From: Podarcis gaigeae
Lineage: Eukaryota
Assembly: GCA_964106915.2 (NCBI GenBank)
Contig: OZ066918.1
Direction: 5' to 3' (one strand)
DNA: 64,000 nucleotides
Shown here piece after piece: positions 1-64,000 of the stretch. Both the position numbers and the translations under genes were made by a program. The notes beneath the pieces were generated by a model. That model was not told where the DNA came from, did no database searches, and saw nothing but the letters and a program-made list of their open reading frames with translations. The first letter of the stretch is position 1. Each line of letters starts with the position of its first letter.

Positions 1-3000
1 TTAGTTATTTATTAAATTTATATCCCGCCCTCCCTCCCAAAGTAAAAACCTCATTTCCCCCCTCCAGCATTTAGTTGTTTGTTCTGGAAAAGCAGTTTAC
101 TTACATGTACATATCCGTATTTTATCAACTTTAGTGTTTTATTGCTTTTATTAACATAGACATACAACCCCCCCCACCAAAAACCCACTAATAATTTCCT
201 TGAACATTTGACCTAAATTTCCACTCAGAGGTTCTTTACATCTCAAATTTAAATATGATATTTCTGACTCTTTTCCCATCAAATATCTCTAAAACTGCTT
301 TTGATTTGCACCAATTTGCATCAGCAAAGCTGTCATTTGCCATAAACAAAATGATTTAATCTACCTAATTTACCAGATATTGCTCATTTGAACCTTTGGG
401 ATATAAGCTTAAACCCTAAAACTATTCATAGCAGCCAGCTTTCTAGGCCCTGCTTCCCAGGTTTTCTGTGGCATCAGAGCAGCTAAGTCCATGACAATCA
501 CTGGCACCATGACACTTCTTCAAGTTATTATATGCAAAGACCCTGTGTGACTTAAGAACAGGTGAGCTAATAGTATCAGGCATATCAAGAAAGTTCGGGG
601 ACAACTCAACAAATCCCAGAATGTAAAAATGAAGAAGTTAGTGGATGAGTAATTTTGCTTCTGGAGTGACACTGATACATTACAGTGAACTTTGTTTAGG
701 CTAGGCAAGGGTGAATCTGTGAATTTTGGTTTCCCTTCAGTGCTCCTTTTTTCCAGTCTTAAGTTTGGTTCCTTGCATTTTCACATCAGTTTGCATCAAA
801 AAGAGTCCTCATGAAAACTCATCAATTTTTTAATGTGACACATTTTTGAATGTAAATTTGCCTAATATACACACATTTGCAAAAAAAAAAAGATCCCAAA
901 TATTTATATTTTCCTAATATAATGCATTTTTAAATTTATTTTCAACAACATACGGAAAATTGGGCAGTGTGAATTTTGAAAGATGTTCCATTTATTGTTT
1001 CACAAAAAGCAAATGATGTAGATTCACCTTTAACCCCCCAAATCCCTAGTGATTTCGCCCACTGAGAATTTAAGTTTGTCGTAGTTTTCCGTTCCTATCT
1101 TCTTTTTCTGCAGTCAATAAGAGACTCTACTGCACATGTCAAATCATTCTGTTTTGCACTGCAGTTCCATATACATGCATTGATCAGTCCCTGTAAGAAA
1201 ATTAAAGACAAAAACTGCAAACTACAAAACATGCAATTAATTTTAGGTGTTTCTCAAGGCAAGGCAGGTGGAAGGGAACAATAGCAGAATACAGAAGGAA
1301 GAATTCACTTATACCCACGTTTGTAGCCTAACATTGCCCCTCTGGTTTTTCCATGCTCCTAGCATGTAGGCTGTCAAATCAACTCAGTCTATGCTGATGA
1401 ATCTGTGCATGCAGATGAATCTGTATCTGCAATGAAAAGGAGGAGGAGAAAAAACCCCAGCATCCGAGCTGCAGTAGTTTAGACATCATGCTGCGTCCTA
1501 ATCAAATAAATCCACTGGGTAAATGTTGTTACTTTGAACATATTATTTCAGGGGATGGATATTTGAAAGATGAGATGGTGCATCAGGTTGCAAAAGGTGA
1601 AAATGAACTTTCAGGTATTACAGGAAATTAGGAGGAAAGAACAAACATCTCCCTCTTAGCTGAGGAGGCTGGATGTGAATCTATCAGGCAGCTGTGCTAT
1701 CAATCTTATTATATTAAGCATAAGTGTAAACACTGAAAAATTCATGAAGCAGAATGAAGCAGTAAAGCCTAGTTAAAACCCAGAGCTCAGGTTTGATATA
1801 TGCAGTGCTGACAGGATAAAGTGAAGGGAAGAAGAAGAGAGAACAAGGGCAGTTTTGCATGCCTTTAAAGAGAGAGAGAGAAAGAAAATTTGCATTCATA
1901 AAGTTCAAATGCTTGAGAAGTGGAGTTATATAATATCCACATAAGATGCTGCAGGGACAACCTTGTATTTGAATCACCTTTTCTTTTTCTTCCAGACTCG
2001 CACCTTGGAGTTTAAATACAATTTGGTCTTAAGAATTGGGGCTGGGCATTTATTTGGTCAGAAGAGCTCATGCCCACAAGTAAGGCTTTTGAAATGGTTT
2101 GAATGCTGAAAGAACGGTCCAGTGAATGATTTTGAAAACACTTGATGCTGTAGCGTTGCGGAAATTGAATAGGCCTGATTGGCAGTCCAAGTGTGAACTG
2201 GTCTACTTAACACACTTTACCACATCCACCTTACATCCTTGTTTAAATGGAATCATCCTCACCGGACCTGTAACTGCAGCTTATAACAACTTTGGACTTA
2301 ATGTGCTCAGCCCCCTAAACCAAAGGAAAAAAGAAGGCAAAATACTCCTCACACAAAGGAAAAAAACCAAAATGGAGGCAAGACACACACCAAACAAATA
2401 ACCACAAATAAAAGCAGGCAAAGCAAGGATACACTCAGAGGCGTTATGGGAAAATGTGGTAAGCAGGTTAGGGTGGTTGGATGCTTGCACTTTGCTTTTA
2501 CCATCAGAAGCCATGGTAAAATAAATAAATTAAATCTCATTTTTTGTAAAAGTAAAAACAAAAATTGGGAGAAGCAGGAAGCCTTGGCAAGGAAGGTATC
2601 TGAGGGTGCTGTGTTATCCATGGGTGCCATGTTCTAGAGGGAGCGTAGTTCCTTACACAAAAACCTGATAACTAGCTATTAAATCCCAAAACTGTATCTC
2701 CTAACTTTATTTCATTTCCACAGTTTTCTTATTGTAATTTAAGCCCCTGACTTTACTTGTACATAATTTGCTCCAAAGTTAGACAATCCTGCTTGGCTCT
2801 GGTAAGTTCATTGTGTGGATGCTTAAGCAAGGCCTTCTCCACATTATCTCCACCTGCCTTCTCTTGACAATATAATTCTTCATCTCACCCTACATTTTGT
2901 TCTCTCCTCCTCCCTCCCTCCGAAACTGATGAGCCTTCTTATCATGTTGTTCCTATGCCAATAACAGCTTCATTTTTGTTCATCCCTTTCCCTCCACCTT

Positions 3001-6000
3001 TCCCTCCACCTGCTCCTTTAACTCCCTCCTCATGACTCACTTCTTGGCCTTTTCCTGAAGTTTCTTCACTTGCAGTTCCGCTGCCACTGAAAGTTTTTCT
3101 AACCATTCCTAACTCCTATTGTCAATTGCCAACAGCCCTTTTCTTGTCTGCCTCTTGCAGAATGTAACCCTCCGGCCAGGGACCATCTTGCATTTTGTAG
3201 AATACATAGGACATTGCTAAATAAATGTCACAGCGTAAATCACTATGTGTTTAAGTTTAACTGAAAGAAGTCCCAGGTTAGCTGGAATAGTAGAATAATA
3301 ATAATAGGAATAATAGAAAGCACTCGTTCAGTTGCTCTACAGTATCCATTACATTGAACACCAATATTAACTTGACCATGTCTTTTCTGCTCTCTATTTG
3401 GGAAAGGGAGGGATGGATGGAGTAGCTGTTGCTTCTTGCAGAGAGATCTCATATTATGAAGCAGTGAGACTTATTGCCAACCCAGTTGCCTGCTCAAGCT
3501 GCTGTGATCAAGCTGCATTTTAGGAAAAGTCATGGTGCTCAAGAGGTACTCTAGCTTTATTCAGTACATTTCTATAGAAAGGAGAATTAAATTCCTCTTC
3601 CCATCACACTATAGCAGCTCTGCCATGGTTATATGATAATGAAAGCTGATAAGACTCTGCTTCCTACGGATGTGCAAACAATGCCAATGAAGTAGCTATA
3701 AAGGCTGAAGTAGCTATAAAGGGCAAAGCACAATGGAAACAGATGAACCCTGATTGGGCTCCTTGCTTACCAAGTTATCAAAAGAAACCTGGAAAGGAAT
3801 CAAGGAACAACAACAAAAGGAAAAGAAAATGTACTCAGAAAAAATGTATGTGAAATGCAGTAATAATCCTTTAGGTATTATTCTTCTAGAATATTTTTTT
3901 TTTTAAAAAAAATAACTTAAGATTGGCATTTGCTGATATGATTTTTGCCAGTACCTAAACATTTCCCTTATGGCATCATTTGAAATGAAGCAAGAATATC
4001 AATTAAAATACCGTTTGGACTTTACTTATTTTTTGTTGCAAACTTTTCACTGTGTCTGTTTCAGAGGCTGCCAGTGTCATTTTAAAAGACCTTCTTCAGA
4101 TGTTTCAAGGAACCCCTGCCTCAGGAAATGTGAATGACCCACACATATTCTCAGGTCTCTTTTGTAGGAGTGGGAAAAAAGTATGTTTATGTTAGGGTGA
4201 TGTATGTTCTGTTCCTGTACCAGGAGAATGTACATGTATCAACATAAAGCACTGAGAGAGAGAGTTGCCTGCCTTCTCTTCCACAGCTTCTTTAAATTAT
4301 CCAAAGTATCCTTCCATGGGTACCTCAAAATAGGCATTCTCTACAATCAGAACAGGAGTGAAAAGTGTGCTAGTATTCTCTTTGACACTGGAATTTATTT
4401 TGTTCAGTGAAATGCAAACACACACACTGGAAGTACTTATCTATCTCCCATTGAAATCTATAGACTTTTAAAATTGCTAACTGTGGAGTGATCACACCCC
4501 ATATGAAGGAAACCCAGAGAAATCATCGTAATGCAACCAGTTACTAACAAATGCTACGAAGAAAATAAGATAAATAAGAGCAAGATCAATGATGTACTTG
4601 ACCAACAATGTACTTGGAGATATCAAAACAAGGACCAAACAAACTGACAATCCTCCCTCCACCCCAAAGAAAATTACATGATTGGTCTACGGCACTTCTT
4701 TAGTTAAAAAAAGAAGGAACAGATTGGAATGCCATAATAATTGCTTCCCTCTGCATGGCTGAATGCCATGTTTCTATGTGCATATCTATAAAGATGAACC
4801 CAGTGGATCAGAAGAACAGCATTTTCCCTGCCCAGATGATTCGTCTTCACAGATATGTCCAGGATACAGCTAAATGGAGACTGCTCCCACCCCAGTTTGG
4901 TAGAAGAAAGAAAGAAAGAAAGAAAGAATTACACAATGACCCATTTTACACAAGTTTGTCTATTGGAAACCAATGGGCATTCTGAGCTCAACCTCTTTAT
5001 CATCATGATTTGTTTGCACAAAGTTTGCAGGTCAGATGACACTGCATCAAGCAATTGTGATTTTACACTTTCCTGTTGCATTTCCCTATCAACTTTCCTT
5101 ATCACAAAATAAACAGCCACCCAAAATCCATTGTTTCTGTGGTTTGATGTGCAAGACCGGCAGAGCAACTTTAATTGTGCAGCCTGAACTTCCCGGTATG
5201 TGATTGAATCCGACCCAGCAATAATGAGTGTCTGGAAGTGCCCTGACTCAGTCAAGTCAAATATCAAAAAGCTGGCCTGAGATGGGGAAGAATCCAAAGG
5301 GTGAAGCCTAACAACTTCCTGTGTCTGCCTCGGGAGGCCTTTGATAAGGATGGTTCTTTGCCAACTCATTTCCAACCGCTTCATGCTTAACATAAAGAAC
5401 AGTCAATGAGCTACTTAGCATTCATTTGGCTGGCTGCATTGAGAGCGCCCTCACTGAAGGGTTAAACTTAATTGCATTTCAGTTGAACTTCTTACATGCT
5501 GAGGGACCCAGACCTGCTGTGCTTGCGCTTTTTAGCTGCTGAAGCGGGCACAAAGGTGCATTTTTTGCTTCACAGCCTGATGTATTCCTTCCCTCTTTTA
5601 GGGCCCGTCACTCTTCCAGCTTCCTGGAATTTTGAGGCACGTGTTCGCTGCCTCCCCTTTCTTCTAACGTAAGCATTTCTTCTGACTTGGCTCTGCAGCA
5701 TTAGCCAGCTTCGCAGCAGGTGCCTCCGCCATTCTTGGCATCTCGCTGGCATTCTTTCAAGCTGTTTAGCACTGAAGAAAGACCCGCAGTGAAAAAGGGC
5801 ACCAAGTAATGTTCATTAATGGGGAACACAGTTGTCATATTTCACAGACCTGCCGACAACATGTCTCATTACCCCTGACCTGCATCAAAACATAAACACT
5901 AGGAGCATGTTCCACTCCATTAAAGGTTGCAAATTTGCACTGGGGAAGAAAGGCTGGCACAGGTTATGCGGTGGCCGAATCTGAAAAACGTACTGGGCTC

Positions 6001-6702
6001 TAAGAAAGTAACAAAATTGTACTTGTAGGGAATCCCATTTTGTCAAAAGTTGCTCACTCCCCCCCCCCCGAAAAAGTTTAGGAATTTGTTACAGTTTAGT
6101 CCTTTCTGCAAAAAAAGGGGGGGCGAGTCTATGGGCATTTAATTTGGCCTTTCAACTTCTGGCGTCAGCCGAGTTTCCTAAAGCCAACTCTATTCTTTCA
6201 TACATTTGATAGTGACAGAAATTCAGGAAGTTTACTAGAATATTAGCTTGCAGCCAAAGAACCAAAAAGGACAGACCCATCTATTTTTGATAGCATTTTT
6301 TTTGCAGGTGAGAAGACATGGCAGAGGTATAATTAGGTATTGGTTGCATCAGGTAATAAACAGAGGTATGTTGTCTAGATAGACAGTACCTTTCATTCCT
6401 GACTACACAATCTATATGTTATTACGCTTGTGAAAGTAAAGCCTGCCATGGTTCATCGAGCTGGTGTGATAGCGTGGAATTTTCACCAACATTCCAACTT
6501 CTCAGTGAACAAAACTGTCAAAATGAAAGCTCTCAATCCAATTATTTCTCAGAGAGCAAAGGCTCTAAATTCTGGCTATTAGAAGTGAGGGGGTACAGGG
6601 GATGTACTAGTATCATGTTACAAACTATAGCATATGTACTTTTGTGATGGGGGGGCGGGAGAAGGTGGCATTCACTGACAGAGTGACCAACACATCCATG
6701 GT

Positions 6703-6917
6703 CAGTGGCGGAGCTTCAAGCTCCAGCAGGGGGGAGCGGCGGAGAGCATGTGAGGGTGTGGCTGGCACACGTCCTAGAGGCGTGTCCCGGGGGCGTGGCA
6801 CGCTGCCTGCAGGGGTGTGGCATGAGACCTGGGGGCGTGGAGCACCGCCCGCACCCCACCGGGATTGTGCCACCGGGGGCGGTGCACTTCCCACACACCC
6901 CTGTTCCTCCGCCACTG
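6703..6917. mobile_element. Non-autonomous hAT DNA transposon (GC-rich MITE)
   Basis: TIRs CAGTGGCGGAG...CTCCGCCACTG; 8-bp TSD TCCATGGT (6695-6702) / TCCATGGC (6918-6925); same family as 22746-22931. Confidence 0.85.
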
Positions 6918-7243
6918 TCCATGGCCCTTCCTTTCTGCCATGAGCAGAATGGGAAATGAGGGCCTTTTCCATATATCCTCTAACTGACAACAATAGAAGA
7001 GAATTGCACTATTTCTGTGAACATGTCAGGACAAGTAAGGGATTTTGAATGTGGTGTATCTACTCTTTACCCTTCTCATTGTACCCATGGGACATCTACT
7101 CCAGCAGAACTTTTCAGTGGGTGGTGGGTGGTAGTTCTTCCCTGCGTTTTCCCACTGGCCTACCTCTCTCTCTGCTGGCAGAACAGCAGTTACAATGCTT
7201 CCTGTTGTCCCTCACCCAGTTTCCTACTGGACTACAGCTTTAA

Positions 7244-8705
7244 TCAAGGCTTCCAGTTGGTTAATTTGATTTTGGAGGCTAAACCACCAACATCAGTTTG
7301 TAAGACTGAACTAGGGGTTCCACCAGTCACTTTCTTCTTGTTGCTGCTGCTAGAATCTGTGGTTTTCAAACTAGAGAAGCTATGGCTCCCGAATTTCTCA
7401 TCCTTAAATGCTCTAGCAATCTCGGTGATATGGTCCTGAATTTCTGTAAATTGCATTTTTTTTAAGGCATTGTTGCATTTCCTCTCAGAACCACAACTTC
7501 CTAATAGAAAACATTCAGTAAGGGAAAATGCTTTCTTTGTTCCTTCCATTTCCATCTGTAAAGCCTAAAAGAATAAATGCTCTGTGCCCTTATTATGAAT
7601 CATTCGTTTTTTTCTAGTTCTGTCTCCCTATCCCATCATTCCTTCTACAGGCCTCCAAAATGCAGACATGCTGTAAGATATTAAGAAATAAAAAGTGAAA
7701 AGATGAGCATAAATGAAGAATCATGATTTACTGCAACTCTTGAATATTCTAAATGCTTGTTTCTTTTGTGATTTTACCCATCCGGAGACCTAGAAGTATG
7801 TATCACTATTCTAACACTGCACAGTTTGGAAACTCTCCATCTTCTATATCAGGCAGCACTACTAATCCTTTTGGCACCAGTATGGACCAGCAATCCCCTG
7901 CCTATGTCCTGGTAGCATATTTGATCCCTGAAGTATCCCGGCCAATCTGGGCTGTGATGGGGTCTCTGTGGAGCAGCAGCCAATGGCTTGGGGAGTGGTC
8001 CTAGTCTGTGGACCACCACTTTGAGCAGCACTGTTGTAGGGAACAGCTTGACAGAAAATGTTGTTCCTCTTTGTTCTTCCTCAGGAGCCTTGTTCTGTGA
8101 TTGATTACCTATCTGAAGATGCAAAAAATCATGATGTTTTTCTTCCCATGGACGTTTACGTTTTTAACTTCTGTATATTGTTATTTTTAGTCAGGAGACT
8201 ACTTATTTGTGCGTCAGTGTTATAAGGTTGTGATATCAGTAAAATGAAATATGTTACATTACTTATATGTTGTCACAATCATTTTATAGTAGAGTACAGC
8301 CATATGTTAGCTTGATAAACCACATTCTTTGCACTTACATGAATTTAAGGAGAAATTTGGACGATATAGCAAGCCATCTTTTACACTTCAGTTTGTTTGG
8401 TATTGCAGAGGTTAACTGACAGGGTGCACTAGACTTTGATTTGGTGGGTGAATTTGTATGCTGGGCTAGATTCCAATTTCTTGCTAGCTTCTTGTTTGAG
8501 TGGGCATAAATTTCTTGAAAAGTCATTTTGATTTTTGCATTCAATAAATGACTCCTCCAGATCTATTTTTCTCTTCTTGTTTTCGAAGTCTGATTTTTCT
8601 CCAGCAATAGCCATTTATTTCCCCCTGGTTATCACTGTCTTGACAAGTGCCAATGCTTTACGTTTTAGACAGGAATTGCTGTTGAGTTGCTCCTGTCCAT
8701 TCTCT
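7244..8705 (-). pseudogene. Possible decayed exons of an unidentified K/E/S-rich protein gene (or lncRNA exons)
   Basis: Minus-strand acceptors (TTTATTCTTTTAG near 7565, TTTTTTGCATCTTCAG near 8113) and a GTAAGT donor at 8338 bound protein-like frames (ENKKRKIDLEESF..., NKAPEEEQRG..., MEMEGTKKAF...) that are broken by stops; no family recognised. Confidence 0.25.
7854..8033. mobile_element. Degraded hAT-like MITE
   Basis: Right end reads CAGTGCTGCTCAAAGTGGTGGTCC on the minus strand, a hAT/Charlie-like terminus; left end CAGCACTACT; TSD not cleanly preserved. Confidence 0.45.
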
Positions 8706-9231
8706 CATTCCAGCAACAATAGAGAGTGAACAGGATTTCAGGAGCACCTTAATTTCTCAAGTTAGAGCTTTAGCATTTGAGACTGACTGAGCTTAAAAAC
8801 AAACTTATCACAGATGAACCTCATCTGATATATTATCTACCAAGATAATATAATGAACATCTGGCCCAGACTGAAATCTGTATTCAGTGCCTATTAAAAC
8901 TACTGAGTTGTAGCACATTGACAGAGGAGGAAAACGATCCTCAAACTCAGCCACCATCACCATTGTAATAATGATATGTACAAATTCAAAGAACTGCTGA
9001 GAGGAAAGAAGAATTAGAACCATTCAGCAGTATGGAGACTCAATTTGGGGATCATTTTCGCAAATATGGCACAAATGACTACTCAAGAAAACACGAACCC
9101 AATGCTTTTACTTCCTTTAAAGAAGCAATAGCTACATTTTGCGGGTGACAGTAATACCTTCTTATTTGGACCCATCTGGTTTATGGCCTGGACCTGATCT
9201 AGTGTCTCTAGGTTTCATAGACTTCATAGAG

Positions 9232-9365
9232 CTAGAGGATAGCTCACTTGGTAGAGCACGAGGCTATTAATCTCAGGGTTGTTGGTTTGAGCCCCATGTT
9301 GGGCAAAAGATTCCTGCATTGCAGGGGTTGGACTAAATGACCCCTTCCAACTTTATGGTTCTATG
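9232..9365 (+). mobile_element. tRNA-derived SINE (tRNA-Lys-like head, CR1-type 3' tail)
   Basis: Box A TAGCTCACTTGG and degenerate box B GGTTTGAGCC, followed by GGGTTGGACTAAATGACCCCTTCCAACT...TTCTATG, a CR1-like 3' end. Confidence 0.75.
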
Positions 9366-9414
9366 TGAGGGAAAGAATAGAATAAAATAAAGTGGAATAT
9401 ATTGGGAAGAATTC

Positions 9415-9697
9415 TGAAATATAATTAGAGTCGAGTGTGAATTTCATTCTCTTTATTCAGCTCATAGTAGTAAGGAATGAAAGTTTACCCAAAATATCTG
9501 CTTTGTATACATTATTTACACAATGGGTCCCATGTGATTGGCTAATTCTGGGATTCTCCCATGGGCCAATCAGGTTGCGGATTCACTTCCACCTGGAGCT
9601 GGATTGGGTGGCTCCTGCGGACCAATCATACTGCTGCATTGTTCTAGGACCAGTCAGACTGCTGCATTCTGAATCCTATTCAACTCAATACATAACA
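9415..9697 (-). mobile_element. Solo LTR (Gypsy-like)
   Basis: Minus strand TGTTATGTA...TTTCA; perfect 5-bp TSD AATTC (9410-9414 / 9698-9702); several CCAAT boxes; AATAAA on the minus strand near 9452-9457. Confidence 0.85.
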
Positions 9698-10498
9698 AAT
9701 TCAGTGTAGCGCTAAGGAGATCATTCTATAAGCACCAGCACTTCTGCTTGCCTGACAGAATGATTTCCCTTCTCCTTCCCCTATGTAATTTTTTTTTTGG
9801 GGGGGGGGAGCTCCATTGCACTAGCAGAAGTCCTGGCATGGGCTTCTGCTGATGGAACTCAGCAGTTGAACCCAGCTTTATTAAACTGGAAGTGTCTACA
9901 ATGTAATATTTTGGAATCAAATATTTTGCTTTGAATTTAAAAAGGCTCGGTGTGAAGGATCATTTTCTTTTTCTGTATTCCCTGTTTTGTTTGCATGCTT
10001 TATTGTCAGCGTAAATGTGACCTTGGTTTTTCTATGTACCTTTTGTAATCTCTTTAATATCCTATTGTAATCTTTTGCAAATTTATATCCTTCGTAATTA
10101 GATACACACATATGAAGTTGACATTCATATGCAACAAATCTGCCCCCCTCCCCCAAATTAGGCCTTTTACATTAAGGAAAGTGCCTGGAAAGAGCACTGG
10201 AAAATGTGGAGTCACAATTGTTTGATGCAACATGGTATAACTGCTTTGCAAACAAATCAGAATGAATACTCAATAAACAGTGGGTGTTGTATGACCTTCC
10301 TACAACTTTGTGCAAACTTACCAGGATGAATGCTACATAAACAGGTCTGTTTGATTGTTTAAGGGGTTATACTGAAGAGAAGCCAGTTGTAATGGCACCA
10401 GGGGCTTATTATAGTTTGGAGAAAATGAAGAAGAAAAGACAGTGGGTGGAATGATTTCTTTGCAGAGTTTTCAGTTAAGCTACAAAACACAAATAATA

Positions 10499-10851
10499 CC
10501 GTATATACTCATGTATAAGCTGACTTTTTCAGCACATTTTTAATGCTGAAAAAGCCCCCCTCGGCTTATACTCGAGTGAGGGTCCCACTTATTGTTTGCT
10601 GCCGCCACTTGTGCCACTGCCACTCTGCCAAGCGCGGCTCCTGTGCCTGCCCTTGTGAGTGGCAGAGGCTGTTGTCGGCAGAGGAGGAGGAACGAGCAGC
10701 CCAAAAGCAGCCCTTTTGGGCTGCTCCTTCCTCCTCCACCACTTTTGCCACCCTAGGCTTATACTCGAGTCAATAAGTTTCCCCAGTTTTTTGTGGTAAA
10801 ATTAGGTGCCTTGGCTTATATTCGGGTCGGCTTATACTCAATTATATACGG
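10499..10851. mobile_element. Tc1/mariner-superfamily (Tc2-like) MITE
   Basis: TIRs CCGTATATACT..GTATAAGC / GCTTATACTC..TATATACGG flanked by TA on both sides; internal GGCTTATACTCGAG repeats. Confidence 0.85.
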
Positions 10852-11573
10852 TACTTGCATTTTGTGGGTGGAAGATTCAGGAGGTTAGCATAGGGGTAGT
10901 CTGCATGCAAGGAGGGGAGATTTACACTAAAGCAGCAGCAGAAGAGGCACAGATGTGGGAGAGACGATGAGACTAAGGGTGCAAAGTGGGGCCTCAGAAT
11001 AGAAGAGAGAAGTGGCTTCAAAACAATAGTTAAGAATGTGAAAAGTGGGGTTAGTGGGGTGGGAAAGGGAAGCTCTGGGGGATTAATGTGGGGTGAGTGT
11101 TGGTGGGGTTGGCCAGTGGAGTGAGCACTGTGCAGAACCCCTAGTTCTTCACTCTCTGAGAATTACCATAAGTTGACAGTACCCACCAACTCTAAAGAAC
11201 AGTCCTTATGGTATTTAAGGGCCACAAATACTTGACAGTTCTATAAAAACACACACACACAGAAAGAGGGTTGACTCATACTTTTTAAACTGGCTTGAGC
11301 ATTATGTAAAAATGTTGGTAAGGCTGGGTGGCAAAACAAGCTGCCTTTGCTCACTTGGTTGATTGCCAACTTAGCTGCATTGTAAGACCGCAAGGAGAAG
11401 CTAGTTTTATACAACATTTTTAATAGGCTGGTACCCAGCAGTCTTTCACCCTCCTGCTATGTTTCTCCAGTGTAGTGAGAAACTCTCTGCTGTGTTGATT
11501 GACAGTGTGAAGCGTCAGGTGCTCTTTCACTTGGCGTGGGATTGTGTTTATCTTCATTATCAAGTCTGATCTG

Positions 11574-11597
11574 ATATATATATATATATATATATAT
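11574..11597. repeat. (AT)n microsatellite
   Basis: Perfect dinucleotide run. Confidence 0.95.
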
Positions 11598-12109
11598 GCA
11601 TGCCAGTGCCTCCCCCAAAACTAGCTTCTTTGCTCAAGGTAGCAAGAGCTCTTACAGCAGAAATTCAAAACCTGCTGGTGAAGAACCTGCTGGTACAGAA
11701 GGTTCTGGATGTAAACATGATAGTTACTTGTGGCCACCCCTTCCCTTTAATTGTATGAACACGGAATGCTTCATTTAATATGAGTTCAGCCATTTAAAAA
11801 AAAATTATCATTGGCATCACAATGCAGAATGTTAGAACTGAAGTATCCCTGTATCTCTGTATGCCAATTTGCCCATTGGGAAAACAAAATAGTACAGTGT
11901 ATGAAGCTGTTTTGGAGCTCAAAGGGTGCCAGCCCAATCCTCCTCAACCTCCAGATATTTCAGACTATATTGGCTTCTCCCCCCCACCCTTAACTCACAA
12001 AGCAGAGGAGGCTCAGCAGCAAACACAGGGCTCAGAAGTCATGTTCATGTTCAGGAGCAGGGCAAGAAGTTCAACTGGTCAGAAGTGACAAAGATGTCCC
12101 AACAACTTT

Positions 12110-12560
12110 CCATCTTCCTTCCACCAAATTTTGAAAGGGGAGGTGTGAGGCATTGACTGGAGAGACTTGCTTGCCTTGCAGGACTGCAAATGCACACTCC
12201 ATCAGGGTGTGTGGGTCGGCACCCATCTGTGAAGACAGTGTGTGGTTCTAGGTGACAACTGCACCTTCCTGTTCAGGATCTTCATGATTCCCTGCTGCTA
12301 ACTGTTCTGCTTCCCTGCTCATCTGCTCAAAGCCCTCCCCATCCTCTATGGAGGATCCACTACTCTGCAGGAAGGTCAGGGGGAGGGGCCAGCATCCCTG
12401 CTCCTCCTTGCAAAGCTGCTGAAGTCAGGGTGGAAAGGGGAGACACCCTTCTTCCAACCCAGGTTTCCACCATTCAGTCACCTACATTTCTTCCTCCTCC
12501 TGTGTCAGAGCCTGCAAATCCAAACCTGATGCCAACTCAGGAAACAGAACACATCTCCCA
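12110..12560 (-). mobile_element. Degraded LTR-like fragment resembling 20942-21614
   Basis: Purine-rich GAGGAGGAAG-type composition on the minus strand similar to the element at 20942; termini not resolved. Confidence 0.3.
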
Positions 12561-13261
12561 TCAATTCATCATCATCATCACCATAATCATCATAATATAT
12601 TTATACCCCGCCCATCTGGCTGGGTTTCCCCAGAGACTATGATCAATGCCAGGGATGGCGAGGGTCCAAAATGTCTGGAGGGCATCAGATTAGGGAAAGT
12701 TAGTCTATGGGAAGTGAATATTCCATTCCTTGGTGTGAAAAATGGTGCCACAAATTAAGACTCTTTGGGCTCTTCTCAGTGAAGGCAAATCTCCCCAGCC
12801 CAGGGCACTACAGCCCTTCAGAAACCACATTTCCCCTCTTCATCACAACTGACAGCTCTCAGAGTTCAAGGATGGTCCAAACACGACCTCTTCTTCCTTG
12901 TGGCACAAAGTGCTTGCTGTTATTTTCACAGATATGGTAGTAAACAAAGATGAAAATATTTCCCCAGCTTGTTGTTCATGAACGTGAACTTGCTGCATCA
13001 CAGACTTCATAAGAAGATCAAAGGGAACTCTCAGGGAAACATAGTTAATTCAAAAAAACAGTCAAGGTTGGAGCAAAATAACGTAGAACTGGTTTGGGGG
13101 AAGAAGAGCAGCTTATTCTTTTACAAAGCACTTGGGTTTTTAAGGGAAGGGCCCCTCCTTTTTTGTTATAAGAATAAAAGTACTGTATTTTTTAAAAGTC
13201 TTATCCAACTGTCACCTGGCTTCCAACAACTTTACACTGATTACTCTGATCAATGGATGAA

Positions 13262-13412
13262 TTATTTCCTGCACATGCTTTGTATCCAAAAGGTCACAGA
13301 TTCAATCTCTGGCATCATCAGGTAGGTAGTGAAAGACTCTGGTCTGAAACCCTGGTGAGCTTCTGCCAATCTGTTTGGACAACACTGAGCTAGATAGACC
13401 AATCACCTGATC
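13262..13412 (+). mobile_element. tRNA-derived SINE (squamate Squam2-like)
   Basis: CACATGCTTTGTAT..AAGGTC..GATTCAATC head and ACTGAGCTAGATAGACCAAT tail; related copy at 19455-19640. Confidence 0.6.
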
Positions 13413-13556
13413 CCCAGCTGAGGCTGTAAAATAATTACAGCACACTCTGACTATCTCCACAGCTGCAGTGTGTCTCCATTGCAGTTGTGTGTCATGGACT
13501 CTGATCAGCTACGTATACCAACTCTCTAGCAGGTATTTCTTCAAAGGATGCAATAT

Positions 13557-13557
<1 letters not shown>

Positions 13558-13606
<49 letters not shown>

Positions 13607-13623
13607 ACAGAGAGAGAGAGAGA
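13558..13623. repeat. (TG)n(GA)n compound microsatellite
   Basis: About 23 TG units followed by a GA run. Confidence 0.95.
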
Positions 13624-16600
13624 ATGAATGCATGCACATTGCTAGACTTTCCAGCAGTAGCTCAGTTTTGGTTAGACCTCACAGAGGATTTTGCAGGAGG
13701 AAGCCAGTAACTGCTGAACAAAAATGCTTGCACAAAAATGCTTGTCACTGATCCTAAAAGCACTGCATTGGCTCCCAATGAGATACTGGACCTACACCCA
13801 GGTGTTAATACTAATGTACAAAGCCCTAAACAGCTTGGGACCTTCCCCGATGTCAATCATCTTGGGTCTTGCTATTGGCAGGTGAGGTCTTGTTGGTGGT
13901 GCCACCACTGGGTGCTACTTGGTTGGCACTGTACCATTTCATGGCTTGCTCAGTGGTGGTTCTTCATTTATGGAATGGCCTTTCTGGTGAAGGGCATCTG
14001 TCTCCCTCATTATCGACTTTCAGGAGGAATTTAAAACATTTCTGGGTACCCAGCTATTTGATGGCTGAAAGATACAGCTCCTAGCAACCTTGACATTATT
14101 AACAAAGAGCGTTTCTCTTTAGATGTTTTTAACCTTTTAAAAATGTTTTAGAACTTTAACATTGTTTTAAAGTTCTTTAAACACGCCTTTATGCTTAAAA
14201 AATTGTATTGTTTCAGCACTGTTGTGTTTTGACACCCTGGCGTCTTTTACGAGGAAGGACAGGAGAAAAGTTTAATCAATGAATGCACAAAATAATTTTC
14301 GATTTTGATTCCTCATCTGTTTGTTTTTCATCGGGATAATTGAGAAATTTGTTATGTGCCCATTCTACTGCAAATCGGCCTGTACACATCACCTGTATTG
14401 ATGCATGAATTGAGGGTAAACTATGTTTTTGCACTTTCTGAATATTGCAGTGCACTTCTTGACTCAAAACGTCAAAAATATCAAAATGTGTTTTTAAATA
14501 TATATTTTTAGGGGGGAAATGTGTGTAAAGCACATATTTCAAAGTGAATATTACAAACTGTTGTGGGGGTCATTTTGAGGGGTGATTCTGCATGCATGGT
14601 GATGGTGATCATGCCTAGAAGCTGTGTAATGGAATAGAAGCAGACTTTGGTCAAGAGGACTCTGTCTCATGGTTTATGCAGGCCTGAATGTCTACTTTAA
14701 GGTCAGAAATATCTCTGTTTGCATGTCCCCTGTGCTGGAAAATGAGAACAGAAGGATTGGCAAAGCTTAGACAAGCTGAGATCATGTACCAGGGTCCTAT
14801 TAGCAGCTCCAAGACTATGTACACAATCCCATTTACTCCACATCCAGTGCATTCCAACCACTAGCTCAGGAAGTGGCGTACTCATGCACACCACAATCCT
14901 TATCTATCCTGTATTGCTCTTCTGTGTAGAGTTAAGCTTAATAGTTAACTTGCATATTCATATTCAATTTTCTTTTATATGTAATTATTATTTGCATACA
15001 ATATTCTTTATTTCTCCTTTCTCCAAGATTTATTCATGTATCATGTGCTGTTGATTTCTGTTTGATATTTTTATGCTTGTATATTTCATAAAATGAAATG
15101 CATTTACTGGTCTGCTGATATGATTAGAATAAATCTTTCCAATCAGATTTTAGCCTCCTGAGTCCTGTCTGGTCACCACTTCCCCCCCAACTTAAGAACT
15201 TCATTATCAAAAACAAACTCAGATGGAACCAATGGAAAAGACTTATGAGGGAACACAAGCACCAGAAATACCATGATTCATCTATCCCTAGTATTTTGGA
15301 AAGCAATTTTCTTTCCTAAAAATGAAAAGAAAAGAATGTAATTTCTGGTTCTGGGAACATCTCTAGAGGTCTTCTGGGAACAAGACAAAATATGCTCCAG
15401 GCCCATAGATGGAAATATTTGCCTATGGGCTCTCTTTTCACTTTTCCAGTTAACCCAGTTCACGCAATAGAACATTACGCCCTGGCTGAAGATTTCAGTT
15501 TATTTAATCCCATAACCTAAAAACTAAGTATTTCAGTTTACCCGGCTTACGGATTGCAATCATAGTCTTTTTAATATAATGTCTCATTTAATTCTTTTAC
15601 ACCAGGCTGAAATTTAACTTGAGCAAAAACATTTAAGCAAGTGATAGCAGGGGCTTCAATATTGGTTAAAAATAAAAACAAAATACCTATTAGTCTATGC
15701 TGATGTGAATGGTAAAATATGTAATAAAGGGCTTGGAGTAAGATTGGAAAAAAGAAGAGGAAAAGCTACGCTCCCAGCAGGCAAAATATTGCTGACATTT
15801 TTAATAATAATGAAACATAAGACCTCACCAGGGCAAATCTAAAATCCATTTTGCATGTCAAAGAATAGGTTGCATTTAATTTGTTTAGGATATTTTGCCA
15901 GGTTTCCCATTTCATATGAAATAAGTTGAAGGTTATGAAGAGAGTTATTAAAACTAAATGATTGCAAGGAGTTTGAAAGGAAAAGGTGGAGGAAAAGCTG
16001 AGAGAAATGGCTTTCTAACCTGGTATTTGATTGATAGCAACCTTTATAAAAAGGTACTCTCTGCTGGCTGTTTAAACATCACATTTTATTTCATATGCAG
16101 AAAAATGTAATGGGCAATATTGGTAGGTTAAAAATTCTAATTCATATGTAATTCAAAAGCTGTTTAATTTCCCCTCATTTCTTTGGATAGCTGGAATGGA
16201 CATGTCTACTGTCTGAAAAAAATCATTTAATTTAATCATGAGCCTTCCTGCATCTATTTTATTGTATTTAAATATTTTATTCAAGTAAAATTCCCTCCCC
16301 CTTTAGACTAACTTACGCATGTGGCCCATAGATACCAAAATCAGCTAAGGGTAAATTTGAAAAGGTTTTAAGAGGTGATGCTATGCCCCTGAAATCTAGA
16401 AGATTTCAAATAACCTTATTCAAACAGTTGGATATGGCTCCCTGGACTCAGGACAAACAGGGCAAATGAAGGAGAAGCAAAGAAAAGGCTGGTCTTGCTC
16501 ATTTTACTTATGCAAATAAGGCTGCTGAAATCCATAGGCTTTGATCCCGATCTGCTGCACTGCATTCAGTTGAGTCAAACTGCTGAGAGTAGTATGATAA

Positions 16601-17739
16601 CACATTGGGTTCCTGAATAGCAAGCCATGACAAAGAAAGAACGTTAGATGGGATTTTTCAAAAATCCATCTGACAAAATGTCAGGCCTGGCCATCATAAC
16701 ACAACATTTTAGGGGCTCCAAGCATCCTCTTCTGCAAAGCAAGACGGGACTCAGGCTGGGTAAGGTTCGGGCTGGATGGAAGGAAGGGAAACTTAGGCAA
16801 CACTAGATACAGAAGGGTTCAGACTGTGCTCCAGGAACATGGGACACATGTCATGGATGCCTCCCTGGTGGTGGTAAGTGATGATGCTCCCCTCCCCCCA
16901 CTCCAGTAATCCATGTCTCTTAAGCCAGGAAGCTGCAAAAATGGAAATCAATGTGGTGAAATCCCTGTCCTCTGAAAAGGCAAGCAGGGAGTATAATAGT
17001 GCAGCAGATGTAATTGGCAGAAAACTGCTCAGCTCCAGATCTCACAGCATCTTTCTGGGTTGTAAGCCATGTCCCTTGTGATCCTGTTTTAATGCAGTGG
17101 TATCCTACAAAAATTGGGCAGCTCAGTTCATGGATTTAAATTATTCTCAATGACTATCTTGTTCTCCTTATTATTTATTAACTACTTACTTTTTTCATTT
17201 TATCTGAAACTGCCTATCCCCCAAATGCTGCAAAGAATAGAACCTGACCTTTTCTTTATGGATGAATTAAAGATCTAATAAAGATCTGAACATACCAAAA
17301 GGACATTCAATTTCTCACTGAAAGGGTTTAATTTTAGTAGGACATGAAAACAGAGAATCACAATTAATGTGCTAAAGAGAGAATCAATACAGATGAGGCA
17401 TGTGTTCTGGGGTGAGAGTAGAGACTTGAGAGATAACAAGTTGCTCTCTGTTTTCTCCTTGCAATTGGAATCAACAGCAATGCAGAACGTTAATCGTTCT
17501 AATTGAGAAGGGGAAGGTTGGCTCTTAGCATTCCCAGCACTTGTTTTTAAACAGGCGACTTTGATTTAACGTAGCTTTACACAGCAGGAAGATGTCACAG
17601 CTGATTGCAGTCTGTTCTTTCAACTGCAGCACATGCACACAGTTAGACACGTGGGACAACAGGTCACAAAACCCGAACTATTCATTAATGTGGAATATCA
17701 GCTTTTTGTATTGAGACTGCAGCAGTCTCATTTTTCTAT

Positions 17740-19121
17740 GTTGTTGTTGTTGTTTAATCGTTTAGTCATGCCCGACTCTTCGTGACCCCATGGACCAGAG
17801 CACGCCAGGCACTCCTGCCTTCCACTGCCTCCCGCAGTTTGGTCAAACTCATGTTGGTAGCTTTGAGAACACTGTCCAACCATCTCGTCCTCTGTCGTCC
17901 CCTTCTCCTTGTGCCCTCCATCTTTCCCAACATCAGGGTCTTTTCCAAGGAGTCTTCTCTTCTCATGAGCTGACCAAAGTATTGGAGCCTAAGCTTTAGG
18001 ATCTGTCCTTCCAGTGAGCACTCAGGGCTGATTTCCTTCAGAATGGATAGGTTTGATCTTCTTGCAGTCCATGGGACTCTCAAGAGTCTCATCCAGCACC
18101 AGAATTCAAAAGCATCCATTCTTCAGTGATCAGCCTTCTTTATGGTCCAGCTCTCACTTCCATACATCACTGCTGGGAAAACCATAGCTTTAACTATACA
18201 GACCTTTGTTGGCAAGGTGATGTCTCTGCTTTTTAAGATGCTGTCTAGGTTTGTCATCACTTTTCTCCCAAGAAGCAGGCGTCTTTTAATTTTGTGATTG
18301 CTGTCATCATCTGCAGTGATCATGGAGCCCAAGAAAGTAAAATCTCCCACTGCCTCCATTTCTTCCCCTTCTATTTGCCAGGAGGTGATGGGACCAGTGG
18401 CCATGATCTTTGTTTTTTTGATGTTGAGCTTCAGACCATATTTTACGCTCTCCTCTTTCACCCTCATTAAGAGGTTCTTTAATTCCTCCTCACTTTCTGC
18501 CATCAAAGTTGTGTCATCTGCATATCTGAGGTTGTTGATATTTCTTCCAGCAATCTTAATTCCGGCTTGGGATTCATCCAGCCCAGCCTTTCGCATAATG
18601 AATTCTGCATATAAGTTAAATAAGCAGGGAGACAATATACAGCCTTGTCATAAAGGTAAAGGTACCCCTGCCTGTATGGGCCAGTCTTGCCAGACTCTAG
18701 GGTTGTGCGCTCATCTCACTCTATAGGCCGGGAGCCAGCGCTGTCCGCAGACACTTCCGGGTCATTTGGCCAGCGTGACAAGCTGCATCTGGCGAGCCAG
18801 CACAGCACACGGAACACCGTTTACCTTCCCGCTGGTAAGCAGTCCCTATTTATCTACTTGCACCCGGAGGTGCTTTCGAACTGCTAGGTTGGCAGGCGCT
18901 GGGACCGAACAACGGGAGCGCACCCCACCGCGGGGATTCGAACCGCCGACCATACGATCGGCAAGTCCTAGGCGCTGAGGTTTTACCCACAGCGCCACCC
19001 GTGTCCCTACAGCTTTGTCATACTCCTTTCCTAATTTTGAACCAATCAGTTGTTCCATATCCAGTTCTAACTGTAGCTTCGTGTCCCACATAGAGATTTC
19101 TCGGGAGACAGATGAGGTGAC
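17740..19121 (-). mobile_element. BovB (RTE clade) LINE, 5'-truncated, interrupted by a Sauria SINE
   Basis: RT peptide LSPCLFNLYAEFIMRKAGL...NLRYADDTTLMAESEEELK...SLEKTLMLGK, typical of BovB; (CAA)n tail; 11-bp TSD CATTTTTCTAT at 17729-17739 and 19122-19132; in-frame TGA at 18123-18125. Confidence 0.95.
18653..19007 (-). mobile_element. Sauria SINE (Squam1), full length
   Basis: GGGACACGGGTGGCGCTGTGG head, box B GGTTCGAATCC, (ACCTTT)n tail; 15-bp TSD TACAGC(C/T)TTGTCATA at 18638-18652 and 19008-19022. Confidence 0.93.
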
Positions 19122-19454
19122 CATTTTTCTATATAGAAACCTAATTTGTTGCTGCTGTTTTGGCAAGACCACGCTCTGGACTTTTTCAAACAATATATTA
19201 GCAATAAAGCCAATCCTGAGATTTGAGTGATTTTACCAATGTGACATACTAAACAATATGATGTATGATACAAAACATGCTTCTTTTTTTGGTGTACCAG
19301 TAAACCATTTTAGTTGCACGTCTAATTCAAATGGTCCAGACAATATTCTTTCCCACGTGCAATGAAAAGGAGTATTTTAACTTTCTCCCTCCCTCGAATG
19401 CATAAGGCACTGGCTTCCTAAACCTGGGATGATGGGCTTGAAGCCCATCTGGGG

Positions 19455-19640
19455 TGGCCCATGGCTTAATGATGGAACTCATGCTTTGTATGCAGAAGGT
19501 CTCAGGCTCAATCTCTGAGTCTTAAGGTAGTGCCTGAGTCTTAAGGTAGCTGCTTGCAAGCCCATGGAACCACAACACCTGTCAGTGTAAATGGTTCTGA
19601 GCTAGATGGACCAATAACTTGGTATAAGCAGCTTTCTTTG
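19455..19640 (+). mobile_element. tRNA-derived SINE (Squam2-like)
   Basis: ATGCTTTGTATGCAGAAGGTC head; TGAGCTAGATGGACCAAT...GTATAAGCAGCTT tail. Confidence 0.6.
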
Positions 19641-20941
19641 TTCACCCACTCAGCCTTGATTCTGATACTACAGGATATTCATGCATGGGTGTAATGTTTT
19701 CAATGCAGGATTCTGGCTAGCTTTCATAAGACAGAACTTTGGCAATTGTTACATGGGGCAAACTACCGTAATAATCTAACCTGGGTAAAATAATGTCTGT
19801 CTAACCCTAACATATAGCATCTTCCAGGTTTGCACAACCTGGTCACCAGATGATTGGCAAGCCCTGTTTTGCAATCCAAGGTTGGCACCAAAAACAATGA
19901 GTTTATTAAGTTTGTGTCAGTCTCTGTTCAGATTTGCAGATCAGATGTTGTGCAATCACGGTCAGTTCCACCAATGTCCCTTTTCTAGTTGTGGTCATCT
20001 CAATGGAAGTTCTCTCCCTGCTCCAATTAGGATTAGGGATTAATGTTCCACACATATCATTTTTTCCTTTCTCTTTAGCTGGAAACAGCATTGGGAAAGT
20101 GCATAAACCATGCAGACAATGCTTCTTTTCTTGTTCAGCCACAAACATATCATTTCATGAAGAAGAAGAAAAAGATTTCAGAGAGGGTGAAAGTTCAATT
20201 GCTTTCTGTGTCTGAACCCAGTTGTGACCCAGTGATGAACTGCTAGCTGTGTCTCCAGTGCTTGCAGCATTATATGTATTAATAGCCAACCAAATCACTA
20301 GTGACAAAACCTAGTTACGTTTTCAGTTGATCTGCTGCAGGCAACTGGTTGCAATCAGTTTTCAGTTCTAGGCAGCTACTTGCCATGCAGATGGCAAACT
20401 GTTTGCTTTGTATCTGAAGAATAGGTGGCTTGAAGCAAAGGGAAAGCTAATGACTATAATGCGAAACACAACACAAATGTCTGCTGAGATATAAGTAGCT
20501 CTGCTATCTGACCAAGATTTATAGCATGCCCACTGTCTGAAGCCATAACTACTTCTTAATGGGGAGCAGAGTGACGGTAGTATTAATTCTCTTGCAGGAT
20601 ATGACTGGAAGTATAGCAAAGGCATTCCACAAAAGCTGAAGGCAATGGTTCACAATCTAATTGCTATAAAAGACAATGGCATTGACAGTAATCACTGCCA
20701 TTCCCAGTCTGCCAACAATTAGGCGTGGTAAGCATTCAAGCCATTAGGCATTTTTGTTCTCCCTTTGTATTTGTCTCAGTTGGCAATCAGATTCTGTACG
20801 TATAGACTTGCCAGTAGGCAGTATCTAACCTAGATATTTGGGAGCTGTATCTTTTCCAACACATCAGATTTTATAGACTAGGTGATGCCCAGAACCACAT
20901 CACATCTGAAAATGCAGGAAAGTGGTTGTAGAAAAGACTGA

Positions 20942-21387
20942 TGTCATAGACTGGCTGGATGCAGAGGAGTGTGAGAAGCACCAGTTGGGGAGACCGCAAG
21001 GGATCCTTCAGGGTAAGAAGGCTGAAAGCCAGGGAATTGGTGGTGGGGCGACAATGAGTAGTCAGAGGGAGCAGACGGGGAGAAGGGAGTGCTGGAACCT
21101 GAAGAGGTAACAGGGTTTAGTGAGCAGGAAGAGGCTGTGACAGAGAGCAGTCCGGAGGCAGAAGTGGAGGCTGGTGAGGAGCGGGGCCAAGAGGCAGAGT
21201 GGAGGCAGGCTGCTGAAGAAGCCAGGGAGTCTCCCCCTCCTACTGTGATCAGCTCCCTTCCGCCCTGGAATAAAGAGGGTGGAGCAAAGGGAGATGAAGG
21301 AGCCTCAGTTTGCTGGGGAAGGACCATGGGCAAGAGGAGCCTTAGTGGACCTTAGAGTCCTCACAACTGCATCATTGGGGCAAGATC

Positions 21388-21436
<49 letters not shown>

Positions 21437-21614
21437 TTTTATTTATATCCCGCCCTCCCCGGGGCTCAGGGCAGCTAACAACAATCAAACAATCAAACAA
21501 TCAAATAATCAAATAACCTACTGGAAGGAGTTGCTGTGATCACCAGACCTGAGCTGTTTTGTTTCTTTAATTTCAATGACACCTTGTCACTTGCTCCCGA
21601 CTCCCGCCTTGACA
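20942..21614 (+). mobile_element. Solo LTR (Gypsy-like) with an internal L2-tail/(AAT)n insertion
   Basis: TGTCA...TGACA termini; perfect 5-bp TSD ACTGA (20937-20941 / 21615-21619). Confidence 0.8.
21389..21515 (-). mobile_element. L2-type 3' tail with (AAT)n microsatellite
   Basis: (AAT)n run followed by TTTATTTATATCCCGCCCTCCCC, the reverse complement of a squamate L2 3' end. Confidence 0.7.
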
Positions 21615-22374
21615 ACTGAGCTAGATGTATGAATAGTATGAATCAGTCTAAGGTAGTTTTCTATGTTCTATTTGGCTTTGATTTCCCCAGTGCTGAAAGA
21701 ATGATCCTTCAGAGAAATCTAGATCCTTTGGTGTGGGTAAAAGGAACCAGTGCCATGCAGTCTCCCAGTTGAGAGCTGGCTGTGAGCAAAGATTCACTGA
21801 GGTGGGCGGGGGGGAGAAGACAAATGAATTCTTCTTGCCATTTCACTTGTAACCGCAGTGAATTCAGAATGCGCCAATGAAAGATTCATTAGTGTTGTAC
21901 AAGGCAGCTTGTCCTCATGCTAATAAAGAGATTTGTGCTTTCTAGAGAACACTCTGCTGTTTAGTCGATTGTTAAGAAGAAAATGAGACGGAAATACAAA
22001 AGGGATTTTAACCTAATTACTATGGAGACTAAATCATAATTTTTAAAGGTCTTGGATAATAGTAATAATAAAAAAGAATAATTAACAATTAACTAGGCTG
22101 TCTCTCTCCCCTTTGCCCTTTTGATGATGCATATTTGGATATATTCTGTGTCTGAAGGCTTGGGAGGTGTAGTACTGCTCCATCTACACATTCTCAAGCA
22201 GGAACACCTCTTGGGCACAGTCAATAAAACCCATTCACTCGGGAAATGGGGCTGTAGGGTCATAATGGTATTGGAGGCAGTGAAGAGTCCAAATGGGATC
22301 AGACATTTTTTGGGTGCTTTGGCACTTTAGAGGGACTTCTTGTGCATGGATACAATATAATACCAAAGTAATGA

Positions 22375-22546
22375 TGGACATATCCACATTCAAAACACAC
22401 CTCAAGCACATGTCCCCTCCCAAAAGAATCCTGGGAATTGTAGTTTAAAGGTGCTGGGAATTGTGGCTTTGTGAGAGGTAAACTACAGTTCCCACGAGTC
22501 TTTGAGGGCAGGCATGTGGTTTAAATGTATGGTATAGATGTGGCCA
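22375..22546. mobile_element. Palindromic MITE (PIF/Harbinger-like)
   Basis: Imperfect long inverted arms (..ATCCACAT..AAGCACATG / CATGTG..TTTAAATGTATGGTATAGATG) around GGGAATTGTAGT motifs; related copy at 32276-32484. Confidence 0.55.
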
Positions 22547-22745
22547 GGGTCTACACAGCTCCCCTGATTTGGGTCAGTCCATTCAGCTCCATGGGCAGAG
22601 TTGAGTGTGATTCAGATTAGAGTTGGTGGTGAAGGTGGCAGGAAACAGCTGGAACTTTTGTCAGAGGCTAGACCTACTATGTGAGCCAAAATCCCTCATG
22701 TTGCAACTTGAGAGAAGATGCCCTACAAAAACAAGAATTTCATAT

Positions 22746-22931
22746 CAGTTGCGGAACTTCATGCTCCGGCACTGGGGGGGAGGCGGAGAGCAGGCAGTGG
22801 TGGGGCTGGCGTGCGTCCCGGGGGTGTGGCGTGCCGCCCAGCATTGGGGGGGGCAACCATTATGGTACCCCACCGTGATCGCGCTGCTGGGGGCAGTGCT
22901 CTCCCCCCGCATACCTCTTCCTCCACCAGTG
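22746..22931. mobile_element. Non-autonomous hAT MITE (same family as 6703-6917)
   Basis: CAGTTGCGGA...TCCACCAGTG termini; perfect 8-bp TSD TTTCATAT (22738-22745 / 22932-22939). Confidence 0.85.
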
Positions 22932-23689
22932 TTTCATATTTCCTAAAGCTCTACTCAAAAGACTCTACTCAACCAAGAAGGCTCTGTTCAAAGCAAAGTT
23001 GGTTATTCAAGTTTTCCTCTTTTATTTTTACTACAAAAATCTGTAGTAAATGCAAGCTGAAAGTGACAGGAGCCCTCCAAATAAAAGGTCAGCCATTTTA
23101 AACAATTCAACAAAAAAATCCCATAGTTTTTCTCCTCTTGTCTCTTTCTCTCGACAGGCAGACAGACAGACAGGCACTCAAACCCAGCTCTAACTATTAT
23201 TTTCTGCTCAGCTGTAACACCCTTCTCCTTTCTATCTTCTTTATTATTAAATATTTTATTTTGGCTTTCCATGTAGAATGGAACAAGGTTAAAGAGTGAA
23301 TAAAGAGAGAAAACTATCCCCTTCTTCCCCCAACACTTTCCCCAACAAGCCCATTTGAGGATAGCAATTGTACAGTAGATATTCCCAAGTTGCAAAAACA
23401 CAGTGTTCTATAATGTTCCATGAGTCTTTGGTGGTCAATATATGTGTTATTTTGTTAAAACATAAGAAATAAAATTAAAGCAGTTAATGCAAAAGTTGTT
23501 AGATTTTCTCTCTTCTTCAGGCCTGTTGCTATATATAGTTTCCAGAAAATAAGTTCAATTCCAGGCAAATATAGTTGTTCTCCTGCTTACTTCTGAAATG
23601 GCAGGACACCAGGCATCTCATGCTTGTTACACTTTATCAATCTGGCCATGATGACCCTGCTCTGCTTCTATAGCTGGAGACAGTAATGC

Positions 23690-23850
23690 TACCAAATAAC
23701 TGTTGCCGGAGACCACAGGAGAAGAGAGTGCTCTTCTGCTCAGATCCTATTTGTGGGCTTCCCACAGGCATCTGGTTGGCCACTGGGAGAACAGGATGAT
23801 GGACTAGACGGGCCATTGGCTTGATTCAGTAGGGCTCTTCTTATGTTCTT
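23690..23850 (+). mobile_element. CR1 LINE 3' end
   Basis: GGCATCTGGTTGGCCACTG..GAACAGGATGATGGACTAGA..CTTCTTATGTTCTT tail; reverse-strand copy at about 25220-25340. Confidence 0.7.
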
Positions 23851-24767
23851 GAATTAGAATACCAAGAATACAATTATAGATTCTAGTATACCTCATATAC
23901 ATATACCACCTTTTCCCATCAGTAGATTCCAAGGCAATGAACAAGTACGGATAATGAATGGTAAAACATCCCTAGATACCAAACACACACTGAAAAGCAG
24001 CTGTGTTGGTCTGCAAAGTCCAGTATAAAGGTGATCGTGTTTCTTTCTACAGCTTTTCCCCTAGCCAGGAACCTGCGTATTTTGCTTAAGGCGTGAGGCA
24101 GAACTGTGTAACAGCTGGGCTTTGTGTTTTCCAAAAATGGGGGATCAGCCATAGCCCAGAACCCTAGGTGTAACATAACACATATTCAGTCTTCAACCTC
24201 CAATTTCTGACTGAATCTAATTAGAAACCTCAAGGCTTTAATTATTTCTTGTAAAAAAAATAATGCAACAACCTCCCCACATTCTCTTCCTGCTTTGTGT
24301 AACAACACACCTGAAGACATCTTATGCATCATTTTGTGACATTTTGGTTGTTCCTAATAAATATGTTGCTCAACAGTGGGCTTTAAAATAAACCATTTAT
24401 ACTACGTAGTGATGCAAAATCAGATTCTGTCTTCTCCTTAATAAATATGTAATAACTCAAGAGTTATTATAGATAGCTGCTTTATTTTCTTCTCCAGAGG
24501 GCTTATTTGTCTGACCTCAAAGATTATAATTATGGCCAATCCCATAAGCATATGCAACTCACTTAGACCGTGACTGGCTTTCTCACTTCAATTTGGAGTT
24601 TCATTTTGGATACACACATATTTGATTGTGTGGAATGCATTCTAAGTAATTACAGTGATTTGTGTTAGTGTGAAAGACTTCAAAAAATTGGGGAACAGGT
24701 TTGTGCTAGAGCAAGGAGCATGTTCAGTCTCTAATGTAACATGAACTTATTCTGATATTTCCTATAT

Positions 24768-25033
24768 CAGGCACGTCCAACTTCCAAGAGACTGCGATCT
24801 ACTCCCACTATAAAAAAACTGGTAGTGATCTACCCATTGACCAGAGTTGGTGTTGAGCTTTTTGGGGGGAGGCTTCATTAAAGTGGTTGAGCTGTTTTAG
24901 GTCAGGGTTGACCGGAGTTGCTCAGCTTTTTTTTTTAATGGGCAATCAATCAGGATCCAGCGATCAACCAGGATCACCCAGGGACACCCAGAGATCAACT
25001 GGTGGATCGTGATCGACCAGTTGGACATGCCTG
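24768..25033. mobile_element. hAT (Charlie-like) MITE
   Basis: TIRs CAGGCACGTCCAAC / GTTGGACATGCCTG; perfect 8-bp TSD TCCTATAT (24760-24767 / 25034-25041). Confidence 0.9.
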
Positions 25034-26311
25034 TCCTATATCAACCACACACAAGTAGATATAGGTGTTGAGATGAAACAGGTGAGAGAGATGCAAATTC
25101 AGCCATGGTTGGCTCATTTTCTTATATTTCTTAATGCACCATGACAAAGGGTACCAGCTAAGAAATCAGCCCTTTCACAATTGATCTCCTCTCCAGTCCT
25201 TTCATTGATTGTCAGTGTTAAGAATGTAAGGGGAGCTGGATCAGGCCAGTGGTCCATCTAGTCCAGCATCCTGTTCTCAACAATGGCCAATCAGATGCCT
25301 GTGGGAAACCAGCGAGAAGGAGTCAAGCACCAGAACACTAGGAAGTGTTAGGAAATGGCCAAATTCATTTTTTAACGGTGTGTGTTTTTATTATTTTTTT
25401 TCCCAGTATAACATAAAAGCACAAGAAGCCCCCATCCAATAAACCTAATCCTTTCTCTCTTCATGAGAATAAAATGCAAAAGTTAGCAAAAGAACACAAA
25501 GAATGTGTTCTTGGGCCTTGTTCTGAACTAGGAAGAAACTTACCTCTGTAAACAAGTTGGTATACTCAGGCTGGGTAATTATTAGGGGTCAGAAGAAAAC
25601 CAAAAAAGTTACTGAAATGACTGAATTTAGCTTTTCAGAATGCAAACCTTGGGAGTCTTGAGCACTTGGTATTCCCCTGAGGAAATATCATGCAGCAAAG
25701 TGGAATGGCTTCTGAAATCTTAATATTAGATTGTTTGTTTCTCAGCTGCCACACTATGTTTCTTTAGAAAGCTATGTATTTAGTCTGGTTATGGTGCTAT
25801 TACATTTGAGTGTTTATATTGGGGCTGTATTCATATAATCCTGGGAATCAAATGCCACTATGTTGTTCTTGGTTTTTGTTTGAAAATCAAATTAGTACAA
25901 TAACATCACAGAAGAAAGTCTAGCAACATTAGGCAAAGTCAGTTTGTCACGTCAGTTCAACATAGTGATGTGTGATTTTCACCAGCAGAACATGTGCTAT
26001 CCTTAGAGCTCTTAAAGGACAGTATGGAATATTACCAACCCCATTTGGAAACAACTTCCTGTCAAGCAGTTGTTTCTATAAGAAGATTCCATGTGTGTCA
26101 GTTCTAACGGCAGAACAAGCTGGTTTCTTGTAGGCTACTGGGCTCTAGGAGTGCGGTATCATGATTTGCTTCCTACTCAACTACAACTCACAGGTAGGAA
26201 CTTCTTAAAGAAATGACAGGAAGTGGTCGTCTGTTTCCTTCTCTGACCTTGGCTGAAGGAATGAGAAATAGCAATAATGAGGAATGGTTTGAGACTCCCT
26301 GTTAAGACTGT

Positions 26312-26349
26312 GTATCTGAAGAAGTGTGCATGCACACGAAAGCTCATAC
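26312..26349 (+). ncRNA. Minimal type I hammerhead ribozyme motif
   Basis: Stem I GTAT/ATAC; core CTGAAGA (26316-26322) plus one extra A; stem II GTGTG-CATG-CACAC; GAAA (26338-26341); palindromic AGCT mini-stem III; predicted cleavage after C26345. Confidence 0.75.
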
Positions 26350-26449
26350 CAAGAACTAACTTAGTTGGTCTTTAAGGTGCTACTGGAAGGGAAAAAAAAT
26401 TATTTTTTTGTTTTGACTATGGCAGACCAACACGGCTACCTATCTGTAA
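26314..26449 (+). mobile_element. Penelope-like element terminal-repeat fragment
   Basis: CTGAAGAAGTGTGCATGCACACGAAAGCTC...GTTGGTCTTTAAGGTGCTACTGG...AACACGGCTACC; flanked by the 15-bp direct repeat CTGTTAAGACTGTGT (26299-26313 / 26450-26464). Confidence 0.8.
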
Positions 26450-27491
26450 CTGTTAAGACTGTGTTCATGGAAGGCAATCTTACTCAGCTACGAGTGATCA
26501 CCAAAGAAGATAAGAGCACAAGGGAGGGAGGTGTTCATGGTGAGTTCCGGCACCTCTTTTTCTAGAAAAACAGTGCTGAGTAAGAGTTACCAGTTTACAC
26601 CCGCAGACAGTGTTTTGGTATGCTAAGTGAACATACTGAGAGGGACAATTACTTTCAACACAAGGAAAGATAACCCCAGCTGCAATTCAGTCTGAATTCA
26701 ATGAATAAATAATTCTGTGAATTCTCAGTGTAATTATTTAATCATGTTGGCTGCCCTCTCCTCCCCTCTAACTCAAACTAAAGTTTCCTATGATGTTGTG
26801 GAGTCTGCTGGGGGAAAGGTAGTTCTGTAGGTAGGTAGGTCATTTGGTATTGCTCAGTGAACTGTAAAGAGATCAGCACACAGACGTACCACACCCCAGC
26901 TATTGATGTGTGTACCTCCTAAGAAGCACACTTCAGAAGATTAAACTGAAATAATTTAAGAGATTTCACTTTTGGCTACAAAACCAGAAGCAACTAGAAG
27001 GCAAAGATTAATGGACATTTATATAAACACCTTTCTGCACCAAAAGAAACCTTCTCAGTTTAATGATGTGCAGCCACAGTTCTATTAAGGGAAACCTGGG
27101 CTGTTCTTTAAGACTGGCTCCAAAAAGCAGTAAATTTTATGTGTTTGACCAAGATGGGAAGCTTCATTTTTGTTTCTGTGCAGTTAACATCTGAGTTTTG
27201 TCAACCACACAAAGAGACTTGGGAAAGTATTTACTCATCCCAAGTCTCCTGTTTTAATTGCTGTGTTGTTTTAATGGAACTGCTTTACTTCCTTTATTTA
27301 AATTATGGATGTTTATATTTTAATGTTTTAATAGGATTTAATTAAATTATGGATGCTTATGTGTTAATGTTTGTGCCATTGACTTTTATACTTGTAAACT
27401 GCTTAGAAGCCTATTTTGGCAGTAAGAGGTATATCAGTAAAATAATAATAATTATATCACCAACCCACTATTCCTTGTTGCTCTATAAAAT

Positions 27492-27682
27492 GTAAAGGTA
27501 AAAGACCCCTGGATGGTTAAGTCTAGTCAAAGGCGACTATGGGATACAGCACTTATCTCGCTTTTCAGGCCTGGCATTTGTCCACAGACAGCTTTCCGGG
27601 TCATTTAGCCAGCATGACTAAACCACTTCTGTCACAACGGGACACCATGACAAGTGCCAGAGCACATGGAAATTCCGTTTAC
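27492..27682 (-). mobile_element. Truncated Sauria SINE (3' part)
   Basis: TAAAGGTAAA tail and TTTCCGGGTCAT.TAGCCAGC.TGAC...CCGTTTAC, homologous to the copy at 18653-19007. Confidence 0.75.
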
Positions 27683-27789
27683 TCTATACCTGCATATGGA
27701 ATGACTAAATAATTTCAAAGTCCATTTGTCTTCCTATTCTGTGATTTCCCCTAGACTGATGGCACTTAATTCTTCCTTAGCCTACTTAA

Positions 27790-29821
27790 ACGTTGGGCTT
27801 GTTTGCAGATGACCTGGTATTAACATTACAGGAGCCTGTCTCTAGTACTAAAAGAGTGTTAGAATTAATTTCGGACTTTGGTCGGGTGGCGGGATTTAAG
27901 CTGAACAAGCAAAAAACTAAGGTTATAGCAAAAAATTTGACAAGTACAGAAACAGATGAGTTTGTGAAAGAAACAGAATTAAATGTGGTTAAAAAAGTAA
28001 AATACCTAGGGGTGTATCTGACCTCCAAAAATTTGAATCTGTTTAAGGACAACTACGAGAAATGTTGGTTAGAAATCAAAAGAGATTTGGAAACATGGTC
28101 AAGATTGAAACTTTCCTTGTTGGGCCGAATAGCAGCTATAAAGATGAATGTATTGCCAAAAATGCTATTTCTGTTTCAGACCCTACAGGTCGTGGACAAG
28201 GTGGAATGCTTTGGAAAGTGGCAGAGGGATATTTCTAAGTTTGTTTGGCAGGGCAAAAAGCCCCAAATAAAGTTTAAGATACTAACTGATGCGAAAGAAA
28301 GAGGGGGATTTGCCCTGCCAGACTTGAGGTTATATTACGAAGCTGCAGCCTTCTGCTGGTTGAAAGATTGGATTTTACTGGAAAACACTGATGTCCTAGA
28401 TCTGGAAGGGTTTGACAATGCTTTTGGGTGGCATGCATATTTGTGGTATGACAAGGTTAAAGTGCACAAATTGTTTAAAAACCACATTGTCAGGAGAGCA
28501 ATTTTAATGGTCTGGACAAAATATAAAGACTTATTGGAGAGTAAGACTCCGAGGTGGCTCTCACCGGTGGAGGCCAAGGCACGTAAGAGACCTAATATGG
28601 AAGCCAATTGGCCTAAATATGGGGAAATTATTGAAAAGATTGGAGACAATTGGAGGTTGCAGAGCTTGGAAAAACTAAAAAACAAGGTGCGAGATTGGTT
28701 GCATTATGCACAAATTCAAGAGGTCTTTAAAGTAGATAACAAGGTTGGATTCCAGGTGGAAAAATCGAAACTAGAGACAGAATTGTTAGAACCAAAAAGT
28801 AAACTACTTTCGAGAATGTATAACCTGCTGCTTAAATGGAATACCCAGGATGAGACAGTCAAATCCGCCATGATAAAGTGGGCGCAGGATTTGGGGCATA
28901 ACATTATGTTCGAAGACTGGGAAAGGTTATGGAACACCGGAATGAAATTTACGGCATGTAGTGCCTTGAAGGAAAACATTATGAAAATGATATACCGGTG
29001 GTACATGACCCCAGTCAAGCTTGCTAAGATATATCACCTGTCTGATAATAAATGTTGGAAATGTAAAGAGGCGGAAGGGACATTCTTTCACCTTTGGTGG
29101 ACCTGCCCGAAAGTGAAGGCCTTCTGGGAAATGATTCATAATGAACTAAAAAAGGTACTGAGATTTACCTTACCTAAGAAACCAGAGGCCTTCCTTCTGG
29201 GCATGGTGGACCGGAGAGTGTTTAAGAAGGACAGAACTTTTTTTATGTATGCCACTACAGCAGCAAGGATTTTGATTGCAAAATATTGGAAGACACAAGA
29301 TTTACCCACACTGGAGGAATGGCACACGCAGTTGGTGGACTATATGGAACTGGCCGAAATGACTGGCAGAATCCGAGACTTGGGAGAAGAAACATTCGAG
29401 GAGGATTGGAGAAAATTTAAAGACTATTTGGAAAAACATTATAAGTTGTATGAATGTTAAAAAACGCACCTTTTAGGAAATTCTAGCTTCAGTAATGTTA
29501 AATTAAAGAAATGGAAATTAAGGTACAAGAAGTCAGAGATAGAATAATGAAACAACTTTATTGTGTTAAAATGAAAATGTACATGATTTGGGGTATAATA
29601 CATTTGAAATTGGGTAACATGATAAAAAGGAAGATACAATAAGTATTGAAATAAGTTAACAAATTGCAGACGTTATGTATGTTGGGAGGACGTGGGGAAG
29701 TCCAACAGATTTGGAAAAAAGAGTAAGAAAAATTTGTAACTTTTCTTTTTTACTTTTATAACACGTTCTTTATTCTTTTTTCTGTATTTTATAAAACTAA
29801 TAAAAAATATTATTAAAAAAA
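27790..29821 (+). mobile_element. L1 LINE, 5'-truncated, young copy
   Basis: ORF2 C-terminal half, 3' UTR, AATAAA (29799-29804) and A-rich tail. Confidence 0.93.
27793..29460 (+). CDS. L1 ORF2 remnant (RT C-terminal part plus CCHC zinc knuckle), 555 open codons, no genuine start
   Basis: FADD catalytic motif, KYLG, GGFALP, and CWKC-x8-H-x4-C (CWKCKEAEGTFFHLWWTC); the frame begins at the truncation point. Confidence 0.9.
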   Translation: MGLFADDLVLTLQEPVSSTKRVLELISDFGRVAGFKLNKQKTKVIAKNLTSTETDEFVKETELNVVKKVKYLGVYLTSKNLNLFKDNYEKCWLEIKRDLETWSRLKLSLLGRIAAIKMNVLPKMLFLFQTLQVVDKVECFGKWQRDISKFVWQGKKPQIKFKILTDAKERGGFALPDLRLYYEAAAFCWLKDWILLENTDVLDLEGFDNAFGWHAYLWYDKVKVHKLFKNHIVRRAILMVWTKYKDLLESKTPRWLSPVEAKARKRPNMEANWPKYGEIIEKIGDNWRLQSLEKLKNKVRDWLHYAQIQEVFKVDNKVGFQVEKSKLETELLEPKSKLLSRMYNLLLKWNTQDETVKSAMIKWAQDLGHNIMFEDWERLWNTGMKFTACSALKENIMKMIYRWYMTPVKLAKIYHLSDNKCWKCKEAEGTFFHLWWTCPKVKAFWEMIHNELKKVLRFTLPKKPEAFLLGMVDRRVFKKDRTFFMYATTAARILIAKYWKTQDLPTLEEWHTQLVDYMELAEMTGRIRDLGEETFEEDWRKFKDYLEKHYKLYEC

Positions 29822-30799
29822 GTCCTCCCCTCTACCCTAGCCACTGTGCCAAATATTGGTTTATTGCATTATAGCTCTCTTGTGGAATACCATCACAGAG
29901 AAGTCCTTGTTAGGACTAGATGTGGAACCTGGAGCTTTCAAGCTGGCTCCGACTATGGGCTGGTTTTAAATAACAGGCAACCCTTCTTTGGTTCAGTGAT
30001 AGAACAAAACACACTCTCTTGCAGTCTATTGTTCAGGATTTGTAGTCTATTGTTCAGGATTGAGGAGGCAAGAAGTGTAAAACATTTTGGATACGGGCAA
30101 GTGCCAAGGAAGTGATGGTTCATAAAATTATCCCAACAGGACTGAATTAGTTGTCGCTTCTGTGAGAAGCAAGGTGTCATTTAGAAGACAACAGCACATC
30201 AATAAAAAAGAAAAGGGATCATATCTAGTCTTGTTCAGCCTTTACATTATTGTGAGGCTGAAAATAGAGCAACAGGTTTCAAAGTGAAGCAGGACAGCAG
30301 GGAGCCAGCAAACTAGGCCAGATGTTTCAGGTAACCCTGGCAGTCCTGCTGTCTGGCGAGGGACTGGAATAATTCAGCATGGATAAAGATGCCAGAATCA
30401 AGCTTGCCATGGCCATTTTAAGAACAACTGAAACATTTTGAAGGCTGCTGCCTTATCCAGTTGTGGGGTTTTATATCCTTCAAATTGAAATCTCCCCTTG
30501 AAATCAGTAATTATCTGTGGAAATGGGAATTTTGAACAGATGTATTGGTAGTATAATCAAAGGTGAGGGAGAAGGTCCCTCCTGATCATCCATATGCTTC
30601 TTTTCTCCTTGTCTTTCCCCAAACGAGAGCCCCTGCAAATCCCATTAGTCAAAGCTAAGTAATTGATGGATTTTTGTTTCAGTCCATTTCAGCCTTTGAG
30701 CTATACTTGGAAATCAGGACTTAATCCCATAAACTCAGAGCACATGTGATGCCAAAAACATAGTGGGGTGAGGGAGGGGGGAATGAAGAAGAAGTCATG

Positions 30800-30885
30800 A
30801 CTCTAAACATGTTCATCTTTCAGGTGCCACAAGACTCTTTCCCCCTTTTGCTGCAACAGATGAACATGGCTACCCCCTGGAAATT
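30800..30885 (+). mobile_element. Degraded Penelope-like 3' remnant
   Basis: TCTTTCAGGTGCCACAAGACTCTT...AACATGGCTACCCC, resembling the tail of 26314-26449. Confidence 0.55.
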
Positions 30886-31109
30886 TTTGCCACTGTAATT
30901 TATGCACTTGCCCCTGCCCTGTCATTTATCCAACCTTTAAGGGTAGCTCTGGGTTGCTGATCAGACTGGGAGAACACTCTGTGCTTACATCTGTATGTGA
31001 TAGGGCACCTAATCTTATAATTAATAATCAGAGGCAGAGCATTTACTATCCCTCTCTCTACTTCCCTGCCTGGTATGCATTCACATTTATCTCTGAAATG
31101 GGCATTAGG

Positions 31110-32050
31110 TCAATGCTTTGTTCTTCTTCTTTGGCCAGCACTCTTAGCTGAGTAAGATTGTCCTACATGAACATGGTCTTAAAGGTGTGTCCGTAAGTGA
31201 CTGTGGAGGCCAGTTCTGGATCCACATATCCTTCCACAGTGGAGACAAAGGTTTCCGAGCAGGAGTTGATCATGCTGAGGAATTGCCACACTTGCCTTCC
31301 TCTTAGCTCATTTCTCCCTTTTGTCCTTCTTCAAAGTACTTTAGTAGAGGCTATTCTCCAATTGGAGCTCATGCAGAGCAGTGTTTTCCAATTATCTGTG
31401 CTTATACTGCATTTTTAAAGATTTGCCTTGAGAGTGTCTTTAAACCTTTTTTGTTGCCCACTGGCATTCTGCTTTCCATTCTTAAGCTGGGAATAGAGCA
31501 GTTGCTTTGGAAAACGATAATCAGGCACCTGAAAAATATGACCAGTCCAACGAAGTTGATGTTGAAGAATCATTGCTTGAAAGCTGGTGATCTTTACTTC
31601 TTCCAGTACACTGATGTTAGTTCACCTGCCTTCCCACGTGGGAATTGTCAAAGACAGGGGGAGAGAAGCTCGGAGTTCTGATACCCCCACTGCTACTGTA
31701 AGTGAAGAACATCGGCATTTGAACAATATCTGGTAGCACGGAGCTGACCTAGCCTGGATCTTGCTGGGGAATGCAACCAGGGAGGTCAACAGGGAATCAA
31801 GCCGGGTGCCTGGGAAAGTTGCCAGTTTCTCCTGATAAAGGCTTGATTTCCAACAGGAATGTCCTGGTCCTCAAACACTCTGCACCTAACTGGGGGAAAG
31901 CTGCACCCACATCTCAGGTGATACTGGATTTCGGCATCGATGTCGGCCCTTGTAGAAAGATTAACTGCCTTGGTAGGAAAAGTGATCAACACTTTCAAAT
32001 GTTGGAAAGTGCTGATCACAATGCTTTATAGCCCGCTGTGGGAGACAGGG
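31110..32050 (-). mobile_element. RTE-clade LINE fragment (old, non-BovB), internally disrupted
   Basis: Minus-strand peptides LSTRADIDAEIQY..RVFEDQDI and QLRWTGHIFQVPDYRFPKQLLYSQLKNG..QKRFKDTLKANL, typical of the RTE ORF C-terminus; stops and frameshifts present. Confidence 0.8.
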
Positions 32051-32275
32051 CACTGTAAGAAGCTGCAGTTGGTGTGGCAGTTGATGGGTTTGTGGGGCAA
32101 TAAAGAGATGAATCATATCCTTTTTGCAACCACAAAGAGGCAGTGGTGGAAGGAGGAATAGCTTAGCAAGCAGTGTGCAAGCACCTAGCTACTCTTGCAT
32201 TAGAATCACCCAGGAGGATAATTTTATCTTCTTTAGTCATCCTTGATAGGATACAATCCAGCTGAGAATAAAAAA

Positions 32276-32484
32276 GGGCAGTTCCACACCATGCATTTAA
32301 AACATATCCAATACATATTTAAAGCACAATGCTTGCCCACAAATAATCTTGGGAACTGTAGTTTCCCTTTTGCAGAGCCAGAACTCTGAGCATTCTTAAA
32401 TGAAAGCTCCCAGGATTTTTGGAGGAAGCCATTTACTTTAAATGTGCATCAGATGTGCTGTAACTGTGCTGTGCGGCTCTGCCC
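32276..32484. mobile_element. Palindromic MITE (PIF/Harbinger-like)
   Basis: GGGCAGTTCCACACCATGCATTTAAA...CTCTGCCC termini; TGGGAACTGTAGTTT core. Confidence 0.55.
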
Positions 32485-32831
32485 CGAGTTTCCTCTTACT
32501 GTCACCTCTGCCTCCTAGCCTCCTCCTTTGATTGTATGTGCCGTGGTTCATGAGTCCCACAGGTGAACCGCCTCACTCAACTGCACAGCAGAAAACTGGA
32601 ATGTGAAGAGAGGAAGAAAGTCATGCTATCTCAGGTCTTTGCTACAGGTAAATTTGCCAATTTCTTAATCACTTTGCACCACCATTTTGCCATAAGTTGT
32701 TCCTCTGCCATTACTGTTCTTTCACACACATTGCATAGATTAATGAAATTATCCCTTGTGTAGGATAAAAAGCCATATTTGTTGCAGCTCTGGCAGCTTC
32801 TAAGCCCCTATGGTTGCCTCCTTTCAGAGTA

Positions 32832-33072
32832 CAGTTGTACCTTGGGTTAAGTACTTAATTCGTCCCAGAGGTCCGTTCTTGACCTGAAATTGTTATTAAC
32901 CTGAAGCACCACTTTAGCTAATGGGGCCTCCTGCTGCCGCCGCGCCGCCGGAACACAATTTCTGTTCTCATCCTGAAGCAAAGTTCTTAACCTGAAGCAC
33001 TATTTCTGGGTTAGTGAAGTCTGTAACTGAAGTGTATGTAACCTGAAGCGTATTTAACCCGAGGTACCACTG
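32832..33072. mobile_element. Tigger-like (TcMar) MITE
   Basis: CAGTTGTACCTTGGGTTAA / TTAACCCGAGGTACCACTG TIRs, TA TSD, internal TAACCTGAAG repeats. Confidence 0.9.
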
Positions 33073-36000
33073 TACAGTACTTCTCAGTAGTACTGATGCA
33101 TTTAGCCATTGTGATTTACCAGTCATTTGAAATGGGAGTGGAGACGGGTTCTCTACACAAAGGGAGGAAACATATATAAGAACCTACACTTTCCATACAA
33201 CAGTAAGCCAACCAGCAGGGAATCACAAGCAAGACTAATTTTAAAAGATAGTACAAATTATAACAAAGGCTATTACATTTTTTAGCATGCAGGAGATAAG
33301 AGGGAAAGTGTCAAAGAGCACAAATGTTTTCTAGTAAGACGGCAGATAAAATTAAATCATGATTTAATAGAGGAGCAACAGAAAGGCTCTTAAGTGAACT
33401 CACATGAACTTGCTGAGTGATAATCTTGTTCAAGTACTGAGAAAGAAACTGTACCATTACATATGGTGGTTGACCTCATGACACTCACTTATTTTGAATA
33501 TGTAGAGCTATTTTTTTAGGGAAGTGCAGCATAGATTAAAAGGTGGGGTTCTGTGTCAAGATCTCCAGCTTGAGAGCTAGCAGCAGCATATTTCAAGACG
33601 GAGGCTTATTTCATTCAAGAATGTGTTTGCATCAGGGATGTTTTAAAGAAAATAAAGTCTTCCCCAAGAACTCCAGATTGCATAACATGATTATTTAAGA
33701 TTGACACTTTTATATATTTATATAGAAATGCTCACATTAATTTCAACTATATGAAAACATATAAATATTTATTTCAAGTGGGGAATACTAATCCATTTTC
33801 TTCCTCGTTTTGAAATAAGATTATTTTTTTAAAAAAATCCTCTGGAAGGCTTACATTAAGAAAATGAAAAAATAGTTTCTGCCCGATTGCAATCTCTGTG
33901 GGAGCTCCAACACATACGCAGGGTCTTTCCTCAAGCAGGTGCTTTCTATTGACTTCTGGGTCAGGAATAAGGGCAAAAGTTCATGCAAAGCTTTCCCTGG
34001 CACGCAAATGAATGAAACCCAGCCTTGAGCATGATGTGCACATGCACTGTCATTCCTACATGTGTAGGGAATTTCTAGATCAGGGTTCTTAGCTCAAAAA
34101 ATAGATTAATATTTCTACCAGCAATATATTGCATAGGTTTTGAACAGGCGTTGTTCAAATAATTTCTGATTCAAATTGCACACAGTCAATAATTTCATAT
34201 ACAGAAATAATTTGATTTCCATGCTATTTTTTGGTTTCCATCTCTACCTTACAAATGAACTTCAGGAAACGAATCCTAAAGAAAGGACTCTTCTGCAAGT
34301 GGTTCTCTTACATATTGTCCACAACACATTGTAGACCCCAGAGCCACACTTATAGAGGCCTTCTGCAGCTTCCAAACACCAAATTAACCACAGTGTTACT
34401 CATCCTCCATTGGCCTGAATTTCCTAGCATCTACAGAAGGGAGATGATGCTGGTGGTCTTGCCCCCACAGGCATATACTACAAATATATGTCACATGAAC
34501 CATGAACAGTCTCTATATGGTTACAGAGAAGATCACTGGATTTACCAATGTATGCATCCACCCACCATGGCAGTAGAACTTGTGTCAGCATCTGAAACAG
34601 AGTATCAAGAATGTTAAGGTACTGGCAACTTCTTCAGAGAATTGTTTGTGCACAGGTCATAGTCATGCACTCATCCATGGAAGCTTGAGTCCAGTTTAGA
34701 ATTCCATATTTCATGGGTTGGTCCACCAGAGTGTTGTCAGTTCCCATATTTTTGTCGTAAGTGTGTGCAGAAATGGAGATGGCTCCAGCAGTTGGAAAAT
34801 GTGAATGTGAACCTTTGGAGTCCTCTCACTGGATTCTGACTCATGGCATTCCTTCAAGTCCAGATGTGTTCACAACAGCACCATAACATTCATGGCTCTA
34901 TATGCTGAATCCAGATGGTATAGAATTGCCAGTAGTGACTGAATTGGATGCCTTTCAGCCTCTTATATGACCCATCATTGAAAGTCACTAATAAAGAGAA
35001 AACTCAATAGCACTGGTGTGATAAAGTGAACACTATTAATTAGAAAAGCAACTTCATCATGCTCATTAGAACTGAATGCAAAGAAAGTAAGTAAGTGCAT
35101 AACTGGGGGTGGAAGAAAAGAAATTATATTACCAGACCAATCCATTTCTTCATGGAAATTTTGTTTTTGTGTTAGTTAGTAATTAGTATGAATAATGCTG
35201 ACTGTATTTAAATGTTGCGGATAGGAAGACAAATAGAGTAGATGATAGCAAGCAGATGAATCATTTAATTTATTTTCCAATTACAGCTGACATGTTGGGT
35301 ATAGAAATATGCAAATCATTTATTATTTTTATGGTCCGTTTACAGCTGTGTTTATTGTTATAATAAATAAGTATATTAGCTCATTAGGTTGATACTGTAA
35401 AAGCCTTATGATAAACAAATATTGCATTTTCTTAATACCTCTCTTTCCTCCCACACTTGTAAATTGTTAAAACAATACAGAGGTGGCTGTTGTTATTGTT
35501 ATTAACCCACTCTTCAATGTCCTAGGACATGGCAACACAAAATTTAAAACAATTTAAAACTTATAATCACAAGATTAGGCGGGTCCTAAAACTATACACC
35601 TCAAGTGTCAAAAGCCAGAATTACCTTCATCCATTTTTAAAATTTCATTCCACTTTTGGCCGCTTACTGTTGCAGACAGGCAACCCACTTACACGTGACA
35701 TACTCCTGATTGACCTTGTATATGCGTGTCACCAGGAAATAAATAAGTAAACAGATTCCAACCAGGAAATGGTGGGAGAAAGCTGGAGAGTCCTTGTGGC
35801 TCACGAGGAGAACTTCCCCAGAACCCTAAGAGGACTTCAGTGAGAGCGGAGGAAGCCACAAAGCGACTAGAGGTACAGCATGGCTTTGTTTAGGCTGGTC
35901 AGCCTTCCTGCCTAGCAGCTGACATGTGGGAGAGCGCAGCAGCAGCAGCCACTTTCCCGTGTGTCCTCCAGGCAGCCCCAGAGCTACAAATCTAGTTGAA

Positions 36001-37715
36001 GAGAGAGTTGTGTGGAGAGAGAGTGAGAGAGCGAGAGCTGGGAATCAGGAAAAATGGTTGTTTAGAGGCTTTGTAGAGGGTGCTCCCCACTTATGCGCAC
36101 AGGGGCCCAGAATATAACCCCCACTTATGTGTACTGCCTTTCTGTATTGCTATACACAAGACAGTTTACAAGCTTAAGAAACAACAAAATACACAATAGA
36201 GACCACACATCTTATAACAATATGATCCAATACAAATAAGTCATATTAAAAATATGAGTTAAAATAAACTTATATCAAATAATGTAATATTCAACAATTC
36301 ATTAGAATATAATAGTACACAATAAAATTAACTCTCATAATATCAGCAAGTAATATAATAATAAAATTTTGTTTGGGGTCTAAAGACAAAGCATTTTTAC
36401 ATTTTTGGAGCTGGCTAGCTGAAGCTGTCTTGGGGACCTGGGAAGATACTGTTGTATTTGAAGAATGATAATGCCTCAAAACTAACAAGGGCTTCCTGTG
36501 AACCTACTTGCCTCCCGTCTGCTGTATGTCCAAATTGCAATTATATCACAATTGCCCAGTGTATTCTGTTTTGAGGGGTTTCCTTTGTCTTTATTGCATC
36601 AGACGGTTTTAAAAATGCATTTGTCATTATTTCTCTCTCTAGGGCATAAATCTTCATTGCAAATAAACATCTGTGACCACAGATCAGCAATAAACTTTAA
36701 TGTGTTTAGATTTTAGGCTGCGTATAAAGCAACCATCTGAGCTATGAATCCCCCCCCCCCTTCCTCATATGGAGCAAGCAACTGAAATGGTAAAGTTTAA
36801 ATACTATTATTTATGTAGAGTGACAGGTATTATATATATTTTTTGAATCCAAATTGCCCTGCCCCCATAATGCATTATCACCAGAAAGCAAAATGGGATT
36901 ATTTCAGGACACGTGCTGAACTTGGGTTAGCACTTGAGTAAAGATTGTAAGTACAAAATAGATGTGTATATAATAAACATTTTGAAGGGCAAATTTGTGC
37001 AGAAGCTGTGACTTCTAAAAGGAGTCAAGGAAGCAAGAACTGGGTCCCTGTTTAGCATTCAGCACTACAGCACATATAGTATATCACAAACTGGGCCTTG
37101 TTTGATCCAACACATAGCTCCCAAAGCTGATGTCTCTTGAATTAAATAAACAGAACACAAAATACTGAGTGATGAGCATCCCATTGTTACACATGAAAAG
37201 CCCTGTATTGTGTTGACCTAGAGAGCCAATATTGTTGCAAGCAACATATCATCAGCAATTTTCAAAAGCTCTGATTTTGCAGAGGGCAACAGGTGCCACT
37301 AGTGCAATGAGACTTTCCCCACTGCACTTTCCCCACTGTCAGTGGGCCAGGGGAACCCCCCAGAACAGCACATGGGATGAGGAGAAAGGAGATCATTCCA
37401 ACAAACAAGCTGAAGGAACATTTGTGTTAGTGTGATGTTGAATTCCTCCTAGTATTTCCAGCATGGTTGCACCATAGATTTGTATAGTTGCATATGAGAC
37501 TGGTAGGTTTATTTTCTTCTTGAAAGAGGAAGTTCAGTAGGCACCAAAAAGACAAAGGTGATGGCACCTGCCAAATATGTAATTGGAGGGGATTCCAGAA
37601 GGTGGACACCATCATACTAAATGTCCGATTCCTATATCATAGGGAACAGACCTCCTAAGAAGATGGTATCTGTAGGAGGTTCTTTCCTACAGAATGCAGT
37701 GATCCATTGGGTATA

Positions 37716-37940
37716 CAGTGGTACCTTGGGTTAAGAATTTAATTTGTTCCAGAGGTCTGTTCTTAACCTGAAGCACCACTTTAGCTAATGGGGCCTCCTG
37801 CTGCCGCTATGCCACTACCACCCGATTTCTGTTCTCATTCTGAAGTAAAGTTCTTAACCCGAGGCACTATTTCTGGGTTAGCGGAGTCTGTAACCTGAAG
37901 TGTCTGTAACCTGAAGCGTCTGTAGCCCGAGGTACCACTG
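37716..37940. mobile_element. Tigger-like MITE (same family as 32832-33072)
   Basis: CAGTGGTACCTTGGG / CCCGAGGTACCACTG TIRs, TA TSD, near-colinear with 32832-33072. Confidence 0.9.
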
Positions 37941-38957
37941 TATAATGAGGCGATCTTTTAAGTGGAAATATAGAGATATATGCAAAGGAACTTGCTAAAT
38001 AGCATGTTCTATAGACAACAGAAGGAACAAACAAACCGGAAACTTGCCAGCATTTCCCATAGAACCTATACACTGGTCCACCCTGTAACATTTTAGCATA
38101 GACAACCAATTTATTCTGAAATAATGAAAAGATTTGAGAACAAAATTTCAAAAAATGGAGGATCCATGTAACTGGAGAGAAGAGTTGCAAAGTGCCGTTC
38201 TTTTGAAACTTACTTGGTTGTAGGTAGTATTTAAGTGAAGCTGTAAATGAGTTGTTTTCTTCTCATCCTAGAAGGAGCCAACAGAGGAGCTGTGCTGTAA
38301 TGGAAGAAAACATCCAGCTTAAATCCCAACTTGCCTCCATGCCCCAAAGAGGAATCAATGCTGGTATACTAGGAGTAGTACAAGCAAATCTTTAGAATGT
38401 TCCAAATCACCTAACAAGAGCGGTAATTTCATCTGTGACAGGAGAGGTTTATAATTTGAAACCATAAAACACATTCCTGACACAAGACTTATGTTTACCA
38501 TCATATAGTCTTTCAGTGAATATTTAGTACTGGTGAATCATGGTTTCTTTCTTTTTTCTTTTTGTAAGCACAGCAACACTAGAATGGCTCATTCACTCCC
38601 ATCATTCCTATTAGAAGAATAATAGGATATAGCAGTTACCTGTATTGTCCTGACTTGTTAGTAAATTGAAAAGGATGCTGCTATTTACTCCATCAGAATG
38701 TGTTTCATAAGTTACAATGGCTACAAAATTGTTTCATATGGACCGAGACTTCTATTTCTTTCTCTTTTGAAGGCAGGTCTGGTTTGAAAATGGCTTTTGC
38801 AAGATAGAGTTAAGAGGGGGATATTAAGGTCTTGCACATGGTAAAGACATTTTTAATCCCTACCATCAAGTATCAATGCATGCGCCTAGCGTTTGTGAGG
38901 CACAATAATAGCAGGGATGGTGTATTGTGTACCAGATGAGGTTGGAGGTTGAAAAAA

Positions 38958-38958
<1 letters not shown>

Positions 38959-38990
<32 letters not shown>
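38959..38990. repeat. (AC)n microsatellite
   Basis: Perfect dinucleotide run. Confidence 0.95.
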
Positions 38991-38992
<2 letters not shown>

Positions 38993-39369
38993 AACAACCT
39001 TGAATCAAAAGGCAGTGAAAAGGTTAATATATGGTTAAGAGAACACCATTTGTGTTTGCAATTCTTAGAACACCTTGGCATTTGAAATAATAAAATATCT
39101 CTCTCCTTTGAATTGCCATTAACATTTTGATTTTAATAGTGCATTACTGTGCCCAGCTGTCTGTGTTTAACTTTGAAGGATGCTATATTTGCGATTTTTC
39201 TGGTATTTAAGGTTTGTGTTCATTCATGTCATTCACCACCTTGTTCACGAAAGCATTATCTGCACACATGCAAAACATTCAGAACTTTCATCCATTGGTC
39301 ATACGGCACTTACATTCAAGAGAGCCAAATGTAAGCTTCGGCATTTGAGGAGGAGGGCAAATGCACAGT

Positions 39370-40525
39370 TTTAGATTGGGAGAACCTGGTTTGCCAGCAA
39401 ATCACCTGAAAAGTACCTTGAGATTGCATTTGACCAGAAGCTGGTGATTCCTGCATTGCAGGGGTTTGGACCAGATAACCTATCCAACTCTACAGTTCTG
39501 TGATATGGCTGCATGAAAAACACAGAATGATTTTAGGCTGCATTAACAGAGCCATAATTTCCATGATCTGGGAAATAATAGTTCTGTTTCTATTCTGCAC
39601 TAATCAGACTCCATCTGGAGTACTGTGTCCAATTCCGGATGTCACTCTAAGTTTGAGGACAACTCAGATTGGGTTCAGAGGAGGGCAATGATATAAAAAA
39701 CAGCTGTATGAAAACTATGTTCAGTGGTACAGAAAACAAGTCCTATGAAAGAATCAGAATCAGAATAGCATTGATTGAGTTAGTACATAGACCATAGCAG
39801 AAGGTTGAAAGAAATGTGTTTGTTTAGGTTGGAAAAGAAAAGTAGGGGGGGGGGGAGCTAAAATATGATAGCACCCTAAAGGTAAAAGGTAAAGGTACCC
39901 CTGCCCGTACGGGCCAGTCTTGACAGACTCTGGGGTTGTGCGCCCATCTCACTTAAGAGGCCAGGGGCCAGCGCTGTCCGGAGACTCTTCCGGGTCACGT
40001 GGCCAGCGTGACATCGCTGCTCTGGCGAGCCAGAGCCGCACACGGAAACGCCGTTTACCTTCCCGCTGGTAAGCGGTCCCTATTTATCTACTTGCACCCG
40101 GAGGTGCTTTCGAACTGCTAGGTTGGCAGGCGCTGGGACCGAGCAGCGGGAGCGCACCCCGCCGCAGGGATTCGAACCACCGACCTTTCGATCGGCAAGT
40201 CCTAGGCACTGAGGCTTTAACTCACAGCGCCACCTGCGTCCCTCCTGATAGCACCCTACAAATACCTAAATGGCAGTCCTATCAAAAAGGACAAAGACTT
40301 GTTCCCTGATGACCTAATGGAATTAAGTCACTTTTTTTGTTAAACCTGAGGGAAATTATCTTCATAGTAAGAGAAGTTTGTCACTTGTTATCTAAAGGAG
40401 TTGTGAGTTCCTCTTCAGTGGAGGTCTTCAAACAGAGTCAGGTCAGATATCTGTTGGGGATGATCTAATTGACTTTCCTGGGTCAATCAGGGCCCAGAAG
40501 ACCCCTCCATCCCAATGATTTTATG
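39370..40525 (+). mobile_element. Old CR1 LINE 3' portion, interrupted by SINEs
   Basis: MILGCINRAI and CATCTGGAGTACTGTGTCCAATTC (LEYCVQF) CR1 ORF2 motifs; GGAGGTCTTCAAACAGAG 3' region. Confidence 0.8.
39879..40242 (-). mobile_element. Sauria SINE (Squam1), full length, nested in CR1
   Basis: Highly similar to 18653-19007; 13-bp TSD TGATAGCACCCTA (39866-39878 / 40246-40258). Confidence 0.93.
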
Positions 40526-40535
40526 ACCTCTGGGC

Positions 40536-40537
<2 letters not shown>

Positions 40538-40579
<42 letters not shown>
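40538..40579. repeat. (AC)n microsatellite
   Basis: Perfect dinucleotide run. Confidence 0.95.
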
Positions 40580-40580
<1 letters not shown>

Positions 40581-41721
40581 ATGACCAGGGAACAGGAATA
40601 AAAATGTTTCTCAGTTAATGGATCTCTATTGGCTGAATACACCTGTCGGCCCTGTTCCCAGTGGCTACAAGCAGTGTTACCAAAATAGGACCATCCATGG
40701 TTTGGCCAGGGAATGTGTCAACAGTTTGAGGCAAGAGCAACCAGGGAAATACCACCATTGGTCAGAATGTGTGAGCTCCAGGGGTGGAGGAGTTGTGTGT
40801 GCAGTGCCTGTATCACCAGCTGAAGAGGAATATAAGGTAGTATGAACTCCTCTGGCTCCTTCTCACTCATTGTCTTAGCCCTGCAGTGGAGATTACATGT
40901 CCATATATGAAGCACAACCAATGAAGGGAAGTAGATGACAGACCATGGAGAGAAGGGAGTGAAACTGTAACTCCCTGGAAACCAGATTTTAACTTGAGAT
41001 TTAACAGGCAATAATTGGTGTTGTGGGTAAGAGATGGCAATCAAATCTCTTGTTTGTAATGTGGCGACAACAATATATGAGGATGGCCAATAGGCAGAGC
41101 AGCTAGCTTTCTGTAATAAGTCAGGACTGTCAAAAATGAACAATAAATAATTAAAGGAGCTGCTATATGCAGAATTGCACATGGAGATAATTTTTAAAGA
41201 GAAGAGGCAATTGCCCTGAGACATAATGCTATTTGCCACAGCTGACAAAAATTAAGTCAGCATTTTTAAAGAGGAGAGCAACTCCATTTGTTGTCAGTAT
41301 TGGTTAAATTTAGAATAGGTTTCCTAAAGGGGAAATTAACCAAAGCAGTGTATATTAATCATTCCCACCTGTCATTTGCTGAGACAGGAGTGACTTGCGG
41401 GAGCACTCTGATGCCATTAAATCTAATGTTAGAAGTGGATCTCTGTAGTCATTGAAATCAGAGTGTGCAAAGCAAGGATTCCAGGTTGCTGAATATGTAG
41501 ATATTGAGCCACACTAGGGTTTGTAATTGCTTATTGTATTAGTTTAGTTGCTTGTACTGTGTATTGCAACTGTAATTTAATTCAATTAAGAGAAGATGAA
41601 TGGCCAAGTAAAAAAGTGGAAGATCCACTGTATAATAGAGAATTGCCATAGAATTATGTGATTGCAAGCATCCTGCTAGAGTGAAAATAGCTTTACCTAT
41701 AAGGGTAAAAGAGGTACCAGA

Positions 41722-42055
41722 CAGGGCTGGCCCAGGATATCGGCACCTGAGGTGAACCACAAAATGGTGTCTTCCCCTCTCACCATGGAAGAACAGGTGA
41801 GTGAAGATCTACATCAGGAAAAGGGGTGGGGGAGGCCTAAAGCACCTCCTATTTGCCAAGGGGCGGCATTGGGAGGGGGGGGGGCTGCCAAGGAAACAGC
41901 AGATCTGGCCTCCAAGGACTATGCATCTGCTGTTGCTGCCACCACAGTTGGGGCAGCAATAGTAGGCGATGCATTCTTTGGAGGCAGGATTTGTTGCCTC
42001 TGTGGATTCTGTGACTTGAGGTGCTCAGCTCAACTTGCCATGTGGGCCAGCCCTG
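41722..42055. mobile_element. hAT-like MITE
   Basis: 13-bp perfect TIRs CAGGGCTGGCCCA / TGGGCCAGCCCTG; degenerate 8-bp TSD GTACCAGA / GGACCAGG. Confidence 0.8.
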
Positions 42056-42537
42056 GGACCAGGATATGTGTGTGTGTGAGTGACATATATGCACAATGTG
42101 CATGTGTTCGTGCACGCATGCACCAGATCAGCGCATTGTCTCCACATAGCATTTCCCCTCAACTATTTCCCCATGGCTTCATCAGCTGTCTACAATACAA
42201 AGCTCTTTTCATGCAAATGTCAGTTTCAATAAGAATTCTTGAGAGGAAAATGCAAAGTACACTGTTATACAATCAGAATGGTTTCAGAACGGAACCCTTG
42301 ACAACTTGAAAATAAATATTTTCTTTCACTTCAGTGTGGATTACTGTTCACGTTGGCATCCCAGAAAGGGTTGAAAGGTAAGGAGGCAGGCTTAGGGAGT
42401 TTTGGCAAGAGGAAAAACAAATTGGAGGAAAATTGCAAATCAAGTACAGATTGTGAATGGTTGTAAAAGAATACACACTGTAATTCTGGCAAATTAAACA
42501 AATGAAAGGAATCCTAAAAATACTAAGGATTGAGTAA

Positions 42538-42630
42538 ATGCAACAAAGAATCTTGTGGCACCTTCAAGACTAACAAATTGAATTGTAGCCCTGGGGATGA
42601 GAGCCCACATTATCAGATGCATATCTTCAG
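42538..42630 (-). mobile_element. Degraded Penelope-like remnant
   Basis: Minus strand GCATCTGATAATGTGGGCTC...TTTGTTAGTCTTGAAGGTGCCACAAGATTCTT. Confidence 0.6.
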
Positions 42631-42646
42631 TTGTTGGGTATATACA

Positions 42647-42648
<2 letters not shown>

Positions 42649-42691
<43 letters not shown>
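42649..42691. repeat. (TG)n microsatellite
   Basis: Perfect dinucleotide run. Confidence 0.95.
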
Positions 42692-42693
<2 letters not shown>

Positions 42694-44088
42694 CTGTGTA
42701 TGTGTAAAGAGAGAAAATGCAAAGGTTCAAATTAAAAGTCTAAAAGAGCAAGGAGACTTCTGGGAATGAATCTGTGATGCAAAGAAATTCATTGTTAAGA
42801 AATGTGGGTGAGGGTTTCACACATTTACGTTAAAATATATGGCAATTTCAAATGATCAATTTCCATCTTTAGCCCTTATTAGAAGGCCTTGAATTTTACC
42901 CTACTTGGTATTGAATGCATTTAAAAACAAACAAGTAAGGAATTTCAAAATTTCCACCTTTGCCATGACAGCCTTGCAGTACAATTTGTGTGCAAATGTC
43001 ACACCTTTTATACACACTATACACAGTTAATTTAATTTTTCTCCATATCCTGTTGCTAAAATTCAGGGGGAGGGGGGGAATCCACTTATGCTGTTCAGCT
43101 TCATAACAGCCTCTGATCCAGTACCAAAACTCTGTCATATACCTGTTTTATCTTTTTTAAAAGTCTGGGGGCCTGAAGGCTGAATGCTACATACTGAATA
43201 TAGCCATTTTTGTTCCTGACATATGTAAGATATAAATGAATTTCTTGTTTGAGGCCAATGTCACCAATGTTCAGAATTACCTCATGAATTGTTCCATTTC
43301 TAATGCATAAGTGGTATTATGCATAGAGTAGCATTTCCACAAAGGTTCTTCTCTGGCTTAGTATGTGAAATGAGTGTTCAATGTTTACTCTTTTATTTAT
43401 TTATTGCTATTATACCCCAACTTTTTCCTGAAGAGCTCAAGGCGGCATACATGATTCCTCTTTTAATCCCCACAACAATCCTGTAGACTCAGCGCCATCT
43501 GCTTTGTATATGTATATTGGGGAAAAAAAATCTATAATACTAATCCCTTCCTCTTACTGAAATGCTTGTTGATTGCTGTGCAAATACATGGGTTACAAAG
43601 CCATATGATCTGCAGAAGCATTTGCAAAATTTATTTACTGCTAACCCTACTCAATAATGTTAATTCAATGTTACTTTAATATTAACCTCACCCAGTGTAC
43701 ATTAACTTATGTTAACATTAACCTTACTCAATATCTTCTCTCTTGGGGGCAATATATTTCTTGCACATCCTTCAAGACATTCATTCTATACACATAGGTG
43801 GGGAAAAACTTGTCCATCCTTGTTGCAGCTCTTGGATTCATTACCCCCCGACTTCTGTGCCATCTGGTGAAGGTCAGAAGGGGAAGCCTGTGTACAGTTG
43901 TAGAAGCATGGGCCAATGACTCAGTTGAAAATCACAATAACAATAACCCTATTGGAACCTTATTCTGGTTCCCTTTGCTTTAGTAAGTGGATGAACAGAT
44001 GAAGCAGAAGACAGAACTCGTATACCTTTCATGGTAGGCGATTTCTGTCCTCTGTTGCATCTTCCATGGCTATATAGAAAAAGGGCTA

Positions 44089-44256
44089 CTGTATTTTTTC
44101 GTGTATAAGACTAGGTTTTTTTTACCAAAAAAATTAGGTTTAAAATTGGGGCTTGTCTTATACATAGGTAGTGCTGAGGGGTGTTTTCTTAATTTGGGGT
44201 TCCCAAAAATAGGGCCGTCTTATACATGGGGGTGTCTTATACACGGAAAATTACAG
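44089..44256. mobile_element. Tc2/mariner-like MITE
   Basis: CTGTATTTTTTCGTGTATAAGAC / GTCTTATACACGGAAAATTACAG TIRs with TA TSD. Confidence 0.85.
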
Positions 44257-44271
44257 TATTTCTCTGTCTAC

Positions 44272-44422
44272 CATAGGAGCCAAATCCTAGGGGTCGAGTT
44301 CCCTTAAGTCCTCCCAATAATATATTTGAGGGGGCTTGGTCCCCCCCCCCAAGTTGATGGACATTGCCATTCAAATTGTATTTGTGCACTTGGGCCCCCT
44401 CAATATTTTGTTCGCACCCCTG
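44272..44422. mobile_element. hAT-like MITE (inverted relative of 53538-53709)
   Basis: CATAGGAGCCAA...GCACCCCTG termini; similar to the reverse complement of 53538-53709. Confidence 0.7.
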
Positions 44423-47143
44423 CTCCCTATTCACTTAACTAAGCACACATGAAGTTTTAAAACCCTCAAAATATTCACAAGTGGAGTATTGTATACAGAT
44501 GAATAAGTATGGTCTTCTAGGCAGCAGGGCGGGATAGTGGGGGGGGGGGTGTGACAGAGAAGGCTCAATTTTTAGATATCCACCATGGATGGGAAATAAA
44601 CAGTTGATTTAATGATATTTCTGTCCCACCACAAATGTAATCATAGAGGGAGGATGTGGTAGACAGGCCAGGGTTATAACCTGCACATCTATAGGTCATG
44701 CTTGGGGAAATGATCAATGACAGTTAGTTGTTGACTCATTGGAACTTGATCTCCTCTAGAATTGCATGAATAAGCTCAATTTGAAAGGCAGGCTCAGCAT
44801 GTTCACTGTATTGCCTAGTGAATTTGGGAAGCTCATTTAAGACAAACTTGAACATGAATGATTCAACACCGAATTGGGCTGCGTCATGGAGAATTGTGAA
44901 AGGCTGAATATTAAAGAATAAATAATAATTGGTTAGATTTTCCTATTAAGTTCTTTCATTTGGAGGCTGCATTCAGCTTTTGAAATGTGTATTATGTCAC
45001 AATCCATTAGTATTCAGTCAGAAAAACTTGAAAGTAGTACTATTCAGCATTTTGCATTGACAGTTTGTAGGGTTGTGTTTTTTTTAAAGTAAAGATTCAC
45101 TTTTGTCTTGACTCCATTGAATCAGGACATTTGTCCTGACATCAAATCTTAATGGTGATGTCAATTATTTCTTTCTTAAAGAAGAAATTAGTGATTGCTG
45201 AACTCTAGGCATAGTCATAAAAAAACTCACTTTGGAATCCACATTGATGCTTTGGATAGGGTACTACTTTGCTTAAGATCTCTTTTGACAAATCGTGTTT
45301 CACCTTGTATTTGATTGGGCCAGAGCTTCACTTAAATTTTCTAAAGCTTGAAAACTGAATATAATCAGGAAATGAAAAAAGAGAGCTGTAACTTTCTACT
45401 TTTTGGCAGAAATGGATGGAATGTGTAGGCACAGCAGCAGCCCTTTATTTGGAGGATGAAGTCCGTCAAATTTCAGACAGATAGGTCCAGTGTTTTTTGT
45501 GAATATTAACTGGTGAAATTCACTCCTGCCTTTTCTCCCACAAACTATATTGGGAGAAAATCACAATCCTGCTTCAGCCTTGATATAGGGAATGACACTC
45601 TAGAAACTAAAGCAGAGCTTGTGTACAATATAACACATTCACAAGCCCAATTCAGGCATTCTAGTCTAGGCATTCTAATTAGTGAGATGATGAAGGAGAG
45701 CTCTGACCTTCATTGCCTTCCCTGTTTCCCTCCAGGTGTTGGAGTGATAACATGTGAAGCAGGCTACTCCTTCCTCCAGCAAATTCTCCCTGCTGCTAGT
45801 TGACTCTTTGGCCTTTTGAAAGCTTTTGCTTGTTTACAACAGAGAGGGATGGGCCAGAATGGCTGGCTAATGGGGACAGTAGGGAGAAAACACATTATAA
45901 GCAACACCAAAACATGGTGAGATCTGGGTCTGCCTTGTAATGGAGTGAGAATTTCCAGATGGTTCTGAACTCACTGCTACTGCTTGAATCTGTGTTTACA
46001 AAACATCTCTTGCCTGCACACGTCACCTTTTAGGAGAAGGTAACTTCCCTGGGGATTTGTGGTTTCAAAGGTTAATTCAAAGTGAAGCCCAAGGTAGGTA
46101 ATACACTATAAATCATGAGAAGAATATAACTCACTTTATTCAGAACTTTATTTTCTTCACTAAAGCTGAAATAAATATGGCTTTTCAAGTTTATGGATCA
46201 AATTAGAAGATTCATTTCTTTGAAGGTCTTTTCCAATTTTAATTCCCCTGTCTTACAACATTCCAACAAAATTCAGTTTAATTTATTTGCCATGTTTAAC
46301 AAATCTGATTTTGAGGCCTGCTTATTTTTCAGTAGGGAGCAGAAGGAGTCCAATGAATTTCAACCCTGCCAAACATGCCAACTCAGCTCGTTAAACAAAG
46401 CTGACATTTTATATATACTTCTGCTTATGATGTGCGCTGACAACAAATGAAGATAAATAAATGCAAAATGTCTTACACTTAAAGAAATAATAACCAAAAA
46501 TATTGCGTTAGTAAATACCAGAGCAAATTTACATCTAGGAAAATAATATAATACCAAACTAGTGACTTGATGACTAGTAATAAACACCTAATTAAATAAG
46601 AGTCTAGAAACCTCATATAACAGATATGCATAACTGCCACAGGGTACAAAACAACATGCCAAAGCAGAGCAACTTGTGTGATGGGCAAGACATTCTCAAT
46701 ATGCTTAATGGAAAACATTACTATCGTATATCCATGTGCAAAGGTACACAGGCATCTCTGGCTGGAGGGATGGCATATAGATGAACTGTGCCTAGTTTTG
46801 GCCTTCTGTGTGCCACATTGACCTTATTTTGTCCCACATGACAGTCTTTTCACAGCACTGCTCTGCTATACCCGGACATCGCCTACCTGCAAGCCCAACA
46901 TCCTAGGGCTGGATCTACACTGACCTATCTAACATTATTAGAACAATATTAGATATAGCATTCTAAAACGTCACAGGGCATACTTGCAAATTAAAAGAGT
47001 TTCTTACCTGTTTCCTATGTCAAAATGCCGTTTCCCTACTGCTGGTTCCTGGTTGCTCTACAGCGTTCTCTGGTGTCACATTTTAATAATGCATTAGAAC
47101 ATTAAAAGTAGGACATAATGTGTCCATCTATGTGTCAAGATAC

Positions 47144-47617
47144 TGTCAGTGGATCCTGGTTGGTGGCCCAGGAAAGTATAAAAACAGGGGAAAGTTCCTT
47201 ACAGTCCTTTTTTATTTCAGTCTTTACAGAGAGAGGCTATAGAACCCAGCCTCTTGGATAATGGCACTGTCCTTTGTGAATCTCCACCCCTTGTCTCTCC
47301 CACTTCCTCATTCGTCATCATCACCACCTCCTCTATGGGTGCTACTAAGTACCCTTCGTCTTTGAGCTCTTTGCTCTCCTACTTTTAAGGCTTGCCGGGT
47401 TCTGGGAGATGAAGGGTCAGGAATGCTTTATAATGACAATGTGTCAGCCAGGTGTTGCTCTGGCTCTTCCATTATTTCCCAACTTCCCCCCTCATCTACC
47501 TCTGAGCTGTCACCTCCTTCAAACCCCTGTTGTAAATCTATACTGTCTTCCTCTTCGTCCTCCCTGGAAGGATTGGGAGGCGATTTCCACCATTCCACCT
47601 CTGCCCAGTCCCTGACA
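47144..47617 (-). mobile_element. Solo LTR-like element nested in a Harbinger-like MITE (about 46905-47682)
   Basis: TGTCAG...CTGACA termini; flanks ATAC/CTAC; AATAAA on the minus strand near 47212; the host MITE ends are GGCTGGATCTACACT / AGTGTAGGTCAGC. Confidence 0.6.
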
Positions 47618-48059
47618 CTACGTTATGGAAACCATTCCTTAACCCTTCCTTAGCATTATAAACCATGAGTGTAGGTCAGCTTGAGGCAAGGTTGTGACAT
47701 TGTGTCATTATAGCCAACATTGGTCCCTTTGGGGGAAAATATTTATTATATGGGCAGTAGCTCACACTTTGTCGGAGGCTAACAATCTTTAACTGCCAAT
47801 ATATATAGGAGAAGCTTTTATTGTGATATTATGTTGGCCCAGAGGTTTATATTATTTGTTAGGTGATAGGTCAGCCCTGCTGGGGGTGGAAGCATAAAGA
47901 GTGGTGAAGGGTGGGAAAACATTGGAGGGCAGTGGAAGTGGACATATAGTGGGAAGGACAGGTGGTTTGGGAAAAGGTTTGCTGTAGTGATGCTTCATGC
48001 TGAAGAAGCAGAATGGCAGAAACAATCATGAATGCTGATTACCATAGTACTCCGGCATT

Positions 48060-49160
48060 AAATTGAAAGTTCCAGGTTAATAAGAACTAGCTGTTACATT
48101 CTGAATTAGTTGTAGTTTCTGAGTTACCTTCAAAGGTAGCCACACGTAGTGTGCATTGCAGTAGTCCAAGTGGGATATAACCAGAGAATGTACAGTGGTA
48201 CCTCGGTTTTTGAATGCCTCCGTAGTCGATTGTTCCAGAACTCAAACCCTGAAAACCCAGAAGTAAATGCCTTTGTTTTTGAACGCGTCTCAGAAGTCGA
48301 ACAGGAAACACAGCTTCCGTTTTGAGTTTTCCATATTGGGGCTTCTGTCTTGAGGCTTCTGCTTTCAGTTTTTGGTTTTCGAACGTTTCGGAACTCAAAC
48401 GGACTTCTGGAATGGATTATGTTTGAAAACCAAGGTACCACTGTACCACTCTGGTGAGGCAGTATGTAGGCAGGTAGCAGCCAGAATATCAGATGCAGCT
48501 GGTAGACAGCCACCCTGGACACAGAGTCGACCTGTGCTTTGATGGATAGCTGTGAGTCCAAAATGACCACAAGGCACCTGGTTCTTAAGGGGCACTGTCA
48601 CCCCCATTCAGAACTAGGGAGTCCCCACACCCTGTCCCCAAGAAACAATACTTCTGTTTTGTTGGGATTCCATGGACTGCCACCCATCCTCCACCTGCCT
48701 CTAGACACCCACACAGGATGCTCAGTGCCTACACCGGTTCCAGTTTAAACTAGGGGTAGAGCTGGGTATCTTCTGCATATGGGGGAACACTCAGCCCAAA
48801 CTGCCTGATGATCTCTGCCATGGTTTCATATAGAGGGGGAGAGGACAGAGCCCTGAGGCACTCCAGAGGTGAGCACCTAGGGGCCCGAACACTCATCCCC
48901 CGACACCACCTTCTGGACACAGGAGGAAGGAGTGGAACCACTGCATAACAGTGCCCCCAACTCCCAACCCTTCTAGGTGGTCCAGAAAGATACCGTGCTT
49001 GATGGTATCAAATGATGCTGAGAGATCCAGCAGAACAAGAAAACAACTTTCACCTCTGTCCCTAGCCTGCTGGAGATCATCAATGAGTGTGATATGGGCA
49101 GTTTCCAATCCATGGTGGAGCCTGAAACCTGATTGGAAAGGATCCAATCTCTCTCCAGGG
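48060..49160 (-). mobile_element. L2 LINE RT fragment
   Basis: LDPFQSGFR..GLETA..LVLLDLSASFDTI, YAEDTQLY (YADD equivalent), VILDSQLS..QVDSVSR; frameshifted. Confidence 0.9.
48193..48443. mobile_element. Tigger-like MITE nested in L2
   Basis: CAGTGGTACCTCGGTTTT / AAAACCAAGGTACCACTG TIRs, TA TSD. Confidence 0.9.
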
Positions 49161-52100
49161 AGCCATGCCTGGTTCCATGTAAACACTTTGCTCTTTACCC
49201 AGGGGTTTGATTCATAATTTGAAGGGTTTGGGGCATTAGTGGCCTCTTTCAGTGGGGTGGGACCTGAACAAAAATAGTAAAACATTATAACAAACATCTG
49301 TGTTTATCTGTGTTTTTAGGTATTGTTTGTTATAATGTTTATACTATTTTTGTAAGTTGCTTTGGGTCACTTTCGTAAATGAAACAACCAAATGATAATG
49401 ATGTTGATGTTGATGATGATGATGATGATGATAATAATATAGGTGATGGGAGGTGATAATATGGTACAACAAGCATGTTTTTACGTCATAGTAGGTAAAT
49501 CCCTCATCAGAGAGTCCACAGAGGGCACCCTGGTGTTAGTGGGACTAAATAAAAGACGTGGCCAGTGAATCACACTGTGTTGGTGCAGACATAGAAGAGT
49601 GCAATGGGGCATGTGCCAGCAGAATCGTTTTATTATTAGGCCATTAGCCACTTTGTAAAATTTCACCGAAGACAATAAATGAGCCATCACTAAAAACTGA
49701 AATAGGAAAATGCTTTATAGATGGGCCATTAGGTGGTGAGTAGAGAAGTCGGTGTATTTGGATACAAGCCATTTTAGTCCCACTAAATTTAGCAGTAGGT
49801 TTTATAGGAATCACAGAACTGTCAAGGAGAAGGGCCTGAAGATCATCCAGTCTAATTCTCCCCCATCATGCTCACACGTTCCTAAGCAGGTTTGCCTGCT
49901 CCCAGCGAAAGAATATAGCATCTTAATCTACTTAGTCTACTCTGTTAAAAATTGCAAAAAAAAAAAAAAGCAGCAAGGTGAACTGTTCCAGATGTGTCTG
50001 TGGGATAAGCTACACATTTAATAGAACTGCAAAGATGGTTGAAGTATGTGAATCAGCAATATGGCACAAGTGAATGCAAATGGGAGGGGGGAAGAGAGAG
50101 AGAAATGTTTCATCTGTGTTGATTGGAAGAAGAATAGAAAACCATTTTGCACCCAGCCATATAGTGGCCAGTTGAACTCTGAGGATGCTGATTTATTGAG
50201 CCACTCTCCTTGTCCCCCTCTTTCTCTCTCTCCAAAAATGCAGTTCTGCAAGGTTGAGATTGTGTTTCTTAATCGTGATAAAAGGCATCTCTCTAAGCGG
50301 TACATGCTTAGAAATACATGTTCTTTCATGCTGCTTGAAGCCAGCTGGGTTTGACAGCTCTTCTTTCTGATATGAATCGATCCTACCCTCACCCTTGTTC
50401 CTTTACTGGGGTTTTTCTTTGGGGCGGGGGAGATTAAAAGGTAGTTCCTTGAGTGATGTGAAAAAATAGGTTATTTCCCCCTCATTAATACAGAGAACAC
50501 ATCTTCTGTGAAGGCAAAGATAAATGGGAGGCAATGTATGATATTTGCAATCCACGTGTTTCAGATACAATGAAACTTGCTTAAGGCAACTTCCAGCATG
50601 GTTGTAGAAAACCTTATACTTAGACCTAGCAAAATACTCCCAACACAGCTTTTTCTCACCATTTGCAAATGCTAGCTGTGATACCAGATACAAAATATAT
50701 TTTCCATCCTACGTTCAAGAAATTTTCAAACTCATGTACATACTAATTTCCAAAGCTTTTCTGTAGGAAATGTTTACTATTGGAGGAACAGCTTTTTTTT
50801 AAAAAAAAAGGGATAATCATACAGTATCATATATGAAAAATATGTTTGCTTGTTTATTTTATTTATGTACCACTTTTGACTCCATAGTGTGCAAGTGCTG
50901 TACTGGTATGATAATCAAAAGTACTCCCTGGAATAGCCAGTGATATGCTACAAAATGTATTAGGGCTACTCCAAGTATTCACAGTTTTTGATATATGTAA
51001 ATCTACAAATTGCAGCAACATTCACCTTTTCTAAACCTATTGTTCACCGATATTGTTTCTGTGATATGTTGCTTTGGTGCTGTTTTCTTTTTCTGAGAAT
51101 TGGGTGATCCCAATCAATCAGGGATCACATACTGAATGGGATGGTGTCATGACAAAACATGGCAAATCAGATTATGGATATGTGCTGACATTTCTGAGGG
51201 CAAATGAAACAACTTTCAGAAAGCATCAAAAAGATGGAAATAAGTTGAAAACAACCACATAGTTATCCGTTGCTTTTATCCCTTTTATCCATTGCAGAGG
51301 GAATGGTACACAACCACCCTGTTGTGCAGGTCACTTGTATCACCCTATTGCAGAAACAGTTTCAGTGAACAATACGGTTGGAAAAGGTGGATTTTAATTT
51401 TTTTAATAATTAGTGGATTTATTGAATTCCCCATAAAAATCCCCCATACTTCCCAGGCAGCAGCAAAGATCAACCTACTTAAACGGCCTTCTCAAACCAA
51501 ATCTTGCATTCAGTGTCAAACAGAAGTCTCACATTTTATTGGCTTGTTCTTATTCCATAGGATGCTGAAGCCTCATGCTCTACTAATAAAGAAGTTTTGC
51601 AGATCAAGAAGTGCCCAAGTTAAGACAGGGATGACTGTCCTTGATGTTAATTTAATGCTGCCCCCCTCGACCACAGGCTCAGTTAACATACACAACACTG
51701 CTGGTCATGACTTGTTGAAAGTATTTGTGAAAAGCACCTTTTGGGCTAAGTCAAAAAGATGAAACCTCACATAACTGATGCTCCACGTGAAAACGAAATA
51801 AAGCAAATCCCTGCTGACAGAATACTAGCAGGGAAGAGAGAGAAATCTAATCTATAACTCTTCTAAATGAAATCTAGTTTTCTAGGTGCAGGGATTTATG
51901 TCTTTGATGTGGTACGGCCTGGATACAAAATCTCCCCCAAGAGAGAACTAAACATTTCATTGAATGAGAGGGAGGGAAGGTTGACACTGAATAAGCTAAA
52001 AATAAATACAAAGAATCTCCAAGTCATCATATTTTCACTAAAGTCATGACTAGGGAGCTCATTTCAAGCTTGCTGACTCTGTGACTCGTGGTATTTTTCA

Positions 52101-52489
52101 AAAAATAAATAAATTTTGAGGCAGCTTCAGTGTGGAGATCACAACCAAATGCTTTTTGCCTGCCCGCTGCAGTTTGGCACCCAGCTGTGTTCACACAATA
52201 GGTGTGCATTTTAACAAGATTTTACATTACATAATACTAAGGAAGGTCAGTAAATGAAAATCTTCTGCCTCTTTGTGATAAAGCGGCATTTATTCTCCAG
52301 ACTCTTGCTGCTCTGGAGAAAAGATAGTTGCTTGGGTAAGATGTTAAAATAAGGGAATGAGGACGAGGTTGGTTGCTAATGGTAGGATTGCCTGTTTATG
52401 TTTACATTTAGACTTCACATTTCCTGTATGGGTCTCTTCCGCTGCAGAATCACAAAGCTGTGTGTGACACACTTCCCCGTTTTGGCATA

Positions 52490-53401
52490 CAGTGGGACCT
52501 TGCAAGACGAAATTAATTCGTTCTGCGAGTTTTTTCATCTTGCGAATTTTTCGTCTTGCGAAGCACAGATTCCCATAGGAATGCATTGAAAATCAATTAA
52601 TGCGTTCCTATGGTCAAAAAAAGTTTAAAAATCACCAAAGTGTACAGTACTGTACATACATTTTCTAAGACTCTGGGGGACAACACGAAGAAGGTTCCTC
52701 TTCCACTCTTTGCTTCTTGCTGAAGAACCTGTCCATGGTCTGCTGCTTCATCTGCCTTTTCAGCACGTCCCTGAAAGATGACATGACCCTCGTATCAAAA
52801 GTGTTCGCAAGGTCATGTGTCAGGTCCTTGTCAGGGTGGTGCCGCTGTGCAAAAGCCTGCACATCTTTCCACTTCTGGCAAATGTCCCTCAGTTCTTTCT
52901 TCTCCTTCTTCCTCTCGCCAGCCTCTGCAGCAGCAGTCTTCTTGGGCCCCATGGCAGCACAGCTCCTACCTTCGCAAAGCCAAAGGAAAAAAAAAATCAG
53001 TGCTTCACATCCAAAAAATTCAAAAGCACCAAACCTCCTAGAAAACACCCCAACCCAAAATCCAAAGACCCCCCAAAAAGTTTTAAAAGTTTAACTTACC
53101 AAATGGCTGCAAAAGGAGTTTTGGAAAAGCTTCAAAAATCACCAAAGTCCTCAAAAACCTCAAAAAAGGCTACCACACTATGAGTTGCTCCTCGAAGTCA
53201 AGTCGCAACTGCACCTCTTCAAGCAATGCACCCTGGGTATTAACAGTTTTAAGAAAAAGGAAACAAACTTGCAAGACGTTTTCGTCTTGCGAAGCAAGCC
53301 CATAGGGAAATTCGTCTTGCGAAGCAACTCAAAAAATGAAAAACTCTTTTGTCTTGCGAGTTTTTCGTCTTACAAGGCATTCGTCTTGTGAGGTACCACT
53401 G
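52490..53401 (-). mobile_element. Internally deleted Tigger/pogo transposon
   Basis: CAGTGGGACCTTGCAAGACGAA / TTCGTCTTGTGAGGTACCACTG TIRs, TA TSD, repeated TTCGTCTTGCGA subterminal motifs, transposase N- and C-terminal remnants. Confidence 0.88.
52665..52952 (-). CDS. 95-aa mini-ORF fusing the N-terminus and C-terminal (PIP-box) region of a Tigger-type transposase
   Basis: GCTGCCATGG Kozak context; MGPKK...ERKKEK joined in frame to ELRDICQKW...HHPDK...FRDVLKRQMKQQTMDRFF; expression unknown. Confidence 0.45.
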   Translation of the reverse strand: MGPKKTAAAEAGERKKEKKELRDICQKWKDVQAFAQRHHPDKDLTHDLANTFDTRVMSSFRDVLKRQMKQQTMDRFFSKKQRVEEEPSSCCPPES

Positions 53402-53537
53402 TACTGCAAAGATGGAGAGAAGTTGGGGAGAATAGAGCAGCCACAGAAGCATCATATATTGAAAAGCTGGAAAAATGGCATTGCTTGGCCATTTAGAAAT
53501 GGAAGACTGGACTGGACTGAAACAATTGAGTTGCCCA

Positions 53538-53709
53538 CAGGGGTGCCAACTTGAATAAAATGTTTTGGGGGGCAGGTAAGCCCAACCCCACATAATCAAT
53601 CACACCATTTGAATGGCAATACCCATCAAATTTGGGGCCTCCAGCCCCTTCAAATATTTTGCGGGGGTTGGGCTGAAGGGACTTCAGCCCCTAGGAGTTG
53701 GCTCTTATG
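53538..53709. mobile_element. hAT-like MITE
   Basis: CAGGGGTGCCAAC / GTTGGCTCTTATG termini; 8-bp TSD GTTGCCCA / GTTGCCCC. Confidence 0.8.
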
Positions 53710-54769
53710 GTTGCCCCTAACTACAGTCTGAGTGCAAAAGGTGGTGCGAGGCTGAACCCCAAAATAGCAATTGCTTCTTTTAAACTTGCATTTGCTGCTT
53801 CAACACAATGACTGCTTAACAAACAAACAAAAAAAGTCAGTGATATCTACTACAGTAAACAGAAAGGGTGGAGGGAGAAGGTATGTAAACTTTTTGAAAT
53901 GGAATATAACCCAAAATTCAATTTTATAAGTCAACGTGATTTTATTAATGTGGTAACAAAAAAGAGAAAGTAACCTTAGCGGTGGGGTGAAGCTAAAGAA
54001 AGAAAATAAATAAATTTAAAATCAATCTTATTTTAGCAGTGACTGTTCAGTCGCTTGCATATACAGAAATTAATCTTATTTTGGAACAACAGGAAACACA
54101 CAATAGAAAATAAGGTTAAGATTGATTCTGAAGCTAGACAGCTTTGTTGCCTGGCTGGGAATAGACAAATGAAGGAGCAGAAAATATATTCAGCTCATCT
54201 TAGATAAATTATTAATTTTTTTATAATATTGTTAATGTTTGTGGCATAAAAGAAAAAGATCAAAGGAAGAGTTTTCCAGTCAGCAGCCAAACATTGTGCG
54301 AAATCATCTATCCTCAGAATAAATGTGTTTTTTATTATTGGGCTGTTTATGCTGCAAATAAGAGACTTATTTTCCATTTCCAAGCTGAGACTTTTATTGC
54401 AAAATATGTCAAAGGCTTCCTCTCTCTTGGTTGTTTCTTGAATTGCCATTCTTCCTTTCTTCCTGATTATAAATGGGTTGCAACTTCCATGGAAGTTCAA
54501 AAGAGATCTGCGTTGCTGCAAATATTGCTATTTGTTTCTTAAATGTGAAGCCTAAACACTACCAACCCAACACTATGGAATACCAATACATATCCTGATC
54601 TTCAGCAACTCAATATTAGTTCCATTTTACTAAGGGAAAACTGAGACCAAGAGACAGTCTCATTCAAGACATAAAAGGAAATCGTAGTTTGTCATTATGA
54701 GAACATGTCTGCATAAACCTTTCATTAGGAAAAGCAGTGGTCAGGGAACACCTAGTTCCCTTTATATGA

Positions 54770-55040
54770 ATTCAAATCCCCAGGGCCTGATGAAATTCAC
54801 CCAATGGTACTAAAGGAACTTGCAGAAGTAATCTCAGAGTCTCTGTCTATAAACTTTGAGAATTCTTGGAGAACAGATGAGTTTCCTGCAGACTGGAGAT
54901 GAGAAAATGGCACCCCCATCTTCAAAAGGAGAAAAGAAGGCCCAGGTAACTACTAACCAGTAAGCTTGACATTGATACCAGGAAAGGTCTTAGAACAGAT
55001 AATTCAACAGTTGGTTTGTGAGCATTTAGAAAAAGATGCC
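54770..55040 (+). mobile_element. CR1 ORF2 RT fragment
   Basis: KSPGPDEIHPMVLKELAEVISE...PADWR*..PIFK..GNY*PVSLTLIPGKVLEQII. Confidence 0.9.
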
Positions 55041-55117
55041 TAAAAGGGCATGTAGATGACAGAGACCTTCAGTCCTGGCAACTGCTCAATGAAGTAGTGC
55101 CAAGCCGCAAGCCACGT

Positions 55118-55879
55118 TGTGATTCGAGGACCTGATCCCCGCTTGGGGAATAAAGACACGTGGACACAGAATGTAAGGTTAATGGGTAAGGTAAAGGCCA
55201 CAACTTTATTGATTACAGCATGTGAGAAGGTATTGGCTTAGGCATTGGACCACAGAACATTAGACTCCACCCACTCGGAGAGGGGTGAGTCTGAGGAGGG
55301 GTTAACAACCAGTAGGGGAAGCCTGTTGATGCTAATCCAACTATAGGCTCTCTTCCTGATGTCACCGAGGGTCGTGCCATGGCCCCCCGCCACACGGGCA
55401 TCAGCCAGGATCCACGACCGCCGGATTCCTTTAGCGGAATACCCAAAATTGTCGGGGAAGGCGATGGCCACACCTTGCCCCCAGAAACACCAACAACACA
55501 TTCCAATGCCTAACCGCCAAATACCACGAAAGTTGTGACGGTTGCTACGAAGTAGGCAAAAAAAACCAGGAGGCCGGGCCAATTTAGCCAATTGGAAAAA
55601 ATTCCTACCAGGCCCCCTGGTTAAACAGGGTGACCAGCCAGAGATCCATAGCAAAGTCTCAGGAACAGCTAATCTAAAGGGAGTGGAGGGTGGGTGACTC
55701 GAAGAAAATGTGTGTGCAATGGTGGGAATGGCTGGCGCGGCTGCGTTTGAGCAGCCAGCCACGCCCCTGTTGAGCTTCCCTATTGGGTGCCCAACTGGGG
55801 AGGGGCGTTGCGCCGCCCTGGAGTTGAAGCAGGGGGCGGAGCACCCCCTGCATGACGCAGGAATCATCTCCTGCTCACA
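55118..55879 (-). mobile_element. CpG-rich LTR-like element (762 bp)
   Basis: TGTGA...TCACA inverted termini; on the minus strand GC boxes and CCAAT lie near the 5' end and AATAAA (about 55206-55211) about 90 bp from the 3' end; no clean TSD. Confidence 0.65.
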
Positions 55880-56012
55880 ACCCCTTCCCTCCTGGGAGTA
55901 GGAAAGGCTTGAATAAAGTATTAAAAATACACTACTGAACTATGTGTCTTGTGTGCTGAGCTGCATGGGAGAGGAGGGGAGGCTGCAGCTGCTCTGGGCG
56001 GGAAGATAAATG

Positions 56013-56276
56013 TGTTATGTACTGAAGTTCTCACCCGGGGCCAGCAGGGGGATACTGTAGATAGTTTTCACTCAAATCCACATATGCAAATAGGGGATTG
56101 AAAGTGATGTTCAGCGATTGGATAGTTACAGAAAGTGGTTACTGTTGCGTTGTAGTGGAGCTCTATATAAGCAGGCTGGCTGAACCCCTCAGTTCAGGTC
56201 TGTTCTGGCCTGTGAATAAACAAGAGCTGTTTGAAGAATCGCTGTGTCATCTGATATGTTCACCCACAACTTAACA
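56013..56276 (+). mobile_element. Solo LTR (Gypsy-like)
   Basis: TGTTA...TAACA termini; perfect 5-bp TSD AAATG (56008-56012 / 56277-56281); TATATAA at 56164 and AATAAA at 56215. Confidence 0.9.
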
Positions 56277-56449
56277 AAATGCTTTGTGTGTCCGCATCTA
56301 ATCTTGGCCCTTTCTAAAACTGATTTATTGGTGTGTGCTTTTCTTTTTGTAAGTCTACCATGAGGTAAAGAAACCATACCCGCCAACATTTCTTAGAAGA
56401 GCTCCACTTGCAAGTCTCTTTAGTCTCATTATAGATTGGGGTTCATCAG

Positions 56450-56668
56450 AATAGAGTTGTTCTTTTCAGTAGTGGCGCCCAATCTGTGGAATGCCCTCCC
56501 ATCAGATGTTAAGGAGATGAGTAATTGTACAATATTTAGGAAACACCTGAAGGCAGCCCTGTATAGGGAAGCTTTTTAAGGTTTAAATGTTTTGCTATGT
56601 TTTTATATGTGCTGGAAGCTGCCCAGAGTGACTGGGGCAACCCAGTCAGATGGGTGGGATACAAATAA

Positions 56669-56710
<42 letters not shown>
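56450..56710 (+). mobile_element. L2 LINE 3' end with (ATT)n tail
   Basis: TGTGGAATGCCCTCCC (LWNALP) ... GGGGCAACCCAGTCAGATGGGTGGGATACAAATAAA(TTA)n. Confidence 0.85.
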
Positions 56711-56712
<2 letters not shown>

Positions 56713-59700
56713 ATTCTGTCTTGGATGTGTAGAAAAATACTTATCCTGTTTCTTAAAATCCTGTACTTGAGTAATGTGAATCAAGAAAGAGGTAGGTTTG
56801 GGCATCATGGAATATGAATGGGGAGGATGAAAAGAGCAAATAACTCATACTTACTGGTTGCTGTACTTTTCGTAATGACCAACACACAGCTTTCACATAT
56901 TTCTGACTCCCACTGTGAGAAGTTCTTTCATTAGGAGCTTGAAAGTTTCACTTTGGGAATTACAAAACTGTGAGTAGACCACCAGCACTTCTGTCTTCCT
57001 TTGCATTGCATCATGTTCAAACACCCAAAAAAGAGATCAAAGGCTTCATAATTATAAATCACTCCATCTGCTCACTTCATTTATCTGCATGTAGTTGTGG
57101 TGCTTTTTGTGACATTCTCCTCCTCAAGCATTCGTATGCCCATCACTCTTCGACATGTTGTCGCCCTCACCAACATTCATGACTAATTAATGGTATTTTT
57201 GTTTCACTTCCCTAAAGGACCCATGTAGCTGTTTCGAGGTAGCCATTTCGAATGACACAAGGAGCTCATTTTGCTGAAGTGACAGTCAGATAGAATCCTA
57301 TCTCTTTGATCTTTTCCTCCATTGAAAGGTAATGATGGGAAGATTTACCAAAAGATCCCTGTTGCCACTTTTGATTAACTTTCACTTCAAAGACATTTTC
57401 ACATTCTTAAATTCAATTATATATTATTTTTTTTTTATTTCTCTGCACACAAAGCTTCTGTGGACTATTTAATTATCATCACTTTGTAATTACAGCATTA
57501 CTGAAGTATTAATTGATATCCCAACAATTAATTCAGTCATATTATTCCTGCATAAATCTAATTATATTAGGAAAATGCATAGCAACCGATTTTGTTCAAA
57601 GTTCCTATTTCTAACTTTATCTTTGAAAGTGATTAAGAAAGTTTCCCCCCCTCCTACTTCCATAAAGGACTTTGCAAACATTGTAACTTCTATTCCATGA
57701 TGAAAAATCTAGTTTTATTCCCAACATATTTCCCAGTGATGTGCACTGTCTCAGACAGATGATGTCAATTGACTGCAACTTAATAGGGATATTAAGAAGT
57801 AAACCCATTGAGCTCAGTAGGAGCCGAGTAAAGAAGCTTAGAATTTCACCAATGGTCTCAGAGGGGTCACATTATGATAGGTAGGTAAATAAAGACTGAA
57901 GAGTAAAGTTCTATCTTAAAACCCTGTTTTGCAAAGCTGGGTTACTGGATTACTATAGGAGGTCAAAAACACAGACAGGATTCAAATTAATCAAGCAACA
58001 GGTAGCAAAGTCTACCCCCCATTTTTTTAAAAAAAACAACAACAGCTGAAGTTACTTTCCTTATGTACAATGTAAAAAAGTCAATTCTTTCCTCCCAGCC
58101 CAGAAACAGATACTGAACTGGGACACGATTTCAGATTTCAGTAGACGAGCAAAGGTGTTGATGCAAAATTGTGAACCCCTGCTGGATTGCTTTATAATCC
58201 ATAATCCAGGTTTGTGGTTTTGGGAATAAAGTTTTTGATAGATATGTTAAAGTTTGAGGAGCTGTCTGGAAATATGAAGTTCTGAAGAAAAAGTACTAGA
58301 GATAAGCAAACCCCAGCCATCTTGATTTGAAAAGACCTAAGAGCATGTAACTTTATAATGTTCAAGCTGACATTTCCTCAAACCTTTTAAATAATCGGTT
58401 TAGGGGGCAGGAAGGTTGCTGGGGGCGGCGGGGCGGAGACATGATTGAGGTTTATGTATGGTGTGAATCAAGCTGTTAAAGAAATACATTTTTCACCCTC
58501 ATATGACTAGAACCCATGGCAAGCCAATAAAACTGGCTGACTAGAGATTCAGGAGAGACAAAAGGAAATTAAGGGGAGATTTAAAAGCTACATTTCCCAG
58601 AGTTGACATCAATAATGCAGGAATAAGGTAGAAGAACCCTCATCTTAGCATGAGACTTGTCTATTTTCCCCTTTTGCTCTCCTCATTTGTTACTGGGAAG
58701 AGGGATAAAGGATGGAAATTTGGAGGAAGGATTGGACACAGCTTCCAATGCCTTGGGATTTATTAAATTATTCTCCATTCCTAATAAACTAAGGTTGCCA
58801 TATTTCAAGAGGAAATCAGCCTTAAAATTGTTGATACTCAAACTCACCTTTCCTGGACAAACACACACCAACACTTCCTGGACAAACTCACAAACACACA
58901 TTTGAATCCTGGACGTGTCACGTCTGAACACCTATGGGGAGCAGTGTCCCTATATATTCTAGGGTTCCCAGTAGATCTGTGACGACCAACTCAAGAATAT
59001 CACCTGCTTTGGTCAGGAGGAGGAAACTGGAAGCACAGCATACTGCAGAGCCATCCTGCATCTTTTGTAAAACTTGAATTGACTGTCCCACAAGCAATCA
59101 CCATTTAAACAGGCGCTCAAGGGCCTTGTTCATTAGCAAATATCACATAAACTGCCCCGTTCAATGAAAAGTATCTTTAAATCAATCTCATTTCATCTCA
59201 GACCGGCCTCTAATCTCAAGGCCACATTATCAGCAGCTTTATCAAGCGGGAAGCACACTGCTTGGCGCCATGAACCACGTCAACATGCACATTATATAGT
59301 TACATGCTCTCAGGTCATTGAGCTAAATGAGATGTATTATTGATTGTGCTTTACATTCTAAATAGGCTTTACTCTTTAGTGCTTTAAAATGGGAAGCTTA
59401 GGAAAATCCATCTCAGCCTCCTAAGCAACGTGCAGAGGTTAAGCCCAGCTCCAATGGTGAATCAAGCATGGAAAGAAGAGCGTAGTCAGGATAATCTGCT
59501 TCCCGACAAGAGATTTCATCTTGGAGGGAGATTTAGGAATAAGGGAGTCATAATAATTCCACAGATAATATAGTTCAGTTGTGTCAGGCAGATAAATAGG
59601 AAGGGTGGGCCATTATTTCCTCTTCCTGATCTGAAGTTCATATTGTTTTCAGAGGCATCAACCTCTTCTAGCCTTCATTTTGGAACAATTAGGATTCTTT

Positions 59701-62459
59701 GCCATTGGGAACACTTAATTATTGTTTCTGAAGAAGATAGATAAGTTAAAGGTTTGGGGGTTGGCCGATTTGGAATGTAACTGGAAAAGATAATAGTGGC
59801 TACTAGTGGGTTCACATAGTCTACAATTCTATTTGCATTTGCCACCTGAAGTAATCACCATTCAACACAATAGATTTCTTTTTCTAAGTAAATCTTCATA
59901 GGATTGGACTACTAGTTGGATTCAAGGATCAGGAAACTTGGGCCTACCACATGTTCCCACACTTCCCAGATTTGGATGTTTGGGGGTTTATGTCATGCTA
60001 CAGATCTTTCACTATTGCTCTAAAATGGAATGCATTCATCATCTATGTTTGGAAGAAGCCAGAAACCTTGTTTGTGTCTTGGAGCCATGTTAAATGGAGG
60101 TCCCATGGAAAGTGCAGGCTTGCTCTAGGCATACTTAAAATGTCACCTTTTGCTTCGTATCTCTCTTAATATTATTTGGTGTGCAGCAAGTCAAGAATGG
60201 GCCTGTGAGGAGATAAAGTATTGCAAATGGAGCAGAATTGCAGAGCATTGCCCTTATCCCACTAGCAACATCTCCCACTGTTCTGCCCTGAGGCAAAGCA
60301 GTGCAAGGCTCAGACTGTGCTCAAGGACTACAGAACTGCAAAAAAAAACAAACACAAAAAAAACTGAGACTGAGCTTTCTATAGTAGCAACAGCTGCATC
60401 CCAATTGTTACCTCTGCCTGTGCTGAAAGATGTTTCTTTAAAGGGATTCAGCTTGCTCTAGTAGTCTCCTACTGCGGCGGAGAAGGAGATCCTATTGCCT
60501 CATTTGCCTTCTGTGATAAAGTCCTTGATGTTTCTGTGTGGCACAGCTACAACCTCATCCAGTGGAAGAGCTTTTGTGGCTGTCACAGTTATGTCCTTCT
60601 CTTTATGGTCCAGAGTTCTCATCCCCTGGAGAAGGGGACTCAGACACCAGGTGTCTGACACCTGCGTCATGAGGTGCCTGTCTTCAATGTAGCAATAGGA
60701 TTGGTGGTATATAAGATACCACACACACAAAAGACTGATTGGGCCTGTCTTCTAAACAAGCCATTGCCAAGAACCAAGGAGGCAATGGCAGACACAGACT
60801 TATGTGCCTTTCTTTTTCTCTCTCAGTCTAATGTGTATGTTTGCTTCTCCAAAAGCAAATTTAATAGTTAAACTATTTTGTAGAATGAAGAAAAAGACAT
60901 TGTCTACAGTCAGATTTATTAACAAGCTGGTTTCTAACATTTCTCAGTACATATAAAACAAACCAGACAACTGTAGGGAGAGCATAGGAAACCTAAACGG
61001 AACTCACAACCACACAGCAATTGAATCATTCAATTTTAATATAGTGATTAAATTCAACTATGATATACAGCTCTTATTTATAAAGTGCACAGCATTCCCC
61101 AAGAAAGACCATGTAGGTCTGAACTACATTGGTGTAAGATATTTTCTGAAAATCACATAACTCAATGCAGTGTCATACGCAAGACCTGCGTTCATAACTA
61201 AGGACTCAGCTATACAGCTGCATGTAAATAAAATGTTTTAAGTGTGTTGTAAAGTGCATTATACAAATGTGACACTATATGGCGATGGTGAGCTATGACA
61301 AATTCAATATATTTTTCAAAACACTTTTAAAAAAAGCATTTTCATAATATTTTTTTATATGTGTCTAGATTCTACCTAAGTGTCTAGATTCTACCTGGAT
61401 CATGAGTGGTCCAGAATTCCTCCTTCACTTGGAGGAGCTCTATGTACATATGTCACCCTACAAAAATACATTACAATAATTTGAAGAATGTGACTGGAGG
61501 GCACTAGACAAAGCTTGGAGAAGGTTACAGACACATAAATTCATCAAGCAGATGCTCAGCATTTAGGGAATCTCATCCACAAGGCAGGACCCAACTTTAT
61601 TTTGAGAAATTTACTTTGCTTACTGAAGCAAAGCCACAGGTTGTTAGAGGAGAGAATAACTATGGGAGATGCTTTTAGCCTGAGATGAAGTATTAAGTGA
61701 CCAAACAATGCAGAATGAATTTGCTAAATTGGTTGACATGCTGCCTAAAATGGATATTGTTTTATTTGGATTGCTTGCAGCAGTTTAGCATGAGCTTAAA
61801 TAATTTATTTCCTGTTTATGACTTTAAAAGAGGTTTTTCTAAATATTAGCATGTGAAACAAAAAAGCTAATTTTTCACGAGCGATTTCTAACAGCAGTTA
61901 AGCCCTCCAGTGCATTCCAGGAAAAATAATGCTTTATTTTGATTCAGTTCTCTTCTTATTCCTGAACATGTTGGGTGGGGAAGCCACTTTTAATGACTGA
62001 AAGCCAAATGTACTTCCTTTCATTGCTCTGTTGCAAAAGAGGTTGATGGGTATTTGTTGGAGGAGATTGACTGGATAAATTTTTGGCAAGAGAATTTATT
62101 CCATCTTCCAACTGGCTCTTGGGACATCGTCCTATCTAGTGAGGTTGCAACTGGAGAATCCCAGATCTGAAAATTATCAGCACTTGTTTGAATCAAGCCA
62201 TCACAAGCAGCCATTTATTTTTGACTGTTCTGATTCCAAATGAACTGCAGCAGAACAAAGCATGTTTTTATTTCTATATTTAAAGCTGCCTTTTAGAGAA
62301 AATTCGTTAAGCCAGCCTTGCTTAACCCAATGCCTTCTTGGTGTTTTGGGTGGAATCTACACACATATGAAAAACACTGTGAAAACACTTTTAAAAAAAG
62401 TTTTGAAAAATACATTGAATTCTGCATAGCTCACTGTCAACATCTAAACACAATTTAAA

Positions 62460-62554
62460 AATTCCTTCCAGTAGCACCTTAGAGACCAACTAAGTTTGTC
62501 ATTGGTATGCATGCACACTTCTTCAGATACACTGAAACAGATGTCACCAGACCC
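62460..62554 (-). mobile_element. Penelope-like fragment with deleted hammerhead core
   Basis: Reverse complement matches 26310-26390 apart from a few substitutions and the loss of CACGAAAGCTCA. Confidence 0.8.
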
Positions 62555-64000
62555 ACCACCCAGTGTCACATTTGTATATTGTGATTTGCAACACATTTAA
62601 ATTGTTTTATTTGCAGCTGTGTAGAGGCCTTGGACCACAATTCCCATCACAACTGTGCTGGCTGGGGCTGATAGGAATTATAGTCCAAAACATTTGGAGT
62701 GTACCAGTTCGGGCAAGGGTGCATTACACAGAAGCTTACATAAAACATCAATATACAGAATGTGAGCATATAAAACACAATATCACACTTACCAAAAGCA
62801 ACCATTTAAAACTATTATAATAATATTATGATACATTTTAGTATAATGCTACAATATTTTATACTAAATAGTGACTGTATTAACAAAAATGCTGAACAAC
62901 TGATCTTCTTTGTCATCTTTGTCTTTCTTAAATCCCAGTGTTGCTAATTAGCTGATAAAATTACTTGTTGGATTTTATACTGAGTCGGCAGGAATATAGG
63001 CCACTTGTGATGTGTGTGTTGGGAGCATTTATTTTATTTTATTTTTTAAAAAGAGCAGACTATGAATTCCTAGCTGGTAAAACTGAACATCAGTCATTAC
63101 CATAGCCCTGCCTCCAAGGCGCCGCTTCCTTTCCATCCATATGTCAGGTCTCCGTTCTCTTCTCTGGGGTTATGTTCCTGTGATTTGCTCATTTATTTTC
63201 CCTACAAACCAATAATAAGCCCAATAACAGCAAGGGAGAGATGACAGTGGTTCTATCTGTCTTTAAATCTTTGCCTCCATAATTACTCTGACTTGTAGAG
63301 ATACTGTCCTTAAGTTTAAATTCAGAATCAGCAGAAAAACAGCCGTTTCCCATTTGCAGTCGGCCACAATGAATGATTGGAATAGGTATAAAAATCACTT
63401 TCTGCTTTATGATGTGTGGATTAATGAAAGTATTAAACCATTCTAAATGATAGATAAGGAAATTATTTCCACTGTAGCTTGAAAGAAATAAAACCACTCT
63501 GTCTTAAATTAAAGAGCCTTAAAAGTTTGCCAGCTCATCAAAAGTACATGGCCACCAAAATGGGGGCAAGTTTATCACCATTTATGGATCACCTTAATTT
63601 TTTAACATTCATCATTTTTCTGCTTCATTACTGTTAGTGTTTCCCATCAACTTCAAGAAACACACTAATTTCTGCACAGAAGAAGAGTAAATATGAGTCG
63701 GGCTAATATGGTTTTATGAGGAGAAAGAAGATTTACCCATTTTATTAGCATTTTGCGCTATTAATTTTATTTCATTGACATTGTTGTCTTCATTGAGAAA
63801 GTCTCTCTGACTGGAAGAGCATTAATTTATGACATTTAGAGATTCAGACAGAAGCTGAGTTCAGTTAGAGATGCCTGTATGAGAGGTGTTTGTGAACACA
63901 TGGGCTTGAGTATAGCATTTTGCATGAACATATGCATGTCCACCTGAATGTGAATATTTTGTACTTGCTTTGATATATACAGACCAAATAAAGCAATAGA

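Follow-up and report, generated by a model that had tools for sequence, protein, structure and literature searches.

The 136-bp insert at 26314–26449 of the Podarcis gaigeae stretch analysed here (64,000 nucleotides, hereafter the window) carries a minimal hammerhead motif. In the reading that we favour, with somewhat better than even confidence, it is a dead run-off copy of the 5' end of an uncleaved transcript of a Penelope-like element (PLE), reaching from an internal reverse-transcription start to the transcription start. The ribozyme motif is of a known type and this single copy probably does nothing; the point of interest is the 5' end shared by the family. The features on which the analysis relies are the following.

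26299–26313, plus strand: left 15-bp direct repeat (target-site duplication, TSD), whose final 4 bases belong to the element as well (microhomology), from repeat comparison, RNA reads and the second copy
26450–26464, plus strand: right copy of the direct repeat
26314–26449, plus strand: 136-bp insert belonging to a high-copy family, its 3' end lacking a poly(A) tail
26312–26349, plus strand: minimal type I hammerhead with a 4-bp stem I, the core, an extra A, a 5-bp stem II and a palindromic AGCT replacing stem III, from descriptor, fold and the architecture of a turtle motif
26345–26346, plus strand: predicted cleavage site, after C17 (26345), from position numbering
26350–26449, plus strand: segment from the ribozyme to the shared 3' end, whose end near 26449–26450 is the putative reverse-transcription start, from 161 RNA reads
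26453–26510, plus strand: older host repeat, entered by the insertion at its edge (49 of 58 positions identical in the paralogue 31182–31125)
62464–62554, minus strand: second, decayed copy with a 12-bp deletion in the ribozyme, retaining 22 bases upstream of the equivalent of 26310 (62532)

The initial annotation had described an insert of about 136 bp between 15-bp direct repeats, and both figures were borne out: 26299–26313 and 26450–26464 are identical over 15 bp, no extension of the match is possible, and the insert measures 136 bp. Only one other pair of 15-mers spaced 40–400 bp apart occurs in the whole 64-kb window. The left repeat ends in GTGT (26310–26313), which matches element sequence, as seen in the second copy and in RNA loose ends at 26310. 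As GTGT is present in the second copy, the microhomology at the junction amounts to 4 bases and, since many RNA reads depart only behind 26450, the true duplication is 10–15 bp and the insert 136–141 bp.

The family was studied in public sequencing runs, among them X2, X4 and X12 (DNA, contigs) and X22 and X24 (RNA reads). In X2 (organism A) and X4 (organism B) the contig of the left flank covers the first 20–21 bases of the insert, but in X12 (organism E) it ends at 26313 and is followed by 8 different letters. The data suggest an empty site in organism E, where no contig bridges the two flanks under the 31-letter rule. An insertion into a coding exon was considered and rejected, as the frame across the empty site runs into stops within about 60 codons and consists of repeat DNA in its right half.

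In the hammerhead motif, stem I is formed by GTAT and ATAC (4 bp), and the core CTGAAGA (26316–26322) is followed by one additional A (26323). Stem II, formed by GTGTG and CACAC (5 bp) and closed by the loop CATG, precedes GAAA, GC, T and C17 at 26345. A minimal-hammerhead descriptor identified this as the single site on both strands of the 64 kb, and none of 100 first-order Markov resamples contained a site, which confirmed the complete core, both stems and the AGCT reported in the initial annotation. The loose core pattern without stems matched 7 times against 5.8 expected, which is chance level, and consequently the signal resides in the stems. The fold stability of the motif was not above that of shuffles (z −0.44 to −0.52). 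The motif presents the core CUGANGA, GAAA and UH with helices I and II of PLE minimal hammerheads, and also the additional base after position 9, the G10.1–C11.1 pair and the palindromic 15.2/16.2 bases. The previous assignment to a Penelope-type minimal hammerhead inside a TSD-flanked insertion is supported. The comparison with Rfam that had been proposed as a check gave zero hammerhead matches, either at E up to 10 (25800–27000) or at the gathering score (whole window), and no tRNA or 5S match over the same two ranges. This negative result, which the initial annotation had listed as refuting, does not refute the motif, because it fits the published minimal descriptor.

The description of the motif as self-cleaving, and as a conditional cleavage site of the transcripts crossing it, is not supported for this copy. 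The motif is a monomer without stem III, which can only be formed with a second copy, and the nearest close one is 36 kb away, on the opposite strand and with 12 core bases deleted. Folding of two molecules gave −11.1 kcal/mol for the active-type dimer and −30.6 kcal/mol for the best structure, held by 14-base stem II palindromes. In published work, monomers of this minimal kind showed no cleavage and dimers were cleaved weakly (PMC4209133), the Anolis PAc ribozyme cleaves only with the protein of the element (PMC11167929), and cleavage was found in one of nine Xenopus dimers (10.64898/2026.07.22.740005). The ribozyme of this copy is thus probably inactive and likely a passenger, and cleavage of a host RNA at 26345 is unlikely, the motif being a lone monomer. 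Cleavage with the help of a protein or in trans could still take place.

The insert belongs to a very abundant family. Its summed contig depth peaks at 1.7–2.3 million, against 11–14 in the unique flank, in the three DNA runs. This puts the family at some 4,000 to 200,000 copies, according to how many overlapping words are counted, with the caution that contig depth is not a copy number. In X24 (RNA, about 12 in 100 reads used, another organism code) the unique flanks were at zero depth. The 161 RNA reads that depart behind 26450 enter mixed sequence (agreement 0.59), and the 3' end shared by the family lies 104–105 nt past the cut site. Upstream of 26310, 302 X24 reads continue in one sequence that matches the second copy, and this shared sequence means that the element extends beyond the insert; about 52 bases of it were seen. 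Common variants within the element, at 26357 and 26372, reach 25–48% of depth. Adjacent to the insert on the downstream side, a short repeat of very high copy number (26525–26570) showed a strong strand bias in X24.

The 5' ends of the family were examined through depth profiles along the second copy, whose 12-bp gap biases which reads align. Contig depth per word was 72–82k downstream and 10–18k for words reaching 11–22 bases upstream, and the ratio of upstream to downstream depth was 0.22 in X2 and 0.14 in X12, the upstream level being flat across those 11–22 bases. Unitigs were then simulated, under a guess at the rules of the aligner and without contig simplification. For the four depth ratios the best fit was a point start at 26312 ± 3, in 80% of copies for X2 (log error 0.11–0.17) and in 90% for X12 (0.18–0.22); starts shifted by −10, +10 or +20 bases fitted worse. 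Two other candidates, that all copies start at the cut site and that all copies are long, were discarded for their poor fit. Raw RNA reads of X22 decreased by 58% within the 10 bases that span the start and by 21% within the following 10, and bulk RNA of X24 showed a small step (25% and then 15%); the RNA reads contained no position where many molecules begin. Among the joints listed (12 of 37 in all), 9 re-enter the element at 26308–26312 without upstream element letters, an observation weakened by the fact that homology of the reference also ends in that region. Taken as modelled estimates, these indirect data support that about 80–90% of ribozyme-bearing copies start within a few bases of 26310, and the depth profiles, simulations and joints agree in this with the earlier proposal that 5' ends would cluster at the ribozyme.

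Opposite-strand joints inside the insert were found in three contigs of other copies, two of the three listed having an arm at 26312–26315 (26312/26411 and 26315/26352); the copy at 26299–26464 has no inverted partner. Inverted 5' junctions are described as typical of PLEs in PMC8557442. In addition, in X4 and X12 joints from 26372, 26384 and 26390 to 26312 were 5–8 times as deep as a single copy, and could represent head-to-tail ribozyme units or inverted pairs.

The second copy includes an initiator-like TCAGT within its upstream bases, with the A at 62533. It sits within another repeat (62346–62624), of which an intact inverted paralogue lies 1 kb off (61210–61379). Other resemblances were observed in the window. 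An older decayed relative of the ribozyme plus downstream segment, with a broken core, is at 42622–42555 on the minus strand (local score 36, against at most 27 in 200 shuffles). The 3' end of the insert is weakly matched at 24040–23990, minus strand, where an old and very short copy may lie (score 36, against at most 29 in shuffles), and an 18-bp tandem of 2.6 copies resembling the 5' half of the ribozyme at 1391–1436 is unestablished, its score being 32 and that of the best shuffle 31.

Longer copies contain TATATATA (TATA) at −30 to −23, as seen in contig loose ends behind 62554 (30 and 26 contigs). They also contain, 20 bases after the TATA, the initiator-like TCAGT, with its A at the equivalent of 26309. 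From this arrangement we infer that the A would be the RNA polymerase II start of a pLTR promoter and, by position, the insert would begin at +2 to +6 of the predicted transcription start. The hammerhead, fixed 3' end, TSD and absence of poly(A) are features of EN+ PLE terminal repeats, and the longer copies add, as judged from sequence, the putative pLTR promoter motifs. The source element is likely to be Penelope-like; it is known here from its ribozyme, TSD, 3' end and the upstream bases mentioned above, within which no RT (reverse transcriptase) or GIY-YIG endonuclease gene of the kind carried by full-length EN+ PLEs was linked to the family.

The origin that we propose would be as follows. 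RNA of the element would start at the pLTR initiator, which would place a reverse-transcription start site about 140 nt from its 5' end. The reverse transcriptase (RT) would prime at nicked DNA and start internally on uncleaved RNA, by analogy with Anolis PAc. Synthesis would run off the 5' end of the RNA and yield a strong-stop-like cDNA, which would be integrated as a TSD-flanked stub, its 5' end being joined through the 4-base microhomology. According to PMC11167929, the Anolis PAc RT primes at nicked DNA, starts 111–118 nt into the ORF and uses mostly uncleaved RNA, and a shortened RNA 5' end leads to shorter products. The template was uncleaved, since the insert retains 32–36 bases 5' of the cut site, and the stub is likely dead because it has neither a TATA box nor any ORF. 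The broader proposal, that strong-stop cDNA is the dominant product in this reptile PLE family and that most of its copies are complete records of the span from the cap site to the internal RT start, we hold at even chances. If true, the genome itself maps the transcription start of the element, the ribozyme is not cut while insertion takes place, and long copies arise only by read-through or by a jump between templates. Two reports describe PLE copies as 5'-truncated (PMC8557442, PMC8969392), and the literature searched, with subscription papers, Repbase and Dfam outside its scope, contained no description of 5' ends clustered at the transcription start or of a strong-stop PLE product.

Other origins of the shared 5' end were weighed. 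The insert could belong to a separate, short, non-autonomous SINE-like family, in which one or a few 140-bp masters are transcribed alone and depend on a PLE protein for their mobility. The high copy number and the fixed ends would agree with it, as would the accounts of non-autonomous PLE partners such as MRC1 (PMC8557442) and of pLTR sequences being sufficient in trans (PMC3846280). However, 10–22% of copies share one upstream sequence with a TATA box that is absent from short copies, and the common variants at 26357 and 26372, although not phased with copy length, suggest that there were several source lineages. The initial annotation had suggested a distinct family of this kind. The non-random 5' end that it anticipated is present, but a TATA box and an initiator-like motif at the cluster point account for the common end without such a family, which we consider unlikely. 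Ordinary random 5' truncation, with the start at the ribozyme being a coincidence or an artefact of aligning reads to a short reference, would be in keeping with PLE copies being usually 5'-truncated and solo, as stated in PMC4209133 and PMC8557442. A steady loss of 2.5% per base gave an error of 0.20–0.28 in X2, near the best overall, with a ribozyme-bin ratio of 0.40–0.43 against 0.61. However, none of five steady rates suits both references, the X12 error being at least 0.53 (0.53–0.59 at 2.5% per base), and the flat upstream depth, the read step in X22 and the joints re-entering at 26308–26312 also argue against it. This explanation seems to us slightly less likely still.

The shared 5' end might also be a site of RNA processing or stalling, that is, a splice acceptor or a point where the RT falls off at the foot of stem I. 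In the second copy TTTCAG ends at the equivalent of 26310, and PMC4209133 places the end of a D. virilis PLE intron at the 5' end of helix I. Nevertheless, spliced RNA would carry an upstream exon, whereas the best-supported RNA loose end, among those listed, is genomic upstream sequence; and an RT moving 3' to 5' should stop at the 3' base of the hairpin (26349), which fitted the simulation poorly. Both variants together appear quite improbable. We regard as very improbable that the insert stems from a tandem non-LTR retrozyme, as a solo monomer for which a self-cleaved circular RNA was the template. Vertebrate retrozymes are derived from pLTRs and occur as solo monomers, with a mean reptile consensus of 176 bp (10.64898/2026.07.22.740005), and a few joints at several-fold depth could be head-to-tail. 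However, there are no tandem hammerhead units at the locus, the ends of the insert are away from the cleavage site, and stem I has 4 bp and not the canonical 6.

If the run-off origin from a PLE transcript is correct, a short PLE consensus of this kind does not have to represent a non-autonomous family of its own. With a sharp 5' end at a TATA–initiator site, thousands of stubs would become a testable map of the RNA start, and such an end speaks against cleavage as the step that sets the inserted template. Transcription and copying of PLEs and the role of their hammerheads are presented as open questions in PMC8557442 and PMC11167929.

The window as a whole is repeat-rich vertebrate DNA with three RT fragments from other retroelements. 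Domain searches in 88 of the 141 stop-to-stop ORFs of at least 75 aa, a threshold that misses short exons, found no host gene domain, and only RT fragments and weak membrane matches. At 27790–29460 (plus strand), 1.3 kb downstream of the insert, there is an unbroken frame of 556 codons that encodes a LINE-type RT in its C-terminal part (RVT_1, weak hit), which we take to be probably a young, 5'-truncated L1/Tx1-like copy. The RVT_1 fragments at 17766–18647 and 48896–49303 (minus strand) are presumably RTE/BovB-like and L2/CR1-like, respectively. The segment 18652–19008 is repeated at 39885–40243 (90%).

Beyond the window, an exact 26-mer had 0 metagenome matches, and a degenerate core pattern was found at 13 metagenome, 0 viral and 6 prokaryote loci. 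Of these only L002 resembles the insert, over 39 motif bases; neither RT nor GIY-YIG was detected in 16 ORFs from 5 of the 19 loci, and no relative was found in the viral, metagenome and prokaryote collections. Minimal-hammerhead-like motifs were observed in metagenome loci at L008:277–304, L009:277–304 and 1357–1384, and L002:3001–3029, with no RT in the ORFs scanned; the two motifs of L009 are in opposite orientation, about 1.05 kb apart.

Comparison with known systems indicates that the closest published minimal hammerhead, which has the same architecture, is that of the turtle Chrysemys (PMC4209133). It likewise has a CUGAAGA core plus one additional base, G10.1–C11.1, a 4-bp stem I and a 5-bp stem II, and the sequences of stems I and II differ from those of the insert by paired changes. 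The turtle example bears no ORF-linked mark, and the text available describes no shared 5' end of solo copies. The minimal hammerheads of metazoan PLE pLTRs also share the palindromic AGCU, C or U at position 17 and mostly solo dispersed copies (PMC4209133). Non-LTR retrozymes, similarly, carry a type I hammerhead and are pLTR-related, non-coding and found as solo monomers, but they are defined by tandem units, whereas the insert is single, TSD-flanked and not bounded from cut to cut (10.64898/2026.07.22.740005).

Regarding the promoter, the pLTR of Adineta vaga Pen2a likewise has the TATA TATATATA 20 bp ahead of an initiator-like motif and shares TSDs, inverted 5' copies and solo pLTRs with the present family (PMC3846280). 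However, its copies contain the promoter and measure 181–218 bp, whereas the insert lacks the TATA, and its solo pLTRs are ascribed to recombination or deletion. In D. virilis Penelope the promoter is internal and TATA-less, with a start well upstream of the ribozyme (PMC2377424), and as this layout differs, that of TATA and initiator near the ribozyme is not general. Finally, Poseidon PAc of Anolis carolinensis, whose report concerns 3' ends and not a 5' cluster, likewise has a fixed 3' end, which follows the ribozyme at a distance of about 100 nt, and an ATG inside the ribozyme, as the insert does (PMC11167929). Unlike in Poseidon PAc, the frame opened by the ATG of the insert stops after 9 codons. 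The distance from the cut to the 3' end is 104–105 nt in the insert and 85–92 nt in Poseidon PAc. Poseidon PAc uses mainly uncleaved RNA as template, and the same is proposed for the insert.
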